DNA from: an uncultured Trueperaceae bacterium
GTDB taxonomy: Bacteria; Deinococcota; Deinococci; Deinococcales; Trueperaceae
Direction: 5' to 3'
DNA: 64,000 nucleotides
Assembly: GCA_963799485.1 (NCBI GenBank)
Contig: CAWCXJ010000006.1
Location: 576,001-640,000 of the forward strand
Part shown: positions 1 to 64,000 of the stretch, one piece after another
Numbering within the stretch: the first letter of the stretch is position 1
Layout: each line of letters starts with the position of its first letter
The notes under the pieces: generated by a model
What the model was told of the DNA's origin: nothing
The model's input: only the letters and a program-made list of their open reading frames with translations
Databases searched by the model: none
Translations under genes and position numbers: made by a program

Positions 1-1210
1 CCAGATGTCCCAACTCGTACTGCGGAATCCCTTTAGGCCACGGTACGTGTTGGGCCAACTCCGGTTCTGCCACGACGCCCATCATCACGCGCAAATCGCG
101 GCGCACTTCTGCAAGCGCTTCATCCGGCGACAACTCGGCAAAGCCCGGGTCAACGGTGCCCCCGGCGATCACCCGTAAAAGCACGCGCCCGTCCGGAGCC
201 TGACCCGGGAAAATCGACGAGCTGTACAAGACGCCTAAAACCCGCACGCCTTCGCCGCGCGGCACGAGAAAGCCGAAACCATCCAGTGCGTTTGGTACGT
301 CGATGCGGTTATAGCCGAGGCCGAAAACCTGCACGTCGGCGTAGGGGATTTCGCGCAAAGCTGCCGCTGCGTTCGGGGCGAACGGTGCGACGAGTTCAGC
401 GGCAACGAACGACGGTGTGGCGAGGACAACCGCGTCGGCTTCCAGCCTTTCGCCTAAAACCGTGATTTCAAAAGTTCCTTCGTTAAAGCTTAGTTGCTGC
501 ACCGCAACACCTGTCTCGAGCCTCCCCGTAAACCTCTCCTGTAACGCGCTGACCAATGCCCCGCTCCCCCCCGGAAAGCTCGTCAGGCGTTTGGGTTTGT
601 CCGGGTCGGGGTTTTTACGGGCAGCGCGCTGCTGAGCGATTAACCCTCGGACTAAACTGCCGTGTTGACGCTCGAGCGCCCGAAACCTCGGAAAGAGCGC
701 GTCCAGACTCAGCTTTTTCGCGTCCCCTGCGGTAACTCCCAACACGAACGGCCCCGCAAAAGTCTCGGCGACGCCGCGCCCGAAGTGCCGCGTCACAAAG
801 TCGTAAACCGATTCTTCTTTGTTAGCAGCGCGGCCTAAAACGGGTTCGGCGGCGGCGCGGAGTTTTTCAGAAGGCAGGAGCAGGTTAGACACTAAAAAAG
901 CCGGGGGAGACGCGGGCAGTTTTTGCAGTGCGCCGTTTTTATACAAAAGCCGAGATTTGGCGACCTCGGCGGCTTCGCGCAGCTCGAGCCCCAACTCCCT
1001 CGCCAAGTCGAGCGTATCTGGAACATTGGGTAAAAAGCCGTTCGCGGCCCAGTCTACGGTGTAGCCGTCCCGCTGCGTCGCACGGACTTTGCCGCCCGCT
1101 TGGGGGAGTTTCTCGAGCACCGTAAGCTTCAGCTCAGGCTGCGCCTGCTGCAAAAAAAAAGCGGTACCGAGACCCGCGAGCCCACCACCGACGATGACGA
1201 CATGTTTCAT
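1..1210 (-). CDS. hemG: Protoporphyrinogen/coproporphyrinogen oxidase (HemG/HemY family), 3' end runs off the window
   Basis: Manual translation from ATG at 1210: MKHVIVVGGGLAGLGTAFFLQQAQPELKLTVLEK (FAD GxGxxG), then YTVDWAANGF, FVLGVTAGDA and MDGFGFLVPRGE. TATCCT -10 lies 6 nt upstream. Absent from the ORF track because it is open-ended. Confidence 0.9.
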   Translation of the reverse strand, partial: MKHVVIVGGGLAGLGTAFFLQQAQPELKLTVLEKLPQAGGKVRATQRDGYTVDWAANGFLPNVPDTLDLARELGLELREAAEVAKSRLLYKNGALQKLPASPPAFLVSNLLLPSEKLRAAAEPVLGRAANKEESVYDFVTRHFGRGVAETFAGPFVLGVTAGDAKKLSLDALFPRFRALERQHGSLVRGLIAQQRAARKNPDPDKPKRLTSFPGGSGALVSALQERFTGRLETGVAVQQLSFNEGTFEITVLGERLEADAVVLATPSFVAAELVAPFAPNAAAALREIPYADVQVFGLGYNRIDVPNALDGFGFLVPRGEGVRVLGVLYSSSIFPGQAPDGRVLLRVIAGGTVDPGFAELSPDEALAEVRRDLRVMMGVVAEPELAQHVPWPKGIPQYELGHL

Positions 1211-1249
1211 CCGCTTAGGATAACCCGACAAACGTTCCGCACCGGAAAG

Positions 1250-1412
1250 CAAAAAACAACCCGGAGCGAGATGCTCCGGGTTGGGTACCCGCCTGGTTCT
1301 GAGGACAACTAAAGCCATCTCTCAGGACGAGGCCATGGTCAGTTACCCTCGACGGGTACCTCCACTGGTCTGTTCATTTTGTAAAATTAGGACCACCTCC
1401 TTTCTGTGGTAA
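1250..1412 (-). ncRNA. Candidate structured small RNA or micropeptide mRNA
   Basis: TACAAT -10 just upstream, extended SD-like AGAAAGGAGGTGGTCC, nested stems (GGTACCCG/CGGGTACC; GAGGGTAACT/AGTTGTCCTC) and a terminator. Confidence 0.6.
1251..1283 (-). terminator. Intrinsic terminator of a small minus-strand transcript
   Basis: Perfect 11-bp stem CAACCCGGAGC/GCTCCGGGTTG followed by a T-run on the minus strand. Confidence 0.85.
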
Positions 1413-1632
1413 AAAGATTGTACAGCAAAAGCGCCGTAAAGGTGTAGGGTTTGTTACGTTTTTGTCAGCCGGTTTCCGGTCAACTCGTATAAAGCTCCGC
1501 CAGGGTAGTGCTTAGTGCTGCGCATACAGATTTTTGACCTGCACGTGCTTTCTCAGGGATACGGGATTGCCGATTGAGCGTTGGTCGGGCTCGAGGACAT
1601 CTGCCCCTGGCAGCGCGCTTATACTTTTTCTG

Positions 1633-2250
1633 GTGAGGCTCTCTATACGTCAACTCTGGACGCTTGTACTCGTCGGTCTTGTCGCCGCTGCCGTTGCCGG
1701 CTTTGCCTATGTGCAGCTGCAACGTACGGTCACGCCGCAAAACTATACCGAGTTTTACGGCACGCCGCTCGACAATCCCGTTCAGGTCGCACCTTTTACG
1801 CTGACCGACGCGCAGGGTGAACGGGTTACGCTCGCGAAGTGGCGTGGCGACCTGCTCCTCGTGTTTTTCGGCTTTACCCGCTGCCCCGACGTGTGTCCAC
1901 TGACGCTTGGGCGACTGGCGAAAGTCTACGAAGATTTGGGCGAACCCGAAGACCTGCAAGTCGTGATGATTACCGTCGACCCGCAGTACGACACGCCAAA
2001 GCTCACACAGCAGTACGCAGGTAGCTTCAACCCGGATTTTGTAGGCTTGAGCGGCAGCAGCAGCGATATTGCAACTGCTGCTAAAACGTTTTTCGTCGGC
2101 TACCGGGGGCTTAAGAACAACGACTTTTTGCACACCGATTCGGTCGCGCTCCTAGACCGTAAAGGGAAGATGCGCTTTATCTACGGTCAGGACAAGGTGG
2201 CGCGTCTCAGCGAAGACCTGCCCCGGATGCTCGCCTCACGCAAATTTTGA
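1633..2250 (+). CDS. SCO1/SenC family copper chaperone
   Basis: FGFTRCPDVCP (CxxxC), downstream His and an N-terminal TM segment. Start moved to GTG 1633, 7 nt after TATACT. Confidence 0.93.
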   Translation: MRLSIRQLWTLVLVGLVAAAVAGFAYVQLQRTVTPQNYTEFYGTPLDNPVQVAPFTLTDAQGERVTLAKWRGDLLLVFFGFTRCPDVCPLTLGRLAKVYEDLGEPEDLQVVMITVDPQYDTPKLTQQYAGSFNPDFVGLSGSSSDIATAAKTFFVGYRGLKNNDFLHTDSVALLDRKGKMRFIYGQDKVARLSEDLPRMLASRKF

Positions 2251-2252
2251 GC

Positions 2253-3194
2253 TCAGAGCAACTTGTCTAACTCGTCGGCAAAGGTCGGATGCTTGAAGGT
2301 AAAGCCGTCGCGCCCCAACCGTGCCGGAAGCACCTTGGCACTCGCTAAAATGAGCGCGTCGGCGAGACCGCCGAGCGCGAGGCGCAACGCGAAAGCCGGA
2401 GCCGGAACGACTGCCGGACGTGAGAGCTTAGCGGCTGTTTGCCGGGTCAGTTCAAGCTGCCGCACCGGTTCGGGTGCGGTGAGGTTATAGACGCCTACCT
2501 CGTCACTTTCAAGCAAAAAAAGAATGGCGCGGGCAAGGTCGCCCGCGTCGATCCACGAAAACCACTGTTGCCCGCTGCCGAGCGGCCCACCGACAAAGAG
2601 CTTGATAGGCAAGAGCAGCTTCTGCCAGGTTTCGGCCTCTTTTGACAGCACGATACCGAAACGCCCGGTGACAAGCCGTGCGCCGCCCGCGTCTCCCGGC
2701 GCTGCTTCCCAGAGCCGACAAAGCTCGCTGAGCGGCTCGTTGCCGATAGGCGAGCGCTCGGTCAGTTCGGTGTCGCCACGGTCGCCGTAAAAGCCGGTTG
2801 CCGAGGCTTGGAACCAGACTTTGGCGGGGCTTTCAGCGCGTCTTTGCGCGAGCAGGAGCGCTTCGGCACTCTCGAGGCGGCTCGTTAGGATACGCTCCAA
2901 ATGGTCTTTGCCGAGTCTGCCGTCGGCAATCGAAGCGCCCGCCAGGTTGATAATCGCGTGTGCACCCGAAACGGCTTCCGTAAGACTTCTAAGCGCAGCC
3001 TCGTCGCCCCGACTCGCCGCTTTAGCGTCCCACGTGACCCAGGTTTGACCGTCCGGGGCGGTTCTGCCACGGCTCCGGGTCAACAGGCGCAGGTCGTAGC
3101 TATCTTTAGCCGCCTGAATCAAGTGTGAACCGACGAGGCCGGACGCGCCGGAAATCACGAGCACAGGACGCTTGGATTTGCTGTCTACAGTCAT
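2253..3194 (-). CDS. TIGR01777-family NAD-dependent epimerase/oxidoreductase
   Basis: ISGASGLVG, INLAGASI, ASATGFYG and GGPLGSGQQWFSWI motifs. Start at MTVDSK. Confidence 0.9.
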   Translation of the reverse strand: MTVDSKSKRPVLVISGASGLVGSHLIQAAKDSYDLRLLTRSRGRTAPDGQTWVTWDAKAASRGDEAALRSLTEAVSGAHAIINLAGASIADGRLGKDHLERILTSRLESAEALLLAQRRAESPAKVWFQASATGFYGDRGDTELTERSPIGNEPLSELCRLWEAAPGDAGGARLVTGRFGIVLSKEAETWQKLLLPIKLFVGGPLGSGQQWFSWIDAGDLARAILFLLESDEVGVYNLTAPEPVRQLELTRQTAAKLSRPAVVPAPAFALRLALGGLADALILASAKVLPARLGRDGFTFKHPTFADELDKLL

Positions 3195-3270
3195 ACACCA
3201 GCGTAGCGTAGCGCTCGCCGCCAGACTGCGCTGCACCCGACGGTCGCTGCCGACAGGTCAAGCGAGCGGC

Positions 3271-3777
3271 CTACTTCGACAAGCTGGCAAGTTGTTTGAC
3301 AAGGCTCGGGGTCAGGGCGCTGTGAAGCTCCGAGTGCCCCGCCTTTAGCGCTCCGTCGAGCCGTACTATCATCCCTTTACGAAAACGTACCCCGGCGCGA
3401 CCTTCCGCGCCGCTAAGCAGATAACTCGTCAGGCCGCTCAAGTAAGGTTCGTGACCAACGAGAGCGACAGTCGTGTCGGACTTTCTCAGGGTTTCCCGGA
3501 GCACGGTTAAAAGTCCGGGGTAGTCGTCGCCGGTTAGTTCGCTCAGCAGCTCGAGCCGCCCGCCCCGAACGTGCGGCGTCAGCGGTGCGGCGGTTTCGGC
3601 GGCGCGGATATAGGGCGACGAAAAGAGCCGGTGAAAGCGGATGTCGAGGTTGCTGAGGGTCTGGGAGAGTATCTCCGCTTGTTTTTGGCCTTTGCGCGAC
3701 AAGGGGCGCAGATGGTCGTCCGGGTTTTCGTGGCGCGCCGCGCCCGCGTGGGCGTGCCGGATTAGATAGAGCGTCAT
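3271..3777 (-). CDS. sixA: SixA-like phosphohistidine phosphatase
   Basis: LIRHAHA, RPLS, SSPYIRAAETA and LVGHEP motifs. Confidence 0.85.
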   Translation of the reverse strand: MTLYLIRHAHAGAARHENPDDHLRPLSRKGQKQAEILSQTLSNLDIRFHRLFSSPYIRAAETAAPLTPHVRGGRLELLSELTGDDYPGLLTVLRETLRKSDTTVALVGHEPYLSGLTSYLLSGAEGRAGVRFRKGMIVRLDGALKAGHSELHSALTPSLVKQLASLSK

Positions 3778-4380
3778 CTACAACCGTCCTAAAAGAGTCA
3801 GCGCGTGTGTGAGCTTGTCTTGCGCGTGGGGCGTAAGGCCGGGTCGGGTCAGGGGTGCTGCAAACGTCTCGAGGTCGGCGTCTGGCGTGTCGGCTGCGGC
3901 TTCAAGCTCGAGTTCAAGGAAGGTGACGCGCTGCTCGCCGTGCGTACTCGTCACTTTGTCGAAGGTCAGTTCGGCCTGGACTTTTCCGGCCTCGACGAGC
4001 AGATAACGTTTACGCGCTGTGCTGAGTTCTAAAAGCGGCTCGAGCTTGTCGATGACCCCGAGCGGCTCGAGTTTAGCCAATATGACGTCGGGCCAAACGT
4101 CGGCGCAGGGCAGCTCGAGTTCTTCGCGGGTGTGCAGACTCCCGTTCACGACGTCCGCGCCTTTATAGGTCGCCAGCGTTTGCCCACCGAAATACCGCTG
4201 CCGCAACGCCACACCCGCGCGCAGCAGGGTCAGGCCGGGCGTGTCGTAGTAGATGTCCCTTTGTTCCCGGACGCCTTGGGCGTGAAGCTCGAGGCCCAGC
4301 ACCGCGTACTGCTCTTGTAGCTGCCTCACTTCGGGAAACGCCCCGGCAACCTCGAATTTGTGTTCACGTTCAAACGCCAT
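3778..4380 (-). CDS. CYTH-domain protein
   Basis: N-terminal EREHKF (ExExK), YYDTP, LRQR, REELE and ELELE motifs. Confidence 0.88.
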   Translation of the reverse strand: MAFEREHKFEVAGAFPEVRQLQEQYAVLGLELHAQGVREQRDIYYDTPGLTLLRAGVALRQRYFGGQTLATYKGADVVNGSLHTREELELPCADVWPDVILAKLEPLGVIDKLEPLLELSTARKRYLLVEAGKVQAELTFDKVTSTHGEQRVTFLELELEAAADTPDADLETFAAPLTRPGLTPHAQDKLTHALTLLGRL

Positions 4381-4407
4381 ACCCTACTCTAGCTGCATCA
4401 CAGCTGC

Positions 4408-4461
4408 TTGACATAGGTTGCGGCGCTACCTATACTAAGCTATACCTTAATTGTTTAGGTA
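4408..4461 (+). promoter_or_regulatory. Sigma70-type promoter of the lexA operon with overlapping TACCT/AGGT half-sites
   Basis: TTGACA (4408-4413), 17 bp, TATACT (4431-4436). Inverted repeats TAGGT-N9-ACCTA and TACCT-N9-AGGTA overlap it. Confidence 0.75.
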
Positions 4462-4502
4462 CCAACCAAACAGCAGAAGACGGGAGTCATAAAGGTGAAG
4501 GC

Positions 4503-5117
4503 ATGAACGAACTACCAAAAATGCAACGAAAAGTTTATGAACGCCTCTGTGAGGTCAAAGAGCGCACCGGCAGAGCGCCGGACTTGGCGGTTTTTGCCAG
4601 AGAGCTCAACATTCACTATGTTTCGTTGCGGCAGCATCTTGAAGCCTTGCACCGTAAAGGGTTTTTAGTCTTCGAGAGCCGTGGGCGTGGTCAGTCGCCA
4701 CGTTTGGAATTGCCGCTCAGGGCAACCGGCGTCCCGGTCTTGGGGAGCATTCCCGCCGGGCCTTTAAGCGAAGCGCTCGCTGAACCCGAGGGGTTTTTAC
4801 CGCTCAGCAACGCCCGCGAGCAGTTTGCGCTGCGCGTCTCCGGGAACTCGATGGCCGACCTGATTCAAAACGGCGACATCGTGCTCTTTCGTCAGGGAAT
4901 GCCCGAACGAAGCGGCGAAATCTGCGCGGTGAGAGTTGAGAGCAGTGAAGTCACCCTCAAGTATGTAGACCGGCTCGAGCCCAAAACCATCGCCCTGCGT
5001 CCGCACAACCCGCAATATCCGACCCTGGCAGTTCCGGCCCGAGACGTTCACATCGAAGGTGTATACGTCGGGCTGGTACGTGGTGAGCTGATTGGAGCGC
5101 TTTATGAAGACTGTTAG
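4503..5117 (+). CDS. lexA: LexA-family repressor (wHTH plus S24 peptidase)
   Basis: N-terminal wHTH (QHLEALHRKGFL), Ala-Gly cleavage site in IPAGP, catalytic Ser in GNSM and Lys in VTLK. Confidence 0.88.
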   Translation: MNELPKMQRKVYERLCEVKERTGRAPDLAVFARELNIHYVSLRQHLEALHRKGFLVFESRGRGQSPRLELPLRATGVPVLGSIPAGPLSEALAEPEGFLPLSNAREQFALRVSGNSMADLIQNGDIVLFRQGMPERSGEICAVRVESSEVTLKYVDRLEPKTIALRPHNPQYPTLAVPARDVHIEGVYVGLVRGELIGALYEDC

Positions 5118-5230
5118 GTTTTAGGCTTGCGAGCGCCCGCGCCATCCGCCAAGATTTGCGGGCCTCACCCTGATCACGCCTCTCATGTAGCCGAACTTAG
5201 CCGTAACCGACTCGAACAGAAGGAGAACGT

Positions 5231-5587
5231 ATGAACCATCCTGTCTCAACCTTTAGGGCGTTGTCAAGCGCGTTTCAGTACGACGCCGCCAGCCCGAGTG
5301 TCGATACCCTGGCCGCTGAGTTGGCTGCCCAAGTAGGTAGGGGAAGCCACGCCCTCTTGCTGGGTCTTATTCACCGCGACGCCGTGCGCAAGTTTTACGG
5401 TCTTGTTTACCTGCTCGATGGTTACGGCCTCACACTCCGGCAACGCCACCGCGTACAGGGCGACGGCGTATTCGTTTACGCCGAACGTAAAAATGCTGCG
5501 CTGTCCGAGTTCGAGGGTGCCGTGGTTTCAGAGCGTGTTTCTGAACGTGTCACCGAAAGTCCTTACGTGTTCCCGCAGGCGGCTTGA
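5231..5587 (+). CDS. Hypothetical protein in the lexA operon
   Basis: Strong SD AAGGAG; stop lies 1 nt before the next ATG. Confidence 0.75.
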   Translation: MNHPVSTFRALSSAFQYDAASPSVDTLAAELAAQVGRGSHALLLGLIHRDAVRKFYGLVYLLDGYGLTLRQRHRVQGDGVFVYAERKNAALSEFEGAVVSERVSERVTESPYVFPQAA

Positions 5588-5588
5588 G

Positions 5589-6323
5589 ATGGCGCTCTCC
5601 TGGGATGAACTGAGTGCAAAGCTGGCAGAACCCTTTCCGGCGGCGGTCGTGTCGTGGCGGGCAGGTTCGGTCAGCCGTGACAAAAAGCGGGCGCAGGCGC
5701 TTGCCTACGCTGAACCTAGAGTTTATGAAGACCGCCTCAATGAGGTTTTAGGCCCGGACTGGTCGTGCCGTTTTATCACCTGGGGTGAGCAGCGCCTTCT
5801 CTGTGAGCTGAGCGTCACCGTGCAAGACGGCGCGGGCGGCGTCCGCGCAATCACCCGTACCTCGACCGGCGAGTTCGATTCGAACGACCGGGTGGCCCAA
5901 GGGACGGCAGCGGAAGCGCAGGCGTTCAAACGGGCGTGTAGCAAGTTTGGTTTGGGCCGTTACCTCTACGATTTGCCGATTTCGTGGGTCGGCTACGACG
6001 AGAACACCTGTCGCCTGACCGAAACGCCGAGTTTGCCCAAACAGAGCACCGCAGCACCGAAACCCGCGCCTGTTACGGAAGTGCGTGAAGCTGAACCCAC
6101 TGGCCCGATGCTTTCAGCGCGGCGCGCCGACGCGATGCAGCGCGAACTCAAGAAACTTGGGTTCGCCGAACGCGAACAGCGCAGGCTTGCCGAAAAAGTC
6201 TTGGGTCATAAGGTCGCACAGTTTTCCGAGCTGACCGAAGCGGAAGCGCTCGAGGTCTGGAACGTCGCACGGCGCTCACCGCTCAAAGCACCCCCACGCA
6301 CGGCGCACGCGGCAGGGCTTTAG
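5589..6323 (+). CDS. Rad52/Rad22-family ssDNA annealing protein (DdrA-like) with a C-terminal extension
   Basis: LAEPFP..VSWR, ALAY..R...DRLNEVLG..W and AFKRACSKFGLGRYLY..P..WV motifs. True start ATG 5589. Confidence 0.88.
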   Translation: MALSWDELSAKLAEPFPAAVVSWRAGSVSRDKKRAQALAYAEPRVYEDRLNEVLGPDWSCRFITWGEQRLLCELSVTVQDGAGGVRAITRTSTGEFDSNDRVAQGTAAEAQAFKRACSKFGLGRYLYDLPISWVGYDENTCRLTETPSLPKQSTAAPKPAPVTEVREAEPTGPMLSARRADAMQRELKKLGFAEREQRRLAEKVLGHKVAQFSELTEAEALEVWNVARRSPLKAPPRTAHAAGL

Positions 6324-6478
6324 TGTCCGCACCAGCCTCACCGCCGCCCGAAACCGAAACCTGGGCGGCGGAGGTTCGTTACCGCTGTCCGAAATGTCGG
6401 CTCGAGGTCGGCCTGATGTTAAAAGCGTCGGTCAGTTGCAGCCGCTGTGGGCGGGCGATGAAGCGCACGACGAAATAG
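6323..6478 (+). CDS. 51-aa zinc-ribbon microprotein (not in the ORF track)
   Basis: GTG overlaps the upstream stop (TAGTG). Translation MSAPASPPPETETWAAEVRYRCPKCRLEVGLMLKASVSCSRCGRAMKRTTK contains two CxxC. Confidence 0.7.
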   Translation: MSAPASPPPETETWAAEVRYRCPKCRLEVGLMLKASVSCSRCGRAMKRTTK

Positions 6479-6491
6479 CGAGGTGGCAGCT

Positions 6492-6725
6492 ATGTTGCCT
6501 GAACTCACCCTGATAACTTGTGAGACGTGTGGCGGCGACGGTTACACCCTCTTTCTGACCGAAGCGGCGGGCGACGGTTTGCCCACTGAACACAGTGAAG
6601 CTTGTACAGTTTGCGGCGGTTCAGGAGAGGTCGAGGTTTGTGAGGGGTGCTTTGAAGTGCCCGAGATTTCAGGCGGGCTCGAGGTCTGTAGTTGTGTCTC
6701 GGTGGCCTTACGCCGCGCCGCCTAA
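6492..6725 (+). CDS. Small Cys-rich zinc-finger protein
   Basis: SD GAGGTG; CETCGGDG and CTVCGGSG (CxxCxGxG) plus CEGC and CSC. Confidence 0.78.
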   Translation: MLPELTLITCETCGGDGYTLFLTEAAGDGLPTEHSEACTVCGGSGEVEVCEGCFEVPEISGGLEVCSCVSVALRRAA

Positions 6726-6794
6726 ACTCGGCTCACAGCTGCAACTGAACCATGGGCCGCTTCGGGCGGCTCAGAAACGGTTTTTCAGGTTTCG

Positions 6795-7556
6795 TTACGT
6801 GTTTTCAAGTGAATGGTTGTCGAAATCGTAGCCGAACAGCTCGATGTCCCTGCGGTAAACGTCCGCTACGATGGCTTTGGCTTCTTCGGAGTAGTAGTCG
6901 CGGAAGTCTTTTTGCTTACCCTCAGTGACATTGATGCTGTTTAACGCTGTACCGATGCCGAGTTTTGCTCGTATGGTTTCGTAGTCTGTTACGAGCGTCT
7001 CGTAACGACCAATGAAATCCACTACCGGGTCGCGTTTGCCGGGCAAGCAAAGGTAGGTGTACTGGGGTCTGAAATGTCTTCCTAAACGAACATTTCTTGC
7101 ACTCAGCCAACCTTTGACGAAGGCGTCGAAATCACGGTAGCGCGACAAGTACTTTTGGGACCAGCGCAGGTCGCCCTGATTACGCCCCCCTTTTTTTAAG
7201 AAGAAGTAGGCAGACACTGCGCGGTCCCAGGGGTTTCTGACGAAGGTAAACTTAAAAAACTGCTCGAATTCTTGGTTACTAAAAATCGTTTGATACTCCA
7301 GAACCGAAAGATGATTACCGGTAACACCGCCGAACAGACCGGTACCTACGGATATACCTGCCGCTTTGGGAATATGCACGAAAATACAGCGGTTGTCGTA
7401 AAACGGTTTGAGCGACGACCTCGCGGGGTCTGCCCCTGTGGAGTACGGCAAGCCGTGAAATAAACCGTGCTTCCTGAGGTAAGCGTTACTGAAAAGGCGG
7501 CGTCTATATTCTAACGGAAGACGCCACAAGAGGTTTTTCGCGGTACGCTTGATCAT
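6795..7556 (-). CDS. Sulfotransferase family 2 protein
   Basis: FVHIPKAAG (5'-PSB), FVRNPWDRAVSAY, HFRPQ, DFIGRYE and DIELFGY motifs. Confidence 0.9.
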   Translation of the reverse strand: MIKRTAKNLLWRLPLEYRRRLFSNAYLRKHGLFHGLPYSTGADPARSSLKPFYDNRCIFVHIPKAAGISVGTGLFGGVTGNHLSVLEYQTIFSNQEFEQFFKFTFVRNPWDRAVSAYFFLKKGGRNQGDLRWSQKYLSRYRDFDAFVKGWLSARNVRLGRHFRPQYTYLCLPGKRDPVVDFIGRYETLVTDYETIRAKLGIGTALNSINVTEGKQKDFRDYYSEEAKAIVADVYRRDIELFGYDFDNHSLENT

Positions 7557-7734
7557 CCTGAAAATTATCCCTTAACTTTGACTACTCGCTGCTTTCTGGT
7601 GGCGAAGCGGAGGTTGGTTGCACCCACTACTGTCTAAGCAGCACGCCGTAAACCCTGCAAAGTTTAACAGATACCGGACTACAGGTGTGCGGTTACGCCG
7701 CAAACCGGTAAGAACCGGATAGGCTATAACCCGG

Positions 7735-8910
7735 TTAGGCCCCGGCTAGCGCCCGCTCACGCAGTTCAGCTACTTTATCGGTTTTCTCCCAGGGAAACTC
7801 CGCGCGCCCGAAGTGACCATACGCGCTCGTCTCTCGGTAAATCGGGCGTTTAAGGTTGAGCTGCGCGATAATTGCCGCCGGACGTGCGTCGAAAACATCT
7901 TGCAAGAGTTCGGCGAGCAGCTCATCTGAGAGGTCTGAAGTGCCGAAGGTGTCTACATAGATACCGACGGGTTGCGCGACGCCGATGGCGTAAGCAAGCT
8001 GAACTTGCGCGCGTTTGGCGAGCCCCGCCGCAACCAGGTTTTTAGCCATATAGCGCGCGTAGTACGAGGCGCTGCGGTCGACTTTGGTCGGGTCTTTACC
8101 GCTAAACGCACCGCCACCGTGCGGCGCGGCCCCGCCGTAGGTATCGACGATAATCTTGCGCCCGGTGAGCCCTGCGTCCCCTTCGGGGCCGCCGATAACA
8201 AAGCGCCCGGTCGGGTTGATATAAAAGCGCGTCTCGGCAGTTAGTAGCTGCTCGGGGATGGCGGCGCGGATGACGTGGGTCTCGAGGTCTGTTATCAGCC
8301 GGTCATTCTCGACGTCCGGGTCGTGTTGCGCGGACAAGACGACCGCCGTAACTTTTACGGGGGCGTCGCCGTCGTAGGCAATCGTCACCTGCGCCTTGCC
8401 GTCCGGGCGAAGATAACCCAGCAACCCGGTTTTTCTCACCTCCGCCAAGCGGCGGGTCAAGGCGTGTGCGAGGGTAATAGGTAGCGGCATCAGCTCAGGG
8501 GTTTCGTCGGTGGCGTAGCCGAACATCAGCCCCTGGTCGCCCGCGCCCACGAGGTCGTAAGGGTCTCCCGAACCCGCGTCTTGCGCGCGTGAAACGCCCT
8601 GCGCGATATCAGGCGACTGTTCGGTAATCGCAATCAGCACCGCCGAATGGTCGGCGTCGATGCCGTAAGCGGCGTCGGTGTAGCCGACTTCGCGCACCGT
8701 ATCGCGCACCAGCCGCTGCAGATCGACGTAGCCGTTACAGGTGACTTCTCCGGCGATCAGTGCGAGCCCTTTAGTTAGAATAGTTTCAGCGGCGACGCGG
8801 GCGTCCGGGTCAACAGCTAACATCGCGTCCAAAACGCTGTCGCTGATACGGTCGGCGAGTTTGTCGGGGTGGCCTTCCGTGACCGATTCTGAAGTGATGA
8901 GTTTATACAT
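7735..8910 (-). CDS. metK: S-adenosylmethionine synthetase
   Basis: [18 protein letters not shown] and [16 protein letters not shown] motifs. Start MYKLITSES after SD AGGAG. Confidence 0.98.
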
Positions 8911-9130
8911 AGTTCTCCTAAAACCTGTAATTCTCCTAAAACCCGTGCTCGCAACACGCCTCGCCGCAAGCAAGACGTGTGCTGCGTCTTAAAACAACAC
9001 GGCGTCCCTAAGTCCGGTGAGTATAGCAAGCGGCTTAGACGGTTTGAGGGCGCTGCCTTACGGCGCCCGGCTTTTGATACCCGTCAACGTTTGGCTGTCG
9101 TATCCGGACTCGGAGGTATACTGAGGGTCT

Positions 9131-9652
9131 GTGTCTCACCGGGTCGCCAACGCTGTTATCCGCGCTGCAACACCTGCCGACGCGCCGGCGCTCGCCGCGC
9201 TTCACCGCAGCATTTACGACGAGGGTCGCTGGTTTGTCGGGGACGGCCCGCCTACCGCTGAGACGTTGCGCGGACGGCTCAGAGCGCTCGAGCCCGCGCG
9301 TTCGCTCTATTTAGTTGCAGTCTCGGAGGGTGTCTGGGCCAAAGCGCAAGTAAGCGGGTGGCTCGAGCTTCACCGCCTCACGCCCAAAAAGCTGGCGCAC
9401 GTCGCGGTTTTAACGCTCGCAGTGGGTAAACCGTTTCGGCGGCGGGGTTTGGCGGAGGCGCTCCTGACACATGCTTACCCGTGGGCGCGGGAGGTCGGGG
9501 TTCACAAGCTGCAGCTGAGCGTGCGGGCCAAAAACCTTGCGGCGCTCGCACTGTATGAACGTGAAGGGTTCGGGCTCGAGGGCCGCGAACGCGACCAGGT
9601 ATTTGACGCTGACGGCTTTGAAGACAACCTCGTGATGGCGAAGTTTTTGTGA
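9131..9652 (+). CDS. GNAT-family acetyltransferase
   Basis: FRRRGLAEALL acetyl-CoA motif and N..ALALYEREGF. Confidence 0.9.
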   Translation: MSHRVANAVIRAATPADAPALAALHRSIYDEGRWFVGDGPPTAETLRGRLRALEPARSLYLVAVSEGVWAKAQVSGWLELHRLTPKKLAHVAVLTLAVGKPFRRRGLAEALLTHAYPWAREVGVHKLQLSVRAKNLAALALYEREGFGLEGRERDQVFDADGFEDNLVMAKFL

Positions 9653-9674
9653 CGCGCCCTTTATACTGTCCTTA

Positions 9675-10244
9675 ATGGATAGCCGCAGTGCAAATACCGG
9701 TGCAAGCCCTAGCACACCCCGCTCAGATTCACGTATCGGGGAATGGCGTGAACAGCGCGTCGCCTTATTCGTCGATACCCAAAACCTCTACTACGCCGCC
9801 CGCGACGTCTACAGCCGCCACGTCGATTACGAAACGCTCCTGTCACTGAGCATCCGGGGCCGCCGTCTGGCGCAGGCGAGCGCCTACGTCGTCGAACGCG
9901 AGGGTGAGGCGACCGCTTACGGCTTCGTCACCAAACTTTCGTCGCTCGGCTACCGGGTGCGCCGCCGTAAAGTGCGGGTTCACCGCGCCGACAGCGGCGG
10001 GCGGCCCGTGTTGGAGGGCGACTGGGATATGGGCGTCGCCGCCGACATCGTGCGGGCGTGGGATTTTGTCGATGTGATTGTCCTGGCAAGTGGTGACGGC
10101 GACTTTGTGCCGCTTTTAGAGCTGGCGCAGCAGCGGGGTAAACGTGTCGAGGTGCTGGCGTTTCGGGAAGCCTCCTCCCAACTCCTTCTGGACCTCGCCG
10201 ACGCCTTTCAAAACCTCGCCGACGCTCCGGATATTTTTGTCTGA
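9675..10244 (+). CDS. NYN (LabA/DUF88) domain protein
   Basis: FVDTQNLY, GDWDMG and LASGDGDFVPL motifs. Confidence 0.92.
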   Translation: MDSRSANTGASPSTPRSDSRIGEWREQRVALFVDTQNLYYAARDVYSRHVDYETLLSLSIRGRRLAQASAYVVEREGEATAYGFVTKLSSLGYRVRRRKVRVHRADSGGRPVLEGDWDMGVAADIVRAWDFVDVIVLASGDGDFVPLLELAQQRGKRVEVLAFREASSQLLLDLADAFQNLADAPDIFV

Positions 10245-10572
10245 GCGCCGTAAAACGCCGTAAAAGTGTGGCCTACCGTAAAAAGCGCTGCGCCGTCGTC
10301 CTTCTGAAAACGGCTTTCTCGTCGCTACAGCTTGTGTCCCTATCTGTATGCTGGCTGATGCTCGAGGTCTACAGCACTTAAGCAGTTAGCGGCTACGTTC
10401 ATCGTTGTAGCATGCGCGTGCTAGACAACTTGACAACTTGGGTGGACGTGGTTGCGTCAGTTCCCGGATGATACCTGCTAACGGTGTTTTACGGCGTCAA
10501 ATTGGGTTGACCGTCGCTGAGGGCGGCAGCAAACTCTTTTACGGTAGAGCGTGATTCTTTTTCAAACGCCTT

Positions 10573-12057
10573 TTGCCCTTTTACGGTATCACGGTGGCTG
10601 TGAACGTGGCTGCTGACCTGACCGCCGCTTTAACCGAAGTCGCCGCCCGCTACGAAGCGGCGCTGCCCGCCGGTACGCTGCTGAGTTTTCCCGTTACCGA
10701 GCTCGACCAAACAGGCGTGCCGTCGTGGAGTGTGACGCTGATTCCGGGTAGCCCCAGCGGTGGGCACGGTTACGGTTGGAATGACGCACAGGCCAGAGTA
10801 AGTGCGCTGGGCGAGCTGCACGAACGGCTGCAAAGTCAGCTCGTCGTCCCGACGCTGCCGACCGAACGCGCGGCTTGCGGGGAGCTTGTCAACGTTTACG
10901 GCGAAAAGGCTGTGATCGACCCGTTGACGCTTTCGCTCCCGGCAGGCAGCTCCTACACGCCGGATATGTCCCGGTTGTGGGTCAAGATGACGCGGTTTGC
11001 TGCGGGTGAAGCGGTCTGGGTGCCGTTAGAGGCGGCGGCCTCGAGCCCCACCGAACTTCCCGGCGGCTACGACCCGCTCTACTTAAGCGTATCGAACGGC
11101 CTCGGCGCGGGTTTCAGCACGAAACAAGCGCTGACGCACGCGGTTTTTGAGCTTTTGCAGCGCGACGGCAACAGCGTCAACTACCGGGCGCTCGACCAGG
11201 GCGTCGGCGTAGACCTTACAGGCGCTGCGTTGCCGGAGCGGGTGACGGCGTTGCTGAGGCACTTCGCTGAGCTGGGCGTCAACGTGCAGGTCAAGCTGGC
11301 GAGTACGGACTTCGGTTTGAATAACCTTTACGTCGTCGGGGCGAATGAGGCGGGGGAGACGCCGGGAATTATGGCTGCTGCTGCGGGTGAGGCGTGCCAT
11401 CCGGACAAATACGTGGCGCTTGAAAAAGCCCTCTTGGAGTTCGCCGCCGCCCGTACCCGGCTGGCGTTCAATCACGGCCCGCCGGAGCGCGTGCAGGAGA
11501 TGACGCCGCCGGGGTACTTGGAGACGTACCAAGAGGCGTTCGGTGGTTTGGGCGAAGAAACGCGGGCGCTGTCGGCGATGCGGGAGTGGCTGGAACTGGA
11601 CGCTAAAACCCTCCGCGACAAGTTGACGAGCGTTTACGAGGTTCGCAGCCGGGTTTCGTGGGACGCGCTGCCCCACGCGCAACCCGTAAATCCCTTGACC
11701 GACGCCGTAAACCGTCTAGGCGGGTTTGACCTGCTCTACCTCGAGCTGGCAAGCCCGCAAGCGCACGAACACGGCGTTACGGCAGTTAAAGCAGTGGTAC
11801 CGGGGCTCGAGGTCGAAACGCTCAGCTACGCACGCCTGAGCGCCCGCAACCTGACCCGGTTGCTGGCACGAGACAGCCCCCTCGTCGGTCTGGGTGCGCC
11901 GCCTGCCGGGGCCGCCCCCGTCCGCCTGAGCGCCGGCGCTGAAGCCTCGTTCGGAAGTCCGGCTTGGCTTGATTTTACGGCGCTGGAACGGCTTGCCGGG
12001 CCGCTCTACCCGCTCTACCGCGAACCGAGCCGTCATGCGGTTCACTGGGCAGTTTGA
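10573..12057 (+). CDS. YcaO-family protein (start may be GTG 10594-10606)
   Basis: ATP-binding motifs GHGYG..ARVSALGELHER and SNGLGAG...AVFELLQRD; KALLEFAAAR. Confidence 0.9.
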   Translation: MPFYGITVAVNVAADLTAALTEVAARYEAALPAGTLLSFPVTELDQTGVPSWSVTLIPGSPSGGHGYGWNDAQARVSALGELHERLQSQLVVPTLPTERAACGELVNVYGEKAVIDPLTLSLPAGSSYTPDMSRLWVKMTRFAAGEAVWVPLEAAASSPTELPGGYDPLYLSVSNGLGAGFSTKQALTHAVFELLQRDGNSVNYRALDQGVGVDLTGAALPERVTALLRHFAELGVNVQVKLASTDFGLNNLYVVGANEAGETPGIMAAAAGEACHPDKYVALEKALLEFAAARTRLAFNHGPPERVQEMTPPGYLETYQEAFGGLGEETRALSAMREWLELDAKTLRDKLTSVYEVRSRVSWDALPHAQPVNPLTDAVNRLGGFDLLYLELASPQAHEHGVTAVKAVVPGLEVETLSYARLSARNLTRLLARDSPLVGLGAPPAGAAPVRLSAGAEASFGSPAWLDFTALERLAGPLYPLYREPSRHAVHWAV

Positions 12058-13091
12058 TGTTCGACAAGCTGATGTTTGGGCGTTATGAAGATTTTGAAAC
12101 GCTGCTTAAGGTGTGTGCCCGCCGCGACCTGCGCTTTGAAGGCGTGCCGATGTATCTGGGGTTGGAGGCGCTGGAAAACTCGGTGAGTTTTACGCCAGAC
12201 GCTGCCGGAACCAGACTCGCCGACGCTGCCGAAGCACTTTTTGCGGCGTTTTTGGCCCGTAATCCTGAACCGACGGTGCTCGAGCTGCGGCGCTTCGTCG
12301 AAACCCTCGCGCAGGGTTTGTTTAGTCCGACACTGGAGCCTGCCCCGGCTCCGCTGGCTTTACCGCCACCGCCCTGCGAAGAAGACCCGCCCCTTACGCT
12401 TCCTAAACCGTTCGAAGCGTCGTTTGCCGAACTCGTCACCCATTTTCGGCGCGGCAGCTACCTCCGCGTCGTCAACTTTCACAACACGCCGCGCGCGAAC
12501 GCCGCCTACTACGAGCGGCTGTTAAGCTGGTACGCCGAGCATTTTTCTTCGGCAACCGAGGCCGACCTGACCCGGGTTTTTGCAACCGGACGCTGGCACA
12601 AAGAAAAACCGCCCCTGCTCCTCTGCTTTTTCGAAGGGACGCGCAACCACTTCGACGTTATCTTGCCGCTGCTGGAGCGCTACGGGCTTACCGGCTGGTT
12701 TTTTATCATCCCGCACTTTTTAGCGGTACCACCCGCCGCGCAGGTCGCCTACGCGGACGCGCACTACATCGGCACCGTTCCCGGTGAGTACGAGGGCGAA
12801 CGCCTTACGCTTTCGTGGGATGAAGTGCGTCATCTGGGCCGAAATCACGTTATCGTCAGCCATACCCTGACGCACACCGAACTGACTCCCGACTCGCCTG
12901 ACGCGCTGATGGTGCGTGAAATCGGCGTGTCCAAACGCGTGTTGGAAACGCAGCTGGGCCGAGAAGTCGAGAGTTTTGCCTGGCTGCTCGGCGCTGAACA
13001 CGGCCTCAACCCCAGAGCCGACGCCTGTTTGCTGAGCGCGGGCTACAGTTATCTATTTAGCACCTTCAAGCTGCAAAAGCTGCGCGGCTAG
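12054..13091 (+). CDS. Polysaccharide-deacetylase (CE4/NodB)-like protein with an unknown N-terminal domain
   Basis: VVNFH, LLERYGLTGWFFI, LSWDEVR, SHTLTH and FAW motifs. Overlaps the ycaO stop. Motif 1 reads CFFEG instead of TFDDG. Confidence 0.8.
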   Translation: MMFDKLMFGRYEDFETLLKVCARRDLRFEGVPMYLGLEALENSVSFTPDAAGTRLADAAEALFAAFLARNPEPTVLELRRFVETLAQGLFSPTLEPAPAPLALPPPPCEEDPPLTLPKPFEASFAELVTHFRRGSYLRVVNFHNTPRANAAYYERLLSWYAEHFSSATEADLTRVFATGRWHKEKPPLLLCFFEGTRNHFDVILPLLERYGLTGWFFIIPHFLAVPPAAQVAYADAHYIGTVPGEYEGERLTLSWDEVRHLGRNHVIVSHTLTHTELTPDSPDALMVREIGVSKRVLETQLGREVESFAWLLGAEHGLNPRADACLLSAGYSYLFSTFKLQKLRG

Positions 13092-13165
13092 TGTTCTCTG
13101 GGCTGCCTGAGCGGAGATGTGTATTCCCAAACGTTTTTCAGACGTAGGCGCGGTAAGCTGGCACC

Positions 13166-13495
13166 GTGCCTGAAGCCGCCAGTACTTTTCCGGTCACGCC
13201 CAAACGTGTGAGCTTTTGCGGGCGTCCGGGGCGGCTCGAGCCCGTCGGCGAGAATCTGGTCGAGAGCTGCTGGGTCTGGTGGACAGACGGCGGGCTTTTA
13301 CGCGACCCTGAGCGGCCTGCCTCCGGTTCACTCCTGGACCTCGCCTGCGACGTGGCTGAACTTTATCATCGGCGGTGCGCGCTCGAGCTGAGCGAGGTTC
13401 CCGGTGCTGCCTTGGAGGTGATGTGGCTCGAGCTGACCGCCGACAATTCCCTGCTGGTCTTCTTAAAGTCGGTTTCGCACCCCAGCTGCGCCTGA
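13166..13495 (+). CDS. Hypothetical protein
   Basis: TAAGCT -10 6 nt before GTG; host-like composition. Confidence 0.5.
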   Translation: MPEAASTFPVTPKRVSFCGRPGRLEPVGENLVESCWVWWTDGGLLRDPERPASGSLLDLACDVAELYHRRCALELSEVPGAALEVMWLELTADNSLLVFLKSVSHPSCA

Positions 13496-13839
13496 ACACA
13501 CGCCTGAACCCACGTCTAAACACGGGCAAAGGCCGAACGCAAAGCAGACATGATGTGCGCTATGTTTGATCGTTCTGGACAGGTAGATACTATTCAGAGC
13601 CAAAGTGGTACCAGGGAAGGCACGAGCAAAGCGAAAGAGACAGCAGAAGTTATGGGCAAATCAAGTTCATCCAAGTGCAAGCACGCCCTTTTCAGACGAC
13701 CGCTCTGGAAAGCCTAATACTTGACCCGTGGATTTATCAATCGGTATTACGCCCTTTTCCCATCTTTTACCCCACGTAACCGCGACGAGTTTCGTCACGC
13801 CCCACAAAACACATTCTGCTCGCGCGTTATAGTTTCCCT

Positions 13840-15015
13840 ATGACAAACAACGCGGTATTTGTAACGGCCCTCCGCACGCCTGTCGGACGGGCGCACAAGG
13901 GGATGCTAAAAGACACCCGCCCTGACGACCTCGGCGGCTTTATCCTTAAAGAAGCGCTGGCACGCACGGCCGGGCTAGGCGCGGCGCACATCGACGACGT
14001 GCTGCTGGGCAACGCGCACCCTGAAGGCGAAGCGGGCTACAACCTGGCGCGGATTGCCCTACAAATCGCCGGGTTTCCGGACACGGTAGCGGGCGCGACC
14101 ATCAACCGCTTTTGCGCGTCGGGCCTACAGACGATGGTGCAGGGCTCGCAGGCGGTCGCGGCGGGGATGTGCGAGGTCGTCTTTGCGGGCGGCGTGGACT
14201 GTACCTCACGTGTGCCGATGGGTGGGCACACGATGTCCATTAACAAGGCGCTCTATAAACGCTTGCCGGGGGCATACCACACGATGGGACAGACGGCTGA
14301 AGCGGTCGCCCGGAAGTTCGGCGTCAGCCGTGAAGCGCAGGACACGTTTGCGCTCCGGTCACACCAGAAGGCGGTGGCGGCGCAGAAAGCCGGACGTTTC
14401 GACGCGCAGGTCGTGCCGGTGCCGGTTCGGGTCAAAGACGAGGCGGGGGAGTGGCATGAAGTCACCGTAAAACGTGACGAAGGCCCCCGCGCCGACACGA
14501 CGCTAGAGCGGTTGGCGGGGCTTAAAACGGTGTTTGCCGACGATGACGCGGCGACGGTAACGGCAGGAAACTCGAGCCCCTTAAACGACGGCGCGGCGAT
14601 GACCGTCGTGATGACCGAAGAAAGGGCGCAGGCTCTCGGCCTCAAACCGTTGGCGACGCTCGTGCAGGCGGCGGTCGTCGGCGTCGATCCGGAAATCATG
14701 GGCGTCGGCCCGGTTCCGGCAATTCGCAAGCTCTTGGCTAAGGTCGGCCTGCAGGTTTCGGATATCGACCTCTTCGAAATCAACGAGGCGTTCGCCAGTC
14801 AGTGTTTTTACAGCCAGCAGGAACTCGAGATTCCCGACGACAAGCTCAACGTCAACGGTGGCGCTATCGCCATCGGACACCCGCTCGGCGCAACCGGCGC
14901 ACGTATCGCTGCCGATTTGTTCGCGGAAATGGCCCGCCGGGACGCCCACTACGGCGTTATCTCGATGTGCGTCGGGGGTGGTCAGGGGATGGCGGCCCTC
15001 TTTAGACGAGATTAG
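13840..15015 (+). CDS. Thiolase (acetyl-CoA C-acyltransferase)
   Basis: NRFCASGL, NEAFA, GGAIAIGHPLGATG and MCVGGGQG motifs. Confidence 0.96.
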   Translation: MTNNAVFVTALRTPVGRAHKGMLKDTRPDDLGGFILKEALARTAGLGAAHIDDVLLGNAHPEGEAGYNLARIALQIAGFPDTVAGATINRFCASGLQTMVQGSQAVAAGMCEVVFAGGVDCTSRVPMGGHTMSINKALYKRLPGAYHTMGQTAEAVARKFGVSREAQDTFALRSHQKAVAAQKAGRFDAQVVPVPVRVKDEAGEWHEVTVKRDEGPRADTTLERLAGLKTVFADDDAATVTAGNSSPLNDGAAMTVVMTEERAQALGLKPLATLVQAAVVGVDPEIMGVGPVPAIRKLLAKVGLQVSDIDLFEINEAFASQCFYSQQELEIPDDKLNVNGGAIAIGHPLGATGARIAADLFAEMARRDAHYGVISMCVGGGQGMAALFRRD

Positions 15016-15168
15016 TAGCAGGTAGTGTCCGGTCGGCAACTCTCTATTTGAGGTTTACCAACCGGCACGCACCTGAGATAACAGCGGTGTCGACCGCGCA
15101 GGAAAACGCTAAAGATGTCTTCAACCGCCGTAAGAGAGTTGTAAGACCCGCCGCGCTACCTTGGGAGT

Positions 15169-15534
15169 GTGGCAACTATCCTTATCGTCGACGACCATCC
15201 CACCATGCGCTTTTTGCTTAGGAGCATCCTAACGAGTGAAGGGCACCACGTCCTCGAGGCTCCCGACGGTCGGGCCGCCTTAGCCAGCCTTGCTACGTCT
15301 CCCGAAGTCGCACTCCTCGTTACCGACGTCGATATGCCGGTGATGGACGGGCTCGAGCTGCTCCGCGCCTTAAGCTTCCGCGAAGACCTGCCCAAACTCG
15401 TAATCAGCGGTGCCACCGTTGCGCCTCCCTTGGCGGACCTGGGCGTCAGCGGCTTTTTTAGCAAACCCTTAAATCTAGCTCAGTTCAAACATACCGTCGC
15501 GCGGCTGTTAAGCCTTGCGGCGGCGTTGACGTAA
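15169..15534 (+). CDS. Single-domain response regulator
   Basis: ILIVDD, TDVDMPVMDG and SKP motifs. Confidence 0.9.
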   Translation: MATILIVDDHPTMRFLLRSILTSEGHHVLEAPDGRAALASLATSPEVALLVTDVDMPVMDGLELLRALSFREDLPKLVISGATVAPPLADLGVSGFFSKPLNLAQFKHTVARLLSLAAALT

Positions 15535-15619
15535 ACGGCTTCTCTTCGCCCCTCTACACGTTTTTCAGCTTGTGTCTGAAAGGAGCTTTACGCTCTGTAC
15601 GGGCAAGTATGCTGGAGAG

Positions 15620-16453
15620 ATGGAGCGTATGTCCCGCCGCGCCTTTTTAGGTTATCTCCTGACCGGGGGAGCCGCCCTTTTTGCAGGACGTATTGCAGGC
15701 AACGTCTACCACGCCGAGGTGACGCGTCACCGCCTGAGCTTACCCAAGCTTAAAGAGGCTGTTCGGGTGGTGCAGCTGAGTGACCTTCACTACGGCCCCT
15801 ATCTGCACGAGGGCTCGGTGGCGGCGTGGGTCGCACAGGCGCAGGCACAAAAAGGCGACCTGATCGTGTTGACCGGCGATACCGTCGACCGCTGGCTGGA
15901 ACGGCCTTTGGAACCTTTGACGGCGGCGCTTTCAGGGCTCAGTGCGCCGCTCGGGGTGTGGGCGTGTTTGGGTAACCACGACCGCAACCGTTTTAAGTAC
16001 GGCGTAGGGAGGCTCGAGGACGCCCTCGCCGAAGCCGGAATTACCTTGCTCGTCAACCGGGGAACGCCGCTCAGAGACGATTTGTACCTGGCTGCTGTTG
16101 ACGATTACAGCACCGGAAACCGGACCTTACAGCAGCGCTCGGTAAGGCTCCGGGAGCACGCGGCGACGCTGTTACTCTGCCACCAACCCGATTACTTTCC
16201 GCAGATGACCCTGCACGTCGACCTGACGTTAGCCGGACATACGCACGGCGGACAGGTGCGGTTGCCTTTTATCGGAGCGCCCGTTACCTCGTCGTCTTAC
16301 GGCGAGCGTTACCTGCAGGGCTGGGTAGCTCCGCCCGACCGACGTTTCGGTAAAGGCTACGTCGTCCGGGGGCTGGGCGTCAGTCTTTTACCCGTGCGCC
16401 TGAACTGTCCGGCAGAACTGGCGGTTTTTGATATCGCGCCCGAAACGCTTTAG
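15620..16453 (+). CDS. Metallophosphoesterase (YkuE-like) with a Tat-like N-terminus
   Basis: SDLH, LTGD, LGNHD and GHTHGGQ motifs; SRRAFL near the start. Confidence 0.9.
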   Translation: MERMSRRAFLGYLLTGGAALFAGRIAGNVYHAEVTRHRLSLPKLKEAVRVVQLSDLHYGPYLHEGSVAAWVAQAQAQKGDLIVLTGDTVDRWLERPLEPLTAALSGLSAPLGVWACLGNHDRNRFKYGVGRLEDALAEAGITLLVNRGTPLRDDLYLAAVDDYSTGNRTLQQRSVRLREHAATLLLCHQPDYFPQMTLHVDLTLAGHTHGGQVRLPFIGAPVTSSSYGERYLQGWVAPPDRRFGKGYVVRGLGVSLLPVRLNCPAELAVFDIAPETL

Positions 16454-16515
16454 CTGGGCGGTCATAAGGGGCTACTCGAGTCGCTCGCAGAAAAGTTACT
16501 TTGTCATAGAAGCGC

Positions 16516-16805
16516 CTAGGCGCTATCTAAAAGACTCCTCTCCCCCTTGTCACCCCGATTCAGCACATGCGTATAAATCATGGTAGTTTTTACGTCTTTG
16601 TAACCCAGAAGCTCCTGCACCGTACGGCATTCGCCTCGAACTTCGTACTGCTAATGTCGTATCCGTCTTCTAAAAGGTGAGTTGCGAACGAGTGTCTAAG
16701 CGCATGCACACTGCCATGTTTCGTAAACTCGGCAGCCTTGACAGCCTTTTTATAGCTTTTTGAATGCCGGATTCTAAGATGTGCTGTCGCCAATTAACTC
16801 CCCAG
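16516..16805 (-). pseudogene. Integron-integrase-like tyrosine recombinase C-terminal relic
   Basis: Stitched frames: [69 protein letters not shown]. One frameshift plus a 26-bp insertion. Confidence 0.8.
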
Positions 16806-16915
16806 CCCGATATGTTTTACTTTTCACTGCCACATCCTCCGTAAAATAAGTATTCGTGTTGTTCCATAATCCTGCTCACTTTTTTTAGTCAATCATAAAA
16901 ATCAGGCAGTTATTA

Positions 16916-17798
16916 ACCTCGGGTGCTAGTCGAACAGAAACAGGATGAGGTTGTGAGCCGCGACTTTGCGGCAGACACTGGCACGAATGCTCCAAAAAGA
17001 GTTGAGCTGTTGCAAGGCAATATTGCGACATCTTGCGAGTGAGGAGAAAACAGCCTCGACAGACTTTCTGGCACGAGCGAAGAAGTCACACCAGCAGCCG
17101 GGTTCTTTGGCGTTTTGCTTGGGTGGGGTGTAGATGCCTAAACCCCGATAGCCTTTGTCGCCGATGCTGCTGTTTAGGTCATCGCCAGAAGCGTCCAAGA
17201 GGCACTTGCCCACGGTGACATCACTTTCATTGGCTGGCACGATGGCAAAACGACAGCTAGCACCCTGACCCGTGCAAACGGCGTGAAGTTTAAAGCCGTA
17301 GAAGCGTTTGGTTGCCCCACCGCGTCCAGAGGTAGCTTCGGTCATCCTTCTTGGTCTTGGGTAGCGAACACCCTTGCAGATAGGCAGCGGCTTGGAGTCG
17401 ACCAGCTACACCCCATCATGCTGAGCAATCAGCATAGCTAAGTCCGCATAGATGCGTTCGAAGTTACGGCTCACTCGGTAAAAACGTGTGATATGAGGCA
17501 GGTCGGGGAACAAAGCGCCGTATTCACGCTGCACCAGCAAGTACCACAAGCCTTGATTTTTCTGCTGAAGTATCTCGCCGACCAGAACAATGGTGAGCAA
17601 CTCGGCGTAGCTGGATTTTTGTTGGCGCTTTTTAGGCAACTTGAAGCGTCCTAAGCGTTCTGAGGCTTGTAGATAGTCGTCTATCAGGACATATACGATT
17701 GTGAAAAGGTCTGTTACATTATGCTTTGAGAGAAGATCAACGGCTCGCATGACCTATCTTCTCTCATCTTTTACCCCTTTTCTACTAGCACTCGAGGT
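16916..17798 (-). mobile_element. IS982-family element, transposase broken by an in-frame TAG (17406-17408)
   Basis: Terminal IRs ACCTCG(G/A)GTGCTAGT; LVDSKPLPIC, FYGFKLH, GDKGY and RKSVEAVFS motifs. The two ORFs share one frame. Confidence 0.88.
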
Positions 17799-18166
17799 TA
17801 TTTAAGGCTTGCTAACTCATATATTTTTACAGGTTCTGCCTTGCCTCTAACTCTTACCAAAACAAGGGAGTTAACCTCTACAGCATCTTTTACCTGCTGG
17901 TGAGTAAACTCACCTAATAATGGGGGCCTCATAAGCTTCATTCAGTCCTCTAACAGAGCAGCCAGGTTTGCCCCACCATCGATCACGGTAAACGTTTTAT
18001 TCAAAACGCAAAAAGGAGTTAGGCTATGGAAAACCGCAACATTGGAGATCCCGAACCGCTGAGCTTAAGGCGTTGGCCTTACTACGGGGCAATAAGCAAT
18101 CGTTCTACAAAAATTTCAGGTACGCCGATTGGTGCTGTTATGCAGATCCAACTATACGAAATATGC

Positions 18167-19150
18167 TCACCCGCCGATAGCAACCATCGTCCGCTCACGC
18201 TGCGTCGGCGTCGTGATGCCTGAAGCGACTTTACGGTGCGCCGCGACCAAAAACATCTCCTGAACCGCTTTAATCGGTTCGTCGTGGAGCAAAGCGGGCC
18301 GCAGGTCGAACTCGCGGTCGTTGAGGAGGCACGGGCGCAGCTTGGCGTCCGAGGTCAGCCGCATCCGGCTGCACGCCCCGCAAAACGGTTCTGAAACCGG
18401 GTTGATAAAACCGACCGCGCCCAACCAGCCCGGTATCTTGAAAAGGCGTGCGGGAGCGCTCGGGTCGGTGGGAACTGTTTCCAAAGCGCCGAACGCTTCC
18501 TCGACCTTCGCCCGAATTTCCCGGCCCGGTACAAAGCTCTCTTTGTAACGCTCACTGTCGGCGTTATTTAGATGCATGTACTCGATAAAACGCACATGTA
18601 GTGGCAGCGTCTCGGTCAGAGCGGCGAGCCGGGTGATTTCAGAATCGTTGACGCCGCGCATCACCACGGCGTTGATTTTGACCGGGTGCAACCCCAGCTC
18701 GAGCAGTTCGTAGATGCTCTCCCATACGGGTTTGCTGCTGCCGCCACCCGTTGCTTGCTTAAAAACGGTCTCGTCTACCGCGTCGAGCGAGATATTGACG
18801 CGCCTGAGTCCGGCGTCTAAGAGTTCAGGCAAGCGGCGCTTTAAGAGCGTCGCGTTCGTGGTAATGGCTACGTCTTCGACACCCGCAGTGCGCGCATAGG
18901 CAATCATCTCAGGAAGTTCTTTACGTAAAAGTGGTTCACCGCCGGTAAAGCGTATCGAACTCAGGCCCAAACCTACAGCGGCGTCGATTACATGTCTCAC
19001 ATCTGCAACACTGACCGTTCCGAGCGGGTCTTTGTACCCCATACCGAGTGGGTCGCAGTAGCTGCAGCGAAAGTTGCAGCGCGGCGTCACACTGATTCTG
19101 AGGTCGCGGATAACGCGGCCGTAGCTGTCAATAAGGGAAGAAGCGCTCAC
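18167..19150 (-). CDS. moaA: GTP 3',8-cyclase
   Basis: CNFRCSYC, FCGACSRMRLT..G-like KLRPCL and C-terminal IGG. Confidence 0.97.
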   Translation of the reverse strand: MSASSLIDSYGRVIRDLRISVTPRCNFRCSYCDPLGMGYKDPLGTVSVADVRHVIDAAVGLGLSSIRFTGGEPLLRKELPEMIAYARTAGVEDVAITTNATLLKRRLPELLDAGLRRVNISLDAVDETVFKQATGGGSSKPVWESIYELLELGLHPVKINAVVMRGVNDSEITRLAALTETLPLHVRFIEYMHLNNADSERYKESFVPGREIRAKVEEAFGALETVPTDPSAPARLFKIPGWLGAVGFINPVSEPFCGACSRMRLTSDAKLRPCLLNDREFDLRPALLHDEPIKAVQEMFLVAAHRKVASGITTPTQRERTMVAIGG

Positions 19151-19460
19151 GTAAGGTCAAGGCTACCTAATCTGTGGGGTCAGGTCGGGACACCAGCCGA
19201 CACTTGGCGAGAATGCGCCCAACCGAGTTGCTGGAGTTTTTCGCTCGAGCCCCACTCACTTGCCCTATTACGGGTTGTTGTTCCCAGCAACAGTTAGGGT
19301 CGTATGGACTAGTACATAACAACACAGTACGTCCCCGGTCTCGCCCTGTAGAATAAGGACACGCTAAACACCGACATCTTCTCGGGTGTCCTTAGGCAGC
19401 AACACGCCAAGAGATGCAGATAAAAGGTACGCAGGAAAAAGGTACAAGGAAGGAACGTAA

Positions 19461-20360
19461 ATGCTAGACGGCCCGGCTCGGCCCAAAAGTAAACGCAAAG
19501 TCAACGTCGTTACGGTCGATGGGGCGCAGGTCAAACGCCGGGGCGACACCTTGGCGACCGAAGAACCTCTGGAAATTCGGTTGCTTGCCGGCAGTCGGCG
19601 GCAAAACGTCGTCCAAAATGTTGCCGTGACGATGCGGACGCCGGGGACGGATTTCGAGTTAGCCGCCGGGTTTTTGTACGGTGAGGGTATCGTCAAAAGC
19701 CGCGAAGACATCGTGCGGATGTCGTACTGCACCGAGGCCGAGCAGCGCTACAACACCGTAAACGTAACGCTGCGCGGCGCGATGCCCGATGTGGGGCGGC
19801 TCGAGCGGCACTTTACCACCACCTCGGCGTGCGGCGTTTGCGGCAAGGCGAGTTTGGAGAGTTTGGAGTTGCAAGCGTGCCCACTGCCCGACCCGACGTT
19901 TACGGTGAAGCCGGAGGTGATTACGTCACTCCCGGACAAACTGCGTCAGGCACAAGGCTTGTTCGACGCAACCGGTGGCCTGCACGCGGCGGCGCTGTTT
20001 AGCAAAACCGGTGAGCTGTTGGCGCTGCGTGAAGACGTCGGGCGACATAACGCGCTCGACAAACTCGTCGGCTGGGCGCTTTTAGAAGGCCTGCTGCCAC
20101 TTCGTGAACACATCGTTTTACTCAGCGGACGCGCCAGCTTCGAGCTGTTGCAAAAATCGCTGACGGCAGGCGTACCGCTCGTTTGCGCGGTGTCTGCGCC
20201 GAGCAGTCTCGCGGTTGCAGTCGCGCAGAACTTCAACCTGAGCTTGATTGGTTTTTTACGCGGCGCACGGTTTAACATCTATAGCGGAGAGGCTAGAATC
20301 GACTTGGGCGGCGACGAGCGCCGTAACGAACGCATTCACAGCAGCGCACAGGCGCGCTGA
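19461..20360 (+). CDS. fdhD: Formate dehydrogenase sulfurtransferase FdhD
   Basis: EEPLEI, MRTPG, SACGVCG and EDVGRHNALDK motifs. Confidence 0.96.
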   Translation: MLDGPARPKSKRKVNVVTVDGAQVKRRGDTLATEEPLEIRLLAGSRRQNVVQNVAVTMRTPGTDFELAAGFLYGEGIVKSREDIVRMSYCTEAEQRYNTVNVTLRGAMPDVGRLERHFTTTSACGVCGKASLESLELQACPLPDPTFTVKPEVITSLPDKLRQAQGLFDATGGLHAAALFSKTGELLALREDVGRHNALDKLVGWALLEGLLPLREHIVLLSGRASFELLQKSLTAGVPLVCAVSAPSSLAVAVAQNFNLSLIGFLRGARFNIYSGEARIDLGGDERRNERIHSSAQAR

Positions 20361-20408
20361 AGGGGACACAGTGGACGTTGAAAAAAAAGGGGACACAGTG
20401 GACGTTGA
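20360..20408 (+). repeat. 22-bp direct duplication of the RBS and start codon
   Basis: AAGGGGACACAGTGGACGTTGA at 20360 and 20387 (27-nt period, in frame). Confidence 0.9.
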
Positions 20409-22932
20409 GGATAAAACCGTCGAAGGCGCAAGGGTCAGCCCGTCTGCAGAGCAGGGTTCGCCCGAGCGCGCGCCCGACCATTACGAAGCTAAAAAGGGAC
20501 TCGAGGACACCACAAACGAGCACCCCGACAGTGAGGACTCGAGCGACGAAACAGGAATTTACGCGCAGCCACCCCCTGAGTTTACCGGCCTCAAAGTCAC
20601 GAAGCGTAAAACGACGGCTGCCGGGTTGCCCGCCGTAATGTCGAGCATGGAATACGCCATGCGTGAGACCGGCCCGGTTCGCGGCGCAAAACTGCTTTTA
20701 ACCATGAACCAAAAAGACGGTTTCGACTGCACCTCGTGTGCGTGGCCCGACCCGGACGAAGAGCGCTCGGTCGCCGAGTTTTGCGAAAACGGCGCAAAAG
20801 CCGTTCTCGACGAAGGCACCACGCGGCGCGTCACGCCGGAGTTTTTCAAAAAGCACTCGGTCGCTGAACTGTCGGAGCGTTCGGACTACTGGCTCAACCA
20901 TCAGGGCCGTTTGACCGAACCGCTGATTTTGCGCGAAGGCGGCACACACTACGAACCCATCGGCTGGCTAGAAGCGTTTGCCAAACTCGGCACTGAACTA
21001 AACGCGTTGTCGTCGCCTGATGAGGCCGTCTTCTACACCTCCGGGCGCGCGAGCAACGAGGCGGCGTTTTTGTACCAGCTTTTTGTAAGGCAGTACGGAA
21101 CCAACAACATGCCCGACTGCTCGAATATGTGTCATGAGTCTTCGGGTACGGCGCTCACCGAAACGCTCGGCCTCGGCAAGGGCTCGGTGACCTTAGAGGA
21201 TTTTTACTACACCGACTTGTTTATCATCATCGGTCAAAACCCCGGTACCAACCACCCCCGGATGATGAGCGCTTTGGCGCGCGGTAAACGCAACGGTGCC
21301 AAACTCATCGCGATTAACCCACTGCCTGAAGCCGGGCTCTTAAACTTCAAAAACCCGCAAGACTATCTGCATCCGACCAAAGCGCTGCGTCAAGAGGCGC
21401 ACCTCGCCGACTTGTTCGTCCCGGTGCGTATCGGCGGCGACGTCCCGCTCCTTAAAGGCGTGATGAAAGAGCTTTTGGAAGAAGAGGACAAACGCCCCGG
21501 CGAGGTGTTCGATCACACATTCATCAAAGAAAAGACCGAAGGCTTCGACGCGTTCGTCAAAGACCTGCGCGCTGAAGACTGGGACAAAATCGTTTTCGAA
21601 TCGGGTATCGGTCGGTCGCAACTCCGCGAAGTCGCCGAAATGGTGATGGCCAGTGAGCGCATCATCATCTGCTGGGCGATGGGCTTAACGCAGCACACGA
21701 ACGCGGTAAGCAGCATTCAGGAAATCGTCAACCTGCTCCTCTTAAAAGGCAGCGTCGGCAAACCCGGCGCAGGCACCTGCCCGGTACGCGGTCACTCGAA
21801 CGTCCAGGGCGACCGGACGATGGGGGTGTGGGAGCGTCCGCAAGCATCCTTTTTGGACGCGCTACAGCGTGAGTTCAACTTCGACCCGCCGCGCGAGCAC
21901 GGCTACGACACCGTTGAGGCCATTAAAGCGATGCACGAGGGCAAAGCGAAGGTCTTTTTAGCGCTCGGCGGGAACTTCTTGTCCGCGACGCCCGACACCG
22001 AATACACCGCCGAGGCGCTGCAAAACTGTACGCTGACGGCGCACATCTCGACGAAACTCAACCGGGCGCACCTCGTTCACGGCAAAGAAGCGCTCATCTT
22101 GCCGTGTCTGGGCCGCACTGAAGCCGATGAACAGGCGTCGGGGCCACAGTTTGTTACCGTAGAAAACTCGATGGGCGTCGTTCACGATTCGCAAGGGATG
22201 CTTAAACCGGCTTCGGACGAGCTTAAAAGTGAAGTCGCCATCATCGCCGGGATTGCCGAAGCGACGCTCAGGGGCCGCTCGACGGTCAACTGGGACACGC
22301 TTAAAGACGATTACAACCGGATTCGGGCGCACATCTCGAGGGTTATTCCCGGATGTGAAAACTACAATGAAAAAGTGCGCGGTGCCGGGTTTTACCTGCC
22401 GAACGGCCCCCGTGAAGGCGTCTTTACCACCGATACCGAAAAGGCCAAGTTTACGGTTCACCAGATTCCCGAGCGCCCGCTTGAAGACGGTCAGTTCGTG
22501 ATGATGTCGATTCGCACGCACGACCAGTTCAACACGGTCGTTTACGGCCTCGACGATCGCTACCGAGGCATCAAAAACGAACGCCGCGTGATTATGCTGA
22601 ACCCGGGCGACATGGCGGAAGCCGGGATTGATGAAGGCGACGTGCTCGACTTGACAAGCCACTTCAACGGTGAAACGCGCGTTGCCGAGCGGTTTATTGC
22701 GGTGCCGTATCCGATTCCGAGCCGCTGCGCCGCAACGTATTTTCCCGAGACGAACGTCCTGGTGCCGATTGGCAGCGTCGCGGAAAAGAGCAACACGCCG
22801 GTCTCTAAATACGTCGTGATTACGCTTGCGCCGACGCAGTATAAAGGCAAGTTCGATCCCGAGTATCAGAAGGGCAAATCCGAGGAGGCCCAAGAGGTCG
22901 AGCAGGGCCGCCCTGCGCCTGCGTATGCCTGA
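20398..22932 (+). CDS. FdhF/YdeP-family molybdopterin oxidoreductase (start GTG 20371 or 20398)
   Basis: GFDCTSCAWPD, FCENGAKA, PDCSNMCHESSG and RGHSNVQGDRT motifs. Confidence 0.93.
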   Translation: MDVEDKTVEGARVSPSAEQGSPERAPDHYEAKKGLEDTTNEHPDSEDSSDETGIYAQPPPEFTGLKVTKRKTTAAGLPAVMSSMEYAMRETGPVRGAKLLLTMNQKDGFDCTSCAWPDPDEERSVAEFCENGAKAVLDEGTTRRVTPEFFKKHSVAELSERSDYWLNHQGRLTEPLILREGGTHYEPIGWLEAFAKLGTELNALSSPDEAVFYTSGRASNEAAFLYQLFVRQYGTNNMPDCSNMCHESSGTALTETLGLGKGSVTLEDFYYTDLFIIIGQNPGTNHPRMMSALARGKRNGAKLIAINPLPEAGLLNFKNPQDYLHPTKALRQEAHLADLFVPVRIGGDVPLLKGVMKELLEEEDKRPGEVFDHTFIKEKTEGFDAFVKDLRAEDWDKIVFESGIGRSQLREVAEMVMASERIIICWAMGLTQHTNAVSSIQEIVNLLLLKGSVGKPGAGTCPVRGHSNVQGDRTMGVWERPQASFLDALQREFNFDPPREHGYDTVEAIKAMHEGKAKVFLALGGNFLSATPDTEYTAEALQNCTLTAHISTKLNRAHLVHGKEALILPCLGRTEADEQASGPQFVTVENSMGVVHDSQGMLKPASDELKSEVAIIAGIAEATLRGRSTVNWDTLKDDYNRIRAHISRVIPGCENYNEKVRGAGFYLPNGPREGVFTTDTEKAKFTVHQIPERPLEDGQFVMMSIRTHDQFNTVVYGLDDRYRGIKNERRVIMLNPGDMAEAGIDEGDVLDLTSHFNGETRVAERFIAVPYPIPSRCAATYFPETNVLVPIGSVAEKSNTPVSKYVVITLAPTQYKGKFDPEYQKGKSEEAQEVEQGRPAPAYA

Positions 22933-23094
22933 TGCCAGCCTCTTGATCTAAATGTCCAAGCCTGGGCCGCAGAGTAGTTTGTGTCCAGGCTTTTTGCTGG
23001 TCGGGATTTCGGTATTCTGCTAGGTTTTCGCTTTACAAAACAGCTATACTAGGGACGCTTAACCAATTTTCAGAAGGCCTACAAGGGAGTTCGC

Positions 23095-24510
23095 ATGTCT
23101 TTTTTGAGCCGTGACCGTTCGGTCGCTAAACCGGGGTTCAGCCGTTGGCTGGTGCCGCCTGCGGCGCTCGCCGTGCATCTGTCTATCGGGCAGATTTACG
23201 CCTACAGCGTCTTCAATGAGCCGATGTCGCGACTTTTGGGCGTCGGCGAGACTGCGCCGGGAGACTGGAGCTTAGCCACCATCGGCTGGATTTTTACGAT
23301 AGCGCTGGCGGTGCTGGGTGCGTCGGCGGCGGTTTTTGGGAAGTGGCTCGAGCGCGTCGGCCCGCGGATGGCGATGTTCGTCTCCGCCTGCTGTTTCGGC
23401 GGCGGCTTTCTGGTCGCGGCGTATGGTGTGTCTATCCATAACATCTGGCTCGTCTATCTCGGTAATGGGGTGCTGGGCGGTATCGGACTGGGGCTCGGCT
23501 ACATCTCGCCGGTTTCGACGCTTATCAAGTGGTTTCCCGATAGGCCGGGCCTTGCCACGGGCATGGCGATTATGGGTTTCGGTGGCGGCGCGATGATCGC
23601 TTCGCCCCTCTCGGTCGCGCTGATGAACCGCTTTTCTACTGCAACCTCGGTCGGCGTTGCACCGACGCTCTTTACGATGGGCATCATCTACTTCGTTTTT
23701 ATGATGTTCGGTGTGTTTACCGTGCGCGTACCCCCGGCAAACTGGAAACCTGCGGGTTACGTTGCGCCCACCGCGAGCAAAAAACTTGTAACCAACGCCA
23801 ATGTAGACGCCGACACTGCCGTTCGCACCCCGCAATTCTGGCTGCTTTTCGCGGTTCTTAGCCTCAACGTTACTGCCGGTATCGGCGTACTCGGGCAAGC
23901 CTCGGTGATGATTCAAGAGATGTTTTCCACCGCTTCAGTAGGTCAAGCGGCGGCGGTGACAGCCGCCGCCGCCGCCGGTTTTGTCGGGCTCCTCAGCCTG
24001 TTCAACATGGCGGGGCGCTTTTTCTGGGCGTCGGTCTCGGACTATATCGGGCGCAAAAACACCTACAGCATCTTTTTCGTCCTCGGCGCAATCCTTTACT
24101 TTCTCGTTCCGACGTTCGGCAACCAGGGCAATGTGTTTTTATTCGTCGCCAGCTTTTGCGTCATCCTGACGATGTACGGCGGCGGTTTTGCGACGATTCC
24201 CGCCTATTTGCGCGACCTTTTCGGCACGTTGCAAGTCGGCGCGATTCACGGGCGCTTGCTGCTCGCCTGGTCGGTCGCAGCGGTGGTCGGGCCGGTGCTG
24301 ATCAACTACATCCGGCAAGGCCAGATTAACAGCGGCGTTCCGGCAGCGCAGGCGTACTCGGTGACGATGTACATCATGGCGGGGCTGCTCGTCGTCGGTT
24401 TTATCTGCAACCTGTTAGTGCGCGAGGTCGATTCGCGTTTTCACGTTCAGGAACCCAAGATGGCGGCAACCCCGAAAGCGTCGGCGGTTGCCGCCGCGGG
24501 CGACGCTTAG
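23095..24510 (+). CDS. OFA-family MFS transporter (oxalate/formate antiporter-like)
   Basis: About 12 TM segments; GQIYAYSVF, LIKWFPDRPGLATG and YGGGFATIPAYL motifs. Confidence 0.93.
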   Translation: MSFLSRDRSVAKPGFSRWLVPPAALAVHLSIGQIYAYSVFNEPMSRLLGVGETAPGDWSLATIGWIFTIALAVLGASAAVFGKWLERVGPRMAMFVSACCFGGGFLVAAYGVSIHNIWLVYLGNGVLGGIGLGLGYISPVSTLIKWFPDRPGLATGMAIMGFGGGAMIASPLSVALMNRFSTATSVGVAPTLFTMGIIYFVFMMFGVFTVRVPPANWKPAGYVAPTASKKLVTNANVDADTAVRTPQFWLLFAVLSLNVTAGIGVLGQASVMIQEMFSTASVGQAAAVTAAAAAGFVGLLSLFNMAGRFFWASVSDYIGRKNTYSIFFVLGAILYFLVPTFGNQGNVFLFVASFCVILTMYGGGFATIPAYLRDLFGTLQVGAIHGRLLLAWSVAAVVGPVLINYIRQGQINSGVPAAQAYSVTMYIMAGLLVVGFICNLLVREVDSRFHVQEPKMAATPKASAVAAAGDA

Positions 24511-24523
24511 GAGGCGGATAACT

Positions 24524-24679
24524 ATGGCGAAAAAAGTCACTGTACAACCCGAACCGAGCCAAGAAGATTTCGAAGGTACGCCTACCGCGCGCCTGATTCT
24601 CGCTTGGGCGGTGGTCGGCGTGCCACTGCTTTACGGTGTCACCCAGGTTTTCTTAAAGTCGCTCGCGCTGTTTCAGTAG
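24524..24679 (+). CDS. Small membrane protein accompanying the OFA transporter
   Basis: SD AGGAGG; LAWAVVGVPLLYGV...K.LALF pattern typical of the small ORF after OFA genes. Confidence 0.8.
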   Translation: MAKKVTVQPEPSQEDFEGTPTARLILAWAVVGVPLLYGVTQVFLKSLALFQ

Positions 24680-24987
24680 TCTACTGGTTCGCAGGATGGC
24701 CTCGAGCTGTCCTGCGAGTCTTTATGTGTCCAGTGTCCGCTCTGTCCGCCGTGCCAGCTATAATCCTCTAGCTTTTCGGCTCGGGGCACACCTGCTAGCG
24801 TTTCCAAAACGGTTTCCAGCGGGACGCGGTAGGCGAAGCGGGTTTTTAGGTACCACAGCTCGAGGCCCCCTCTCAACTTGTCCCGGTTGTCGAGTGGCAA
24901 GCCCAAACGTAGCGCGTAGGTGAGCGCCTTGTTGACCGCCGCGTCGAAGAGTTCCGGGCGAGACGAGGGTGAAGGGGACACGGTCAC
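24673..24987 (-). CDS. Hypothetical protein
   Basis: GTGA overlap with the upstream phosphatase gene; globular composition. Confidence 0.7.
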   Translation of the reverse strand: MTVSPSPSSRPELFDAAVNKALTYALRLGLPLDNRDKLRGGLELWYLKTRFAYRVPLETVLETLAGVPRAEKLEDYSWHGGQSGHWTHKDSQDSSRPSCEPVDY

Positions 24988-25667
24988 GCGAGATCTCCTT
25001 CAGCCGGTGTGCCTGCGACGAACGCCGCCGCCTTACCGTAAAGGTGTTCTGCCGAGGCCCAGCGCTCGAGTTCTAAGTGCAGCCTACCGTCCTCCAACGA
25101 AGCTGTAAGTTCGCCCACCGCGCAGTTATGGTGAGCCGTGCGCTGGAGCAGTTCCCGGTCTAGCTCGGGGATAAGGCTCAGAAGCGGGAGCGATAAGCTG
25201 CCGCCGTGCGCGACAAGTACGAGCGTTTCGCCGTCACGGTTACGGCACATCGTCTCGTAGCCTCGGCGTACTCGGCGGACGAGTTCAAGGTAGTTTTCGC
25301 CCTCCGGAAACCGGGCTTCGTGGTCTCCCTCGGCCCACGCCCAGACGATGGCGTCGTGTTGTTTCCAGGTGGCGGCGCTCGGGGGTTGCGTTTCTAAGCT
25401 GCCGACATCGAGTTCGCGGAAATGCTCGAGCACGCTCACTTCGCCACCAACTTTTGCGGCGATAATCTCTGCCGTCTCATAGGCCCGCTTCAAGGGTGAG
25501 CTGAAGACCTGCGTAACCGGAAACGTGCGTAAATGCTCGGCTGTCTGTACGGCCTGAAGCCTGCCTTTTACGGTGAGCGGATAATCCACCAACCGGTGCG
25601 AAAACTCTTTGGTCAAGTTCGCCTGATTTTCACCGTGCCGAACTAAAAATATTCGGTTTACTCCCAT
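24984..25667 (-). CDS. Histidine phosphatase (PGM) family protein
   Basis: LVRHGE, SSPLKRAYETA and LVAHGG motifs. Confidence 0.92.
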   Translation of the reverse strand: MGVNRIFLVRHGENQANLTKEFSHRLVDYPLTVKGRLQAVQTAEHLRTFPVTQVFSSPLKRAYETAEIIAAKVGGEVSVLEHFRELDVGSLETQPPSAATWKQHDAIVWAWAEGDHEARFPEGENYLELVRRVRRGYETMCRNRDGETLVLVAHGGSLSLPLLSLIPELDRELLQRTAHHNCAVGELTASLEDGRLHLELERWASAEHLYGKAAAFVAGTPAEGDLA

Positions 25668-25669
25668 GT

Positions 25670-26758
25670 TTAGCCCCGTCCCCGCGCTTCGTAGCCGGCA
25701 GCGGTCAGCGCCCGCGTTCCCTCTCTGAGTCCCTCTTCACTGTCGAACGCCAACCGGAGCGCCCCCCCGGCTTCGCGGATGGATAAAACTTCGATGTCCT
25801 TGACGTTGACCTCGGCTTCGCCTAGCGCGTGCGTGATTCGGGCCAATTCGCCGGGTCGGTCGGGCACCGCGATAACGACTTCAAAGCGGGCCGGGAGGAG
25901 GCTGCGTTTGACGATGGGGAAGGCGTCGCGGGCGCGTTTGGCGGCTTCGACGCGCCCCAGCATCGTGTCGGGGTGCTCTAAGAGCGCCTCGAGTTCATCC
26001 AAGTGTTTCCGAAAAAAAGCCAGCGCCCCCCGAAGCGCCTCTTTGTTGCCGACCACCATGTCGCGGCTCATCCGGGGACTGCCCGAGGCGACGCGGGTCA
26101 GGTCGCGGAAACCGCCCGCCGCTAAGAGCATCATCAGGTCGCGGTTTTCGTCTTGCGCGGCGAGTTCGGTCAGCGCGACCGCGCTCAGGTAGGGCAAGTG
26201 ACTTACGGCGGCGACGAGGCGGTCGTGCTGTTCGGGCGAGGCCGTCAGCGGTACGGCACCGAGCTGTTCGACATAGGTACGGACGCGCGCCAGCGCTTCG
26301 GCGTCGGTGTGGGTGTCCGGCGTCAAGACCCAGACGGCGTTTTCCAGCAAGGCGGCGTCCGCGTAAAGCACCCCGACGCGTTCACTCCCCGCCATTGGAT
26401 GCCCGCCGACAAAGCGTAAATGAGCGAGGTCGGCGCAGACCGCGCCTTTGATACTGCCGACGTCGGTAAAGATGGTGTCAGGCCCCGTAAAATGGGCGAG
26501 TTCACGCGCCGATGATACGAGCGTTCCGGCAGGGGAGGCCAAGACGATAAGGTCGGCCTCTGCCAGCCACGCACCGGGGTGGAGTTGCGCTTCGTCGATA
26601 ACACCCAGGCCGCGGGCGGCCTCGAGCGCCCTCGGGTCATAGTCGAACCCGATAACCTTGTCGGCTAAAAACCGCTGCCGCGTGCCGAGCCCGACGGAAC
26701 CGCCGATAAGTCCGACACCGGCAATCACGACCGTGCCGAAAAGTGCTTTAGGCCGCAT
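25670..26758 (-). CDS. tyrA: Prephenate dehydrogenase with an ACT domain
   Basis: GVGLIGGS, DVGSIK, GGHPMAGSE, HD...SHLP, GFRDLTRVAS and a C-terminal ACT (VPDRPGEL). Confidence 0.93.
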   Translation of the reverse strand: MRPKALFGTVVIAGVGLIGGSVGLGTRQRFLADKVIGFDYDPRALEAARGLGVIDEAQLHPGAWLAEADLIVLASPAGTLVSSARELAHFTGPDTIFTDVGSIKGAVCADLAHLRFVGGHPMAGSERVGVLYADAALLENAVWVLTPDTHTDAEALARVRTYVEQLGAVPLTASPEQHDRLVAAVSHLPYLSAVALTELAAQDENRDLMMLLAAGGFRDLTRVASGSPRMSRDMVVGNKEALRGALAFFRKHLDELEALLEHPDTMLGRVEAAKRARDAFPIVKRSLLPARFEVVIAVPDRPGELARITHALGEAEVNVKDIEVLSIREAGGALRLAFDSEEGLREGTRALTAAGYEARGRG

Positions 26759-26778
26759 GTCGGCTTAAAAGAAACGCA

Positions 26779-26931
26779 CTATTCGGGTTCGTCGTCTAGC
26801 CGGTCTAATTGCTCGAGCTCGTCTTGGTAGAGCTCGGTGTCTTCCTCGAGCAGTTCGTCGTCGCCCAGTTCGTCGCCCAGTTCGTTGTAGGTGTCGCCGT
26901 CGAAATCTTCGGGGTTGTGTCGGTCGTCCAT
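26779..26931 (-). CDS. 50-aa highly acidic microprotein (not in the ORF track)
   Basis: MDDRHNPEDFDGDTYNELGDELGDDELLEEDTELYQDELEQLDRLDDEPE; TAAACT -10 7 nt before ATG; fills the gap before tyrA. Confidence 0.75.
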   Translation of the reverse strand: MDDRHNPEDFDGDTYNELGDELGDDELLEEDTELYQDELEQLDRLDDEPE

Positions 26932-26992
26932 AAAAGACAGTTTAAGCCGAATCGGTGCGCGCTTCTATGAGCGTGTTGGTACGTCTCAACTG

Positions 26993-27727
26993 CTAGGCGT
27001 GGACGAGCGAAACGTCTTCAACCGCCTGCATGAACGCCGCAAAAGGTGCGATTTGCTCGGGTTGCGCCTGAAAGCTCATCTCCGGATGCCACTGCACACC
27101 CAGCACGAACGAGCCGTCGGTGTTTTCGATAGCTTCGGTGAGGCCGTCCGCGCTTCGCCCGACCACTTTAAGACCTTGTCCCGGGTTGGCGACCGCCTGG
27201 TGATGGTACGAGTTCGTGCGGACGCGTTCTGCGCCGAAGGCGTGGGCCAGGGCTGAACCGGGCTCGAGCGCTACCCCGTGCGAGGGCGCGCCGCCAATCT
27301 CTAACTGTTCGTGCTGAATGGTATTGGGGAGCGCCGGAACATGTTGGTGCAAGCTGCCGCCCGCTGCCACGCTGATAAGCTGATGCCCGCGGCAAACCCC
27401 CAAGACCGGCACCCCTTTGGCCCTTGCCGCGTGATAAAGTGCCATCTCAAAGCGGTCACGCTCGAGGTTGACGAGGCCCAACAAGGGGTGCGGTTCCGCG
27501 CCGAAAAAGCCTGGGTCGACATCGACGCCGCCAGTTAGCAAAAGCCCGTCTGCGTCCTCGAGATAGGTTTCGGCAAGTTCGGGTTCCAAATTGCCGACCA
27601 TCAGCGGCAAACCGCCGAGCTGTGCGACGGCTGCGTTGTAGTTGAGGCCGGTTACAGCGTCGGTGCGGCGGAGTCCGGTAGCGCGAAAAACGGATGAGGT
27701 GCTGACGAGGATGCGGGGGCGTCTCAT
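26993..27727 (-). CDS. Peptidase C26 / gamma-glutamyl-GABA hydrolase family
   Basis: LTGGVDVDP, GVCRGHQ, NSYHHQAV and GVQWHPE motifs. Start MRRPRIL. Confidence 0.93.
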   Translation of the reverse strand: MRRPRILVSTSSVFRATGLRRTDAVTGLNYNAAVAQLGGLPLMVGNLEPELAETYLEDADGLLLTGGVDVDPGFFGAEPHPLLGLVNLERDRFEMALYHAARAKGVPVLGVCRGHQLISVAAGGSLHQHVPALPNTIQHEQLEIGGAPSHGVALEPGSALAHAFGAERVRTNSYHHQAVANPGQGLKVVGRSADGLTEAIENTDGSFVLGVQWHPEMSFQAQPEQIAPFAAFMQAVEDVSLVHA

Positions 27728-27798
27728 GAGCTTTAGCCTATCACCTGCGCCGAAAGTTTCGGTGTCTTTTACGGCATATTTCAAGCGGGCAGGGGAGT

Positions 27799-28248
27799 TT
27801 ACCGCTGGTCCGGGGGTAGCTGAGCAGCTTGTTCGTGCAGATGTCTGCCTAAACCCTCGAGTAGACTCAGCACCGCGTAAAGTCCGCGCCGCACCCCGGG
27901 GTCGTTGAGTTTACCGAGGAGTGCGAGCTGCGAAGGTGGGTCGTGGTGCAAGCTCTCGTGCGCCGCCGCCAGACCCTTTTGCGTGCCGGTCAAAAACGCC
28001 TGCGCCGCGTCCGCGTCGGTTTCAGTGAGCGCCTTGAGCAATACCGTCAAGGTTCCCAAGGCGTTTTCACCTTTTTGAGACTCGAGCTGTCCGAGCGCCA
28101 CACTCAAAACGCCGTCAGACTGTCCGACAAGACCGTTTAGGAGGCGCAACACGCCGCGTTCGTGCAGCGTTTGCAACAGGCGCTCCAGGTCGTCTCGTGC
28201 AGTGTCTTGCGGAACCGGCGTGGGGGTATAGGTCAGCGGTTTCGCCAT
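27799..28248 (-). CDS. DUF1641/YjgD-like accessory protein
   Basis: TGATG-coupled to the fdh alpha gene; MAKPL start and DPGVRRGL C-terminal motif. Confidence 0.8.
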   Translation of the reverse strand: MAKPLTYTPTPVPQDTARDDLERLLQTLHERGVLRLLNGLVGQSDGVLSVALGQLESQKGENALGTLTVLLKALTETDADAAQAFLTGTQKGLAAAHESLHHDPPSQLALLGKLNDPGVRRGLYAVLSLLEGLGRHLHEQAAQLPPDQR

Positions 28249-31217
28249 CAGAGATCGCCCCCCTCGGGCCGTTCGCGCGTAGGCAAAACGTAATCGTCTC
28301 TTGCCCATTTGCGCTCGACCTCGACGCCGAGCCTCGGCGTCGGTTGTCCGTAACGCGGGTTCGTTTCGGGCAGCGGCGGAGCACCCTGGCGGCCTAGCGC
28401 CGTAAGCCTGACCGCCGTTTCTTTATATGCCGGGGTATCGCTGTCGGGGTCAACGACGCTTGCGGTAAGTATATTGACCGGCGTCTCGGACGAATTGTGC
28501 GGTACGTAAAGTTCACGCCCTGTTACCCGGTCGCTTACGAGTACGCGCAACTCGATACTGCCGCGCCGCGAGGTCAGCTGTACCCAGTCGCCACTATCAA
28601 GCTCGCGTTCGGCAGCAAGCTGAGCGGACACCTCGACAAACGTATCGGGAACCTTTGCGGTGAGGCCGACGCTCTTATAGGTCATGTTGCCTTCATGAAA
28701 ATGCTCCAAGATGCGCCCGTTGTTCAGGTGCAGATCGTAGACCTCGTCAGGCGTTTCGCTTGGACGCAACCACTCGAGCGGATAAAGCCGCGCTTTACCG
28801 TCAGGAAAGTGAAACTCGGTTTCGTATAAGAGTGGCGTGTCGGTGCCGTCTTCAGCGACGGGCCACACGAGCGACTTGTAGCCCTCGAGCCGTGGATAGC
28901 TGACCCCGGCAAAAAGCGGCGTCAATCTGGCGACCTCGTCCATAATGTCGCTCGGGTTTTTGTAACCCCAGCTGTAGCCCAGGTGCGCAGCCAGCTCGGT
29001 CAGGATTTGCCAGTCGGGTTTGGAATTGCCGAGGGGGTCTAACGCTTTGTAAAGTCGCTGAATCCGGCGTTCGGTGTTAACGAAGGTGCCCTCTTTTTCC
29101 AAGGACGGTACACCCGGCAACACCACATCGGCAAACTGTGCGGTGCGGGTCATAAAGATTTCCTGCACGACTAAAAAGTCAACTTTGCTCAGCGCCTCTT
29201 GCACGTGTTCGGCGTTGCCGTCTACGAGCGCCAGCTCTTCACCTACGACGTAGAGTGCGTGCAGCTGTCCGTCGTGAATCGCGTCTACCATCCGGAAATT
29301 GTTGAGCCCCGGTTCACTCGGGATGGTTGCACCCCACGCTTTTTCATACCGTGCCCTCGCCTCGTCGTCGCTGACTTTTTGATAGCCCGGTAGGTAGCTG
29401 TTCATCGAGCCGAAGTCGCTACAACCCTGCACGTTGTTGTGACCGCGCAGCGGGTACGCGCCGGTGCCGGGACGCCCGTAGTTGCCGGTGACGAGCAGCA
29501 GGTTGGAAATCGCCGTCGAGGTGTTCGAGCCGCCGTAGTGCTGCGTGACGCCCATCGCCCAGAGACCGCAGGCACTCTTTGCCGCCGCAATCTCCTCGGC
29601 GACCGTCTTGAGCGTCTCTTGGCTCAGGCCGGTAATTTTTTCGGCGTACTCCAACGTAAACTCCGCCAGACTCTCCCGGTATTCGTCCAGTTGGTTCACC
29701 CGCTCCCGCAAAAAGGCTTTGTCTTCTAAACCATTGTCCAAAATGTACTTGGTCACTGCTGAGAGCCACACCAAGTCGGTACCGGGATTAGGGCGCATAA
29801 AGATGTCGGCGCGGCGCGCCATCTCGTGTTCCAAGAGGTCGGCGACGATGACCTTTTGCCCGTGCAGTTTGTGTGAGCGTTTGATTCGCGTCGCTAAAAC
29901 CGGGTGCGCGTCGCAAGTATTTGACCCGACGATAAAGACCAGCTCGGCCTGTTCGATGTCCTTGATCGTGCCCGAATCGCCGCCGTACCCGACCGTGCGC
30001 CATAACCCGGTTGTCGCCGGGGCCTGGCAGTAGCGCGAATCGTTATCGACGTTGTTGTTGCCGAAAATGGCGCGGGCCAGCTTTTGCACCAGATATGACT
30101 CTTCGTTGGTACACTTCGACGAGGCGATAAACGCGGTGCTGTCGTCGCCGTACTGCTGCTTCGTTTCCAACAGCCGTTTGGCTACGAGCGTCAACGCTTC
30201 GTCCCAGCTCGCTTCACGAAAACTATCCCCTTCACGGATCAGCGGCGTGGTGAGGCGTTCGTCGCTGCTCACATAATCCCAACCGAATTTGCCTTTGACA
30301 CACGTCGAGATGCTGTTAGCAGGGCCTTCTAGCTGTGGCTCGATTTTGAGGATTTTACGGCCTTTTGTCCAAACGTCGAACGAGCAGCCGACGCCGCAAT
30401 AGGTGCAGACCGTTTTGGTCTTTTTGACGTCTTCATGGCGCAGCTTTGCTTCGGCGTCGGACAAGGCCATAATCGGCGCGTAACCGGTGTAGGGTTCAAC
30501 CGACTTGACAAGTTCGATGGCCGGTTCGCGGACGCTCCGGGGCAGGCCCGTAAAGTAGCCCGCCTCACCGATCATCGGTTTTTCCATCAGTGCGTTACAT
30601 GGACACACCGTAATGCAGTGACCACACGAAACGCACGACGAATCGTTAATCGCTGCGCCGCCGTCCCACAAAACGCGCGGGTGCTCGGCTTCCCAGTCGA
30701 TGGTGAGCGTTTCATTGACCTGGACATTTTGGCACGCCTCGACGCAGCGTCCACAGAGGATGCACTGGTCGGGGTCGTACTGATAAAACGGGTTGCTTTT
30801 GTCTACCTCGTAGGGCTTCGGAGTAAAAGGGTATTTTTGATTCTCGAGCCCCAAGAGCTTGGTCGCGTTATGGACGTCGCAGTCGCCGTTGTTACGGTCG
30901 CAGATAGTGCAGTAGAGGTCGTGGTTTCCAAGCAAGCGGTGCATCGCCTCTTGCCGCGCGGCGACGGCCCTGGGCGCTGCCGTCTGCACCCTGAGCCCCG
31001 CCTGAACCGGGATACCACACGCACGTTGCAAGGTTCCATTGATCTCGACCGAACAGGTATCACAAGTTTGTAATGGCCCGAGCGCCGGATGATAGCAGAC
31101 GTGGGCGACGCCCGACTGCAACCGCTCTAAAACCTCGGTCAGCGGTTCACCCTCACGCGCACTAACTGTTTGCCCATCAACCTCTAAAGTAACCTCAGCA
31201 CCGTAATTTTGCAGCAT
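28248..31217 (-). CDS. fdhF: Formate dehydrogenase alpha-like subunit (YjgC/YrhE type) with N-terminal Fe-S domains
   Basis: 2Fe-2S and 4Fe-4S Cys clusters; CTYCGVGC, SRYCQAPA and RGHNNVQG motifs. Confidence 0.93.
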   Translation of the reverse strand: MLQNYGAEVTLEVDGQTVSAREGEPLTEVLERLQSGVAHVCYHPALGPLQTCDTCSVEINGTLQRACGIPVQAGLRVQTAAPRAVAARQEAMHRLLGNHDLYCTICDRNNGDCDVHNATKLLGLENQKYPFTPKPYEVDKSNPFYQYDPDQCILCGRCVEACQNVQVNETLTIDWEAEHPRVLWDGGAAINDSSCVSCGHCITVCPCNALMEKPMIGEAGYFTGLPRSVREPAIELVKSVEPYTGYAPIMALSDAEAKLRHEDVKKTKTVCTYCGVGCSFDVWTKGRKILKIEPQLEGPANSISTCVKGKFGWDYVSSDERLTTPLIREGDSFREASWDEALTLVAKRLLETKQQYGDDSTAFIASSKCTNEESYLVQKLARAIFGNNNVDNDSRYCQAPATTGLWRTVGYGGDSGTIKDIEQAELVFIVGSNTCDAHPVLATRIKRSHKLHGQKVIVADLLEHEMARRADIFMRPNPGTDLVWLSAVTKYILDNGLEDKAFLRERVNQLDEYRESLAEFTLEYAEKITGLSQETLKTVAEEIAAAKSACGLWAMGVTQHYGGSNTSTAISNLLLVTGNYGRPGTGAYPLRGHNNVQGCSDFGSMNSYLPGYQKVSDDEARARYEKAWGATIPSEPGLNNFRMVDAIHDGQLHALYVVGEELALVDGNAEHVQEALSKVDFLVVQEIFMTRTAQFADVVLPGVPSLEKEGTFVNTERRIQRLYKALDPLGNSKPDWQILTELAAHLGYSWGYKNPSDIMDEVARLTPLFAGVSYPRLEGYKSLVWPVAEDGTDTPLLYETEFHFPDGKARLYPLEWLRPSETPDEVYDLHLNNGRILEHFHEGNMTYKSVGLTAKVPDTFVEVSAQLAAERELDSGDWVQLTSRRGSIELRVLVSDRVTGRELYVPHNSSETPVNILTASVVDPDSDTPAYKETAVRLTALGRQGAPPLPETNPRYGQPTPRLGVEVERKWARDDYVLPTRERPEGGDL

Positions 31218-31406
31218 AGTGTTTTCATCCCCTAAAACTGTCGCTTAAAGTTGTCGCTCCTCACGCCGTGTAGCTCTTTGGATTCTAGCGCGTAACATTC
31301 TGGGAGAGCTGACTTCGTCTCACTATTCACTATTGCAGCGTCGGACTGCACCCGGGAGGCTCGAGACCTCTCGGAAAGAACCAACTCGGTGCGTGCCGGA
31401 GAGGGT

Positions 31407-32615
31407 CTACGCCCCGGCGCGGGCGAGTGGGAGCGGATCAACTGGTAACGTCACATGAAACGCCGCGCCCCCTTGTGGGCGGTTACGCGCTTCGACGCGG
31501 CCCCCGTGCAGTTCGACGAGCGTATGAACGATAGCGAGACCCAGACCGCTGCCGCCGCCACTTCTGCTACGGCTCGTTTCGGCGCGGTAAAACCGCTCGA
31601 AGATGTGCGCCTGGGCCTCGGCTGAAAGACCCGGCCCGGAATCCTCGACGCTCAGCTCCGCGCCGCCGGGGGGTGCGGCGACCGACACCCTGACCCAACC
31701 GCCGGAAGGGGTGTAGCGCACGGCGTTCTCGAGCAGATTGGTCAACACCTGGGCGAGCCGGTCGGGGTCGGCCTGTAGGGGTGCGTGCGGCGTCGCGGCG
31801 TAAAACGCGAGTGTCAACCCCTGCCGCGCCGCCTTTTCCCGGAAGCTCTCGCACACGCGCCGGGCGATCCTTACAAGGTCGGTTTCGACGCGCTCCAAAG
31901 TCAGGCGTTTGGCGTCGGCAAGCGACAGCGTGCGGAGGTCGTCGATGAGGCGGGCCAAAAGTTCGGTCTGCGCGTCGAGCTTGGCGAGCTCGGAACGGTC
32001 GAAAGGGACGATGCCGTCGCCCATCGCGTCGAGCTGGCCTTGCAAGATGGTCAAGGGCGTGCGGAGTTCGTGGGCGATGTCGGCAATCAGCGCTTGGCGT
32101 TCACGCTCGAGCTTTTCCAAAGCCTCCGCCATCTTGTCGAAGTGCCGGGCGAGCATCCCCGTTTCGTCGCGGCTGCCCTGTGCGTAGGCGGGCAGCACGG
32201 CGCGCGCGGAGAGGTCGCCCTCGGCGATGCGGGCGGCGGCCTCGGCGACGGCGGTGATCGGCCGCGAGATACGCCGCGCCAAAAAGAGTGCGGCGGCGAC
32301 GCTCAGAATAGCCAGGACGCCGATGCTGAGGACTAAAAGCTGGTCGCGCAAACGGCTGAAGCGGTTGCCGAGGGTTTGCACCTCCTCGAAGTTTTGGGTT
32401 AAGCCCTCGATGAGCGCCTCGAACTGAGGCCGCAACGATTCGGGCGTCTCCTGCTGCTCGAGCCCGTCGGTAATCGCCAAGAGCGGGTCACGCACCTCTG
32501 CCGGAAGCTGCTGAAGCTGCCGCTGCGACACGTAAACCTGCAAGAGCGCGAGCAGCGTCGTCAACAGCGCGACGCCGACGATCGTCAGGGTGAGGCGGGT
32601 GGCGAGGCGGTTCAC
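31407..32615 (-). CDS. Sensor histidine kinase (HAMP, BaeS-like)
   Basis: Two TM segments, AHELRTPLT, NLLENA, DSGPG and GSGLGL motifs. Confidence 0.95.
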   Translation of the reverse strand: MNRLATRLTLTIVGVALLTTLLALLQVYVSQRQLQQLPAEVRDPLLAITDGLEQQETPESLRPQFEALIEGLTQNFEEVQTLGNRFSRLRDQLLVLSIGVLAILSVAAALFLARRISRPITAVAEAAARIAEGDLSARAVLPAYAQGSRDETGMLARHFDKMAEALEKLERERQALIADIAHELRTPLTILQGQLDAMGDGIVPFDRSELAKLDAQTELLARLIDDLRTLSLADAKRLTLERVETDLVRIARRVCESFREKAARQGLTLAFYAATPHAPLQADPDRLAQVLTNLLENAVRYTPSGGWVRVSVAAPPGGAELSVEDSGPGLSAEAQAHIFERFYRAETSRSRSGGGSGLGLAIVHTLVELHGGRVEARNRPQGGAAFHVTLPVDPLPLARAGA

Positions 32616-32644
32616 GGTTTTGGGTCTATTTTGTGTCCAGCGGC

Positions 32645-33319
32645 CTAGTCGTCGGCGCTGAGCCGGTAGCCCATCCCGCGCACGGTTTGGAGCATCTCGG
32701 CAGCGTTTGCGGCCTCGAGCTTTCTTCGCAAGTTCCGCAGATGAACGTCGATGACGCGCTCCAACGCTTCGCTTTCGGGCAGTGCGGCCTCCAGGAGTTC
32801 GGTACGGTTGAAAATCCGGCCCGGCGCGGCGGCGAGATGACGTAAAAGCCGGAACTCGGTCGCGGTCAGTTTGAGGGCTTTGTCACCGACCCTGACGGAA
32901 GCCTGCAAGGGATCGAGCTCGAGTTCCCCGAGCCGTAACAGGACGTTCTGACCGGTGGGCTGCGTGCGGCGCAACACCGCCTTGACGCGCGCCATCACCT
33001 CACGCGGGCGAAACGGTTTGGTCACGTAATCGTCCGCACCCAACTCGAGCGCCAGCAGTTTATCGAGTTCTTCGGTGCGGGCGGTCAGCATGATAATCGG
33101 CGTGGCACTCTCCGCACGCACGGTTTTAAGCACCTCCAAACCTCCTAAACGCGGCAGCATCACGTCGAGCAAAATGAGGTCGGGGTGGGCGCTGCGAAAC
33201 AAGCTGAGGGCGCGTTCGCCGTCTCCGGCGCGTTCGGTGCGGTAACCGCTGCTCCGCAAGTAGCCCTCTAAAATCTCGGCAATTTGCGGTTCGTCTTCGA
33301 CGACCAAAACGAGCGGCAT
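32645..33319 (-). CDS. OmpR-family response regulator
   Basis: VVEDE, LDVMLP, KPF and a wHTH ending TVRGMGY. Leaderless start 7 nt after TATAGT. Confidence 0.95.
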   Translation of the reverse strand: MPLVLVVEDEPQIAEILEGYLRSSGYRTERAGDGERALSLFRSAHPDLILLDVMLPRLGGLEVLKTVRAESATPIIMLTARTEELDKLLALELGADDYVTKPFRPREVMARVKAVLRRTQPTGQNVLLRLGELELDPLQASVRVGDKALKLTATEFRLLRHLAAAPGRIFNRTELLEAALPESEALERVIDVHLRNLRRKLEAANAAEMLQTVRGMGYRLSADD

Positions 33320-33470
33320 AGGCTCTACTATACGGTCTGCGGCGTCGGCAACGCCTGATTCGCGTTCAACTTCGGGGGCCGGACGGGTCACTAGCAGAGC
33401 CTAGATGCGCCGTGTAAAGCGCTTATTCAGGCTTTGTCAAGATTTCTTGTTTTTTGCCGTTCGTTCTGAC

Positions 33471-35633
33471 TTATTCGCCCTGCCGAACCTCCTCCAAGAG
33501 CGTTCCAAATGGGACGGGTTCCGCTGCGCCGGTCTCGACGGTCGTTTGGGCGAGGTTGGGATTGCCTTTAAGGGCAGCCTCGAGCGGGGCGCGGGCGTCA
33601 CTCAAACGGCCCAGGTCGTAATAAATCAGCCCCAGGTTGAGCTGCGCGCCGCTGTTTTCCGGGTCGGCAGCGACGGCCCGCGTCAGAAAATCGACCGCTT
33701 TGTCAAGCCGTCCCAAACGGAAGTAGGCAAAACCGGCATTGTTCAGCACAGTTGCCTGACCGGGGCCGGGCACCGTAAAGTCCTCCAACGCCGTCTCATA
33801 CGCTGTGACTGCGCCGCGCAGGTCGCCCTGAAGCTGCCGGGTATACCCCTGATAAAAGCTCGGCAGACCGCCCGGGGAAAGCCCGGCGGCCCGGTCGAAC
33901 GCGCGTTCTGCCGCCGCTACGTCGCTGCGCTCGAGCGCCGTCAAACCCTCTTGTAAGGCGTTTTCCGCCTCCCCGCCGAGGCTTATATCGGCTCCTTCAG
34001 CAAGTTTTTGCGTCTGTGCGACGAACTGCCGTGTCTGCGCGGCCTGAGCGTTTTGCGGCGCGAGCCGCAAGGCTTCGTCGAGGGCGTTGAGCGCCTGGTC
34101 GTAGGCTCCGGTACGGCCCAGCGCCGCGCCGTAAAGCGTGTAGAGGCCCGCGTCTTGGGGGGAGGCCTCGAGCAGCGGCCCCAGGGTCTCTACCGCCGCT
34201 TGGTTTTGTCCTGCCTGCACGTAAATCTCTGCGAGGTTGCGTTCTAAAAGGTCTCGCAGTTCGGGGTTCTGCCGTGCGGCGTTTTGCAGTGTCGCAGCAG
34301 CGTCGTCGGTTTTACCCTGCTCGGCCTGCGCGAGTGCAAGCTGATTGGCGACTTCGGGATTGTTCGGCGCGAAACTCTGTGCGCCGCTCAGCACCCGTTC
34401 GGCGCCCGCGTAGTCGCCGCTTTTGGCGAGGGTTTCGGCTTCGGCGAGCGCCAAACCTGCGTCTTGCGGGTACGCCTCACGGCCCCGGCGCAAAATAGCG
34501 CGCGCCCGCTTGCTCTGCTCGGCAGGGAGCGACGCCGCGAGGGCGAACAGGCCCGGTTCGGGGTTCGGGGTTTTGAGCGCCTCCTCGAGAAAACTCACAG
34601 CTTCGGCAGTATTGCCACCGCGCACGGCTTCGGTGACGAACGCGCTTGCCAAAACCGACGAATCCGGAACCCGGTTTACGCCCGTGCGGAGCGTTTGCAG
34701 CGCGGTCTGCGGACTGCCCGTTTGACGCTGCAAGGTGGCCAGCTCGAGGTACGCCGCCGCGTAACGCGGATACGCCGCTAACGCCGCCCGCAAATCACGC
34801 TGCGCAGCTTCCGGACTTTCAGAGAGGCGCGCCTGTCCCGCCAGGGCGACGGCGTGCGCGGGGTTGACCGTAAGTGCCGCTGCAAACGCCTCCCTTGCCG
34901 CCGGGATATCCCCCGCCGCTGCCAGCACGACGCCCCGGCTGACGAGCGCTTCAGCGTCTTCGGGTGCCGTCTGAACCGCCCGCTCCGAGAGCGTCAGCGC
35001 TTCGGCGTCCCGACCGGCTGCGCCGAGTGTTTCGGCACGTTCAGAGAGCGCCCAGCTCGAGCCGCCCGCCGCCGCTTGTGTCAACTCCGGCGAGTCGGCA
35101 ACCGCGAGACCCAAAGCCGCTTCACCGACGACGCCCAGCGCACTCAGGGCCGGGGTTTGCGCGATTACGGCGTCAAGCTCCGCCCGGTCTTCGGGGGAGA
35201 CGTTCAGCGCGAGTTCCTGCACAACAGTATCGACGACCTTGCCGAGCAAATCTGCGGGGTCTTGCAGCGTGCCGCTGACCGCGACCCGGCGCGTGTCCTG
35301 ACCCGGTTCGGCAAAAAAAATATCGACTTGGGCCGCACCCGCCGAGGTGCTGACCAAACCGCTGACAAGCGCCTGAACGCCGAACGCCTCGGCGAAAACG
35401 GTCGTGTCCAGCTCTGCCGCGTCGGTATTTTGCGCGACGATGAGCGTATCGCCGACAGGCGGCACATAGAGGTTATCGATGACGTTGAGGCTGCGCTGCA
35501 AGCCGGTTGCCAAACCGAAACGGTAGGGGGCGGCGGCGGCGTCGGTATCGAACGCAAGAACGGCCAGCCGCGCGGGTTGCGCCGCCGCTGCGCTTACGAG
35601 TAGAAGGCAAACTAAAATAAGAGCTCGTTTCAT
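33471..35633 (-). CDS. Secreted tetratricopeptide-repeat protein
   Basis: Signal peptide MKRALILVCLLLVSAAAA, TolB-N-like domain and many TPRs. Confidence 0.9.
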   Translation of the reverse strand: MKRALILVCLLLVSAAAAQPARLAVLAFDTDAAAAPYRFGLATGLQRSLNVIDNLYVPPVGDTLIVAQNTDAAELDTTVFAEAFGVQALVSGLVSTSAGAAQVDIFFAEPGQDTRRVAVSGTLQDPADLLGKVVDTVVQELALNVSPEDRAELDAVIAQTPALSALGVVGEAALGLAVADSPELTQAAAGGSSWALSERAETLGAAGRDAEALTLSERAVQTAPEDAEALVSRGVVLAAAGDIPAAREAFAAALTVNPAHAVALAGQARLSESPEAAQRDLRAALAAYPRYAAAYLELATLQRQTGSPQTALQTLRTGVNRVPDSSVLASAFVTEAVRGGNTAEAVSFLEEALKTPNPEPGLFALAASLPAEQSKRARAILRRGREAYPQDAGLALAEAETLAKSGDYAGAERVLSGAQSFAPNNPEVANQLALAQAEQGKTDDAAATLQNAARQNPELRDLLERNLAEIYVQAGQNQAAVETLGPLLEASPQDAGLYTLYGAALGRTGAYDQALNALDEALRLAPQNAQAAQTRQFVAQTQKLAEGADISLGGEAENALQEGLTALERSDVAAAERAFDRAAGLSPGGLPSFYQGYTRQLQGDLRGAVTAYETALEDFTVPGPGQATVLNNAGFAYFRLGRLDKAVDFLTRAVAADPENSGAQLNLGLIYYDLGRLSDARAPLEAALKGNPNLAQTTVETGAAEPVPFGTLLEEVRQGE

Positions 35634-35810
35634 CTCTCGGAGTATACCCAAGCCGGAGTGAGAAGCGCTTTAGGGAGGCTCGAGGCGGCTTAGCTCAGTT
35701 GTGCGGAAGACGGAAGGCAAGATTGAGACCAAACCCCTTTTACGCCTCCCATATTCTTTTCTTAATCTCAGCTTTTTTAATCGATCTTGTGGTCTGCCGG
35801 TCGCGCCTCG

Positions 35811-36206
35811 CTAAAGCCGAAAGCCGCCGGGCAAAAGACCCCCAACCGTCCACGACCTGACGACGCCCCGGTCGTTAACCAGATAGACCGCCGCATCTTC
35901 GGCAAATTCGAACAGAACCTGGCGGCACGCCCCGCAAGGACTCGCAGGTTCGGCGGCGGTGGTGTAGACGACGATTTCACTAAACTGCCGCTCTCCCGCC
36001 GACGCCATGGCCTGAATCGCCGACTGTTCCGCGCAGCGCCCGAGGCCGTAGGACGCGTTTTCGATGTTTGCGCCCGCGTAGACCTTGCCGCTCTCGGCCC
36101 GCAGCGCCGCACCGACGTGAAAGCCGGAGTAGGGGGCGTAGGCATTTCGGTGGGCAGTTTTAGCAGCCGCGAGCAGGTCCTCGGGTGGATTTGGCGTTGC
36201 AGTCAT
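35811..36206 (-). CDS. cdd: Cytidine deaminase
   Basis: AYAPYSGFHVGAA, NIENASYG..CAE and PCGACRQ motifs. Confidence 0.96.
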   Translation of the reverse strand: MTATPNPPEDLLAAAKTAHRNAYAPYSGFHVGAALRAESGKVYAGANIENASYGLGRCAEQSAIQAMASAGERQFSEIVVYTTAAEPASPCGACRQVLFEFAEDAAVYLVNDRGVVRSWTVGGLLPGGFRL

Positions 36207-36624
36207 AAAACATTTTACGCTGTTCTTATGCAAACGGTTGGGCAAAAGCCTCGTAACCCGTTCGCAACGGTGGTGCAGCAAGTAGTCCAGCAAGAAGAAC
36301 TTACGGAAGCGTTAGACCTTCGGCGAAATACGGTATCTAGATTACGGTTGTACGGTTGGCCGCCTAAACCGGGCATAAAAGTGTGCATAAGCGGGCACTT
36401 CCAGCACCCGCATCCTCGCTATGCGTTTGGTGTACCTTCTCTCGAGCGCAGTTTTCAGGACAGCAAAGTGAATCATTGTGATTAAGCTGTGACCAGACAG
36501 AGTTATGCGCGTCAACCGAGCTTTCAGCGGTAGGATTACAACAGTTACACTACTGTGTAGCTAAATCTTCCGGCTAGCTTTCTCCCGCACTTCGCGCACA
36601 TAATTCAGCCAAAGGAGACCTAGT

Positions 36625-36783
36625 ATGGCGTTCACTGAGACGGTTCCCGAAGACCAGGCCCAGGGCGGCGTAGCCCGGCTGTTTGAGCAAAACCGCGCGG
36701 CGAAGGGTTACGTCCCCAACTACGTCAAGGTATTTAGTCATCACCCTCAGGTTATGGAAGCTTGGGCTGGACTACTCGGCAGT
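36625..36783 (+). pseudogene. N-terminal fragment of a CMD/AhpD-like peroxidase-related protein
   Basis: SD AAGGAG, MAFTETVPEDQA...GYVPNY..VFS.HP; truncated at an IS end (TAAGTAC). Confidence 0.65.
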
Positions 36784-37080
36784 AAGTACCCCACCACGAC
36801 TAGTTTGAACCGGCATTAAAACTTGCGAAATTGATAATGAGGTCACGGCCTACAGCAGCGAGGATTTGCGTAACGGTGTAAAAGAGGTTGTCTTCGCAAA
36901 GGTAAGCTTGAGGTCTTATTGATACTTGAGCTTGCGCCAGAGACTTTCGATAAGATTGCGGACAGGCCCGGTGGAGGTACAAGCCGAACATGCCGTTTTG
37001 TCCAAGACAAGGTGGGGGGCGTAAGCAGGCAGCTAAAAGCTGAACAAGCCGCGTTGCTCCCAATTGCACGAAAAGCCAGC
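36783..37080 (-). mobile_element. IS630-family transposase C-terminal relic
   Basis: Broken frames give NLIESLWRKLKY / RPQAYLCEDNLFYTVTQILAAVG. Confidence 0.65.
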
Positions 37081-37286
37081 TAAAAGCCGAGTTTTTTGAT
37101 TTGAAAACGGGCTTGGCGGGCGAGATTTTGCAAAAATACACGAACTACCGGATGCAGCTCGTAATTATCGGCGCGTTTGACTATAAGAGCGAGAGCTTGA
37201 AGGCGTTTATGCTCGAGAGTAACCGAGGCCGCCAGGTCGCCTTTGGACCGGACAGGGCGGCGGCGCTGGCGAGGGCCGCAAGCTAG
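37080..37286 (+). pseudogene. DUF4180-family C-terminal fragment
   Basis: FFDLKTGLAGEILQKYTNY...FMLESNRG motif; the 5' part is replaced by IS debris. Confidence 0.7.
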
Positions 37287-37352
37287 CCCCAAAGACCTCA
37301 CGACGTTTTGCGAGGTCTTTGTCTGGGGTCTTCGTCCGGAAAGCGTTCGTAC

Positions 37353-37886
37353 TTATTCGATATTGCCTTTGACGCTTTTGTACCGCTCAATGCACTCGTG
37401 AATCAGCGTGTGCGCTTCGTCCACGTCGTGCCAGTCCTCGATTTGGGTCTCTTTGTGCTCGAGCTGCTTGTACACCTCGAAAAAGTTGCTGACTTCTTTA
37501 AGGTAGTGGTCGCCGACATCTTTAAGCGATTTGTGCTGCTCGAAACGTGGGTCGTAGACGGGCACAGCCAAAATCTTCTGGTCGCGGCCCTTGTCGTCGG
37601 TCATCTCCAAAAACCCGACCGGGCGCACGTCCAACACCACCCCCGGAAAGCTCGGCGCACCGATTAGCACCACCACGTCTAGGGGGTCGTCGTCTTCGGC
37701 AAGCGTACTCGGGATAAAACCGTAATCGCCGGGGTAGTGCATGGCGCTGTACAGCACCCGGTCGAGCCGCATGATGTCGAACTCGGCGTCGTATTCGTAC
37801 TTGTTCGAGCTGTTTTTCGGGACTTCAATCACAGCGTTTAAGACTTCAGGGACGTTGCGTCCGGCGGGTAATTGGTGGTATTTCAT
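37353..37886 (-). CDS. ppa: Inorganic pyrophosphatase (family I)
   Basis: NKYEYD, YPGDYGFIP, DDDPLDV and FFEVYKQLE motifs. Confidence 0.97.
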   Translation of the reverse strand: MKYHQLPAGRNVPEVLNAVIEVPKNSSNKYEYDAEFDIMRLDRVLYSAMHYPGDYGFIPSTLAEDDDPLDVVVLIGAPSFPGVVLDVRPVGFLEMTDDKGRDQKILAVPVYDPRFEQHKSLKDVGDHYLKEVSNFFEVYKQLEHKETQIEDWHDVDEAHTLIHECIERYKSVKGNIE

Positions 37887-38014
37887 CAGGCTCCTGTTCG
37901 TTACAACGTAGTCGTGCGCCTGAGGGCGCGTCCGCCGACTACTATAACAGCTCGGTTTGGCAAGCTCGCCGGCTTCCAGGTCGAAACATTGAACTGAAAC
38001 GTAGGGACCGAGAG

Positions 38015-38227
38015 GTGTCCACCTACCAGCTTACGAAAAAGGATGAGGTGCGTATCTTCCGGGGAGGTCACAGTTCAAAACGTTGCATCACGACTTTGGG
38101 CGGGGCGCGCGGGCGTAAACTTACCGACGAACTCGCTGCAACTGATGGGGGCGAAGACGTGCAGGGCGTGCTGAGACGGGTTACGGGAAACTGCAAACGG
38201 GGTGACGAGCGCTCGAGAAAACGCTGA
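38015..38227 (+). CDS. Small hypothetical protein, possibly degenerate
   Basis: C-terminal TGNCKRGDER resembles a TGNFKRGNER small-protein motif recalled from memory, not verified. Confidence 0.5.
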   Translation: MSTYQLTKKDEVRIFRGGHSSKRCITTLGGARGRKLTDELAATDGGEDVQGVLRRVTGNCKRGDERSRKR

Positions 38228-38306
38228 CAAGTAGGCCATACCTGGCGTGAGCCGATATTTCGCGCTTGCGGCGCACGGGATAATCTCAACCTTTTTTCAG
38301 CAAAAC

Positions 38307-38876
38307 CTAGCTACCTGCCAGTTCTAGAAAATAGTCGTGAACCCGGTCATCGCCGGAAAGCTCCGGATGAAACACCGTTGCCAGTAACCGGTCATATGTG
38401 ACCATCACCGGGTCGTTTTGATAGCTCGCCAGCACCTTGACTCCTGGGCCGACGCGGACAATTCGGGGTGCGCGGATAAACACGGCCCGGAACGGCTCAG
38501 CAAATCCTTCGACTGCCAGATCGGTTTCAAAAGACGCGACTTGCCGCCCGTAATCGTTGCGGGCGACTTCTATATCGAGCAAGTCTAGACGCGGCTGCTC
38601 CGGCCTGCCGGTAATGTCTCGAGCAGTCGCAATCGCTCCGGCACATGTGCCCCAGACGGCCCCACCTTCGCCGTAAAAGGTCTTAAGCGCCCTGTCCAAA
38701 CCGTAAAGCTGCATCAGCTTGACCATCGTCGTCGATTCGCCGCCGGGAACAACGATACCGGCAAGGCCGCCGAGCTGCTCCGGTAGCCGGACTTCGGTTA
38801 CGTCTGCGCCGAGCCGCGTCAGTGCCTGTTTGTGTTCCCGAAATGCTCCTTGCAGAGCTAAAACGCCGACCTTCAT
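38307..38876 (-). CDS. pdxT: PLP synthase glutaminase subunit
   Basis: GVLALQGAFREH, PGGESTT, GTCAG, FIRAP and FHPEL motifs. Confidence 0.97.
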   Translation of the reverse strand: MKVGVLALQGAFREHKQALTRLGADVTEVRLPEQLGGLAGIVVPGGESTTMVKLMQLYGLDRALKTFYGEGGAVWGTCAGAIATARDITGRPEQPRLDLLDIEVARNDYGRQVASFETDLAVEGFAEPFRAVFIRAPRIVRVGPGVKVLASYQNDPVMVTYDRLLATVFHPELSGDDRVHDYFLELAGS

Positions 38877-38913
38877 AAGCTCATCATGACACGTTGCCTA
38901 CCCACGTCCGAAC

Positions 38914-39819
38914 TCAGCTTTGAGCCGCCCGCACCCCGCTCAAAATAGCCCCCGCGACAACCTCTTGCACCGCAACCGAAAGAAGCATCAGAGGGACTTG
39001 TGGACCTGTGCCGGTGCTCAGGCAAAATGCGGTGTCCCCGTCTGAAACGGTGTGCGAGGGCCGCGTTACCCGGGCGATACCGACGTGGGCGCTGCCTGCT
39101 AAGGCTTTAGCTTCGGCCTTGCCGATGGGCGCGTCGGTCGCAACCACGACGAGCGTGGTGTTGCTGCCTGCGGCGTCGAATGGCGCCCGGGTAAAGCGCT
39201 CGAGAAAAGACCCCGTTTCGCCCCTGACACCTGCGACAACTTGACCACTATCCGGGTCGATGATGTCACCGACCGGGTTAGCTACCGCAAGTGCCGCAAC
39301 GACTGCGCCGCTAACTCTTACCGACGCACTTCCGAGACCGCTCGCCTCAGCTCGCTCAAATCCCAGATATTTGCCACAACTTGCGCCCGCGCCTGCTCCT
39401 ACTCGGCCTTGCAAGACGGGTTCGGTCGTTGCCGCTTCGCAAGCCCGGTAGCCTGCTGCCGCGTCGGGCCGAACATTTGGATCGCCTCGGCTGAGATCAA
39501 AAAGCGCTGCCGCCGGAACGATAGGGACTGCGCCAAATGGAGTTGCAAAGCCCTGCCCACGCTCCTCGAGATAGCGCATCACGCCACCCGCAGCCTCCAA
39601 CCCAAACGCGCTTCCTCCGGTTAGCAAAACCGCTTGAACCTGTTGCACGGTCTTTTCAGGGGCTAAAAGCGCCGTTTCATGTGTTCCAGGTGCGCTGCCG
39701 CGTACATCTCCCGAAGCGAGGCAGCCCGGTTCGGGGCAAAGTACGACTGTACAACCCGTTTGTGCCCCTATATCGTGCCAGTGACCCACCTGTATTCCGG
39801 AGACTGCAGTGAGGCTCAA
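38914..39819 (-). CDS. Peptidase S58 (DmpA/P1) family
   Basis: GHW...TGCTVV, LTGGSAFGL, NTTL and HT..DGDTAF motifs. Confidence 0.92.
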   Translation of the reverse strand: MSLTAVSGIQVGHWHDIGAQTGCTVVLCPEPGCLASGDVRGSAPGTHETALLAPEKTVQQVQAVLLTGGSAFGLEAAGGVMRYLEERGQGFATPFGAVPIVPAAALFDLSRGDPNVRPDAAAGYRACEAATTEPVLQGRVGAGAGASCGKYLGFERAEASGLGSASVRVSGAVVAALAVANPVGDIIDPDSGQVVAGVRGETGSFLERFTRAPFDAAGSNTTLVVVATDAPIGKAEAKALAGSAHVGIARVTRPSHTVSDGDTAFCLSTGTGPQVPLMLLSVAVQEVVAGAILSGVRAAQS

Positions 39820-39822
39820 GTT

Positions 39823-42207
39823 CTAGTTACCCCAGTCGAGCCAACCGACGCTACTGTCATTGTTTGTCCCGGCATCGTTTGTACTGCCGTCGGCTGCCGT
39901 GTTCGAGGTACCGGGTAGCGCTGCATCTGGTGAGGTGCTGTTCTGCTGTTCACTGCCCTGAATCCGACTGTTTTGGACTTGCCCGTTTTGTCCCGGTATT
40001 CGGGTAATGTTGAGCGCACCTTGGGGGATAGGCCGCGCGAACCCCTGCACTTCGCTCGGACTGATTTCGCGCCACTCAAGAAACTCCTGCGGCGTCTCCG
40101 CCGTGGCCCGTTTGTCGGTGCGGGAGTCTACCGGAATCGTGATGTTGAGGTAGCTGGCAACCTGCTGACCCCCGGCTCCCGGCTGCGTCCCTCGGACGAA
40201 CGCAACGCGTGTTCCCTGGGCGCTCGGCACACCCGTCGAAAGATCGACCTTTTCAAACATGATGTTAGGTGGCGCAGGCCACGGCCTGGACGCTTTTCCG
40301 GCGAGCGCCTCTTCGGCAAACTGTTTCCAAATCCAGACGGGCTGCCGGGACGAATTGATCAGCTCACCGTTGGGCATCGCTTTAGGGAGGCTCTTCGAGT
40401 CGTCGTAGCCGATCCACACCGCCGACACCGATTCGGGCGTGAGGCCGACAAACCAGATGTCGCGCTCGTCGTTGGTCGTACCGGTTTTACCGCCGACCCA
40501 GCGCCCTTCTATTGCCGCGCGGTTTGAGAGGCCGTAAGGGTTGCGGTCGGTGACGTTGCCCCGGAGCAGGTCGAGCATCAGGTACGCGGTCGTCTCGCTC
40601 CAGACTTTCGTGCGGCGCGGTTCGGCCTCGTAAAGCACATTGCCCTCGGCGTCTGTAACCCGCTCGATCAGGTGGGGTTCGGTGTAAACGCCTTTGTTGG
40701 CAAAAGCCGCGAGCGCGGCAGCGTGGTTTTCGGGCGTCACCTCAAACGAGCCCAGCGCAATCGCGGGAACAGGCAGCACGTCGTAACCGAGCTGGGTCGC
40801 GCGCGTCACCACAGCTTGCGGCGTGACCGCCTCGGCAAGCTTGACCATCGGGATGTTGCGGCTTCTATCGAGGTGGCTGCGGAGCGTTTTGATGCCGTCG
40901 AAGGTGTCGTCGTGGTTACGCGGTGTGTAGGAGGCTTGACCGGGGTCGTCGAAGGTCGTTTTGGTGTCGGACAACAGGGTTGCCTGCGTGTAACCACCCT
41001 GCTCGAGCGCGGTGGCCACCACAATCGGCTTAAACGAGCTGCCCGGTTGCCGCTCTGCGCTCGTCGCCCGGTTAAAGGTGTCGCCGCCCTGCGCCGTGTC
41101 GAGCCGCCCGCCGACCATCGCCAAGACGCCGCCCGTTTTCGGGTCGATGCTGACGAGCGCCATCTGTGCGCCTTCGGGAACCCAGCCGTTTTCATTTTGC
41201 GCGGCGCGGTTGGCGGCTTTTTGCGCCTGCGAGTCGATGGTGGTGTAGATACGCAGGCCCCCGGCGCGAAAGAGCTGACCGGGAAAGAGTTTTTCGACCT
41301 CGTTACGCACCGCAAACGCGACGTTGCCGCTGAGGTCGGACGCGACGGTGGTCGAGATACGCGGTTGCACGTCGGTGCGCTCTGGTTGACCGATGATTTC
41401 ACCCTGTTCGTCGTAGCGAACGCGCCAGCCGGTGGGCTCGAGCGGTTGCCGCCACGCCCGGTCTGCCGCTGCCTGCGAGACGACGCCGAGTTCGACCATG
41501 TTGGCGAGCACGTTTTTCATCGCCTGCCGGGTCGCCGTAAAGTCTTCGTAGTTGGATTCGGGGGCGGGCAGCAGGCGCGCCAGATAGAGCCCTTCAGCGA
41601 GGGTAAGCGCGAGCGGGTCTTTGCCGAAGTATGCCTGCGCCGCCGCGTAAATGCCGTAAAAGTTTTTGCCCCAGTAGACGACGTTTAGGTACTGCTGCAA
41701 GATTTCGGCTTTGGTCAGGCGGCGCTCGAGTTCCACCGCGAGCATCATCTCTTTGACCTTGCGCTCGAGCGAGCGTTCGTCGGCGATATCGGTCAGCAGC
41801 GTGTTTTTCACAACCTGCGTGGTCAAGGTCGAGCCGCCGCGCCCGCCGCCGCCTAAAAACTCTTCGTAGGTGGCTTTCAAGAGCGCAAGTGTATCGAAAC
41901 CGTAATGCTGAAAAAAACTGTCGTCTTCCGACGAGATGATCGCCCACAAGACAGGCGGCGCAACCCGGTCGAGGGTCACGACGGTGCGGTTGGTGGTCGG
42001 GCCGCCAACCCCGGCGACGGGTAAAATCTCCCCGATAAGCTGACCGTTGGTATCGAAAAGTTGCGAGGTCGAGGTGTACTCGAGTTTTTCAATCTCGCCT
42101 ACGGGCGGCAGTTCGCTCGCCCACTTGAACGCCGACGCGCCCAAAAGTGCCGCGACCGAAAGCACAACAGTCAAAAACAGCAAAAAGATTCCTCTAAACA
42201 CCTTCAC
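39823..42207 (-). CDS. Class A penicillin-binding protein (transglycosylase/transpeptidase)
   Basis: EDDSFFQH, GGSTLTTQVVKN, RKVKE, SSFK, SRN and KTG motifs. Confidence 0.96.
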   Translation of the reverse strand: MKVFRGIFLLFLTVVLSVAALLGASAFKWASELPPVGEIEKLEYTSTSQLFDTNGQLIGEILPVAGVGGPTTNRTVVTLDRVAPPVLWAIISSEDDSFFQHYGFDTLALLKATYEEFLGGGGRGGSTLTTQVVKNTLLTDIADERSLERKVKEMMLAVELERRLTKAEILQQYLNVVYWGKNFYGIYAAAQAYFGKDPLALTLAEGLYLARLLPAPESNYEDFTATRQAMKNVLANMVELGVVSQAAADRAWRQPLEPTGWRVRYDEQGEIIGQPERTDVQPRISTTVASDLSGNVAFAVRNEVEKLFPGQLFRAGGLRIYTTIDSQAQKAANRAAQNENGWVPEGAQMALVSIDPKTGGVLAMVGGRLDTAQGGDTFNRATSAERQPGSSFKPIVVATALEQGGYTQATLLSDTKTTFDDPGQASYTPRNHDDTFDGIKTLRSHLDRSRNIPMVKLAEAVTPQAVVTRATQLGYDVLPVPAIALGSFEVTPENHAAALAAFANKGVYTEPHLIERVTDAEGNVLYEAEPRRTKVWSETTAYLMLDLLRGNVTDRNPYGLSNRAAIEGRWVGGKTGTTNDERDIWFVGLTPESVSAVWIGYDDSKSLPKAMPNGELINSSRQPVWIWKQFAEEALAGKASRPWPAPPNIMFEKVDLSTGVPSAQGTRVAFVRGTQPGAGGQQVASYLNITIPVDSRTDKRATAETPQEFLEWREISPSEVQGFARPIPQGALNITRIPGQNGQVQNSRIQGSEQQNSTSPDAALPGTSNTAADGSTNDAGTNNDSSVGWLDWGN

Positions 42208-42336
42208 AGCGTCACTATAGCAAAGCCGCGGGTGAGTTTTTCGTCAGGAGCCGACCGTACCGATTTTTGTGTTGGTCACAGTATTTTGTGTCGACCCCGG
42301 TATAGGGCGACCTGAGCGCTGCGTTAAGGTGAGTGT

Positions 42337-43272
42337 GTGGACATCATTTTAATCGTTTCAGGAATTGTACTGCTTTATTTTGGTGGCGATTTGCTGGTGG
42401 ACAACGCCAGCAGTCTGGCGCGGCGCTGGGGCGTCAGCTCACTGGTCGTCGGCCTGACGGTCGTTTCACTCGGCACCTCGGCACCCGAACTTGCCGCGAG
42501 CGTTGCAGCAGCCCTGGGCGGTTCTCCCGAACTCGCGCTCGGAAACGTCGTCGGCTCGAACACCGCCAACATCGCGCTTATCTTGTCGATTACGGCGCTG
42601 ATCTACCCGCTCCGCACCCAGCCGCAGGTGCTGCGCCGCGAACTGCCGGTGATGATCGGTTCCGCGCTGCTGCTTCCGCTCCTCCTGCGTGACGGCAGCT
42701 TGAGCCGCGCTGAAGGTGGCTTGTTCCTCGCGCTGCTGGTGCTTTACTTGTGGACGCTGCTACGCCGCCAAGCGCCCGCCGAAGCCGAGCCTGAAAACCC
42801 GGACGACCCGGATTTGAGGCTGAAATCGCCCTGGTTGGGCGTCCTGAAGATACTTTTGGGGTTGGGCTTGCTCGTCGGCGGCGCACAGCTTCTGGTCGGC
42901 GGTGCGACCTCGGTGGCGCGGGGTTTCGGCGTACCTGAATTTGTCATCGGTCTGACGCTCGTCGCCATCGGGACGAGTCTGCCGGAGTTGGCGGCCACCG
43001 GAATCGCAGCTTTCAAGCGCGAATCCGACATCGCGCTCGGTAACGTGGTCGGCTCGAACATCTTCAACGTCTTGTTTATCCTCGGCGTGACCGCTCTGGT
43101 GCGGCCCATGCAGGTGGACTACCGCGCAGTTTCTCTCGATCTTTGGTTGATGATCGGGCTCAACTTTTTGCTCTTACTTCTGCTCATCACCGGGCTACGT
43201 CTGGGGCGGCGTGAGGGTGGCGTGTTGCTGACGCTTTATCTGGGATACGTCGCCTATCTTTATCTGGCGTAA
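42337..43272 (+). CDS. Ca2+/Na+ antiporter (YrbG-like)
   Basis: Two alpha repeats GTSAPEL/GTSLPEL and GNVVGSN. Confidence 0.95.
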   Translation: MDIILIVSGIVLLYFGGDLLVDNASSLARRWGVSSLVVGLTVVSLGTSAPELAASVAAALGGSPELALGNVVGSNTANIALILSITALIYPLRTQPQVLRRELPVMIGSALLLPLLLRDGSLSRAEGGLFLALLVLYLWTLLRRQAPAEAEPENPDDPDLRLKSPWLGVLKILLGLGLLVGGAQLLVGGATSVARGFGVPEFVIGLTLVAIGTSLPELAATGIAAFKRESDIALGNVVGSNIFNVLFILGVTALVRPMQVDYRAVSLDLWLMIGLNFLLLLLLITGLRLGRREGGVLLTLYLGYVAYLYLA

Positions 43273-43340
43273 GTGTAGAAGATACATCATGAACTACGAA
43301 AATCTTTTCAAGTACGTCGCCTATCTTTATCTGGCGTAAG
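43246..43340. repeat. Exact 28-bp direct repeat flanking a 39-bp AT-rich insert
   Basis: TACGTCGCCTATCTTTATCTGGCGTAAG at 43246-43273 and 43313-43340. Confidence 0.95.
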
Positions 43341-43699
43341 CGCTTTTACAACCGCACGATTTGTGCGAGCCTTTTAGGGCGCAAGTACGACAGGGCAGCG
43401 CCGCTCGAGTTTCAATTCTTATAGGAAAACTAAAAGCGCTAAGATGAGTAGAGGGAAGCTCATGATGAGTTGCAATTCCGCGTAAGTGTCACGACAGAAA
43501 TAGCTTGAACCAAGCAAATGGCGAAGGTCAAAACGGTTTTACCGGGTACCAAAGAACGCTCGATTCTAGAAAAAGGCTACCAAGAGGGCATGTGCCGACG
43601 GTAAGGTTTAGCCCCTATCCCTGGTAGTAAGTGTTGGGCAACACAACGGCGCGCTGCCTGGTTGGCACGGGTTTTGGACGAGATTCGGGTGCCCCGTAG

Positions 43700-44040
43700 G
43701 CACAGTGCGGTCAAGAAAACGCCCGCCACGGCTCCGCTTGAACCACGCCTACAGCTTTAAGAAGCAACATCAAGGGTTGAGAGCCGGGGCATTTGCTGTA
43801 TCGGCCCTGAGCAAGAAGATGCCAAGAGGCGTCGGCTTGCCAGGGGTTCTAAGGGCGGGCGTCCGCCCGTTTGCGGCACTGAGGCTTACAAAGGCCGAAA
43901 CGTCACTGAGCGCTGCACCGATCGGCTTAAAGACTTCCGGGCCGTAGCCACGCGCTGTGACAAACACGGCAGAAACTACCTTGCAGGCGTGCTCGTCGCC
44001 TCTATAACCCTCTGGCTCTAATCAGTCAGACAGACCCTAG
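43700..44040 (+). mobile_element. IS5-family transposase C-terminal relic with right end
   Basis: RGSKGGRPP...YKGRNVTERC..RLKDFRAVATRCDK..RNYLAGV...ITLWL*, ending CAGACCCTAG. Confidence 0.8.
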
Positions 44041-44235
44041 CTCACTTGAAACGCTTTAAGCGTTTGGCGGCTGTCTACCGAGGCCCGGAAGCTGTCTATG
44101 ATGACACCTTCTTAGCCATCACCGGACTTCATAACTTCAGAAAGTTGAATGCCCCGGCTTGGTAAGCCGAATTAAACCCCTTTTCTAAGCATAGCGACTT
44201 CCTTTTGATTTCGTGCTTATTTCGCAGATGATTCA
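44041..44235 (+). mobile_element. Second DDE transposase C-terminal relic (DDE_Tnp_4-like)
   Basis: HLKRFKRLAAVYRG...FLAITGLHNFR*. Confidence 0.55.
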
Positions 44236-44493
44236 AGGCGTTTAACATAACGCTCGACGCGCCAGCGGCTTACCCTAAAGTTTGGCTACGGCGTGCCCTT
44301 CCTCGACGTGCGCTTTAACGATTCGTTGCCGCAGGTCTAGTGAATAGCTTGCCACGCCTTAGCTTGTGCCGTAGCTGTGAAAATTGGAAGTGCTACAAAA
44401 AACACGATCAAACTCGAGTCCCACCGTCACGAGCGAAAGCGGCTGGGACTTCACGTAAACGCTCCAGTACTCCTCGCTCCCCGGGACGCTTTT

Positions 44494-45807
44494 TTAGCTG
44501 TGCTCAGCCTGACCGAGCAGCACCAGCACCAGCGCCGCACTCCAGGAGAACTCGCGTGCGCCGCAAGGCGCACCGTCGCGCGGGTCGTAGTATTCGGCAA
44601 AATTGCCCTGTACCAGCCCGAACGTGTGCGCTTCAAGCATATCGACCAGTCCGGTGTAACCGTAGCGCCCTAGCCCCTGCACGACAAACCAGTTGATGTG
44701 AACCCAGACCGGCCCACACCAGTAGCGCCGCGGCTCGAACGAGGGGCTGTTTTTAGCGACCGAGGGCAAAGTGTAGCGTATGTGAGCGTCCGGAGCGTAC
44801 TCGCCTGGGTCCGAGAGGTGCCCTACCAGCCGCGCCGCCTGCGTTTCGTCGGCGAGTCCCGCGTAGAGTGGCAAAAACGTCGCACAAGTATTTTCGCGAG
44901 CAGATTGACCTGAGCGTAGGTCGAAATCGTAGTAGAGCCCCGGTTGTTCGTCCCAAAAGTAGGTATCGAAAGCGTCGCGGGTACGTTTTAGCCAGCCCTG
45001 CAGCTCTTCGGTCGGTTCTACTAGGAGTTCGGCGAGGAAGACCAAATCTTCGTCCGCGCGGTACAAGATCGCGTTGGTCGAAACGTCTAGAACACAAAAC
45101 GGGGCGGTCGCGTAGAGCACTTCGGCGTCCCAGGCGGCTTCGCGGTAGTGTCCGATAAGCGCCATAAAGCGGTCGTAGTCTTCCTTTACCGGGCGTTCAT
45201 CGGCGGCGACGTGCGCCTGGTCACGCCGCTGATAGGTCGGTACCGTCGTTATGGAAACACGCGCCAGCGCTTCCGTCCAGCGTGGCGAGTTGTCCATACC
45301 CGACTCCCACGGGTGCAAAATGGCGACCAACCCTATGCCTTCGGGGTCTCTGGCCCCATGAAACCAGCGGTGCCACGCCAGCAGCTTGGGGTAGACCTCG
45401 AGGACGAACGCATGTGCCGACGCCTTGTCCTCGTCGCGCTCGTAGATGGCGCGCACCACTGTACTCAGCACGGGCGGTTGGGTCAATCCCGACGTCGCTA
45501 CTTCAGGCGCATTTGGACTCCCAGCCGTTCCCCAGAAGTCGGGTGTAGGAAAGTAGTCCGAAGGCCCGTCATGGTAGAGGATGTGCGGCACCATGCCGTC
45601 TCGCCACTGACCCATCAGGAGTTTACGCACCTCGGCCTGTGCTCGCGGGACGTCGAAGGTGGCCAAACCGAGGGCAATCAGGGCCGCGTCCCAGTTCCAC
45701 TGGTGCGGATACTGCATGGGGCTCGGTTTGATAAAGCTGCCGGTATCGTTGCTCCGTAAAATGCGCCGCGCCTCACGGATCAGCTCATGGCTCAGATCGC
45801 GGCTCAT
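44494..45807 (-). CDS. GH63-like (MGH1 / glucosylglycerate hydrolase-like) glycoside hydrolase
   Basis: YPHQWNWD, GMVPHI, TQPP, HPWESGMDNSPRW, YW.GPVW and FSWSAAL motifs. Confidence 0.9.
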   Translation of the reverse strand: MSRDLSHELIREARRILRSNDTGSFIKPSPMQYPHQWNWDAALIALGLATFDVPRAQAEVRKLLMGQWRDGMVPHILYHDGPSDYFPTPDFWGTAGSPNAPEVATSGLTQPPVLSTVVRAIYERDEDKASAHAFVLEVYPKLLAWHRWFHGARDPEGIGLVAILHPWESGMDNSPRWTEALARVSITTVPTYQRRDQAHVAADERPVKEDYDRFMALIGHYREAAWDAEVLYATAPFCVLDVSTNAILYRADEDLVFLAELLVEPTEELQGWLKRTRDAFDTYFWDEQPGLYYDFDLRSGQSARENTCATFLPLYAGLADETQAARLVGHLSDPGEYAPDAHIRYTLPSVAKNSPSFEPRRYWCGPVWVHINWFVVQGLGRYGYTGLVDMLEAHTFGLVQGNFAEYYDPRDGAPCGAREFSWSAALVLVLLGQAEHS

Positions 45808-47072
45808 CCTTTGACCCCGCCCGCGGTCAGCCCGCCGACCAGGTATTTTTCAAAAAAGAAGAAGATCAGCATAATCGGCACCGTCACGATCACCGCGCCC
45901 GCCATCAAAAACTGGCGCGGCACCTCCTGCGAGTTGAGCGCCACCATGCCGCGTGAAAGCGTGTAAATCGCAGGCTTGTCTAAAAACATGAAAGCGAACA
46001 AAAACTCGTTCCAGGCGATCATAAAGATGTACAACCCGACCGATGCGAGCGCCGGAAGCGACAAGGGCAGGGTAATCCGCCAGATGACCCCCAAACGGGT
46101 GCACCCGTCGATCATTCCGGCTTCTTCTAAGTCTGCGGGGAGCGTCTGAAAGTACGAGCGCAGCATGTAGAGCGCCACCGGAATCGTCGTCGCAGGATAG
46201 ACGATGAGCAGCCCGGGCAGCGTGTCGCGCAAACCCAGCTGGGTAAAAATGGCGTAGAGCGGAATCACCAGGATAATCGCCGGGAACATGTAGATGAGCA
46301 AAATTGCCCGCGACATAAAGGTGCGGCCCGGAAAGTTCAGGCGTGTCACCGCGTAAGCGCCTAAAATTGCCAAAACAAGCGTAATGACAACTGTTGCAAG
46401 CGCGACGAAGGTGCTGTTACCGATATAACGCAAAAAGTCGAAGGTGAACAAAACCTCGCGGTAGCCGACCAACAGGTCAGAAAGCTTCCGGGTCAGATCG
46501 ACGCCCAGGTAGGTGGGGTTTTGCAGCAAGGCGGCGCGGGCTTTGAGGCTCGAGACCACCATAAAGTAAAACGGGAAGATGACGATGCTCAGGAAGAAGA
46601 GGAACCCAAAGGCGCGGAGCGCGCGGAGTAGCAGCCTTTCAAAGAGGCCGCGGCGAGGTTGCGCTAACTCGAGGTCACGGAGGCCGTAACGGGCGAGCAC
46701 GCCGACAAAGAGAAAACTCAGCAAACAGCCCGTTACGCCCCAGACCGGCCGAAACTGCCCGAGTCCCAGCGGCCTGAAGTTCGTCAATAGCAGCCAGAGG
46801 ACGCCGAAAACGAGGCTGAAGGCAAGTGTCACGAGCCAGGGCGTCGTCTTGTTGCGTCGGAAAGAGGCCAAGCCTAGTCCCAACACAGCCCCCGAGAGCA
46901 GCGCCCAGTGAAGCGGCAGCGCAGTGTTTAGACCACCGATGACGACGGCTAAAAACGACCAGAGGCCGGTGACGAGGAGGCTCGAGAGCGCTCCCATCAC
47001 CGCGGCTGCAACGAGGCCACCTACTGCCGGTCGGCCTCTAGATTGCGCTAAAGGTTGCGTAAGCTGAGCCAT
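45804..47072 (-). CDS. Carbohydrate ABC permease (MalG-like) with an extra N-terminal TM region
   Basis: EAA loop LEEAGMIDG; AWNEFLFA; C-terminal GGVKG. Confidence 0.92.
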   Translation of the reverse strand: MAQLTQPLAQSRGRPAVGGLVAAAVMGALSSLLVTGLWSFLAVVIGGLNTALPLHWALLSGAVLGLGLASFRRNKTTPWLVTLAFSLVFGVLWLLLTNFRPLGLGQFRPVWGVTGCLLSFLFVGVLARYGLRDLELAQPRRGLFERLLLRALRAFGFLFFLSIVIFPFYFMVVSSLKARAALLQNPTYLGVDLTRKLSDLLVGYREVLFTFDFLRYIGNSTFVALATVVITLVLAILGAYAVTRLNFPGRTFMSRAILLIYMFPAIILVIPLYAIFTQLGLRDTLPGLLIVYPATTIPVALYMLRSYFQTLPADLEEAGMIDGCTRLGVIWRITLPLSLPALASVGLYIFMIAWNEFLFAFMFLDKPAIYTLSRGMVALNSQEVPRQFLMAGAVIVTVPIMLIFFFFEKYLVGGLTAGGVKG

Positions 47073-47073
47073 G

Positions 47074-47830
47074 TTATTCTCCCTCCGGGGCAAAGCGGAA
47101 GTACAAAACCATGAACACCGCCAGGATCATGAACAGCACGACCGACGCCGCCGCACCTGCGCCCAAGTTGGCCTGCGCGAACGCTTCGTCGTAAACGGCT
47201 ATCGTGAGGGTTTTCGTCCCGGCTGCGCCGCCGGTCAAGAGAAAGATATCGTCGAACTTGTTAAACGTCCAGATAAAGCGCAGTAAAAAGAGTGTGGACA
47301 AGATACCGACGAGCTGCGGCAACGTCACCCACCAGAATTTTTGCAGCGGGCTCGCCCCGTCGACGTCGGCGGCTTCGTACATGTCTTTGGGAATGGCCTG
47401 AAAACGTGCCAGGATAAAGAGGAAGGCAAAGGGAAAGTAGCGCCACGCCTCGAACAAAATCACCACGGTCAAAGCCAGCGGCAGAGTAAAGGGCAGTCCG
47501 AACAAACTCAGCTCAATGCTGCGGGCGCTTAAAAAGCTGATGGCGCGCGGTAGCAAGCCAAACTCCATCCCGAGCGCGTTGACGCTGCCGCTGCGCGGGT
47601 CTAAGAGAAACGCCCAGGTGAACGCCACGGCAATCACCGGCGCAACGTAGGGAAAAAGAAACAGCCCGCGCAAAAAGCCCTGTCCGCGAAACTTCTCGTC
47701 TAAGAGCTGCGCGGCGAAAAGCCCCAGCAAAATCGAACCGAGTGTGCCGAAAACCGTGTAGTAGAGCGTCGCGCGCAGCGTCGGCCAGAATTCGGGACTA
47801 CCTAAAAAGCGGCGGTAGTTCTTGAGCGAA
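47074..47830 (-). pseudogene. Carbohydrate ABC permease (MalF-like), 5'-truncated
   Basis: Family-like sequence begins abruptly at SLKNY, so TM1 is missing; EAA loop MYEAADVDG is present. Confidence 0.75.
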
Positions 47831-47943
47831 TCCTCCTTCGTACCGTTGCGACTCACCGATGACCACTAACCCGCGTGCGGCAGCGTGTGGTCAAGGCACT
47901 GTAAACGCCGAAGGGAGCGCCCAACCCCAGGCGCAGCGGCGGG

Positions 47944-48345
47944 TTATGCCGCCGTGAGGAGCAGGTCCCGGTTCCACCACTCCAAAACGGCCAACATGCC
48001 GACGTAGACTGCCTCACCGCCGAGGTGCAAAAAGGCGAACGGCGTCGCGGTCGCCGAGAAGGCCGCTAGCAGCCCTAAGCACACGGGGACCCACGCCAGA
48101 TTGGCGAACACCAGCAGTTTAATCAGCCGCATCGGCCGCTCGGCTTGGACAGCGAGCGAAAAGGAGTAAGAGGCGTAGAGCAGGTTGACCACTGCGGTAA
48201 AGAGCAGCACGTCTTGCGGCAGTCCCTCCAAGCGGCTGAGCCAGCCGCTGAGGGCGATCACCGTCACTCCGACCAGGGCAGCACCTGTACAGTCCACCCA
48301 CAGCAGTTTCTTGAAAAACGGGGCCGGTCTAGCTGGCATGTTCAT
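47944..48345 (-). CDS. Hypothetical 4-TM membrane protein
   Basis: Hydrophobic ORF; probable start MNMPARP. Confidence 0.7.
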   Translation of the reverse strand: MNMPARPAPFFKKLLWVDCTGAALVGVTVIALSGWLSRLEGLPQDVLLFTAVVNLLYASYSFSLAVQAERPMRLIKLLVFANLAWVPVCLGLLAAFSATATPFAFLHLGGEAVYVGMLAVLEWWNRDLLLTAA

Positions 48346-48449
48346 GGACGGTATAACTGAAAGACATCTTAAAAACCCCTTCTTGGCAAACCCCGAAAAG
48401 GGTCTGGGCAGGTGGAACGCGTAAGATAAGACGCTCTCCGTCTGAAAGA

Positions 48450-48766
48450 TCATTGTAGGGGATCTGTACCGAAGCCACGATAAGGTCCGTGATGCGGTTT
48501 GCCCGGACGGGCAGCGTCATCGACAGCACAACCATGAAGATCGGGATCGCGGTGAGCACGAGGAAGGTGCTCAACAGCGTCTGGCTGACGTCGAACTCCC
48601 AGACTTTGCCGACGAGGATGTTATCGATGACGCCGGGCTTGAAGAAGGCGATGATGTCCACGTAGGCGTACAGGAACATGATGCTGATCCATACTGCTGC
48701 GAGCTTCGCCTGGACCGCGACCTGCCGGTCCTCTAGGGTGGTTATCGGCTTTTTGATCGAATTCAT
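48450..48766 (-). pseudogene. DUF6326-like membrane protein, 3'-truncated
   Basis: KLAAVW...MFLYAYVDI..F.KPG motif; after QIPY the frame runs into unrelated sequence. Confidence 0.65.
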
Positions 48767-48924
48767 CTTTTAGTCCTTATCTTGAATAATGTAAGAAAGC
48801 GTTGTGAAGGGTCTTGCATGGCATTGCGGTCGCCATGCTGTTAGGTTCGACCTCGAAGGGTTTCTGGAATCAGATGTTCACCCAGATGCACACCCCTGGA
48901 GGTCCGCTCGCAAAAAATAGAAGT

Positions 48925-49893
48925 TCAACTCACGCTAATCCCCACCTTGCCTCGGGCGCGACCCGCCTCGAGGTGCCGCACCGCTTCGGCGGCGTCGGTC
49001 AGCGGGAAGCTGCGCTCCAGCATGGGCTTGAGCTCTCCGGCCTCGAGCAGCTCTTTGAGGAACTGCAGGTCCTCTCGCCCCGGTTTCACGGCGAAGGTCC
49101 TGAACTGCTGGCCGCGCCCGGCCATGAGACGCCCGAAGAGCATCACTTGGAAGAGTCGGCGCACCTCGCCGCCCACCAATATGTAGCGCCCCCGCGGGCT
49201 CAAGACGCGCCGGTACTCCCCGGGCGGACGGTAAGCGGCGGCGTCCAAAATCAGGTCGAAACGCTCCGCCAGATGGGTCACGTCCTGCTGGCGGTAGTCG
49301 AGCACCCGGTCCGCGCCGAGGGAGCGCACGTGCTCTAGCTTGGCCGCGCTCGAGAGCGCCGTGACCTCAGCTCCGAAAAGCTTCGCGAGTTGCACCGCGA
49401 AGCCGCCTACTCCGCCCGAAGCGCCCGTGACCAGCACCCGCTGCCCCGCCTGCAACTCGCCGTGGTCGCGCAAGCCCTGGAGCGCGGTGAGGCAGGCTGA
49501 CGGTACGACCGCGGCCTCGTCGAAACTCAGGTTGCCAGGCTTGAGGGCGAGGCTGCCCTCGGACGCCTTGGCATACTCGGCGAAACTGCCGAAGCCGCTC
49601 GCGGAGAGGTCGCCGAAGACCTCGTCCCCGACCCGGAAGCGCGTGACGCCCAGTCCCAGCGCCGCCACCCGGCCCGCCACGTCGGTGCCGAGCACCCGGA
49701 CCTTGGGCTTTCTGAGCCCGAACATGAGCCGGACGACAACGGGCTCGCCCCGCATGAGGTGCCGGTCGCCCGCGTTGACGGAGGCCGCCCGAACCTCGAG
49801 GAGCACCTCGCCCGCGCCGGGTTCGGGCTTGGGGATCTCGGCCAGCTCTAAAGCTTCGGGCGGGCCGTAGCGGTCTAGAACGACGGCTTTCAT
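48925..49893 (-). CDS. NAD(P)-dependent MDR oxidoreductase (zinc-free quinone-reductase-like)
   Basis: MKAVV..YGPPE, AASVN, GASGGVG and GRARGKV motifs. Confidence 0.93.
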   Translation of the reverse strand: MKAVVLDRYGPPEALELAEIPKPEPGAGEVLLEVRAASVNAGDRHLMRGEPVVVRLMFGLRKPKVRVLGTDVAGRVAALGLGVTRFRVGDEVFGDLSASGFGSFAEYAKASEGSLALKPGNLSFDEAAVVPSACLTALQGLRDHGELQAGQRVLVTGASGGVGGFAVQLAKLFGAEVTALSSAAKLEHVRSLGADRVLDYRQQDVTHLAERFDLILDAAAYRPPGEYRRVLSPRGRYILVGGEVRRLFQVMLFGRLMAGRGQQFRTFAVKPGREDLQFLKELLEAGELKPMLERSFPLTDAAEAVRHLEAGRARGKVGISVS

Positions 49894-50135
49894 AAAGCCG
49901 CGCTCGGCATCGCGCGGCGATGTACCCATGTTCGGTGTAGGTCTTTGCACGGACGACAGGACGCTCACCGCACACCTCTCGAGTTTCGGGTTAAGAGTCC
50001 AGCCAGTCCCTTTTTCGTATGCGCCTCTCGCGCCTCTAAAACCGCAGTTCCCTGAACTATTCGCTCGCTTGAACCCTTCATACGCTTCGTACTCCTTACA
50101 GCTGCGACCGACCTGAACTCTACTAGAGTCACAGA

Positions 50136-50167
50136 CTTACGCCATAAGGTAAACCTTATGGCGTAAG
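50136..50167. promoter_or_regulatory. 32-bp palindrome (15-bp perfect arms), likely double TetR operator
   Basis: CTTACGCCATAAGGT-AA-ACCTTATGGCGTAAG between divergent tetR and MDR genes, next to a minus-strand TTGACA. Confidence 0.85.
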
Positions 50168-50230
50168 ATTGTCAAGAGCTAGCCTGAGCCGCCCTAGGTG
50201 ACCGTGCTATAGAAAAATAGGAGACCGCAA

Positions 50231-50899
50231 ATGACGAGAAGAACTAACGCGCGCGTAAAGCCTCGAGCGCCTTTGACAAAAGAACTGATTATAGACACCG
50301 CCCTCCGCCTCGCCGACGAACAGGGCGTCGCCTCACTCTCTATGCACAAGTTGGCGGCAAAGCTAGGCGTCAAGGCGATGTCTTTGTACCATCACGTCGC
50401 CAACAAAGATGAGATTTTAGATGGGATAGTTGATGCGGTTTTCGGCGAGATTGAACTGCCTACAAACGGAACCGCTTGGAAAGCGTCGATGTGGCAGCGC
50501 GCGTTCTCGGCCCGTGAAGCGCTTTTGCGCCACCGCTGGGCCGTCGGACTCTTGGATTCGCGGGCCAATCCCGGCTCAGCAACACTTAGACACCATGACG
50601 CGGTGATCGGGAGCTTGCGGAGGGGAGGCTTTTCTGTTGTCGGAGCAGCGCACGCGTTTTCGGTTCTCGACAGCTATATCTACGGCTTCGTGCTGCAAGA
50701 GCTGACCTTACCGTTTAACACGCCGGACGAATTCGGGGAGGTCGTAGAGACGATCCGTGAGCAGACGACTGCCGAATATCCCCATCTCACCGAGATGACC
50801 GCTGAATTCATCCTAAAACCCGGTTACGCCTACGGTGACGAGTTCGCGTTTGGGCTCGAGCTGATTCTTGATGGGCTCGAGGGCACCCGGGCTAAGTAA
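50231..50899 (+). CDS. TetR-family regulator (TetR_C type)
   Basis: HTH LAAKLGVKAMSLYHHV.NK; C-terminal FAFGLELILDGL. Confidence 0.95.
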   Translation: MTRRTNARVKPRAPLTKELIIDTALRLADEQGVASLSMHKLAAKLGVKAMSLYHHVANKDEILDGIVDAVFGEIELPTNGTAWKASMWQRAFSAREALLRHRWAVGLLDSRANPGSATLRHHDAVIGSLRRGGFSVVGAAHAFSVLDSYIYGFVLQELTLPFNTPDEFGEVVETIREQTTAEYPHLTEMTAEFILKPGYAYGDEFAFGLELILDGLEGTRAK

Positions 50900-51270
50900 G
50901 AGTCGCGCGCGTTAACCGCACATAAGAGCAACCACGTTTTCACGAGTCGATGGCGAAAGGTAAAATCTATCACTCCTTTGTTGCGAGTGGTTCAACGGGC
51001 TTGCCGAGCCTTTATGACGCTCTCCGGGGTTTTGGCGATGGAGAGCTGAGACACAGGAGAGGTGGCAATCTCCTCGGTCTCACCTGCTTTAGGCGAGCTG
51101 GGGTTGATGTTGATCTCCACGAAGATCGGAGCCTCAGTAGGATCGCTGTCATCGGCCAGCGTACCGTAGCCCATGGTGCCGTCTTCCACGAAACTGCTGA
51201 TGAGACAGCGGTTCGGCGGAGTTCTGACAAACGCTCCCGGGGTTGTCTCTCGACCGATGGATGCGAGCGC

Positions 51271-51535
51271 TAAGTACATCCCTTATATACTTTGAGAAAT
51301 AGCCAAACCGTTACGTTTTCTCAAACTCATACCCGAGCAAGACGAGGCCTTACGAGAACTTGAACTGAGTCCGCTGCTAAACGCCAAGGTCAGGTTACGC
51401 GCGACCATCATCCGGCTCAATCACGCGGGTTGGGGCGTACCCAGGCTAGCTGCGCACTTCGGACGCAACCCGCAAAGCGTCCACAATGACCTCGACCGGT
51501 TTGAGCAGTTCGGGGTCGAGGGTCTATCTGACGGG
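51271..51535 (+). mobile_element. IS630-family N-terminal (HTH) relic
   Basis: End TAAGTAC; start decayed to ATA; KVRLRATIIRL...GWGVPRLAAHFGR..QSVHNDLDRFEQFGVEGLSDG. Confidence 0.7.
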
Positions 51536-51647
51536 TTTGGGCGCTGCCGCCGAACATCGGGGTAATGGTTTGCAGCTGAACCGTCCAGCTTTCGGGCGAT
51601 TCAAGTTTAGGTAATGGCGGTGCAGTAGTTGGCGGTGTTCTGGGCAC
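51520..51647 (-). pseudogene. cmr1: N-terminal relic of a type III-B CRISPR RAMP protein (Cmr1-like)
   Basis: SD AGGAGG plus GTG; MPRTPPTTAPPLPKLESPESWTVQLQTITPMFGGSAQ carries the RAMP beta1 L.T.TPMFGG motif; cut off by the IS630 relic. Confidence 0.65.
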
Positions 51648-51663
51648 AGTACCTCCTGTAAAA

Positions 51664-52819
51664 CTCAAGTCTTGCACTTATCCATAGAGAAGTTTAAGGC
51701 GTCGTGGTTGGTTTTGAGAAAGCCTTTCACAGTCAACCATAAGCCGGATAAGACAAACATCTATGAGGGTCTCGAGGACACTTTTAGCGGCTTGTAAAAG
51801 GTTAAGCGTGCGCTGGCTCAGAGAACGTTTGAAGCTTGCTAAGCTAAAGGCTAAACAGGCCGGGAAAATCCAGAAACGGATGCCGTCTTTTGTCCCAAGC
51901 CGTGCTTCTTTAAGACCGAAATCATGCTTAACGGACTTGAAAAACGATTCAATGAGCCACCTGCGGCGATAGCGTTTGGCGAGATAGGCACCGCCAGCCG
52001 CAAAGGTAGCGGCGACGTAGAAGCGCTTTTTACCACCCTCACGTTTGACGTCGCACCAACTTAGCCATAGCGGTAAGTCAGCTAGGTCACGAAGGGCAAG
52101 CTGTTCACCACGCTTGCTAAGTTCACTGAGCTTACGTCCATCAGCTAAACGGTGGTTGCACTTCATGCCGACGAGTAAACGTGTAAAGCCCAAACTTTGG
52201 CAACCGGTAATGAAGTCGCAGCTGCTAAAGCCTGAATCAGCCATGACGACAACGCGTACTCCAAAGCGTGAGGCGGGGAACTCAGCCAAGAGTTCGAGTG
52301 CCAACTCCACCACGCTCGGCTTACCTTTGCCCTGATAGATGCGGTAGCCCAAAGGAACTCTAAAGCTGTCTACGCAGGCGTGCAGAACTACGAGTTGAAT
52401 ACTAAAGCGTTTGTTAAACACTCGCGCAAAAGGGATACGCTTGCCCGTCTTCTCGCTACAGGTGAGGTCAAGCTTCAAGAGTACGTCGCCCCGTCTGCCC
52501 CGTCTCGGCAACCGAGCGAACCGGGCAAACTGCCACGCATTCAACGCTTCCCAAAACACTGCCTCGGGCGCGTGATGACACGACAGAAAGCGGCTCGCGG
52601 TACTTGCTGAAATACCCGTTCTGCAAGGTGGTTTTTAGCTCAGTATCTGGAAACAGCGCGACAAGGGCTCTAAACGTCCTGACTTCTCGCCTATTCCAAA
52701 GCAAGCTCTCGAGGCTTTTTAGTAGACTATTGACGTGCTGGTTGGGTTGAGTTCTCACACCCTCAAACTACCAACTAGCACATACTTTTTCATCGTTGCG
52801 GGTTTTTGCAAGGCTTGAG
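51664..52819 (-). mobile_element. IS (IS701/IS4-like DDE) with a frameshifted transposase and a 5-bp TSD
   Basis: IRs CTCAAG(T/C)CTTGCA; TAAAA duplicated at 51659-51663 and 52820-52824; LDLT, ADSGF and RW.IESFFK motifs split across ORFs 52468-52758 and 51678-52559. Confidence 0.88.
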
Positions 52820-52868
52820 TAAAACGTGCCCCTCGTATCCTGGTATCCCGGTAAGTTATCCTGAACAC

Positions 52869-54734
52869 GTGTCGCGTATTCCTACCGGTGAACTGCTCGA
52901 TGAACGCTATGAGGTCGTCGGCGCTTTGGGGCAGGGCGGCATGGCACACGTTTACCGCGCTTTCGACCGGCACTTGGAGCGCGAAGTCGCACTCAAAGTT
53001 TTGCGTCCGCACCTGACCGAGGCCGATACCGAGCGCTTTCGCCGCGAGATTATGACGCTTGCCAAATTCAGCCACCCGAACATCGTGAGTATCTACGATC
53101 TCGGGCGCGGCGACCACGTGTACTTCGCCATGGAGCTGATTTCCGGCGGGCCGCTGACCGAACTCGGGCCGCTTGGGGCCGACCCCGAACCGCTGCTGCA
53201 CTTTTTAGAGACTGCTGTAAGGGTTGCCGAGGCGCTCGCGTATGTTCACCGCCTGGGGATGGTCCACCGCGACCTTACCCCGCGCAACATTCTCTTAACC
53301 CCCGAAGGCCATCCCAAGGTAATGGACTTCGGGCTCGTACAGCTCGCCGAGTCGAGCCGTCAGCTGACCCGCACCGGCCTGACGCTCGGCACGCCGCAAT
53401 ATATGGCTCCGGAGCAGGCCCAGGGCGGCCTAACCGGGGCGCACACCGACCTCTACGCGCTCGGGGCGGTGCTTTACAAAACCGTTACCGGGGTCGCCCC
53501 TTTCGAGGCCGAAAACGACCTCACACTTCTCTATCAGCATGTTTACGGCACGCTCATTGCGCCCATCGATCTCAACCCGGCACTACCAAAAAGTCTCTCC
53601 GACCTCATCGTCAGCTTATTGGCGAAAAGTCCATTAGAGCGCCCCGCTTCCGGTGAACGCGTCGCCGACGCTCTTAAGACAGTTCAGGCAACTGTCGCCC
53701 GGCAGAGCAGCGCCGAGCGGCTCGGCGGGCCGGGGCAGCACGGCGTCTTTACCGGGGGGCCGGTCAATCCGGAAGGGCTCAACAGGGTCTGGCGCAGCAA
53801 ACTCGCCGCAGGCCCGCAGTGGCCGGGGGCGCTTACGGCAGCTGCCGGGTTTTTGCTCCTCGGCTTGCGGAGCGAAGAGGTGGTGGTGCTGCACCCGAGT
53901 GACGGGGGCGTTCAGGCACGTTTTGAAACCGATGATGAGGTCAACAGCGCTATTGTCAGCGTTGGGGACACGCTCCTCTATACGAGCCGTTCGGGGAGTC
54001 TAAGCGCACACCGCTGGCCGGGCGGTGCGCTGCTCTGGCGTGACGAAAACGCCGGGGTCGCCGGGTTTGTACCCTACGCCGGAAGTTTGTTTTTAGGGAC
54101 GGCGGGGGGGCTCGAGCGCCGCACCCTACAAAACGAACAGCTGTGGCGCTACCCCAGCGACCCTGCTGAAACCGCGCCGACCGTTTGCGGCACAGCACAT
54201 CATGCAGTGCTCTGCTACCTCACGCGTTCGGGTTGGCTCCACGGTGTCGGGTTAGGTGGCGAGGGCCGTTTCAAGGCACAGTTCGGTGAGGTGACAGCCC
54301 AACCTGCCGCAAAAGGGAACCTGCTCCTGCTGCCTGAACGCAGCGGCGACCTGCACGCGTTTAGCCTGGAGACCTTCGAGGTACTCTGGAGCTACGACAT
54401 GGAAGGGCCGCTATGGGCCTCACCGCTCGTCTGGGGCCCGTATGTCTACAGCGTGTCGTGGGCCGGAGTGATGCGCTCTTTGTCGCTCCAAACCGGCGAC
54501 GACCTCTGGGAAACGTCGCTCGGCAGCCGCGTCACGGCGACGCCGATACTCGCCGGGGGCGTCCTCTACGTCGCCACCGAGACAGGTGAACTCTTCATCC
54601 TCGACGCGCGCAGCGGTCGGGTGCTGTTTCGTGAACAGGTCGCTCAGAGCCCCATTCAGGCCAGTCCGCTGGTTTTGGGCGACACGCTTTTCGTTGCAGC
54701 CCTAGACGGTACCGTGCGCGCTTACCGCGCCTGA
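52869..54734 (+). CDS. Ser/Thr protein kinase with C-terminal PQQ-like beta-propeller
   Basis: GQGGMA, VALK, HRDLTPRN, DFG and APE motifs; Trp-docking repeats. Leaderless GTG 6 nt after TATCCT. Confidence 0.95.
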   Translation: MSRIPTGELLDERYEVVGALGQGGMAHVYRAFDRHLEREVALKVLRPHLTEADTERFRREIMTLAKFSHPNIVSIYDLGRGDHVYFAMELISGGPLTELGPLGADPEPLLHFLETAVRVAEALAYVHRLGMVHRDLTPRNILLTPEGHPKVMDFGLVQLAESSRQLTRTGLTLGTPQYMAPEQAQGGLTGAHTDLYALGAVLYKTVTGVAPFEAENDLTLLYQHVYGTLIAPIDLNPALPKSLSDLIVSLLAKSPLERPASGERVADALKTVQATVARQSSAERLGGPGQHGVFTGGPVNPEGLNRVWRSKLAAGPQWPGALTAAAGFLLLGLRSEEVVVLHPSDGGVQARFETDDEVNSAIVSVGDTLLYTSRSGSLSAHRWPGGALLWRDENAGVAGFVPYAGSLFLGTAGGLERRTLQNEQLWRYPSDPAETAPTVCGTAHHAVLCYLTRSGWLHGVGLGGEGRFKAQFGEVTAQPAAKGNLLLLPERSGDLHAFSLETFEVLWSYDMEGPLWASPLVWGPYVYSVSWAGVMRSLSLQTGDDLWETSLGSRVTATPILAGGVLYVATETGELFILDARSGRVLFREQVAQSPIQASPLVLGDTLFVAALDGTVRAYRA

Positions 54735-54760
54735 AACCGAAACCTCGTCGTGTACACAGA

Positions 54761-54788
54761 CTGACAGTAGCCTGACACAGTTCTGACA
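54761..54788. promoter_or_regulatory. Pho-box-like array of three CTGACA at 11-bp period
   Basis: CTGACA at 54761, 54772 and 54783, upstream of a TACACT -10 and the ugp-like operon. Confidence 0.7.
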
Positions 54789-54856
54789 AGCTGGTTTATT
54801 GTGACCGGCGTATCTGTTACACTGGCTGGAGCATCGTTTTAATCAAAGGAGATTTT

Positions 54857-56161
54857 ATGAAGCGTCTGCTATTTTTGATCTTGGCCCTCGGTCTGGCAAC
54901 CGGCTTGGCCTCCGCCTCCGCCCAAACCCAGCTCACCTTCTGGCACGCCTTTAACGACGAACCGCGTTCGAACTGGATTGAAGAACGCGCCGCCGAGTGG
55001 AGTGCGCAAAACCCCGATTTTGTCATGAACGTCGAAGCGAAGGGCACATATCCGGAAACACTTCAGGCTGCGATTTTAGGCGCGCGGCAGGGCGACACAC
55101 CGCACATCGTGCAGGTCTACGAAATCGGCTCGCAACTTGCGCTCGACGCCGGCATCTTTACGCCGGTCGGTGAGGTCGAAGGCGACTTCGACTTTTCGGA
55201 CTACATCGAGCCTGTTTTGAACTACTACACGATCAACGGGCAGGTCAATTCGATCCCGTTTAACTCGTCGTCGCCCATTTTATACACCAACAAAACGTTG
55301 ATGGCGCAAGCCGGGCTCGACCCGGAAAACCCGCCTGAAACTTACGGCGAGATTATCAACGCGTGCGAAACCATTGCAGCGTCGGACGTGCCGGCAGATT
55401 GTTTCGGCGTGAGCTTGAACGGCTGGTTTTTCGAGCAGTGGATGGCGGAGCAGAACGCAAACTTGCTCAATGAGGGCAACGGGCGTGATGGACGCGCCAC
55501 TGAAGTCAACTTTGAGAGCGAAGCGTTTAAGAACATCGCCAACTTTTTCAAAACGATGAACGACGCCGGCTACTACACCTATACGGGAGCGCTCGAGGAC
55601 TGGGACGGCTCCGCCGCGATTTTCACAAATCAGCAGTCGGTCTTCCTCATCACCTCGACCGCCGACCTCGGCAACCTGACAACGGCGGCTGAGGAGAGCG
55701 GCTTCGAGATTGGGGCCGGACTTTTGCCTATTCCCGACGGCACAGAGCGTAACGGGGTCGTGATCGGCGGCGCGAGCTTGTGGCTCGTAGCCGACAAACC
55801 CCCCGAAGAGCAGGCCGCCGCACTTGATTTCATCCTCTATATGACCAACACCGAGAACATGGTGTCGTGGCACAAGTTGACCGGTTACTACCCGGTTCGT
55901 AACTCGTCGGTCGAGGCGCTCCGTGAAGAGGGCTGGTTCGAGCAGTTTCCTAACTACAGCGTCGCCTTTAATCAGCTTTTGGATACAAACGTCAATCAGG
56001 CCACCGCCGGGGCGCTCAGCGGCAACATGCAGGAGATTCGCACGATTACCGAAGAGACGATGCAGCGTATTTTCGGGGGCGGCGCGGTTGACGCCGAACT
56101 CGCGCGGGCTGCCGAGCAGGCCGCCGCCCGGCTCGCAGAGTACAACAGCAACTTTCGATAG
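54857..56161 (+). CDS. ABC substrate-binding protein (UgpB-like)
   Basis: Signal peptide; FWHA, PFNSSSPILY, GGASLW and WH..TGY.P motifs. Confidence 0.9.
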   Translation: MKRLLFLILALGLATGLASASAQTQLTFWHAFNDEPRSNWIEERAAEWSAQNPDFVMNVEAKGTYPETLQAAILGARQGDTPHIVQVYEIGSQLALDAGIFTPVGEVEGDFDFSDYIEPVLNYYTINGQVNSIPFNSSSPILYTNKTLMAQAGLDPENPPETYGEIINACETIAASDVPADCFGVSLNGWFFEQWMAEQNANLLNEGNGRDGRATEVNFESEAFKNIANFFKTMNDAGYYTYTGALEDWDGSAAIFTNQQSVFLITSTADLGNLTTAAEESGFEIGAGLLPIPDGTERNGVVIGGASLWLVADKPPEEQAAALDFILYMTNTENMVSWHKLTGYYPVRNSSVEALREEGWFEQFPNYSVAFNQLLDTNVNQATAGALSGNMQEIRTITEETMQRIFGGGAVDAELARAAEQAAARLAEYNSNFR

Positions 56162-56228
56162 GTTATCTTTACGGCTTCGGGCTGCGTGACGCGGCCCGAA
56201 GTTTCGTTAGCTTGGGTATGGAGGTAAG

Positions 56229-57155
56229 GTGCAACCTGTATTTAAGAGTCGTTCACTGGCGTGGCTGTTGCTGCTACCGACGCTGATTATTTTATTGATA
56301 TTTATCTACTATCCGCTGCTTAAATCGTTCGTCTCGAGCCTCTACCGCAGCAACCTCTTTTTGGGCACGTGGCAGTTTGCCGGACTGGAAAACTTCCGCT
56401 CGCTCTTTACCGGTCCACTCGCTCCGGCCTACATTCAGGCGCTCGTTCAAACGGTCGTTTTCAGTCTTCTGGTCGTCTCTATCGGGCTCTTGTTCAGCCT
56501 CGGGATTGCCACACTTGCCAATCAACCCGTGCGCGGCGCACGCGTGTACCGGCTGCTGCTCATCTGGCCCTTCGCTCTCTCACCCGCCGTTGCCGGAACT
56601 ATCTTTTTATTTATCTTCAACCCGCAAGTCGGCATCGCCAACGATATTCTGGGCACAACCCTGGGGATTCGCCCTCGCTGGCTCGATACCCCGCTCCTGA
56701 CGTTTTCACTCGTCACCGCCGCCGCCATCTGGAAAAACCTGGGCTACAACATCGTCTTTTACCTTGCGGCGCTCCGCAACATCCCCGGTGAACTCGGTGA
56801 AGCCGGACAGTTAGACGGGGCGAACGGCTGGCAGCGGTTCTGGCGCATCACCTTTCCGCTGCTGAGCCCGATGACCTTTTTTCTGGTATTTACCAACCTG
56901 ACCTTTTCGTTTTTCGACACCTTCGGGCTCATCGACATCATGACCAGCGGCGGCCCAATCGGACGCCCGCCCCTTGATGAAACGGGCGTGACCACGACGC
57001 TTATCTACAAAATCTTTCAAGACGGCTTTAGTGGGACGGGCAACTTGGGCGTCGCGGCAGCGCAAAGTATCGTGCTGCTCTTTATCGTCGCGGGGATTGC
57101 GCTGTTGCAATTTCGTTTCGGCAACCGCCGCGTCTACTACGGGGGCGATCAGTGA
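56229..57155 (+). CDS. ABC permease (UgpA-like)
   Basis: WKNLGYNIVFYLAAL, EAA loop and FPLLSPMTFFL. Confidence 0.92.
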   Translation: MQPVFKSRSLAWLLLLPTLIILLIFIYYPLLKSFVSSLYRSNLFLGTWQFAGLENFRSLFTGPLAPAYIQALVQTVVFSLLVVSIGLLFSLGIATLANQPVRGARVYRLLLIWPFALSPAVAGTIFLFIFNPQVGIANDILGTTLGIRPRWLDTPLLTFSLVTAAAIWKNLGYNIVFYLAALRNIPGELGEAGQLDGANGWQRFWRITFPLLSPMTFFLVFTNLTFSFFDTFGLIDIMTSGGPIGRPPLDETGVTTTLIYKIFQDGFSGTGNLGVAAAQSIVLLFIVAGIALLQFRFGNRRVYYGGDQ

Positions 57156-57165
57156 GAGGTAAACC

Positions 57166-58053
57166 TTGAAGCGCAACACCTTTTGGATTCACCTGCTGCT
57201 GATTCTGGCGTGTCTGCTCGTGACCGCGCCCATCTTGTTTGCTCTGGTCAAAGCAACGCAGACGCGGGCGCAAGTTCTCTCGCCGAGTCTGGTTCCCGGC
57301 ACCATGCTCTGGGAGAACGTCCGGGCGGCGTGGACGGGGGGCAATCTGGGTATCTACATGCGGAACTCGCTCATCGTCGCGGCGGCGGTGACGTTCGGCA
57401 AAACGCTCTTGTCGCTGATGGCAGCGACCGCGCTCGTGTACTTCGAGTTTCCCTTCCGGCGGCTCGTGTTCGGGCTCATTTTGCTGACCCTGATGACGCC
57501 TTTAGAGGTTCTCGTGTTGCCACTCTTCGACCTCATCTCACAGCAGCCGCCCGAATCGTGGCGCGTTTTTTGGGAATGGTTTCGCAATCCGGTCGATGTG
57601 TTTTTAAGTCCGATTCAGTACGGGTTTGGCTGGGCCAACACCTATTGGGCCATTATCGTGCCCTTTCTAGCGTCGGCAACGGGCGTGTTTTTGTTCAATC
57701 AGCACTTTCGCTCGATTCCGCGCAGCTTGGCCGACGCCGCTAAAATCGACGGGGCCGGGCCGGTGCGTTTTTTACGGAGTGTGCTGATTCCGATGAGCTG
57801 GAACACCATCGGGGCGCTGGCAGTCATTCAGTTCATCTATGTGTGGGATCAGTATCTGTGGCCGCGTATCATCATCCGGCGCAACGAAACACAGGTCGTA
57901 CAAATTGGCCTGAATGCGCTCGTGTCGGGCGACCGGGTAGAGTGGGGCCAGGTGATGGCGGCGGCGCTCTTGACGATTATCCCGCCGCTTATCGTCTTCG
58001 GCCTGCTGCAAGAGCAGTTTATGCGCGGGTTTGCGCTCTCGAGCGACAAGTAG
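57166..58053 (+). CDS. ABC permease (UgpE-like)
   Basis: ASATGVFLF.Q.F, DAAKIDGAG and WDQYLWP motifs. Confidence 0.92.
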   Translation: MKRNTFWIHLLLILACLLVTAPILFALVKATQTRAQVLSPSLVPGTMLWENVRAAWTGGNLGIYMRNSLIVAAAVTFGKTLLSLMAATALVYFEFPFRRLVFGLILLTLMTPLEVLVLPLFDLISQQPPESWRVFWEWFRNPVDVFLSPIQYGFGWANTYWAIIVPFLASATGVFLFNQHFRSIPRSLADAAKIDGAGPVRFLRSVLIPMSWNTIGALAVIQFIYVWDQYLWPRIIIRRNETQVVQIGLNALVSGDRVEWGQVMAAALLTIIPPLIVFGLLQEQFMRGFALSSDK

Positions 58054-58199
58054 CCGCTACCGGCGTGGTACGAACGCGTATTCACGTGCACGTCTTAGGA
58101 ACAAACCGGAGCAGTGCGTGAGCGCTGCGCCGCGCCACCTAACATGAGACCGTACAATACGGCTATGCAGCACTTGACGACACCGACCGGGGCAGCCTG

Positions 58200-58934
58200 A
58201 TGACCACGAACCAGCGAACCCGCACCGTGTTCGTCGCAGAGCACGATGAACGACTTTTGCAACTTATCGAACTAGCCCTTAGTGCAAAGGGATACGCAGT
58301 TCTCAGTGCGCGGTTCGGCGCGGAGGTGCTCGCGGGGCTCGAGCACACCACCCCCGCACTTATCGTGCTCGGACATCTGCCCGACCTGAGCACCGCCGAA
58401 CTCACCCGGCGCATCTGCCTGGTTCCCCGTTTGCAAAACGTTCCGCTGCTGCTTACGAGCGGTGAAGCGGCCCCTGAGGTGGGCGCTGTTCTCACGCGTC
58501 CCTTTACCGGCACAGCCCTTACGGGCGCGGTTGAACGCCTTCTTGGAAACTCGCCGTCTGTCGGTGCGAGGAGCGCGCACACCGTTATGGTCATCGAAGA
58601 CAGCGCTGCCCTGCGTGGGCTAATCACCGATATCTTGCATCGGCAGGGGTTCGGTATCGAAACAGCGGAGAATGTACCGCAGGCGAAAGCTTTAATCAAA
58701 CGCCGCGCCAACGACGTCAGCCTCATCCTCTTGGACGTAAACCTCCCCGGTGGTACCGGCTTCGAGCTTTTGGAGCTGATCCGGCAGCGCTCGAGCGTCC
58801 CGGTGTTTATCCTCTCGGCTTTGCGGCAGCAAGAGCAGATGCAGCGGGGACAGGCGCTCGGGGCACAAGCATTTATCGAAAAACCGTTTAATCCCAGAGA
58901 ACTCGTCCGGAAAATCCGTGACGTTTTGACCTAG
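58200..58934 (+). CDS. Tandem receiver-domain response regulator (first domain degenerate)
   Basis: Second REC has IEDS, LDVNLP and KPF; the first lacks the phospho-Asp (VLGHLP). Confidence 0.85.
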   Translation: MTTNQRTRTVFVAEHDERLLQLIELALSAKGYAVLSARFGAEVLAGLEHTTPALIVLGHLPDLSTAELTRRICLVPRLQNVPLLLTSGEAAPEVGAVLTRPFTGTALTGAVERLLGNSPSVGARSAHTVMVIEDSAALRGLITDILHRQGFGIETAENVPQAKALIKRRANDVSLILLDVNLPGGTGFELLELIRQRSSVPVFILSALRQQEQMQRGQALGAQAFIEKPFNPRELVRKIRDVLT

Positions 58935-58971
58935 ACTTCAGCCTGAATTTCAATGACCAAGCTCGTTTCTA

Positions 58972-59149
58972 AGACCCATCAAACAGCCTCACTGCTCACG
59001 ACAAATGTAAATTTTCACGAGTATAGCAATTCCCAAAAGCATTGAATTACTACCTCAGATAGCAGCTTCTTCGTTTGAAACGGGCAGCTTTGGCTCTAGC
59101 CTGGTGCCGCCTGTGCCAAAAAGACCAAGTGGGAATTTGTGATGGGTCT
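58972..59149. mobile_element. Candidate 178-bp MITE
   Basis: Terminal inverted repeats AGACCCATCA / TGATGGGTCT around AT-richer non-coding DNA. Confidence 0.5.
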
Positions 59150-59189
59150 AGAGAATCAGCACTGCCAATCCTCACCGCTACAGGTTAAG

Positions 59190-60131
59190 CTGCAGGACGG
59201 CAAGTTACTCGGTGGACCTGCGGGAACGGGTTGTTAAAGCGCAGCTCGAGGAAGGGCAGAACAAAAGTGTGGTAGCCCGGCGCTTCGGGTCAGTCGGTGG
59301 ACGGGTGCGCGTTACGTTAAACGGGCGGCTACGGGCAGCTTAGTTCCAACGCCCCACCCGGGCAGCAAGCAGCGGCTCGGTGAGGTGGCGTGTGAGTTGA
59401 AGGCACAGGTCGAAGCCCATCACGACTGGAACCTCGCACAGCACGCTGCTACGCTTACCGAGACGACCGGGGTCGAGCTCAGGAAGTCGTCGGTGGGCAA
59501 TTACTTGAAGCGTTTGGGTATCACCTATAAAAAAGGGCTTTACGGCGCGCGAACGAGGTGAAGCGGCCCGCACGAGTTACCGGAACGAGGTAAAAGACAA
59601 AGCCGGCAAGCAGCTTGTCTTTATCGACGAGACCAGCGCCTTCGTGGGCCAAAGCCGGGAGTACGGTCGTGCAGCGAGCGCTGAGCGGGTGCATGATACC
59701 CGGCCTAAAGGCAAGAAAGCTCGCGTCAGCTTAATCTCTGCAATAACCCTATACAGCGATGACTGACACAAGCGTTAGTCATTACCGATACAGTCAACAA
59801 AAATGCGTTTCTGGCATTTCTCGCGACTACCCGGCTCCCGACTCTGACCAAAGGTAGCGTGCTCGTCATGGACAACTGGCGTGTGCATCATGGTGATGAC
59901 GTTCGAGGCCTCGTAAACGCTGCAGGCTGTGAACGCCGGTATCTGCCAACCTACTCACCTGACCTAAACCCCACCAAACACCTGTTCGCCAAAGTTAAAG
60001 CCTTCGCCAAAGCGCTTCGGCCCGACTCGGCCGACAAGCTGCGCCAAGCTTTTTGTGACGCCCTCAAAACCGTTACACAAGACAACATTCTCAACTCGTT
60101 TCTGCACTGCGGCTATGCGTTGGAGCAGTGA
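59190..60131 (+). mobile_element. IS630-family transposase pseudogene
   Basis: YSVDLRERVV, LGITYKK, FIDET, MDNWRVH and YLPTYSPDLNP across several frames. Confidence 0.88.
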
Positions 60132-60213
60132 AGCGTGGAAATGCGATAAAATGTTTGTGACCACCGCCTAGCTTAGGGGTAGTGCGTTTGCCCTAGGACG
60201 AAGAGCGCGCTGC

Positions 60214-60396
60214 TTGACACGCTCAAACCGCCCCGATATACTCGCTTTTAGATGAAAGATGCCTCTACCCGTCAACTAGGCTGCGCGCTAAACCTAATCG
60301 GTCTAGACCTAGCTGTTGCAGGTTGGCAGGGCGTCGTTTAGTCGTAACGGAGAATCCATAAACGCCCCCGCCAACCACACCGGCGGGGGTTTTTTT
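60214..60396 (+). promoter_or_regulatory. ilv/leu promoter and ribosome-mediated attenuator
   Basis: TTGACA-17-TATACT; antiterminator GGTTGGCAGGGCGT pairs with ACGCCCCCGCCAACC; terminator CCCCCGCC/GGCGGGGG plus T7. Confidence 0.88.
60252..60341 (+). CDS. ilv leader peptide (29 aa)
   Basis: MKDASTRQLGCALNLIGLDLAVAGWQGVV; all five Leu codons are CTA. Confidence 0.82.
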   Translation: MKDASTRQLGCALNLIGLDLAVAGWQGVV

Positions 60397-60419
60397 GGGC
60401 AGGGCAAGGGAGTTTAAGT

Positions 60420-62225
60420 ATGCAGCAGCAAACAGCAGCCGAACCAGCAGCGCCACCCGAGGGTGCGCCGAGAGCGCGTCCGGAAAAGCTCAACGGGGCG
60501 GCGGCGCTTCTTTACGCGCTCGAGCTCGAGGGTGTCAACCTCGTCTTCGGGCACCCCGGCGGCGCAATCATGCCGACCTACGACGCCCTTTACGATTCGC
60601 CTATCAAGCACATTCTGGTTCGCCACGAACAGGCGGGCGCACACGCTGCCGACGCTTACTACCGCGCTTCGGGCCGGGTCGGGGTGTGTTTTGCCACCTC
60701 GGGGCCGGGGGCGACAAACCTTGTTACAGGTTTGGCGACGGCGCACATGGATTCGTCGGCGGTCGTTGCGGTGACGGGGAATGTGCCCTCAACTTTAATC
60801 GGTACCGACGCCTTTCAGGAGGCGGACGTATACGGCATCACCTTGCCCGTCACGAAGCACAACTACCTTGTCAAACACGTCAACGACATCCCCAAAATCG
60901 TCCGCGAAGCGTTTCATATCGCCTCGACGGGGCGTCCGGGGCCGGTACTGATCGATATTCCCAAAGATATTCAGCAGGCCGAGTTTACGGGCAGTTTTGA
61001 GACGGAACTTTCGCTGCCCGGTTACAAACCCACCGCAATTGGTCACGGAAAACAGATCAAGCGCGCCGCCGAAGCGATTCGCGCCGCCGAACGCCCCATC
61101 ATGATGGTCGGCGGCGGCGGTCAGGTCGCTGCGCCGGAGATCGCCGCCTTCGCCGAACGCACCGGGATTCCGGTCATCACCACGCTGATGGGCCTGGGCG
61201 CGTACCCTGCCGGAGCTGACAATGCCCTCGGAATGCCGGGGATGCACGGCACCGTCACCGCCAACCGCGCCATCACCCATTCCGATTTGGTCATCGGCGC
61301 AGGTTTACGCTTTGACGACCGCGTAACCGGCAATATCAAACGCTTTGCGCCGAACGCGACGATTGTCCACATAGATATTGACCCGGCCGAGATTTCCAAA
61401 CTCGTCAAGGCGCACGTGCCGGTTGTGGGCGACCTGCGCGACGTGCTGCCGCGGCTCGGGGGGATGCTTAACGAACTCACCATCCCTAAGTGGTGGGCGC
61501 AGCTCTCCGAGTGGAAAGGCATGTACCCCGAGCGCATCAAAAAAGATAAACCGCTCGTCTCTCAAGAGGTCATTCAGCTCTTCCAGCGCACCACGGGCGG
61601 CGACTGCGTGGTTACGACCGAGGTCGGTCAACACCAGATGTTCGCGGCAAGATTATTTGCTACCAATGCGCCGCGCAGCTTTATCACCTCGGGCGGCCTC
61701 GGCACGATGGGCTTCGGCCTGCCCGCCGCCATCGGCGCAGCGTTCGCCCGGCCCGACAAGCAGATTGTCTGCATCGCCGGAGACGGCTCCGTGCAGATGA
61801 ACATCCAGGAACTCGCCACCATCTACAAGCATCAGCTGCCGATTGTGATTGCGATTTGTAACAACGGAATGCTCGGGATGGTGCGGCAGTGGCAGGAGAT
61901 GTTTCACGCGCAGCGTTACAGCGAGGTCTACTTAGCCGACTCGAACCCGGACTTTGCCAAACTCGCCGAAGCTTACGGTTTGGACGGCTACAACGTCTTT
62001 GACCGTGACGAAGCGGCGCGGCTTATCCCTGAAGTGTTGGCCAAAGGCAAACCTGCGGTGATGAACTTCGTCGTATACGAGGCCGAAAAGGTCTTCCCGA
62101 TGGTGCCTTCGGGTGCAGGCGTTGACGAGATGCTGATCGGCGACCAGGAACCTGAAGAGGTTACGGCGCAAGAGGCCCTCAAAACCGAAGAGCAGACCGA
62201 CGAAGAGCCCGTGGCGGGCAGCTGA
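60420..62225 (+). CDS. ilvB: Acetolactate synthase large subunit
   Basis: FGHPGGA, RHEQ, TSGPGATN and GDGS..MN ThDP motif. Confidence 0.97.
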   Translation: MQQQTAAEPAAPPEGAPRARPEKLNGAAALLYALELEGVNLVFGHPGGAIMPTYDALYDSPIKHILVRHEQAGAHAADAYYRASGRVGVCFATSGPGATNLVTGLATAHMDSSAVVAVTGNVPSTLIGTDAFQEADVYGITLPVTKHNYLVKHVNDIPKIVREAFHIASTGRPGPVLIDIPKDIQQAEFTGSFETELSLPGYKPTAIGHGKQIKRAAEAIRAAERPIMMVGGGGQVAAPEIAAFAERTGIPVITTLMGLGAYPAGADNALGMPGMHGTVTANRAITHSDLVIGAGLRFDDRVTGNIKRFAPNATIVHIDIDPAEISKLVKAHVPVVGDLRDVLPRLGGMLNELTIPKWWAQLSEWKGMYPERIKKDKPLVSQEVIQLFQRTTGGDCVVTTEVGQHQMFAARLFATNAPRSFITSGGLGTMGFGLPAAIGAAFARPDKQIVCIAGDGSVQMNIQELATIYKHQLPIVIAICNNGMLGMVRQWQEMFHAQRYSEVYLADSNPDFAKLAEAYGLDGYNVFDRDEAARLIPEVLAKGKPAVMNFVVYEAEKVFPMVPSGAGVDEMLIGDQEPEEVTAQEALKTEEQTDEEPVAGS

Positions 62226-62749
62226 TGACGCAGCACGTTTTGAGCGTGACCGTCCGTGATGAACCGGGCGTACTGATGCGAATCGCCGGACTCTTTGCGC
62301 GGCGCGGTTTCAACATCGAGTCGCTGTCGGTCGCGCAGTCTGAAATACCGGGCGTCTCACGCACGACCTTTACGGTTTCCGGTGAAGACGCCAGCATCGA
62401 GCAGGTGCAGAAGCAGTTACAAAAACTCATTGACGTCATTAAAGTCATCGACCACTCCGAAGCCAAGTTTGTTGACCGCGAGCTGATGTTGATTAAAGTT
62501 TCGGTGCGTTCGCCCGAAGACCGCGTAGAACTCCGGCAGATTGCCCAGGACTTTCGGGCCCGCATCGTTGACGTTCACCGGGACGCGCTCGTGTTTGAAG
62601 TGACGGGCGACGCGGGCAAGATGGACGCTTTTATCGAACAGATGCAGCCTTTTGGCATCACTGAACTTATCCGCACCGGGCGTATTGCGCTGACGCGCAG
62701 CGCCGCTGACAGCAGAGTGACCAGCAGACAAACTTTCAAAGCCGCTTAA
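62225..62749 (+). CDS. ilvN: Acetolactate synthase small subunit
   Basis: ACT domain [29 protein letters not shown]. Confidence 0.97.
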
Positions 62750-62766
62750 AAGGAGCATTCATTTAC

Positions 62767-63765
62767 ATGGCCAACATCTATTACGACAGCGACGCAAATA
62801 TGTCTCACTTAGAGGGTAAAACCGTTTCAATTCTAGGATACGGCGCACAAGGACACGCGCACGCCCTGAACGCTAAAGAGTCGGGAGCGAACGTCGTCGT
62901 CGGTCTCCGCAAAGGGTCGGCAAGCTGGGCCAAAGCGGAAAACTCGGGACTTACGGTGATGGAGGTTCCCGAAGCGGCCAAAGCGGGCGACCTCATTATG
63001 ATTCTCTTGCCCGACGAAACGCAGGGACAGGTTTACCGCGAGCAGATTGCACCGTATCTCGAGGCCGACAACGCGCTCCTCTTCGCCCACGGCTTCAATA
63101 TCCATTTCGGTCAGATTCAGCCGCCCGAAAACGTTGACGTGCTGATGGTCGCGCCTAAAGGCCCCGGCGAACTCGTTCGCAGAACGTTTACGCAAGGTGG
63201 CGGCGTCCCTTGCCTGATTGCGGTGCATCAGGACGCGACCGGTACAGCGAAACAGCGTGGTCTGGCCTACGCCAAAGCTATCGGTGGGACTCGCGGCGGC
63301 GTTTTGGAAACGACCTTTACCGAAGAAACCGAAACCGACCTTTTTGGTGAGCAAGCGGTGCTTTGTGGCGGCGTCACCGAGCTGATGCGTTCAGGGTTTG
63401 AAACGCTTGTCGAGGCGGGTTATCAACCCGAAAGTGCGTACTTCGAGTGCGTTCACGAGATGAAGCTCATCGTTGACCTGATTTACGAGGGTGGTTTTGA
63501 AAAGATGCGTGACGTAATTTCAAACACTGCCGAGTACGGCGACTACGTGACCGGGCCGCGCATTATCACCGACGAAACAAGGGCCGAGATGAAACGCGTT
63601 TTACGCGATATTCAGCAGGGCAAGTTCGCTCGAGACTTCCTCTTGGAAAACCAGGTCGGGCAACCTACCCTCAAAGCCGGACGGCGCGCCACCGGTGACT
63701 CGCAAGTCGCCGAGGTCGGCGGCAAGCTCCGGCAGATGATGCCCTTTATCGGTAACAAAGGTTAG
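62767..63765 (+). CDS. ilvC: Ketol-acid reductoisomerase
   Basis: [17 protein letters not shown] and [16 protein letters not shown] motifs. Confidence 0.98.
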
Positions 63766-63874
63766 TCCGATGTGGGTCGAGGGCGCGTTTTTAATCGGGA
63801 ATAACCTGCGACTACCGTAGTTTTTGCTGCTTGCTTGAACCACGCCCTCGACCTCTATCAGAAAGGACAACCCT

Positions 63875-64000
63875 ATGGCTTACGTTAAAATTTTTGACAC
63901 AACTTTACGAGACGGTGAACAGTCTCCCGGCGTCGCGCTCAACACCGGGCAAAAGCTCGAGATCGCTCACGCTTTGGCGCGTTTGGGTGTAGACATCATC
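63875..64000 (+). CDS. leuA: 2-isopropylmalate synthase, N-terminus (runs off the window)
   Basis: [19 protein letters not shown] after SD AAGGA. Confidence 0.93.

Follow-up and report, generated by a model that had tools for sequence, protein, structure and literature searches.

Ms_IGR-5 (RF02471) has been catalogued for more than ten years as an actinobacterial small RNA (sRNA), with its function unassigned. The literature that we found under that name, which does not include the original description, gives no function for it, and no paper in the literature searched describes a micro-ORF in Ms_IGR-5 or holds anything relevant on a small RNA of Truepera. The available text of two reports on Streptomyces describes homologues as validated by RNA-seq or as a mapped sRNA transcription unit (PMC8079986, PMC8780764), and the available text of a third reports significant ribosome-protected reads for Ms_IGR-5 homologues in M. 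abscessus and M. smegmatis (PMC4974804).

Here, we describe a related RNA from an uncultured Trueperaceae bacterium, found on the minus strand of a 64,000-nucleotide stretch of genomic DNA that was analysed as a whole and that we refer to as the window. We consider it rather likely that this locus encodes an independently transcribed and translated RNA of the Ms_IGR-5 family in which it is the process of translation and the RNA sequence, and not the peptide, that are under selection. The features of the locus, in the order in which they occur on the minus strand, are as follows.

1442..1458, minus strand: weakly conserved upstream block GTRAC ... YACAC, approximately -49 to -35 from the RNA start
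1417..1422, minus strand: -10 promoter hexamer TACAAT
1251..1411, minus strand: the RNA itself, approximately 160 nt, with a putative start at 1411/1410 (T/ACCACAG...) and its end at the terminator T-tract
1390..1405, minus strand: SD1, AGAAAGGAGGTGGTCC, complementary over 16 nt (one G-U) to the 3' tail of 16S rRNA
1366..1395, minus strand: hairpin P1, TGGTC (1395-1391) with GACCA (1370-1366)
1343..1387, minus strand: micro-ORF of 14 codons plus a stop codon, reading ILQNEQTSGGTRRG
1358..1363, minus strand: SD2, a second GGAGGT, within the ORF and 12 nt upstream of its stop codon
1351..1360, minus strand: P2 5' strand, GGTACCCGTC, within the ORF
1299..1350, minus strand: inner domain, with segments GAGGG (1350-1346), CCTC (1332-1329), CTGAGAG (1325-1319) and CCTCAG (1304-1299)
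1284..1293, minus strand: P2 3' strand, GGCGGGTACC, immediately adjoining the terminator
1251..1283, minus strand: intrinsic terminator, with a stem at 1283-1257 of 11 pairs (8 G-C), a loop of 5 and then TTTTTT

Family membership and distribution

The first-pass annotation of this DNA did not recognise the RNA as belonging to a named family. An Rfam scan revises that view, since its sole match is Ms_IGR-5, found below threshold, with 26.8 bits where the gathering score is 45 (E = 0.0035 for 6 kb searched with 4227 families, and E = 5e-4 in the organism's whole genome). The alignment is full length, running from model positions 1-184 of 184 to window positions 1410-1251, and the conserved blocks and helices occur in the same order. 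When applied to relatives, the same model gives 39.1 bits for a Latescibacterota copy, 30.5 bits for another actinobacterial copy and 74.8 bits for a Streptomyces copy. In the reciprocal search, a model built without Actinomycetia (R1) recovers 17 of the 30 RF02471 loci at the Rfam position (E <= 0.01). Thus, the Latescibacterota intermediates and the reciprocal search bridge the score gap, and, as judged by sequence comparison, the RNA is a diverged member of Ms_IGR-5 that represents a Deinococcota branch of the family.

Homologues were found in Deinococcota and in other phyla: 86 of 101 genomes carry one in Trueperaceae, as do 12 of 101 in the neighbouring (sister) family, 41 of 121 in Latescibacterota and 44 of 151 in Actinomycetota. 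The element was found in none of the 87 genomes from the large genus of the sister family, and the 68 genomes of the Thermus-like family yielded two weak matches in coding-like sequence (E = 0.003-0.008) that are not counted as homologues. On these counts, the element is dispensable in both lineages. Exact pattern matches in the Thermus-like family were discarded because all of them lie within coding sequence; the pattern scan of genome contigs returned at least 120 stretches, and approximately half of the 80 matches listed are chance occurrences in GC-rich coding sequence. The element is present in a single copy in its own 3.66-Mb genome. A culturable Truepera strain probably carries the RNA as well, and M. 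smegmatis and Streptomyces are tractable carriers of the family.

Transcription unit and flanking genes

The span of the RNA is based on the Rfam match, which covers 1251-1410, and on relatives identified by blastn that span the same region. As the first-pass annotation had noted, the minus strand carries its own TACAAT -10 element and an intrinsic terminator at this locus. A -10 element of the form TANNNT is present in 83/83 unique Trueperaceae upstream regions, with the T, A and T conserved at frequencies of 0.94, 0.98 and 0.98 and with variable inner positions, and in 74 of these 83 regions the hexamer ends 16 nt before GGAGG. This comparison of the -10 element alone was used in place of a two-hexamer sigma-70 scan, which returned no promoter. 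Farther upstream, the GTRAC ... YACAC block shows column frequencies of 0.45-0.59 in the same 83 regions, and the sister family has a related TTGTGAC block; the Trueperaceae block may be a -35 region or the site of a regulator. A hairpin comparable to the terminator, with a T-rich tail, is present in 30/30 loci examined. Given the -10 element in every upstream region, the terminator at every locus examined and neighbouring genes that vary, the sequence comparison supports the earlier proposal that the RNA is a stand-alone, independently transcribed unit.

Contigs assembled from RNA libraries of four studies cover positions 1314-1411, some of them with no differences across 61-77 nt; these contigs represent relatives in mixed communities, with DNA possibly among them. 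In one RNA-library run, adapter letters adjoin position 1411. Contig cover is absent at 1423-1520 and 1215-1240, an absence that carries no weight as evidence, and a search of RNA runs by sequence words returned small shares only (0.04-0.05). The X7 pieces at 1161-1203 differ by 3-7 letters and represent a FAD-binding motif of other organisms. One X7 contig continues upstream of 1411 into unlike sequence with its own TATAGT box, so it represents a relative's locus and not a transcript end.

In the window's genus, the RNA is flanked by SCO1 and HemY genes, and in many other genera it is flanked by genes for a 4Fe-4S protein and a convergent BioY. The downstream gene had been called hemG; Pfam searches with its orthologues in three related loci (L002-L004) place it in the FAD amine-oxidase (HemY-type) family instead. 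In the window's genus (L001-L004), the RNA lies approximately 40 nt upstream of this HemY-type protoporphyrinogen-oxidase gene on the same strand, and its leader frame, alternative pairings and terminator resemble a classical attenuator layout. It is therefore conceivable that the RNA is a cis-acting leader of this gene in which translation of the leader frame controls read-through of the terminator, and in the window the CGGGU of the P2 3' strand could indeed pair with the ACCCG of the terminator. However, reading of other loci by eye did not reveal this antiterminator, which would join the P2 3' strand to the 5' strand of the terminator; a pairing that competes with the terminator was seen in the window sequence only, and the antiterminator idea was rejected. 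The neighbouring genes likewise argue against a leader: there is no conserved regulated gene or operon 3' of the RNA on the same strand, since the genes that follow it vary from genus to genus and in many cases are convergent with it (BioY, for example, lies on the opposite strand), and the neighbours in actinomycetes differ and are unrelated to one another. In addition, a -10-like box of the HemY-type gene itself, TATCCT, precedes its ATG by 6 nt, which is a leaderless spacing, and the frame has no run of regulatory codons, with no amino acid repeated beyond Gly-Gly and Arg-Arg. We therefore regard attenuation of the HemY-type gene as very improbable.

Shine-Dalgarno blocks and the micro-ORF

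The first-pass annotation drew attention to a 16-nt complement, with one G-U, to the 3' end of 16S rRNA. The organism's own 16S gene ends in GGATCACCTCCTTTCT, which confirms this pairing over 16 nt with its one G-U. When the 3.66-Mb genome is searched with the full complement, only the rDNA (no mismatches) and the SD1 site (one mismatch) match with two or fewer mismatches; all 10 other genomic sites have three mismatches, versus 7 for a reversed control pattern. The match of SD1 to the 16S tail is beyond chance. The block is also retained in relatives, with AGGAGGTGGT invariant in 30/30 sequences, GGAGGTG-T invariant in 98 sequences from three phyla, and the longer GGAGGTGRTCC conserved across the three phyla. 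The second box is similarly constrained: GTGGAGGT is invariant, and SD2 precedes the stop codon by a constant 12 nt in Deinococcota and by a constant 9 nt in 30/30 actinomycete copies and in 6/6 further Latescibacterota copies.

The frame that had been read as xLQNEQTSGGTRRG from an ATT start is present at 1387..1343, with the codons AUU UUA CAA AAU GAA CAG ACC AGU GGA GGU ACC CGU CGA GGG UAA, and it is a conserved micro-ORF in relatives. The more distant ATG noted alongside it is also present; it is out of frame with the ATT and opens MNRPVEVPVEGN. Among 76 unique Trueperaceae sequences, the start codon is AUU in 38, AUC in 23, AUA in 15 and AUG in none, and this AUH codon lies 6-8 nt past GGAGGU. 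The distance from the start codon to the anchor is 16, 19, 22 or 25 nt, all of which are 1 mod 3, and all indels within the frame are multiples of three. In-frame stop codons are absent from the variable part of the frame in all 76 sequences (0/76), versus 46/76 and 39/76 in the other two frames, and shuffled controls average 27.6 and do not fall below 13. The same frame opens with CUG or UUG in 10/10 copies from the sister family and with AUG in 15/15 copies from Latescibacterota, indicating that a weak start codon is not universal. Actinomycetes have a frame of 12-15 codons that ends exactly 9 nt past the second box in 30/30 copies, and a 1-nt indel shifts their frame relative to that box. 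The conserved AUH codon, the indels that preserve the frame and the lack of stops within it strongly support, at the level of sequence, that the frame is translated.

A Shine-Dalgarno sequence followed by an AUU, AUA or AUC start is the classical layout of infC, whose product, IF3, senses and discriminates against such starts. The infC gene of this genome has an apparent AUA start 8 nt after GGAGG (GGAGGTGA, 5 nt, then ATA).

These data bear on two other accounts of the RNA, both of which had been raised before. The first is that the RNA is a noncoding decoy, which would act through its pairing with the 16S tail only, sequestering or parking 30S subunits and changing how translation is divided between SD-led and leaderless mRNAs, with the frame being incidental. 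The uniqueness of the 16-nt complement in the genome and the retention of the extended block in three phyla are consistent with such a decoy, and weak start codons would lengthen the dwell of the 30S subunit, given what is known of IF3 and of over-long SD sequences. A decoy needs no frame, however, yet every indel that falls between the start codon and SD2 has a length divisible by three, stop codons are avoided in this frame and not in the other two, and the stop codon keeps a fixed distance to the second box in every clade. Stoichiometric titration of ribosomes would also demand a very abundant RNA. We thus consider a decoy without a functional frame to be unlikely.

The second account is that the locus is a true micropeptide gene whose functional product is a peptide of 13-16 residues (...TSGG[TA]RRG). 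Conservation of the frame agrees with this, as does the recurrence of a C-terminal SGG[TA]RRG in Trueperaceae and of GGG[AV]RRG in two sister families. Even so, the peptide is not conserved: the 76 sequences encode 73 distinct peptides, residues 2-6 are free to vary, and the Arg codon that precedes GGG is replaced by Leu, Gln, His or Pro. The motif also depends upon the clade, being TSGG... in some and TREVAA... in others, with Actinomycetia reading the same nucleotides in another frame to give TREVAAR. Furthermore, the third positions of ACC AGU GGA GGU are invariant, which points to a constraint at the level of the RNA that might alone hold part of the frame open. A functional peptide therefore seems improbable to us. 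Of the earlier suggestion of a non-AUG micropeptide mRNA, translation is strongly supported, on the evidence of the AUH start, the threefold indels and the missing stops, and the peptide is not conserved. Taken together, the comparison suggests that being translated, and not the peptide, is the job of this RNA.

RNA folding, a proposed mechanism and comparison with known systems

The nested stems that the first-pass annotation listed (TGGTC/GACCA, GGTACCCGTC/GGCGGGTACC, GAGGGTAACT/AGTTGTCCTC and CCAT/ATGG) are all present on the minus strand, and a 171-nt stretch is predicted to fold with -66.7 kcal/mol versus -49.7 ± 4.4 kcal/mol for shuffled sequences (z = -3.9), with 0/200 shuffles as stable. 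The AU-rich loop of P1 contains the start codon and codons 2-6. P1 has 95% paired cells in 30 sequences with little variation, so its support comes mostly from invariant bases; two sister families have a shifted, complementary counterpart, CCAAC with GTTGG. The P2 5' strand has 94.7% paired cells. A P2 partner with 9-10 of 10 pairs lies directly 5' of the terminator in Deinococcota, in 9/9 Latescibacterota copies and in 7/10 Thermoleophilia-type copies; the same holds for 8 of the 20 anchored actinomycete loci, with the high-scoring copies among them, in a search that left 10 of 30 actinomycete loci unanchored and assigned wrong partners to approximately 12 divergent Deinococcota loci. The P2 helix covaries between phyla, and within Trueperaceae no helix shows significant covariation, with shuffles matching the observed score in 85-167 of 500 trials. 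The four segments of the inner domain can pair either as a nested fold (1 with 4 and 2 with 3) or as two hairpins (1 with 2 and 3 with 4), each with approximately 90% paired cells, and the Trueperaceae alignment, lacking significant covariation, does not choose between the two. In fold ensembles of 79 of 96 sequences, from which rows with mis-anchored or wrong P2 partners were left out, the pairing of segment 1 is distal in 46, proximal in 22 and mixed in 11. The 3' half of the RNA also contains a conserved C-rich stretch, CCCUCA, which is a candidate seed for pairing with other RNAs.

These features suggest a mechanism in which translation opens the RNA. A 5' leader of approximately 10 nt would present an SD block complementary to the full length of the free 16S rRNA 3' tail, and a weak AUU start 7 nt beyond this block (AUC, AUA or CUG in relatives) would open the 14-codon frame. 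This frame crosses, in order, the 3' strand of P1, the second GGAGGU box and the 5' strand of P2, and it stops at the junction of P2 and the inner domain, a fixed 12 nt past the second box. A ribosome on the frame would be expected to melt P1 and P2 and to free the 3' half with its CCCUCA, and the ribosome-free RNA would fold shut. Since the frame overlies strands of both P1 and P2, translation and folding would be mutually exclusive, and the function of the RNA is consequently likely to be ribosome-gated. Comparison among relatives demonstrates the signals of the transcription unit, the homology to Ms_IGR-5, the conservation of the frame and the fixed geometry. From these we infer that the long pairing does serve to bind the 30S subunit. 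Initiation at the weak start codon would presumably be slow and sensitive to IF3, the second box may hold the terminating ribosome, and the ribosome-dependent open form would be the active form, for example in pairing with other RNAs.

A broader reading, which we offer tentatively and regard as doubtful, is that the whole Ms_IGR-5 family in Actinomycetota, Deinococcota and Latescibacterota is a ribosome-gated riboregulator that reports 30S availability or initiation fidelity (IF3 status). Its sensor would consist of the SD to the entire 16S tail, the weak start and an SD2 that holds the terminating ribosome, and its 3' half, with the C-rich stretch, would act on RNAs or proteins only when a ribosome is on the micro-ORF.

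The present analysis extends the Ms_IGR-5 family to two further phyla, Deinococcota and Latescibacterota, and its most conserved property is a tiny frame that combines a maximal ribosome-binding site with start codons that are mostly weak. With translation and folding arranged as mutually exclusive, an anonymous sRNA becomes a testable device. If translation itself is the signal, then this would be a free-standing ribosome-sensing RNA without a tied downstream gene, which is unusual. The locus also serves as a caution that some sRNAs catalogued as non-coding are translated.

The closest described system is Ms_IGR-5 itself, with which the window copy shares a common order of elements, in which (A)AGGAGGUGGUCC in a short 5' leader is followed by a hairpin, a box of the form GUG(G)AGGU and a long-range helix closed just 5' of the terminator. 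A frame of 12-15 codons is found in 30/30 members examined, matching the short frame of the window copy. The window copy differs in that it comes from Deinococcota and not Actinobacteria, scores below the gathering score, has a shorter inner domain of different sequence, starts with AUU and reads its box as GGA GGU versus GAG GUG. The Rfam entry describes a plain sRNA.

A short translated frame, alternative pairings and an intrinsic terminator are also features of leader-peptide attenuator RNAs that are released and act in trans, as the available text on rnTrpL of Sinorhizobium describes (PMC6614838). Unlike RNAs of that type, as portrayed there, the window RNA has no regulated downstream operon or regulatory codons, and its terminator is not visibly involved in alternative pairings. 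The infC initiation region resembles it in that a strong SD precedes an AUU, AUA or AUC start, but infC encodes a full, self-regulating protein, whereas the window frame has 14 codons and a far longer SD. The prfB frameshift site likewise has a box complementary to the anti-SD that precedes a stop codon by a short, fixed distance. That distance is 3 nt in prfB, whereas the 9-12 nt found here corresponds to that from an SD to the P site, and, unlike prfB, the window sequence has no extended frame in the +1 or -1 phase. Finally, sequestering RNAs such as 6S RNA and Ms1, which bind RNA polymerase and are untranslated, offer a parallel in that an RNA mimics the natural ligand of a large machine, which for the window RNA would be the SD of an mRNA for the 30S subunit.

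Locus layout and pairing with the 16S rRNA tail

The RNA is encoded on the minus strand, in the intergenic region between a divergent SCO1/SenC gene (Pfam on L001) and a gene for a HemY-type FAD oxidase. Its elements are, in order:

1422-1417, minus strand: -10 hexamer TACAAT
from about 1410, minus strand: short leader ACCACAG
1405-1390, minus strand: complement of the 16S tail, AGAAAGGAGGTGGTCC
next in order, minus strand: AU-rich hairpin
next in order, minus strand: second conserved block, GTGGAGGT
next in order, minus strand: nested stems
1283-1251, minus strand: intrinsic terminator, 11-bp stem followed by T6

The RNA is present as a single copy in its own genome, and the fold of this stretch beats all 200 shuffles (z = -3.9). 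The first-pass annotation had described the minus-strand elements, the pairing with the 16S tail and the fold, and every detail was borne out. In particular, the proposed 16-nt pairing with one G-U is real, because the 16S rRNA of this genome ends in GGATCACCTCCTTTCT. This is the only non-rDNA site in the whole 3.66-Mb genome that lies within two mismatches of the full 16S-tail complement. At three loci from one Trueperaceae genus (L187, L193 and L198), the Shine-Dalgarno (SD) block reads GGGAGGTGATC and matches GAUCACCUCC in the 16S tail perfectly; in these copies, the inner domain (equivalent to 1299..1350) carries a far longer insert of approximately 40-50 extra nt.

A -10 hexamer of the form TANNNT, with varying inner positions, is found in 83/83 unique upstream regions, and the distance from its end to GGAGG is 16 nt in 74 of these 83. 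A terminator hairpin with a T-rich tail lies downstream in 30/30 loci. Approximately 35-50 nt upstream of the RNA start there is a weakly conserved block (1442-1458 in the window, and the equivalent place in L271-L280), with the sequence GTRAC...YACAC (Trueperaceae) or TTGTGAC (sister family); in some loci it forms an inverted repeat, e.g. GTAAG-N6-CTTAC. A regulator of the RNA may bind this block.

Distribution, neighbourhood and kinship with Ms_IGR-5

Genomes with a match, by group and search. Counts refer to samples of genomes, and "not found" does not equal absent.
Trueperaceae; blastn; 86/101 sampled genomes, 34/36 genera, nearly always one copy per genome
Trueperaceae; exact pattern; 94/127
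small sister family; exact pattern; 2/19
neighbouring large family; our covariance model R1; 12/101 (small genera 12/14, big genus 0/87)
Latescibacterota; model R1; 41/121
Actinomycetota; RF02471 at E <= 1e-3; 44/151, 20 of them above the gathering score

The contrast between 12/14 in the small genera and 0/87 in the large genus points to lineage-specific loss or strong divergence. In a Thermus-like family, the exact pattern and model R1 gave no convincing match, only 2 weak hits in 68 genomes. The Trueperaceae counts (blastn, exact pattern and frame statistics) include one unpublished genome, G033 (L018); the actinomycete analyses include unpublished genomes G386 (L259) and G416 (L269), and the RF02471 genome count also G369 and G488. 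No claim rests solely on these unpublished genomes.

Across Trueperaceae genera, the 5' 70 nt of the RNA are 75-97% identical, and an alignment of 30 Trueperaceae sequences has 42 invariant columns. The flanking genes change between genera (Pfam, 100 ORFs scanned): they are SCO1 and the HemY-type gene in the window's genus, a divergent 4Fe-4S protein and a convergent BioY in many others, and methyltransferases, GGDEF proteins, MscL or transposases elsewhere. At L010 and L027, DDE transposase genes (Pfam DDE_Tnp_1, DUF772) adjoin the RNA, which indicates that the neighbourhood was rearranged while the RNA was kept. The HemY-type gene has its own -10-like box, TATCCT (1222-1217, minus strand), 6 nt ahead of its ATG (1210-1208), and seems to be leaderless; relatives L002 and L004 have TATTCT and TATCGT at the same spacing. 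Given the variable flanking genes and this separate box, the RNA is not a leader of the HemY-type gene, and the variable neighbourhood likewise counts against an attenuator of that gene. The RNA is instead a conserved, free-standing gene.

The first-pass annotation did not recognise a named RNA family; an Rfam scan corrects this. The only match at E <= 1 is Ms_IGR-5 (RF02471), which aligns over the full length, although its score, 26.8 bits, falls below the gathering score of 45. An exact-pattern scan with one genome per species located both conserved blocks, identically arranged and with the promoter in the same place, in Latescibacterota (at least 9 loci), Miltoncostaeaceae and other Thermoleophilia (at least 8), Gaiellaceae (at least 2) and a further actinobacterial MAG. 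Scores under the Rfam model are 39.1 bits for a copy from Latescibacterota and 74.8 bits for one from Streptomyces. In the reciprocal direction, R1, which was built solely from Deinococcota, Latescibacterota and Thermoleophilia sequences, recovers 17/30 bona fide RF02471 loci at the Rfam hit position. The exact-pattern loci, the intermediates scored by Rfam and the recovery by R1 argue for homology rather than chance. Thus, on comparative sequence evidence, the RNA belongs to the Ms_IGR-5 family, at a distance; since that family is already in Rfam, the RNA is of a known kind. In the literature searched, we found no description of an extension of Ms_IGR-5 to Deinococcota and Latescibacterota, nor of a family-wide micro-ORF, a full-tail SD or a fixed spacing between second SD box and stop.

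Two published studies report RNA-seq validation of the S. lividans member (PMC8079986) and a small RNA transcription unit with mapped ends for the S. avermitilis member (PMC8780764). Among the RNA runs searched, none contains the organism itself. Many soil and biocrust RNA libraries hold small shares of the query words, and contigs from four RNA libraries (four studies) cover 1314-1411, the conserved 5' half. Some RNA-library contigs are identical over 61-77 nt, and the match is directly adjoined by sequencing-adapter letters at 1411, 1402 and 1392. This pattern fits short, abundant RNA fragments of close relatives; contigs cannot prove transcription or ends.

A conserved open frame

An ATT 8 nt after GGAGG had been proposed to open the frame xLQNEQTSGGTRRG-stop (1387..1343, minus strand), and its start codon, indels and stops identify it as a conserved frame across Trueperaceae. 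For the frame statistics we used 85 loci, or 76 unique sequences, which are related and not independent trials. In the unique sequences, AUG is never found at the start position, which is AUU (38), AUC (23) or AUA (15) and stands 6-8 nt downstream of GGAGGU, with a spacer that varies by single nucleotides. In 6/85 loci a stop codon stands immediately upstream in frame, which rules out an earlier start. The distance from the start codon to the GTGGAGGT anchor is 16, 19, 22 or 25 nt, differences that are all multiples of three. The variable part is AU-rich (35% G+C), and in-frame stops occur in 0/76 sequences versus 46/76 and 39/76 in the other frames; 2000 shuffles of this part gave a mean of 27.6 and a minimum of 13 sequences with in-frame stops. 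Without translation, it is hard to account for the four length classes and for such a difference between frames, and the frame statistics count against the RNA being a pure decoy for 30S subunits. A second proposed frame from a more distant ATG (MNRPVEVPVEGN-stop) did not hold up: several close relatives lack the ATG, and this frame is among the two with stops.

Start codons of the equivalent frame are CUG or UUG in the sister families, AUG in 15/15 Latescibacterota copies examined, and UUG or GUG in Thermoleophilia. A 12-15-codon frame is present in 30/30 actinomycete RF02471 loci, where the first in-frame candidate start is CUG (10), UUG (8), GUG (4), AUH (6) or AUG (2), a few being ambiguous. 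Owing to a 1-nt deletion, the second box is there read as GAG GUG, not GGA GGU, and a compensating insertion puts the stop back at the equivalent GCUAG site. Significant ribosome-protected reads on Ms_IGR-5 homologues are reported for M. abscessus and M. smegmatis (PMC4974804).

The frame shift between clades counts against a functional peptide: in Actinomycetia, the nucleotides held in common are read in a different frame, as ...TREVAAR-stop. In Trueperaceae, codons 2-6 are unconstrained (73 distinct peptides in 76 sequences), and several genera have a Leu, Gln, His or Pro codon in place of the Arg codon preceding GGG. In 98 sequences, ACC AGU GGA GGU is invariant at its third codon positions, which shows constraint at the RNA level. 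These alignments indicate that the peptide is not the conserved entity.

Geometry of the RNA and a possible mechanism

The micro-ORF starts in the loop of P1 (hairpin 1366..1395), continues across the P1 3' strand (GACCA), the second box GGAGGU (1358..1363) and the 5' strand of the closing helix P2, GGUACCCGUC (1351..1360, pairing with 1284..1293), and stops at the junction of P2 and the inner domain. The second box lies 12 nt from the stop in Deinococcota and 9 nt in 30/30 actinomycete and 6/6 further Latescibacterota copies. At such a spacing, the 16S tail of a ribosome whose A site holds the stop codon could pair with the box.

In the cross-phylum comparison, P2 is the sole helix with clear compensatory change, and its 3' strand always adjoins the terminator.

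Strands of P2 by group.
Deinococcota: CCCGUC with GRCGGG
Latescibacterota: GCUGUC with GACAGC
Thermoleophilia: GCAGUA with UGCUGC
Gaiellaceae: CCAGCG with CGUUGG
some actinomycetes: ACUGCG with CGCAGU

Within Trueperaceae, the helices are approximately 90% paired versus 31-51% with partners slid, and covariation inside these helices is not significant. The inner segments GAGGG, CCUC, GAGRG and CCCUC permit a nested or a two-hairpin fold; predicted ensembles for 79 sequences are distal in 46, proximal in 22 and mixed in 11.

The strongest possible SD is combined with mostly weak start codons, a frame whose sole conserved property would be staying open and which occupies the 5' strands of both helices, and a second SD box apparently positioned to hold a terminating ribosome. 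Such an arrangement fits an RNA that takes its conformation from ribosome occupancy. During translation, P1 and P2 would be open, and the 3' half with its near-invariant CCCUCA would be free; when untranslated, the RNA would be closed.

In the same genome, the gene for IF3, infC, appears to start with ATA, 8 nt after GGAGG (GGAGGTGACGTTT-ATA; L283:1993-2020, contig C7, minus strand). The alignment to the family model begins with model position 3 at codon 3, and the next in-frame ATG lies 12 nt beyond the ATA, 20 nt after GGAGG. In E. coli, the infC-type start layout is sensed by IF3. Since the apparent AUA layout of this infC is like the layout sensed in E. coli, the micro-ORF may, by analogy, be sensitive to IF3 as well.
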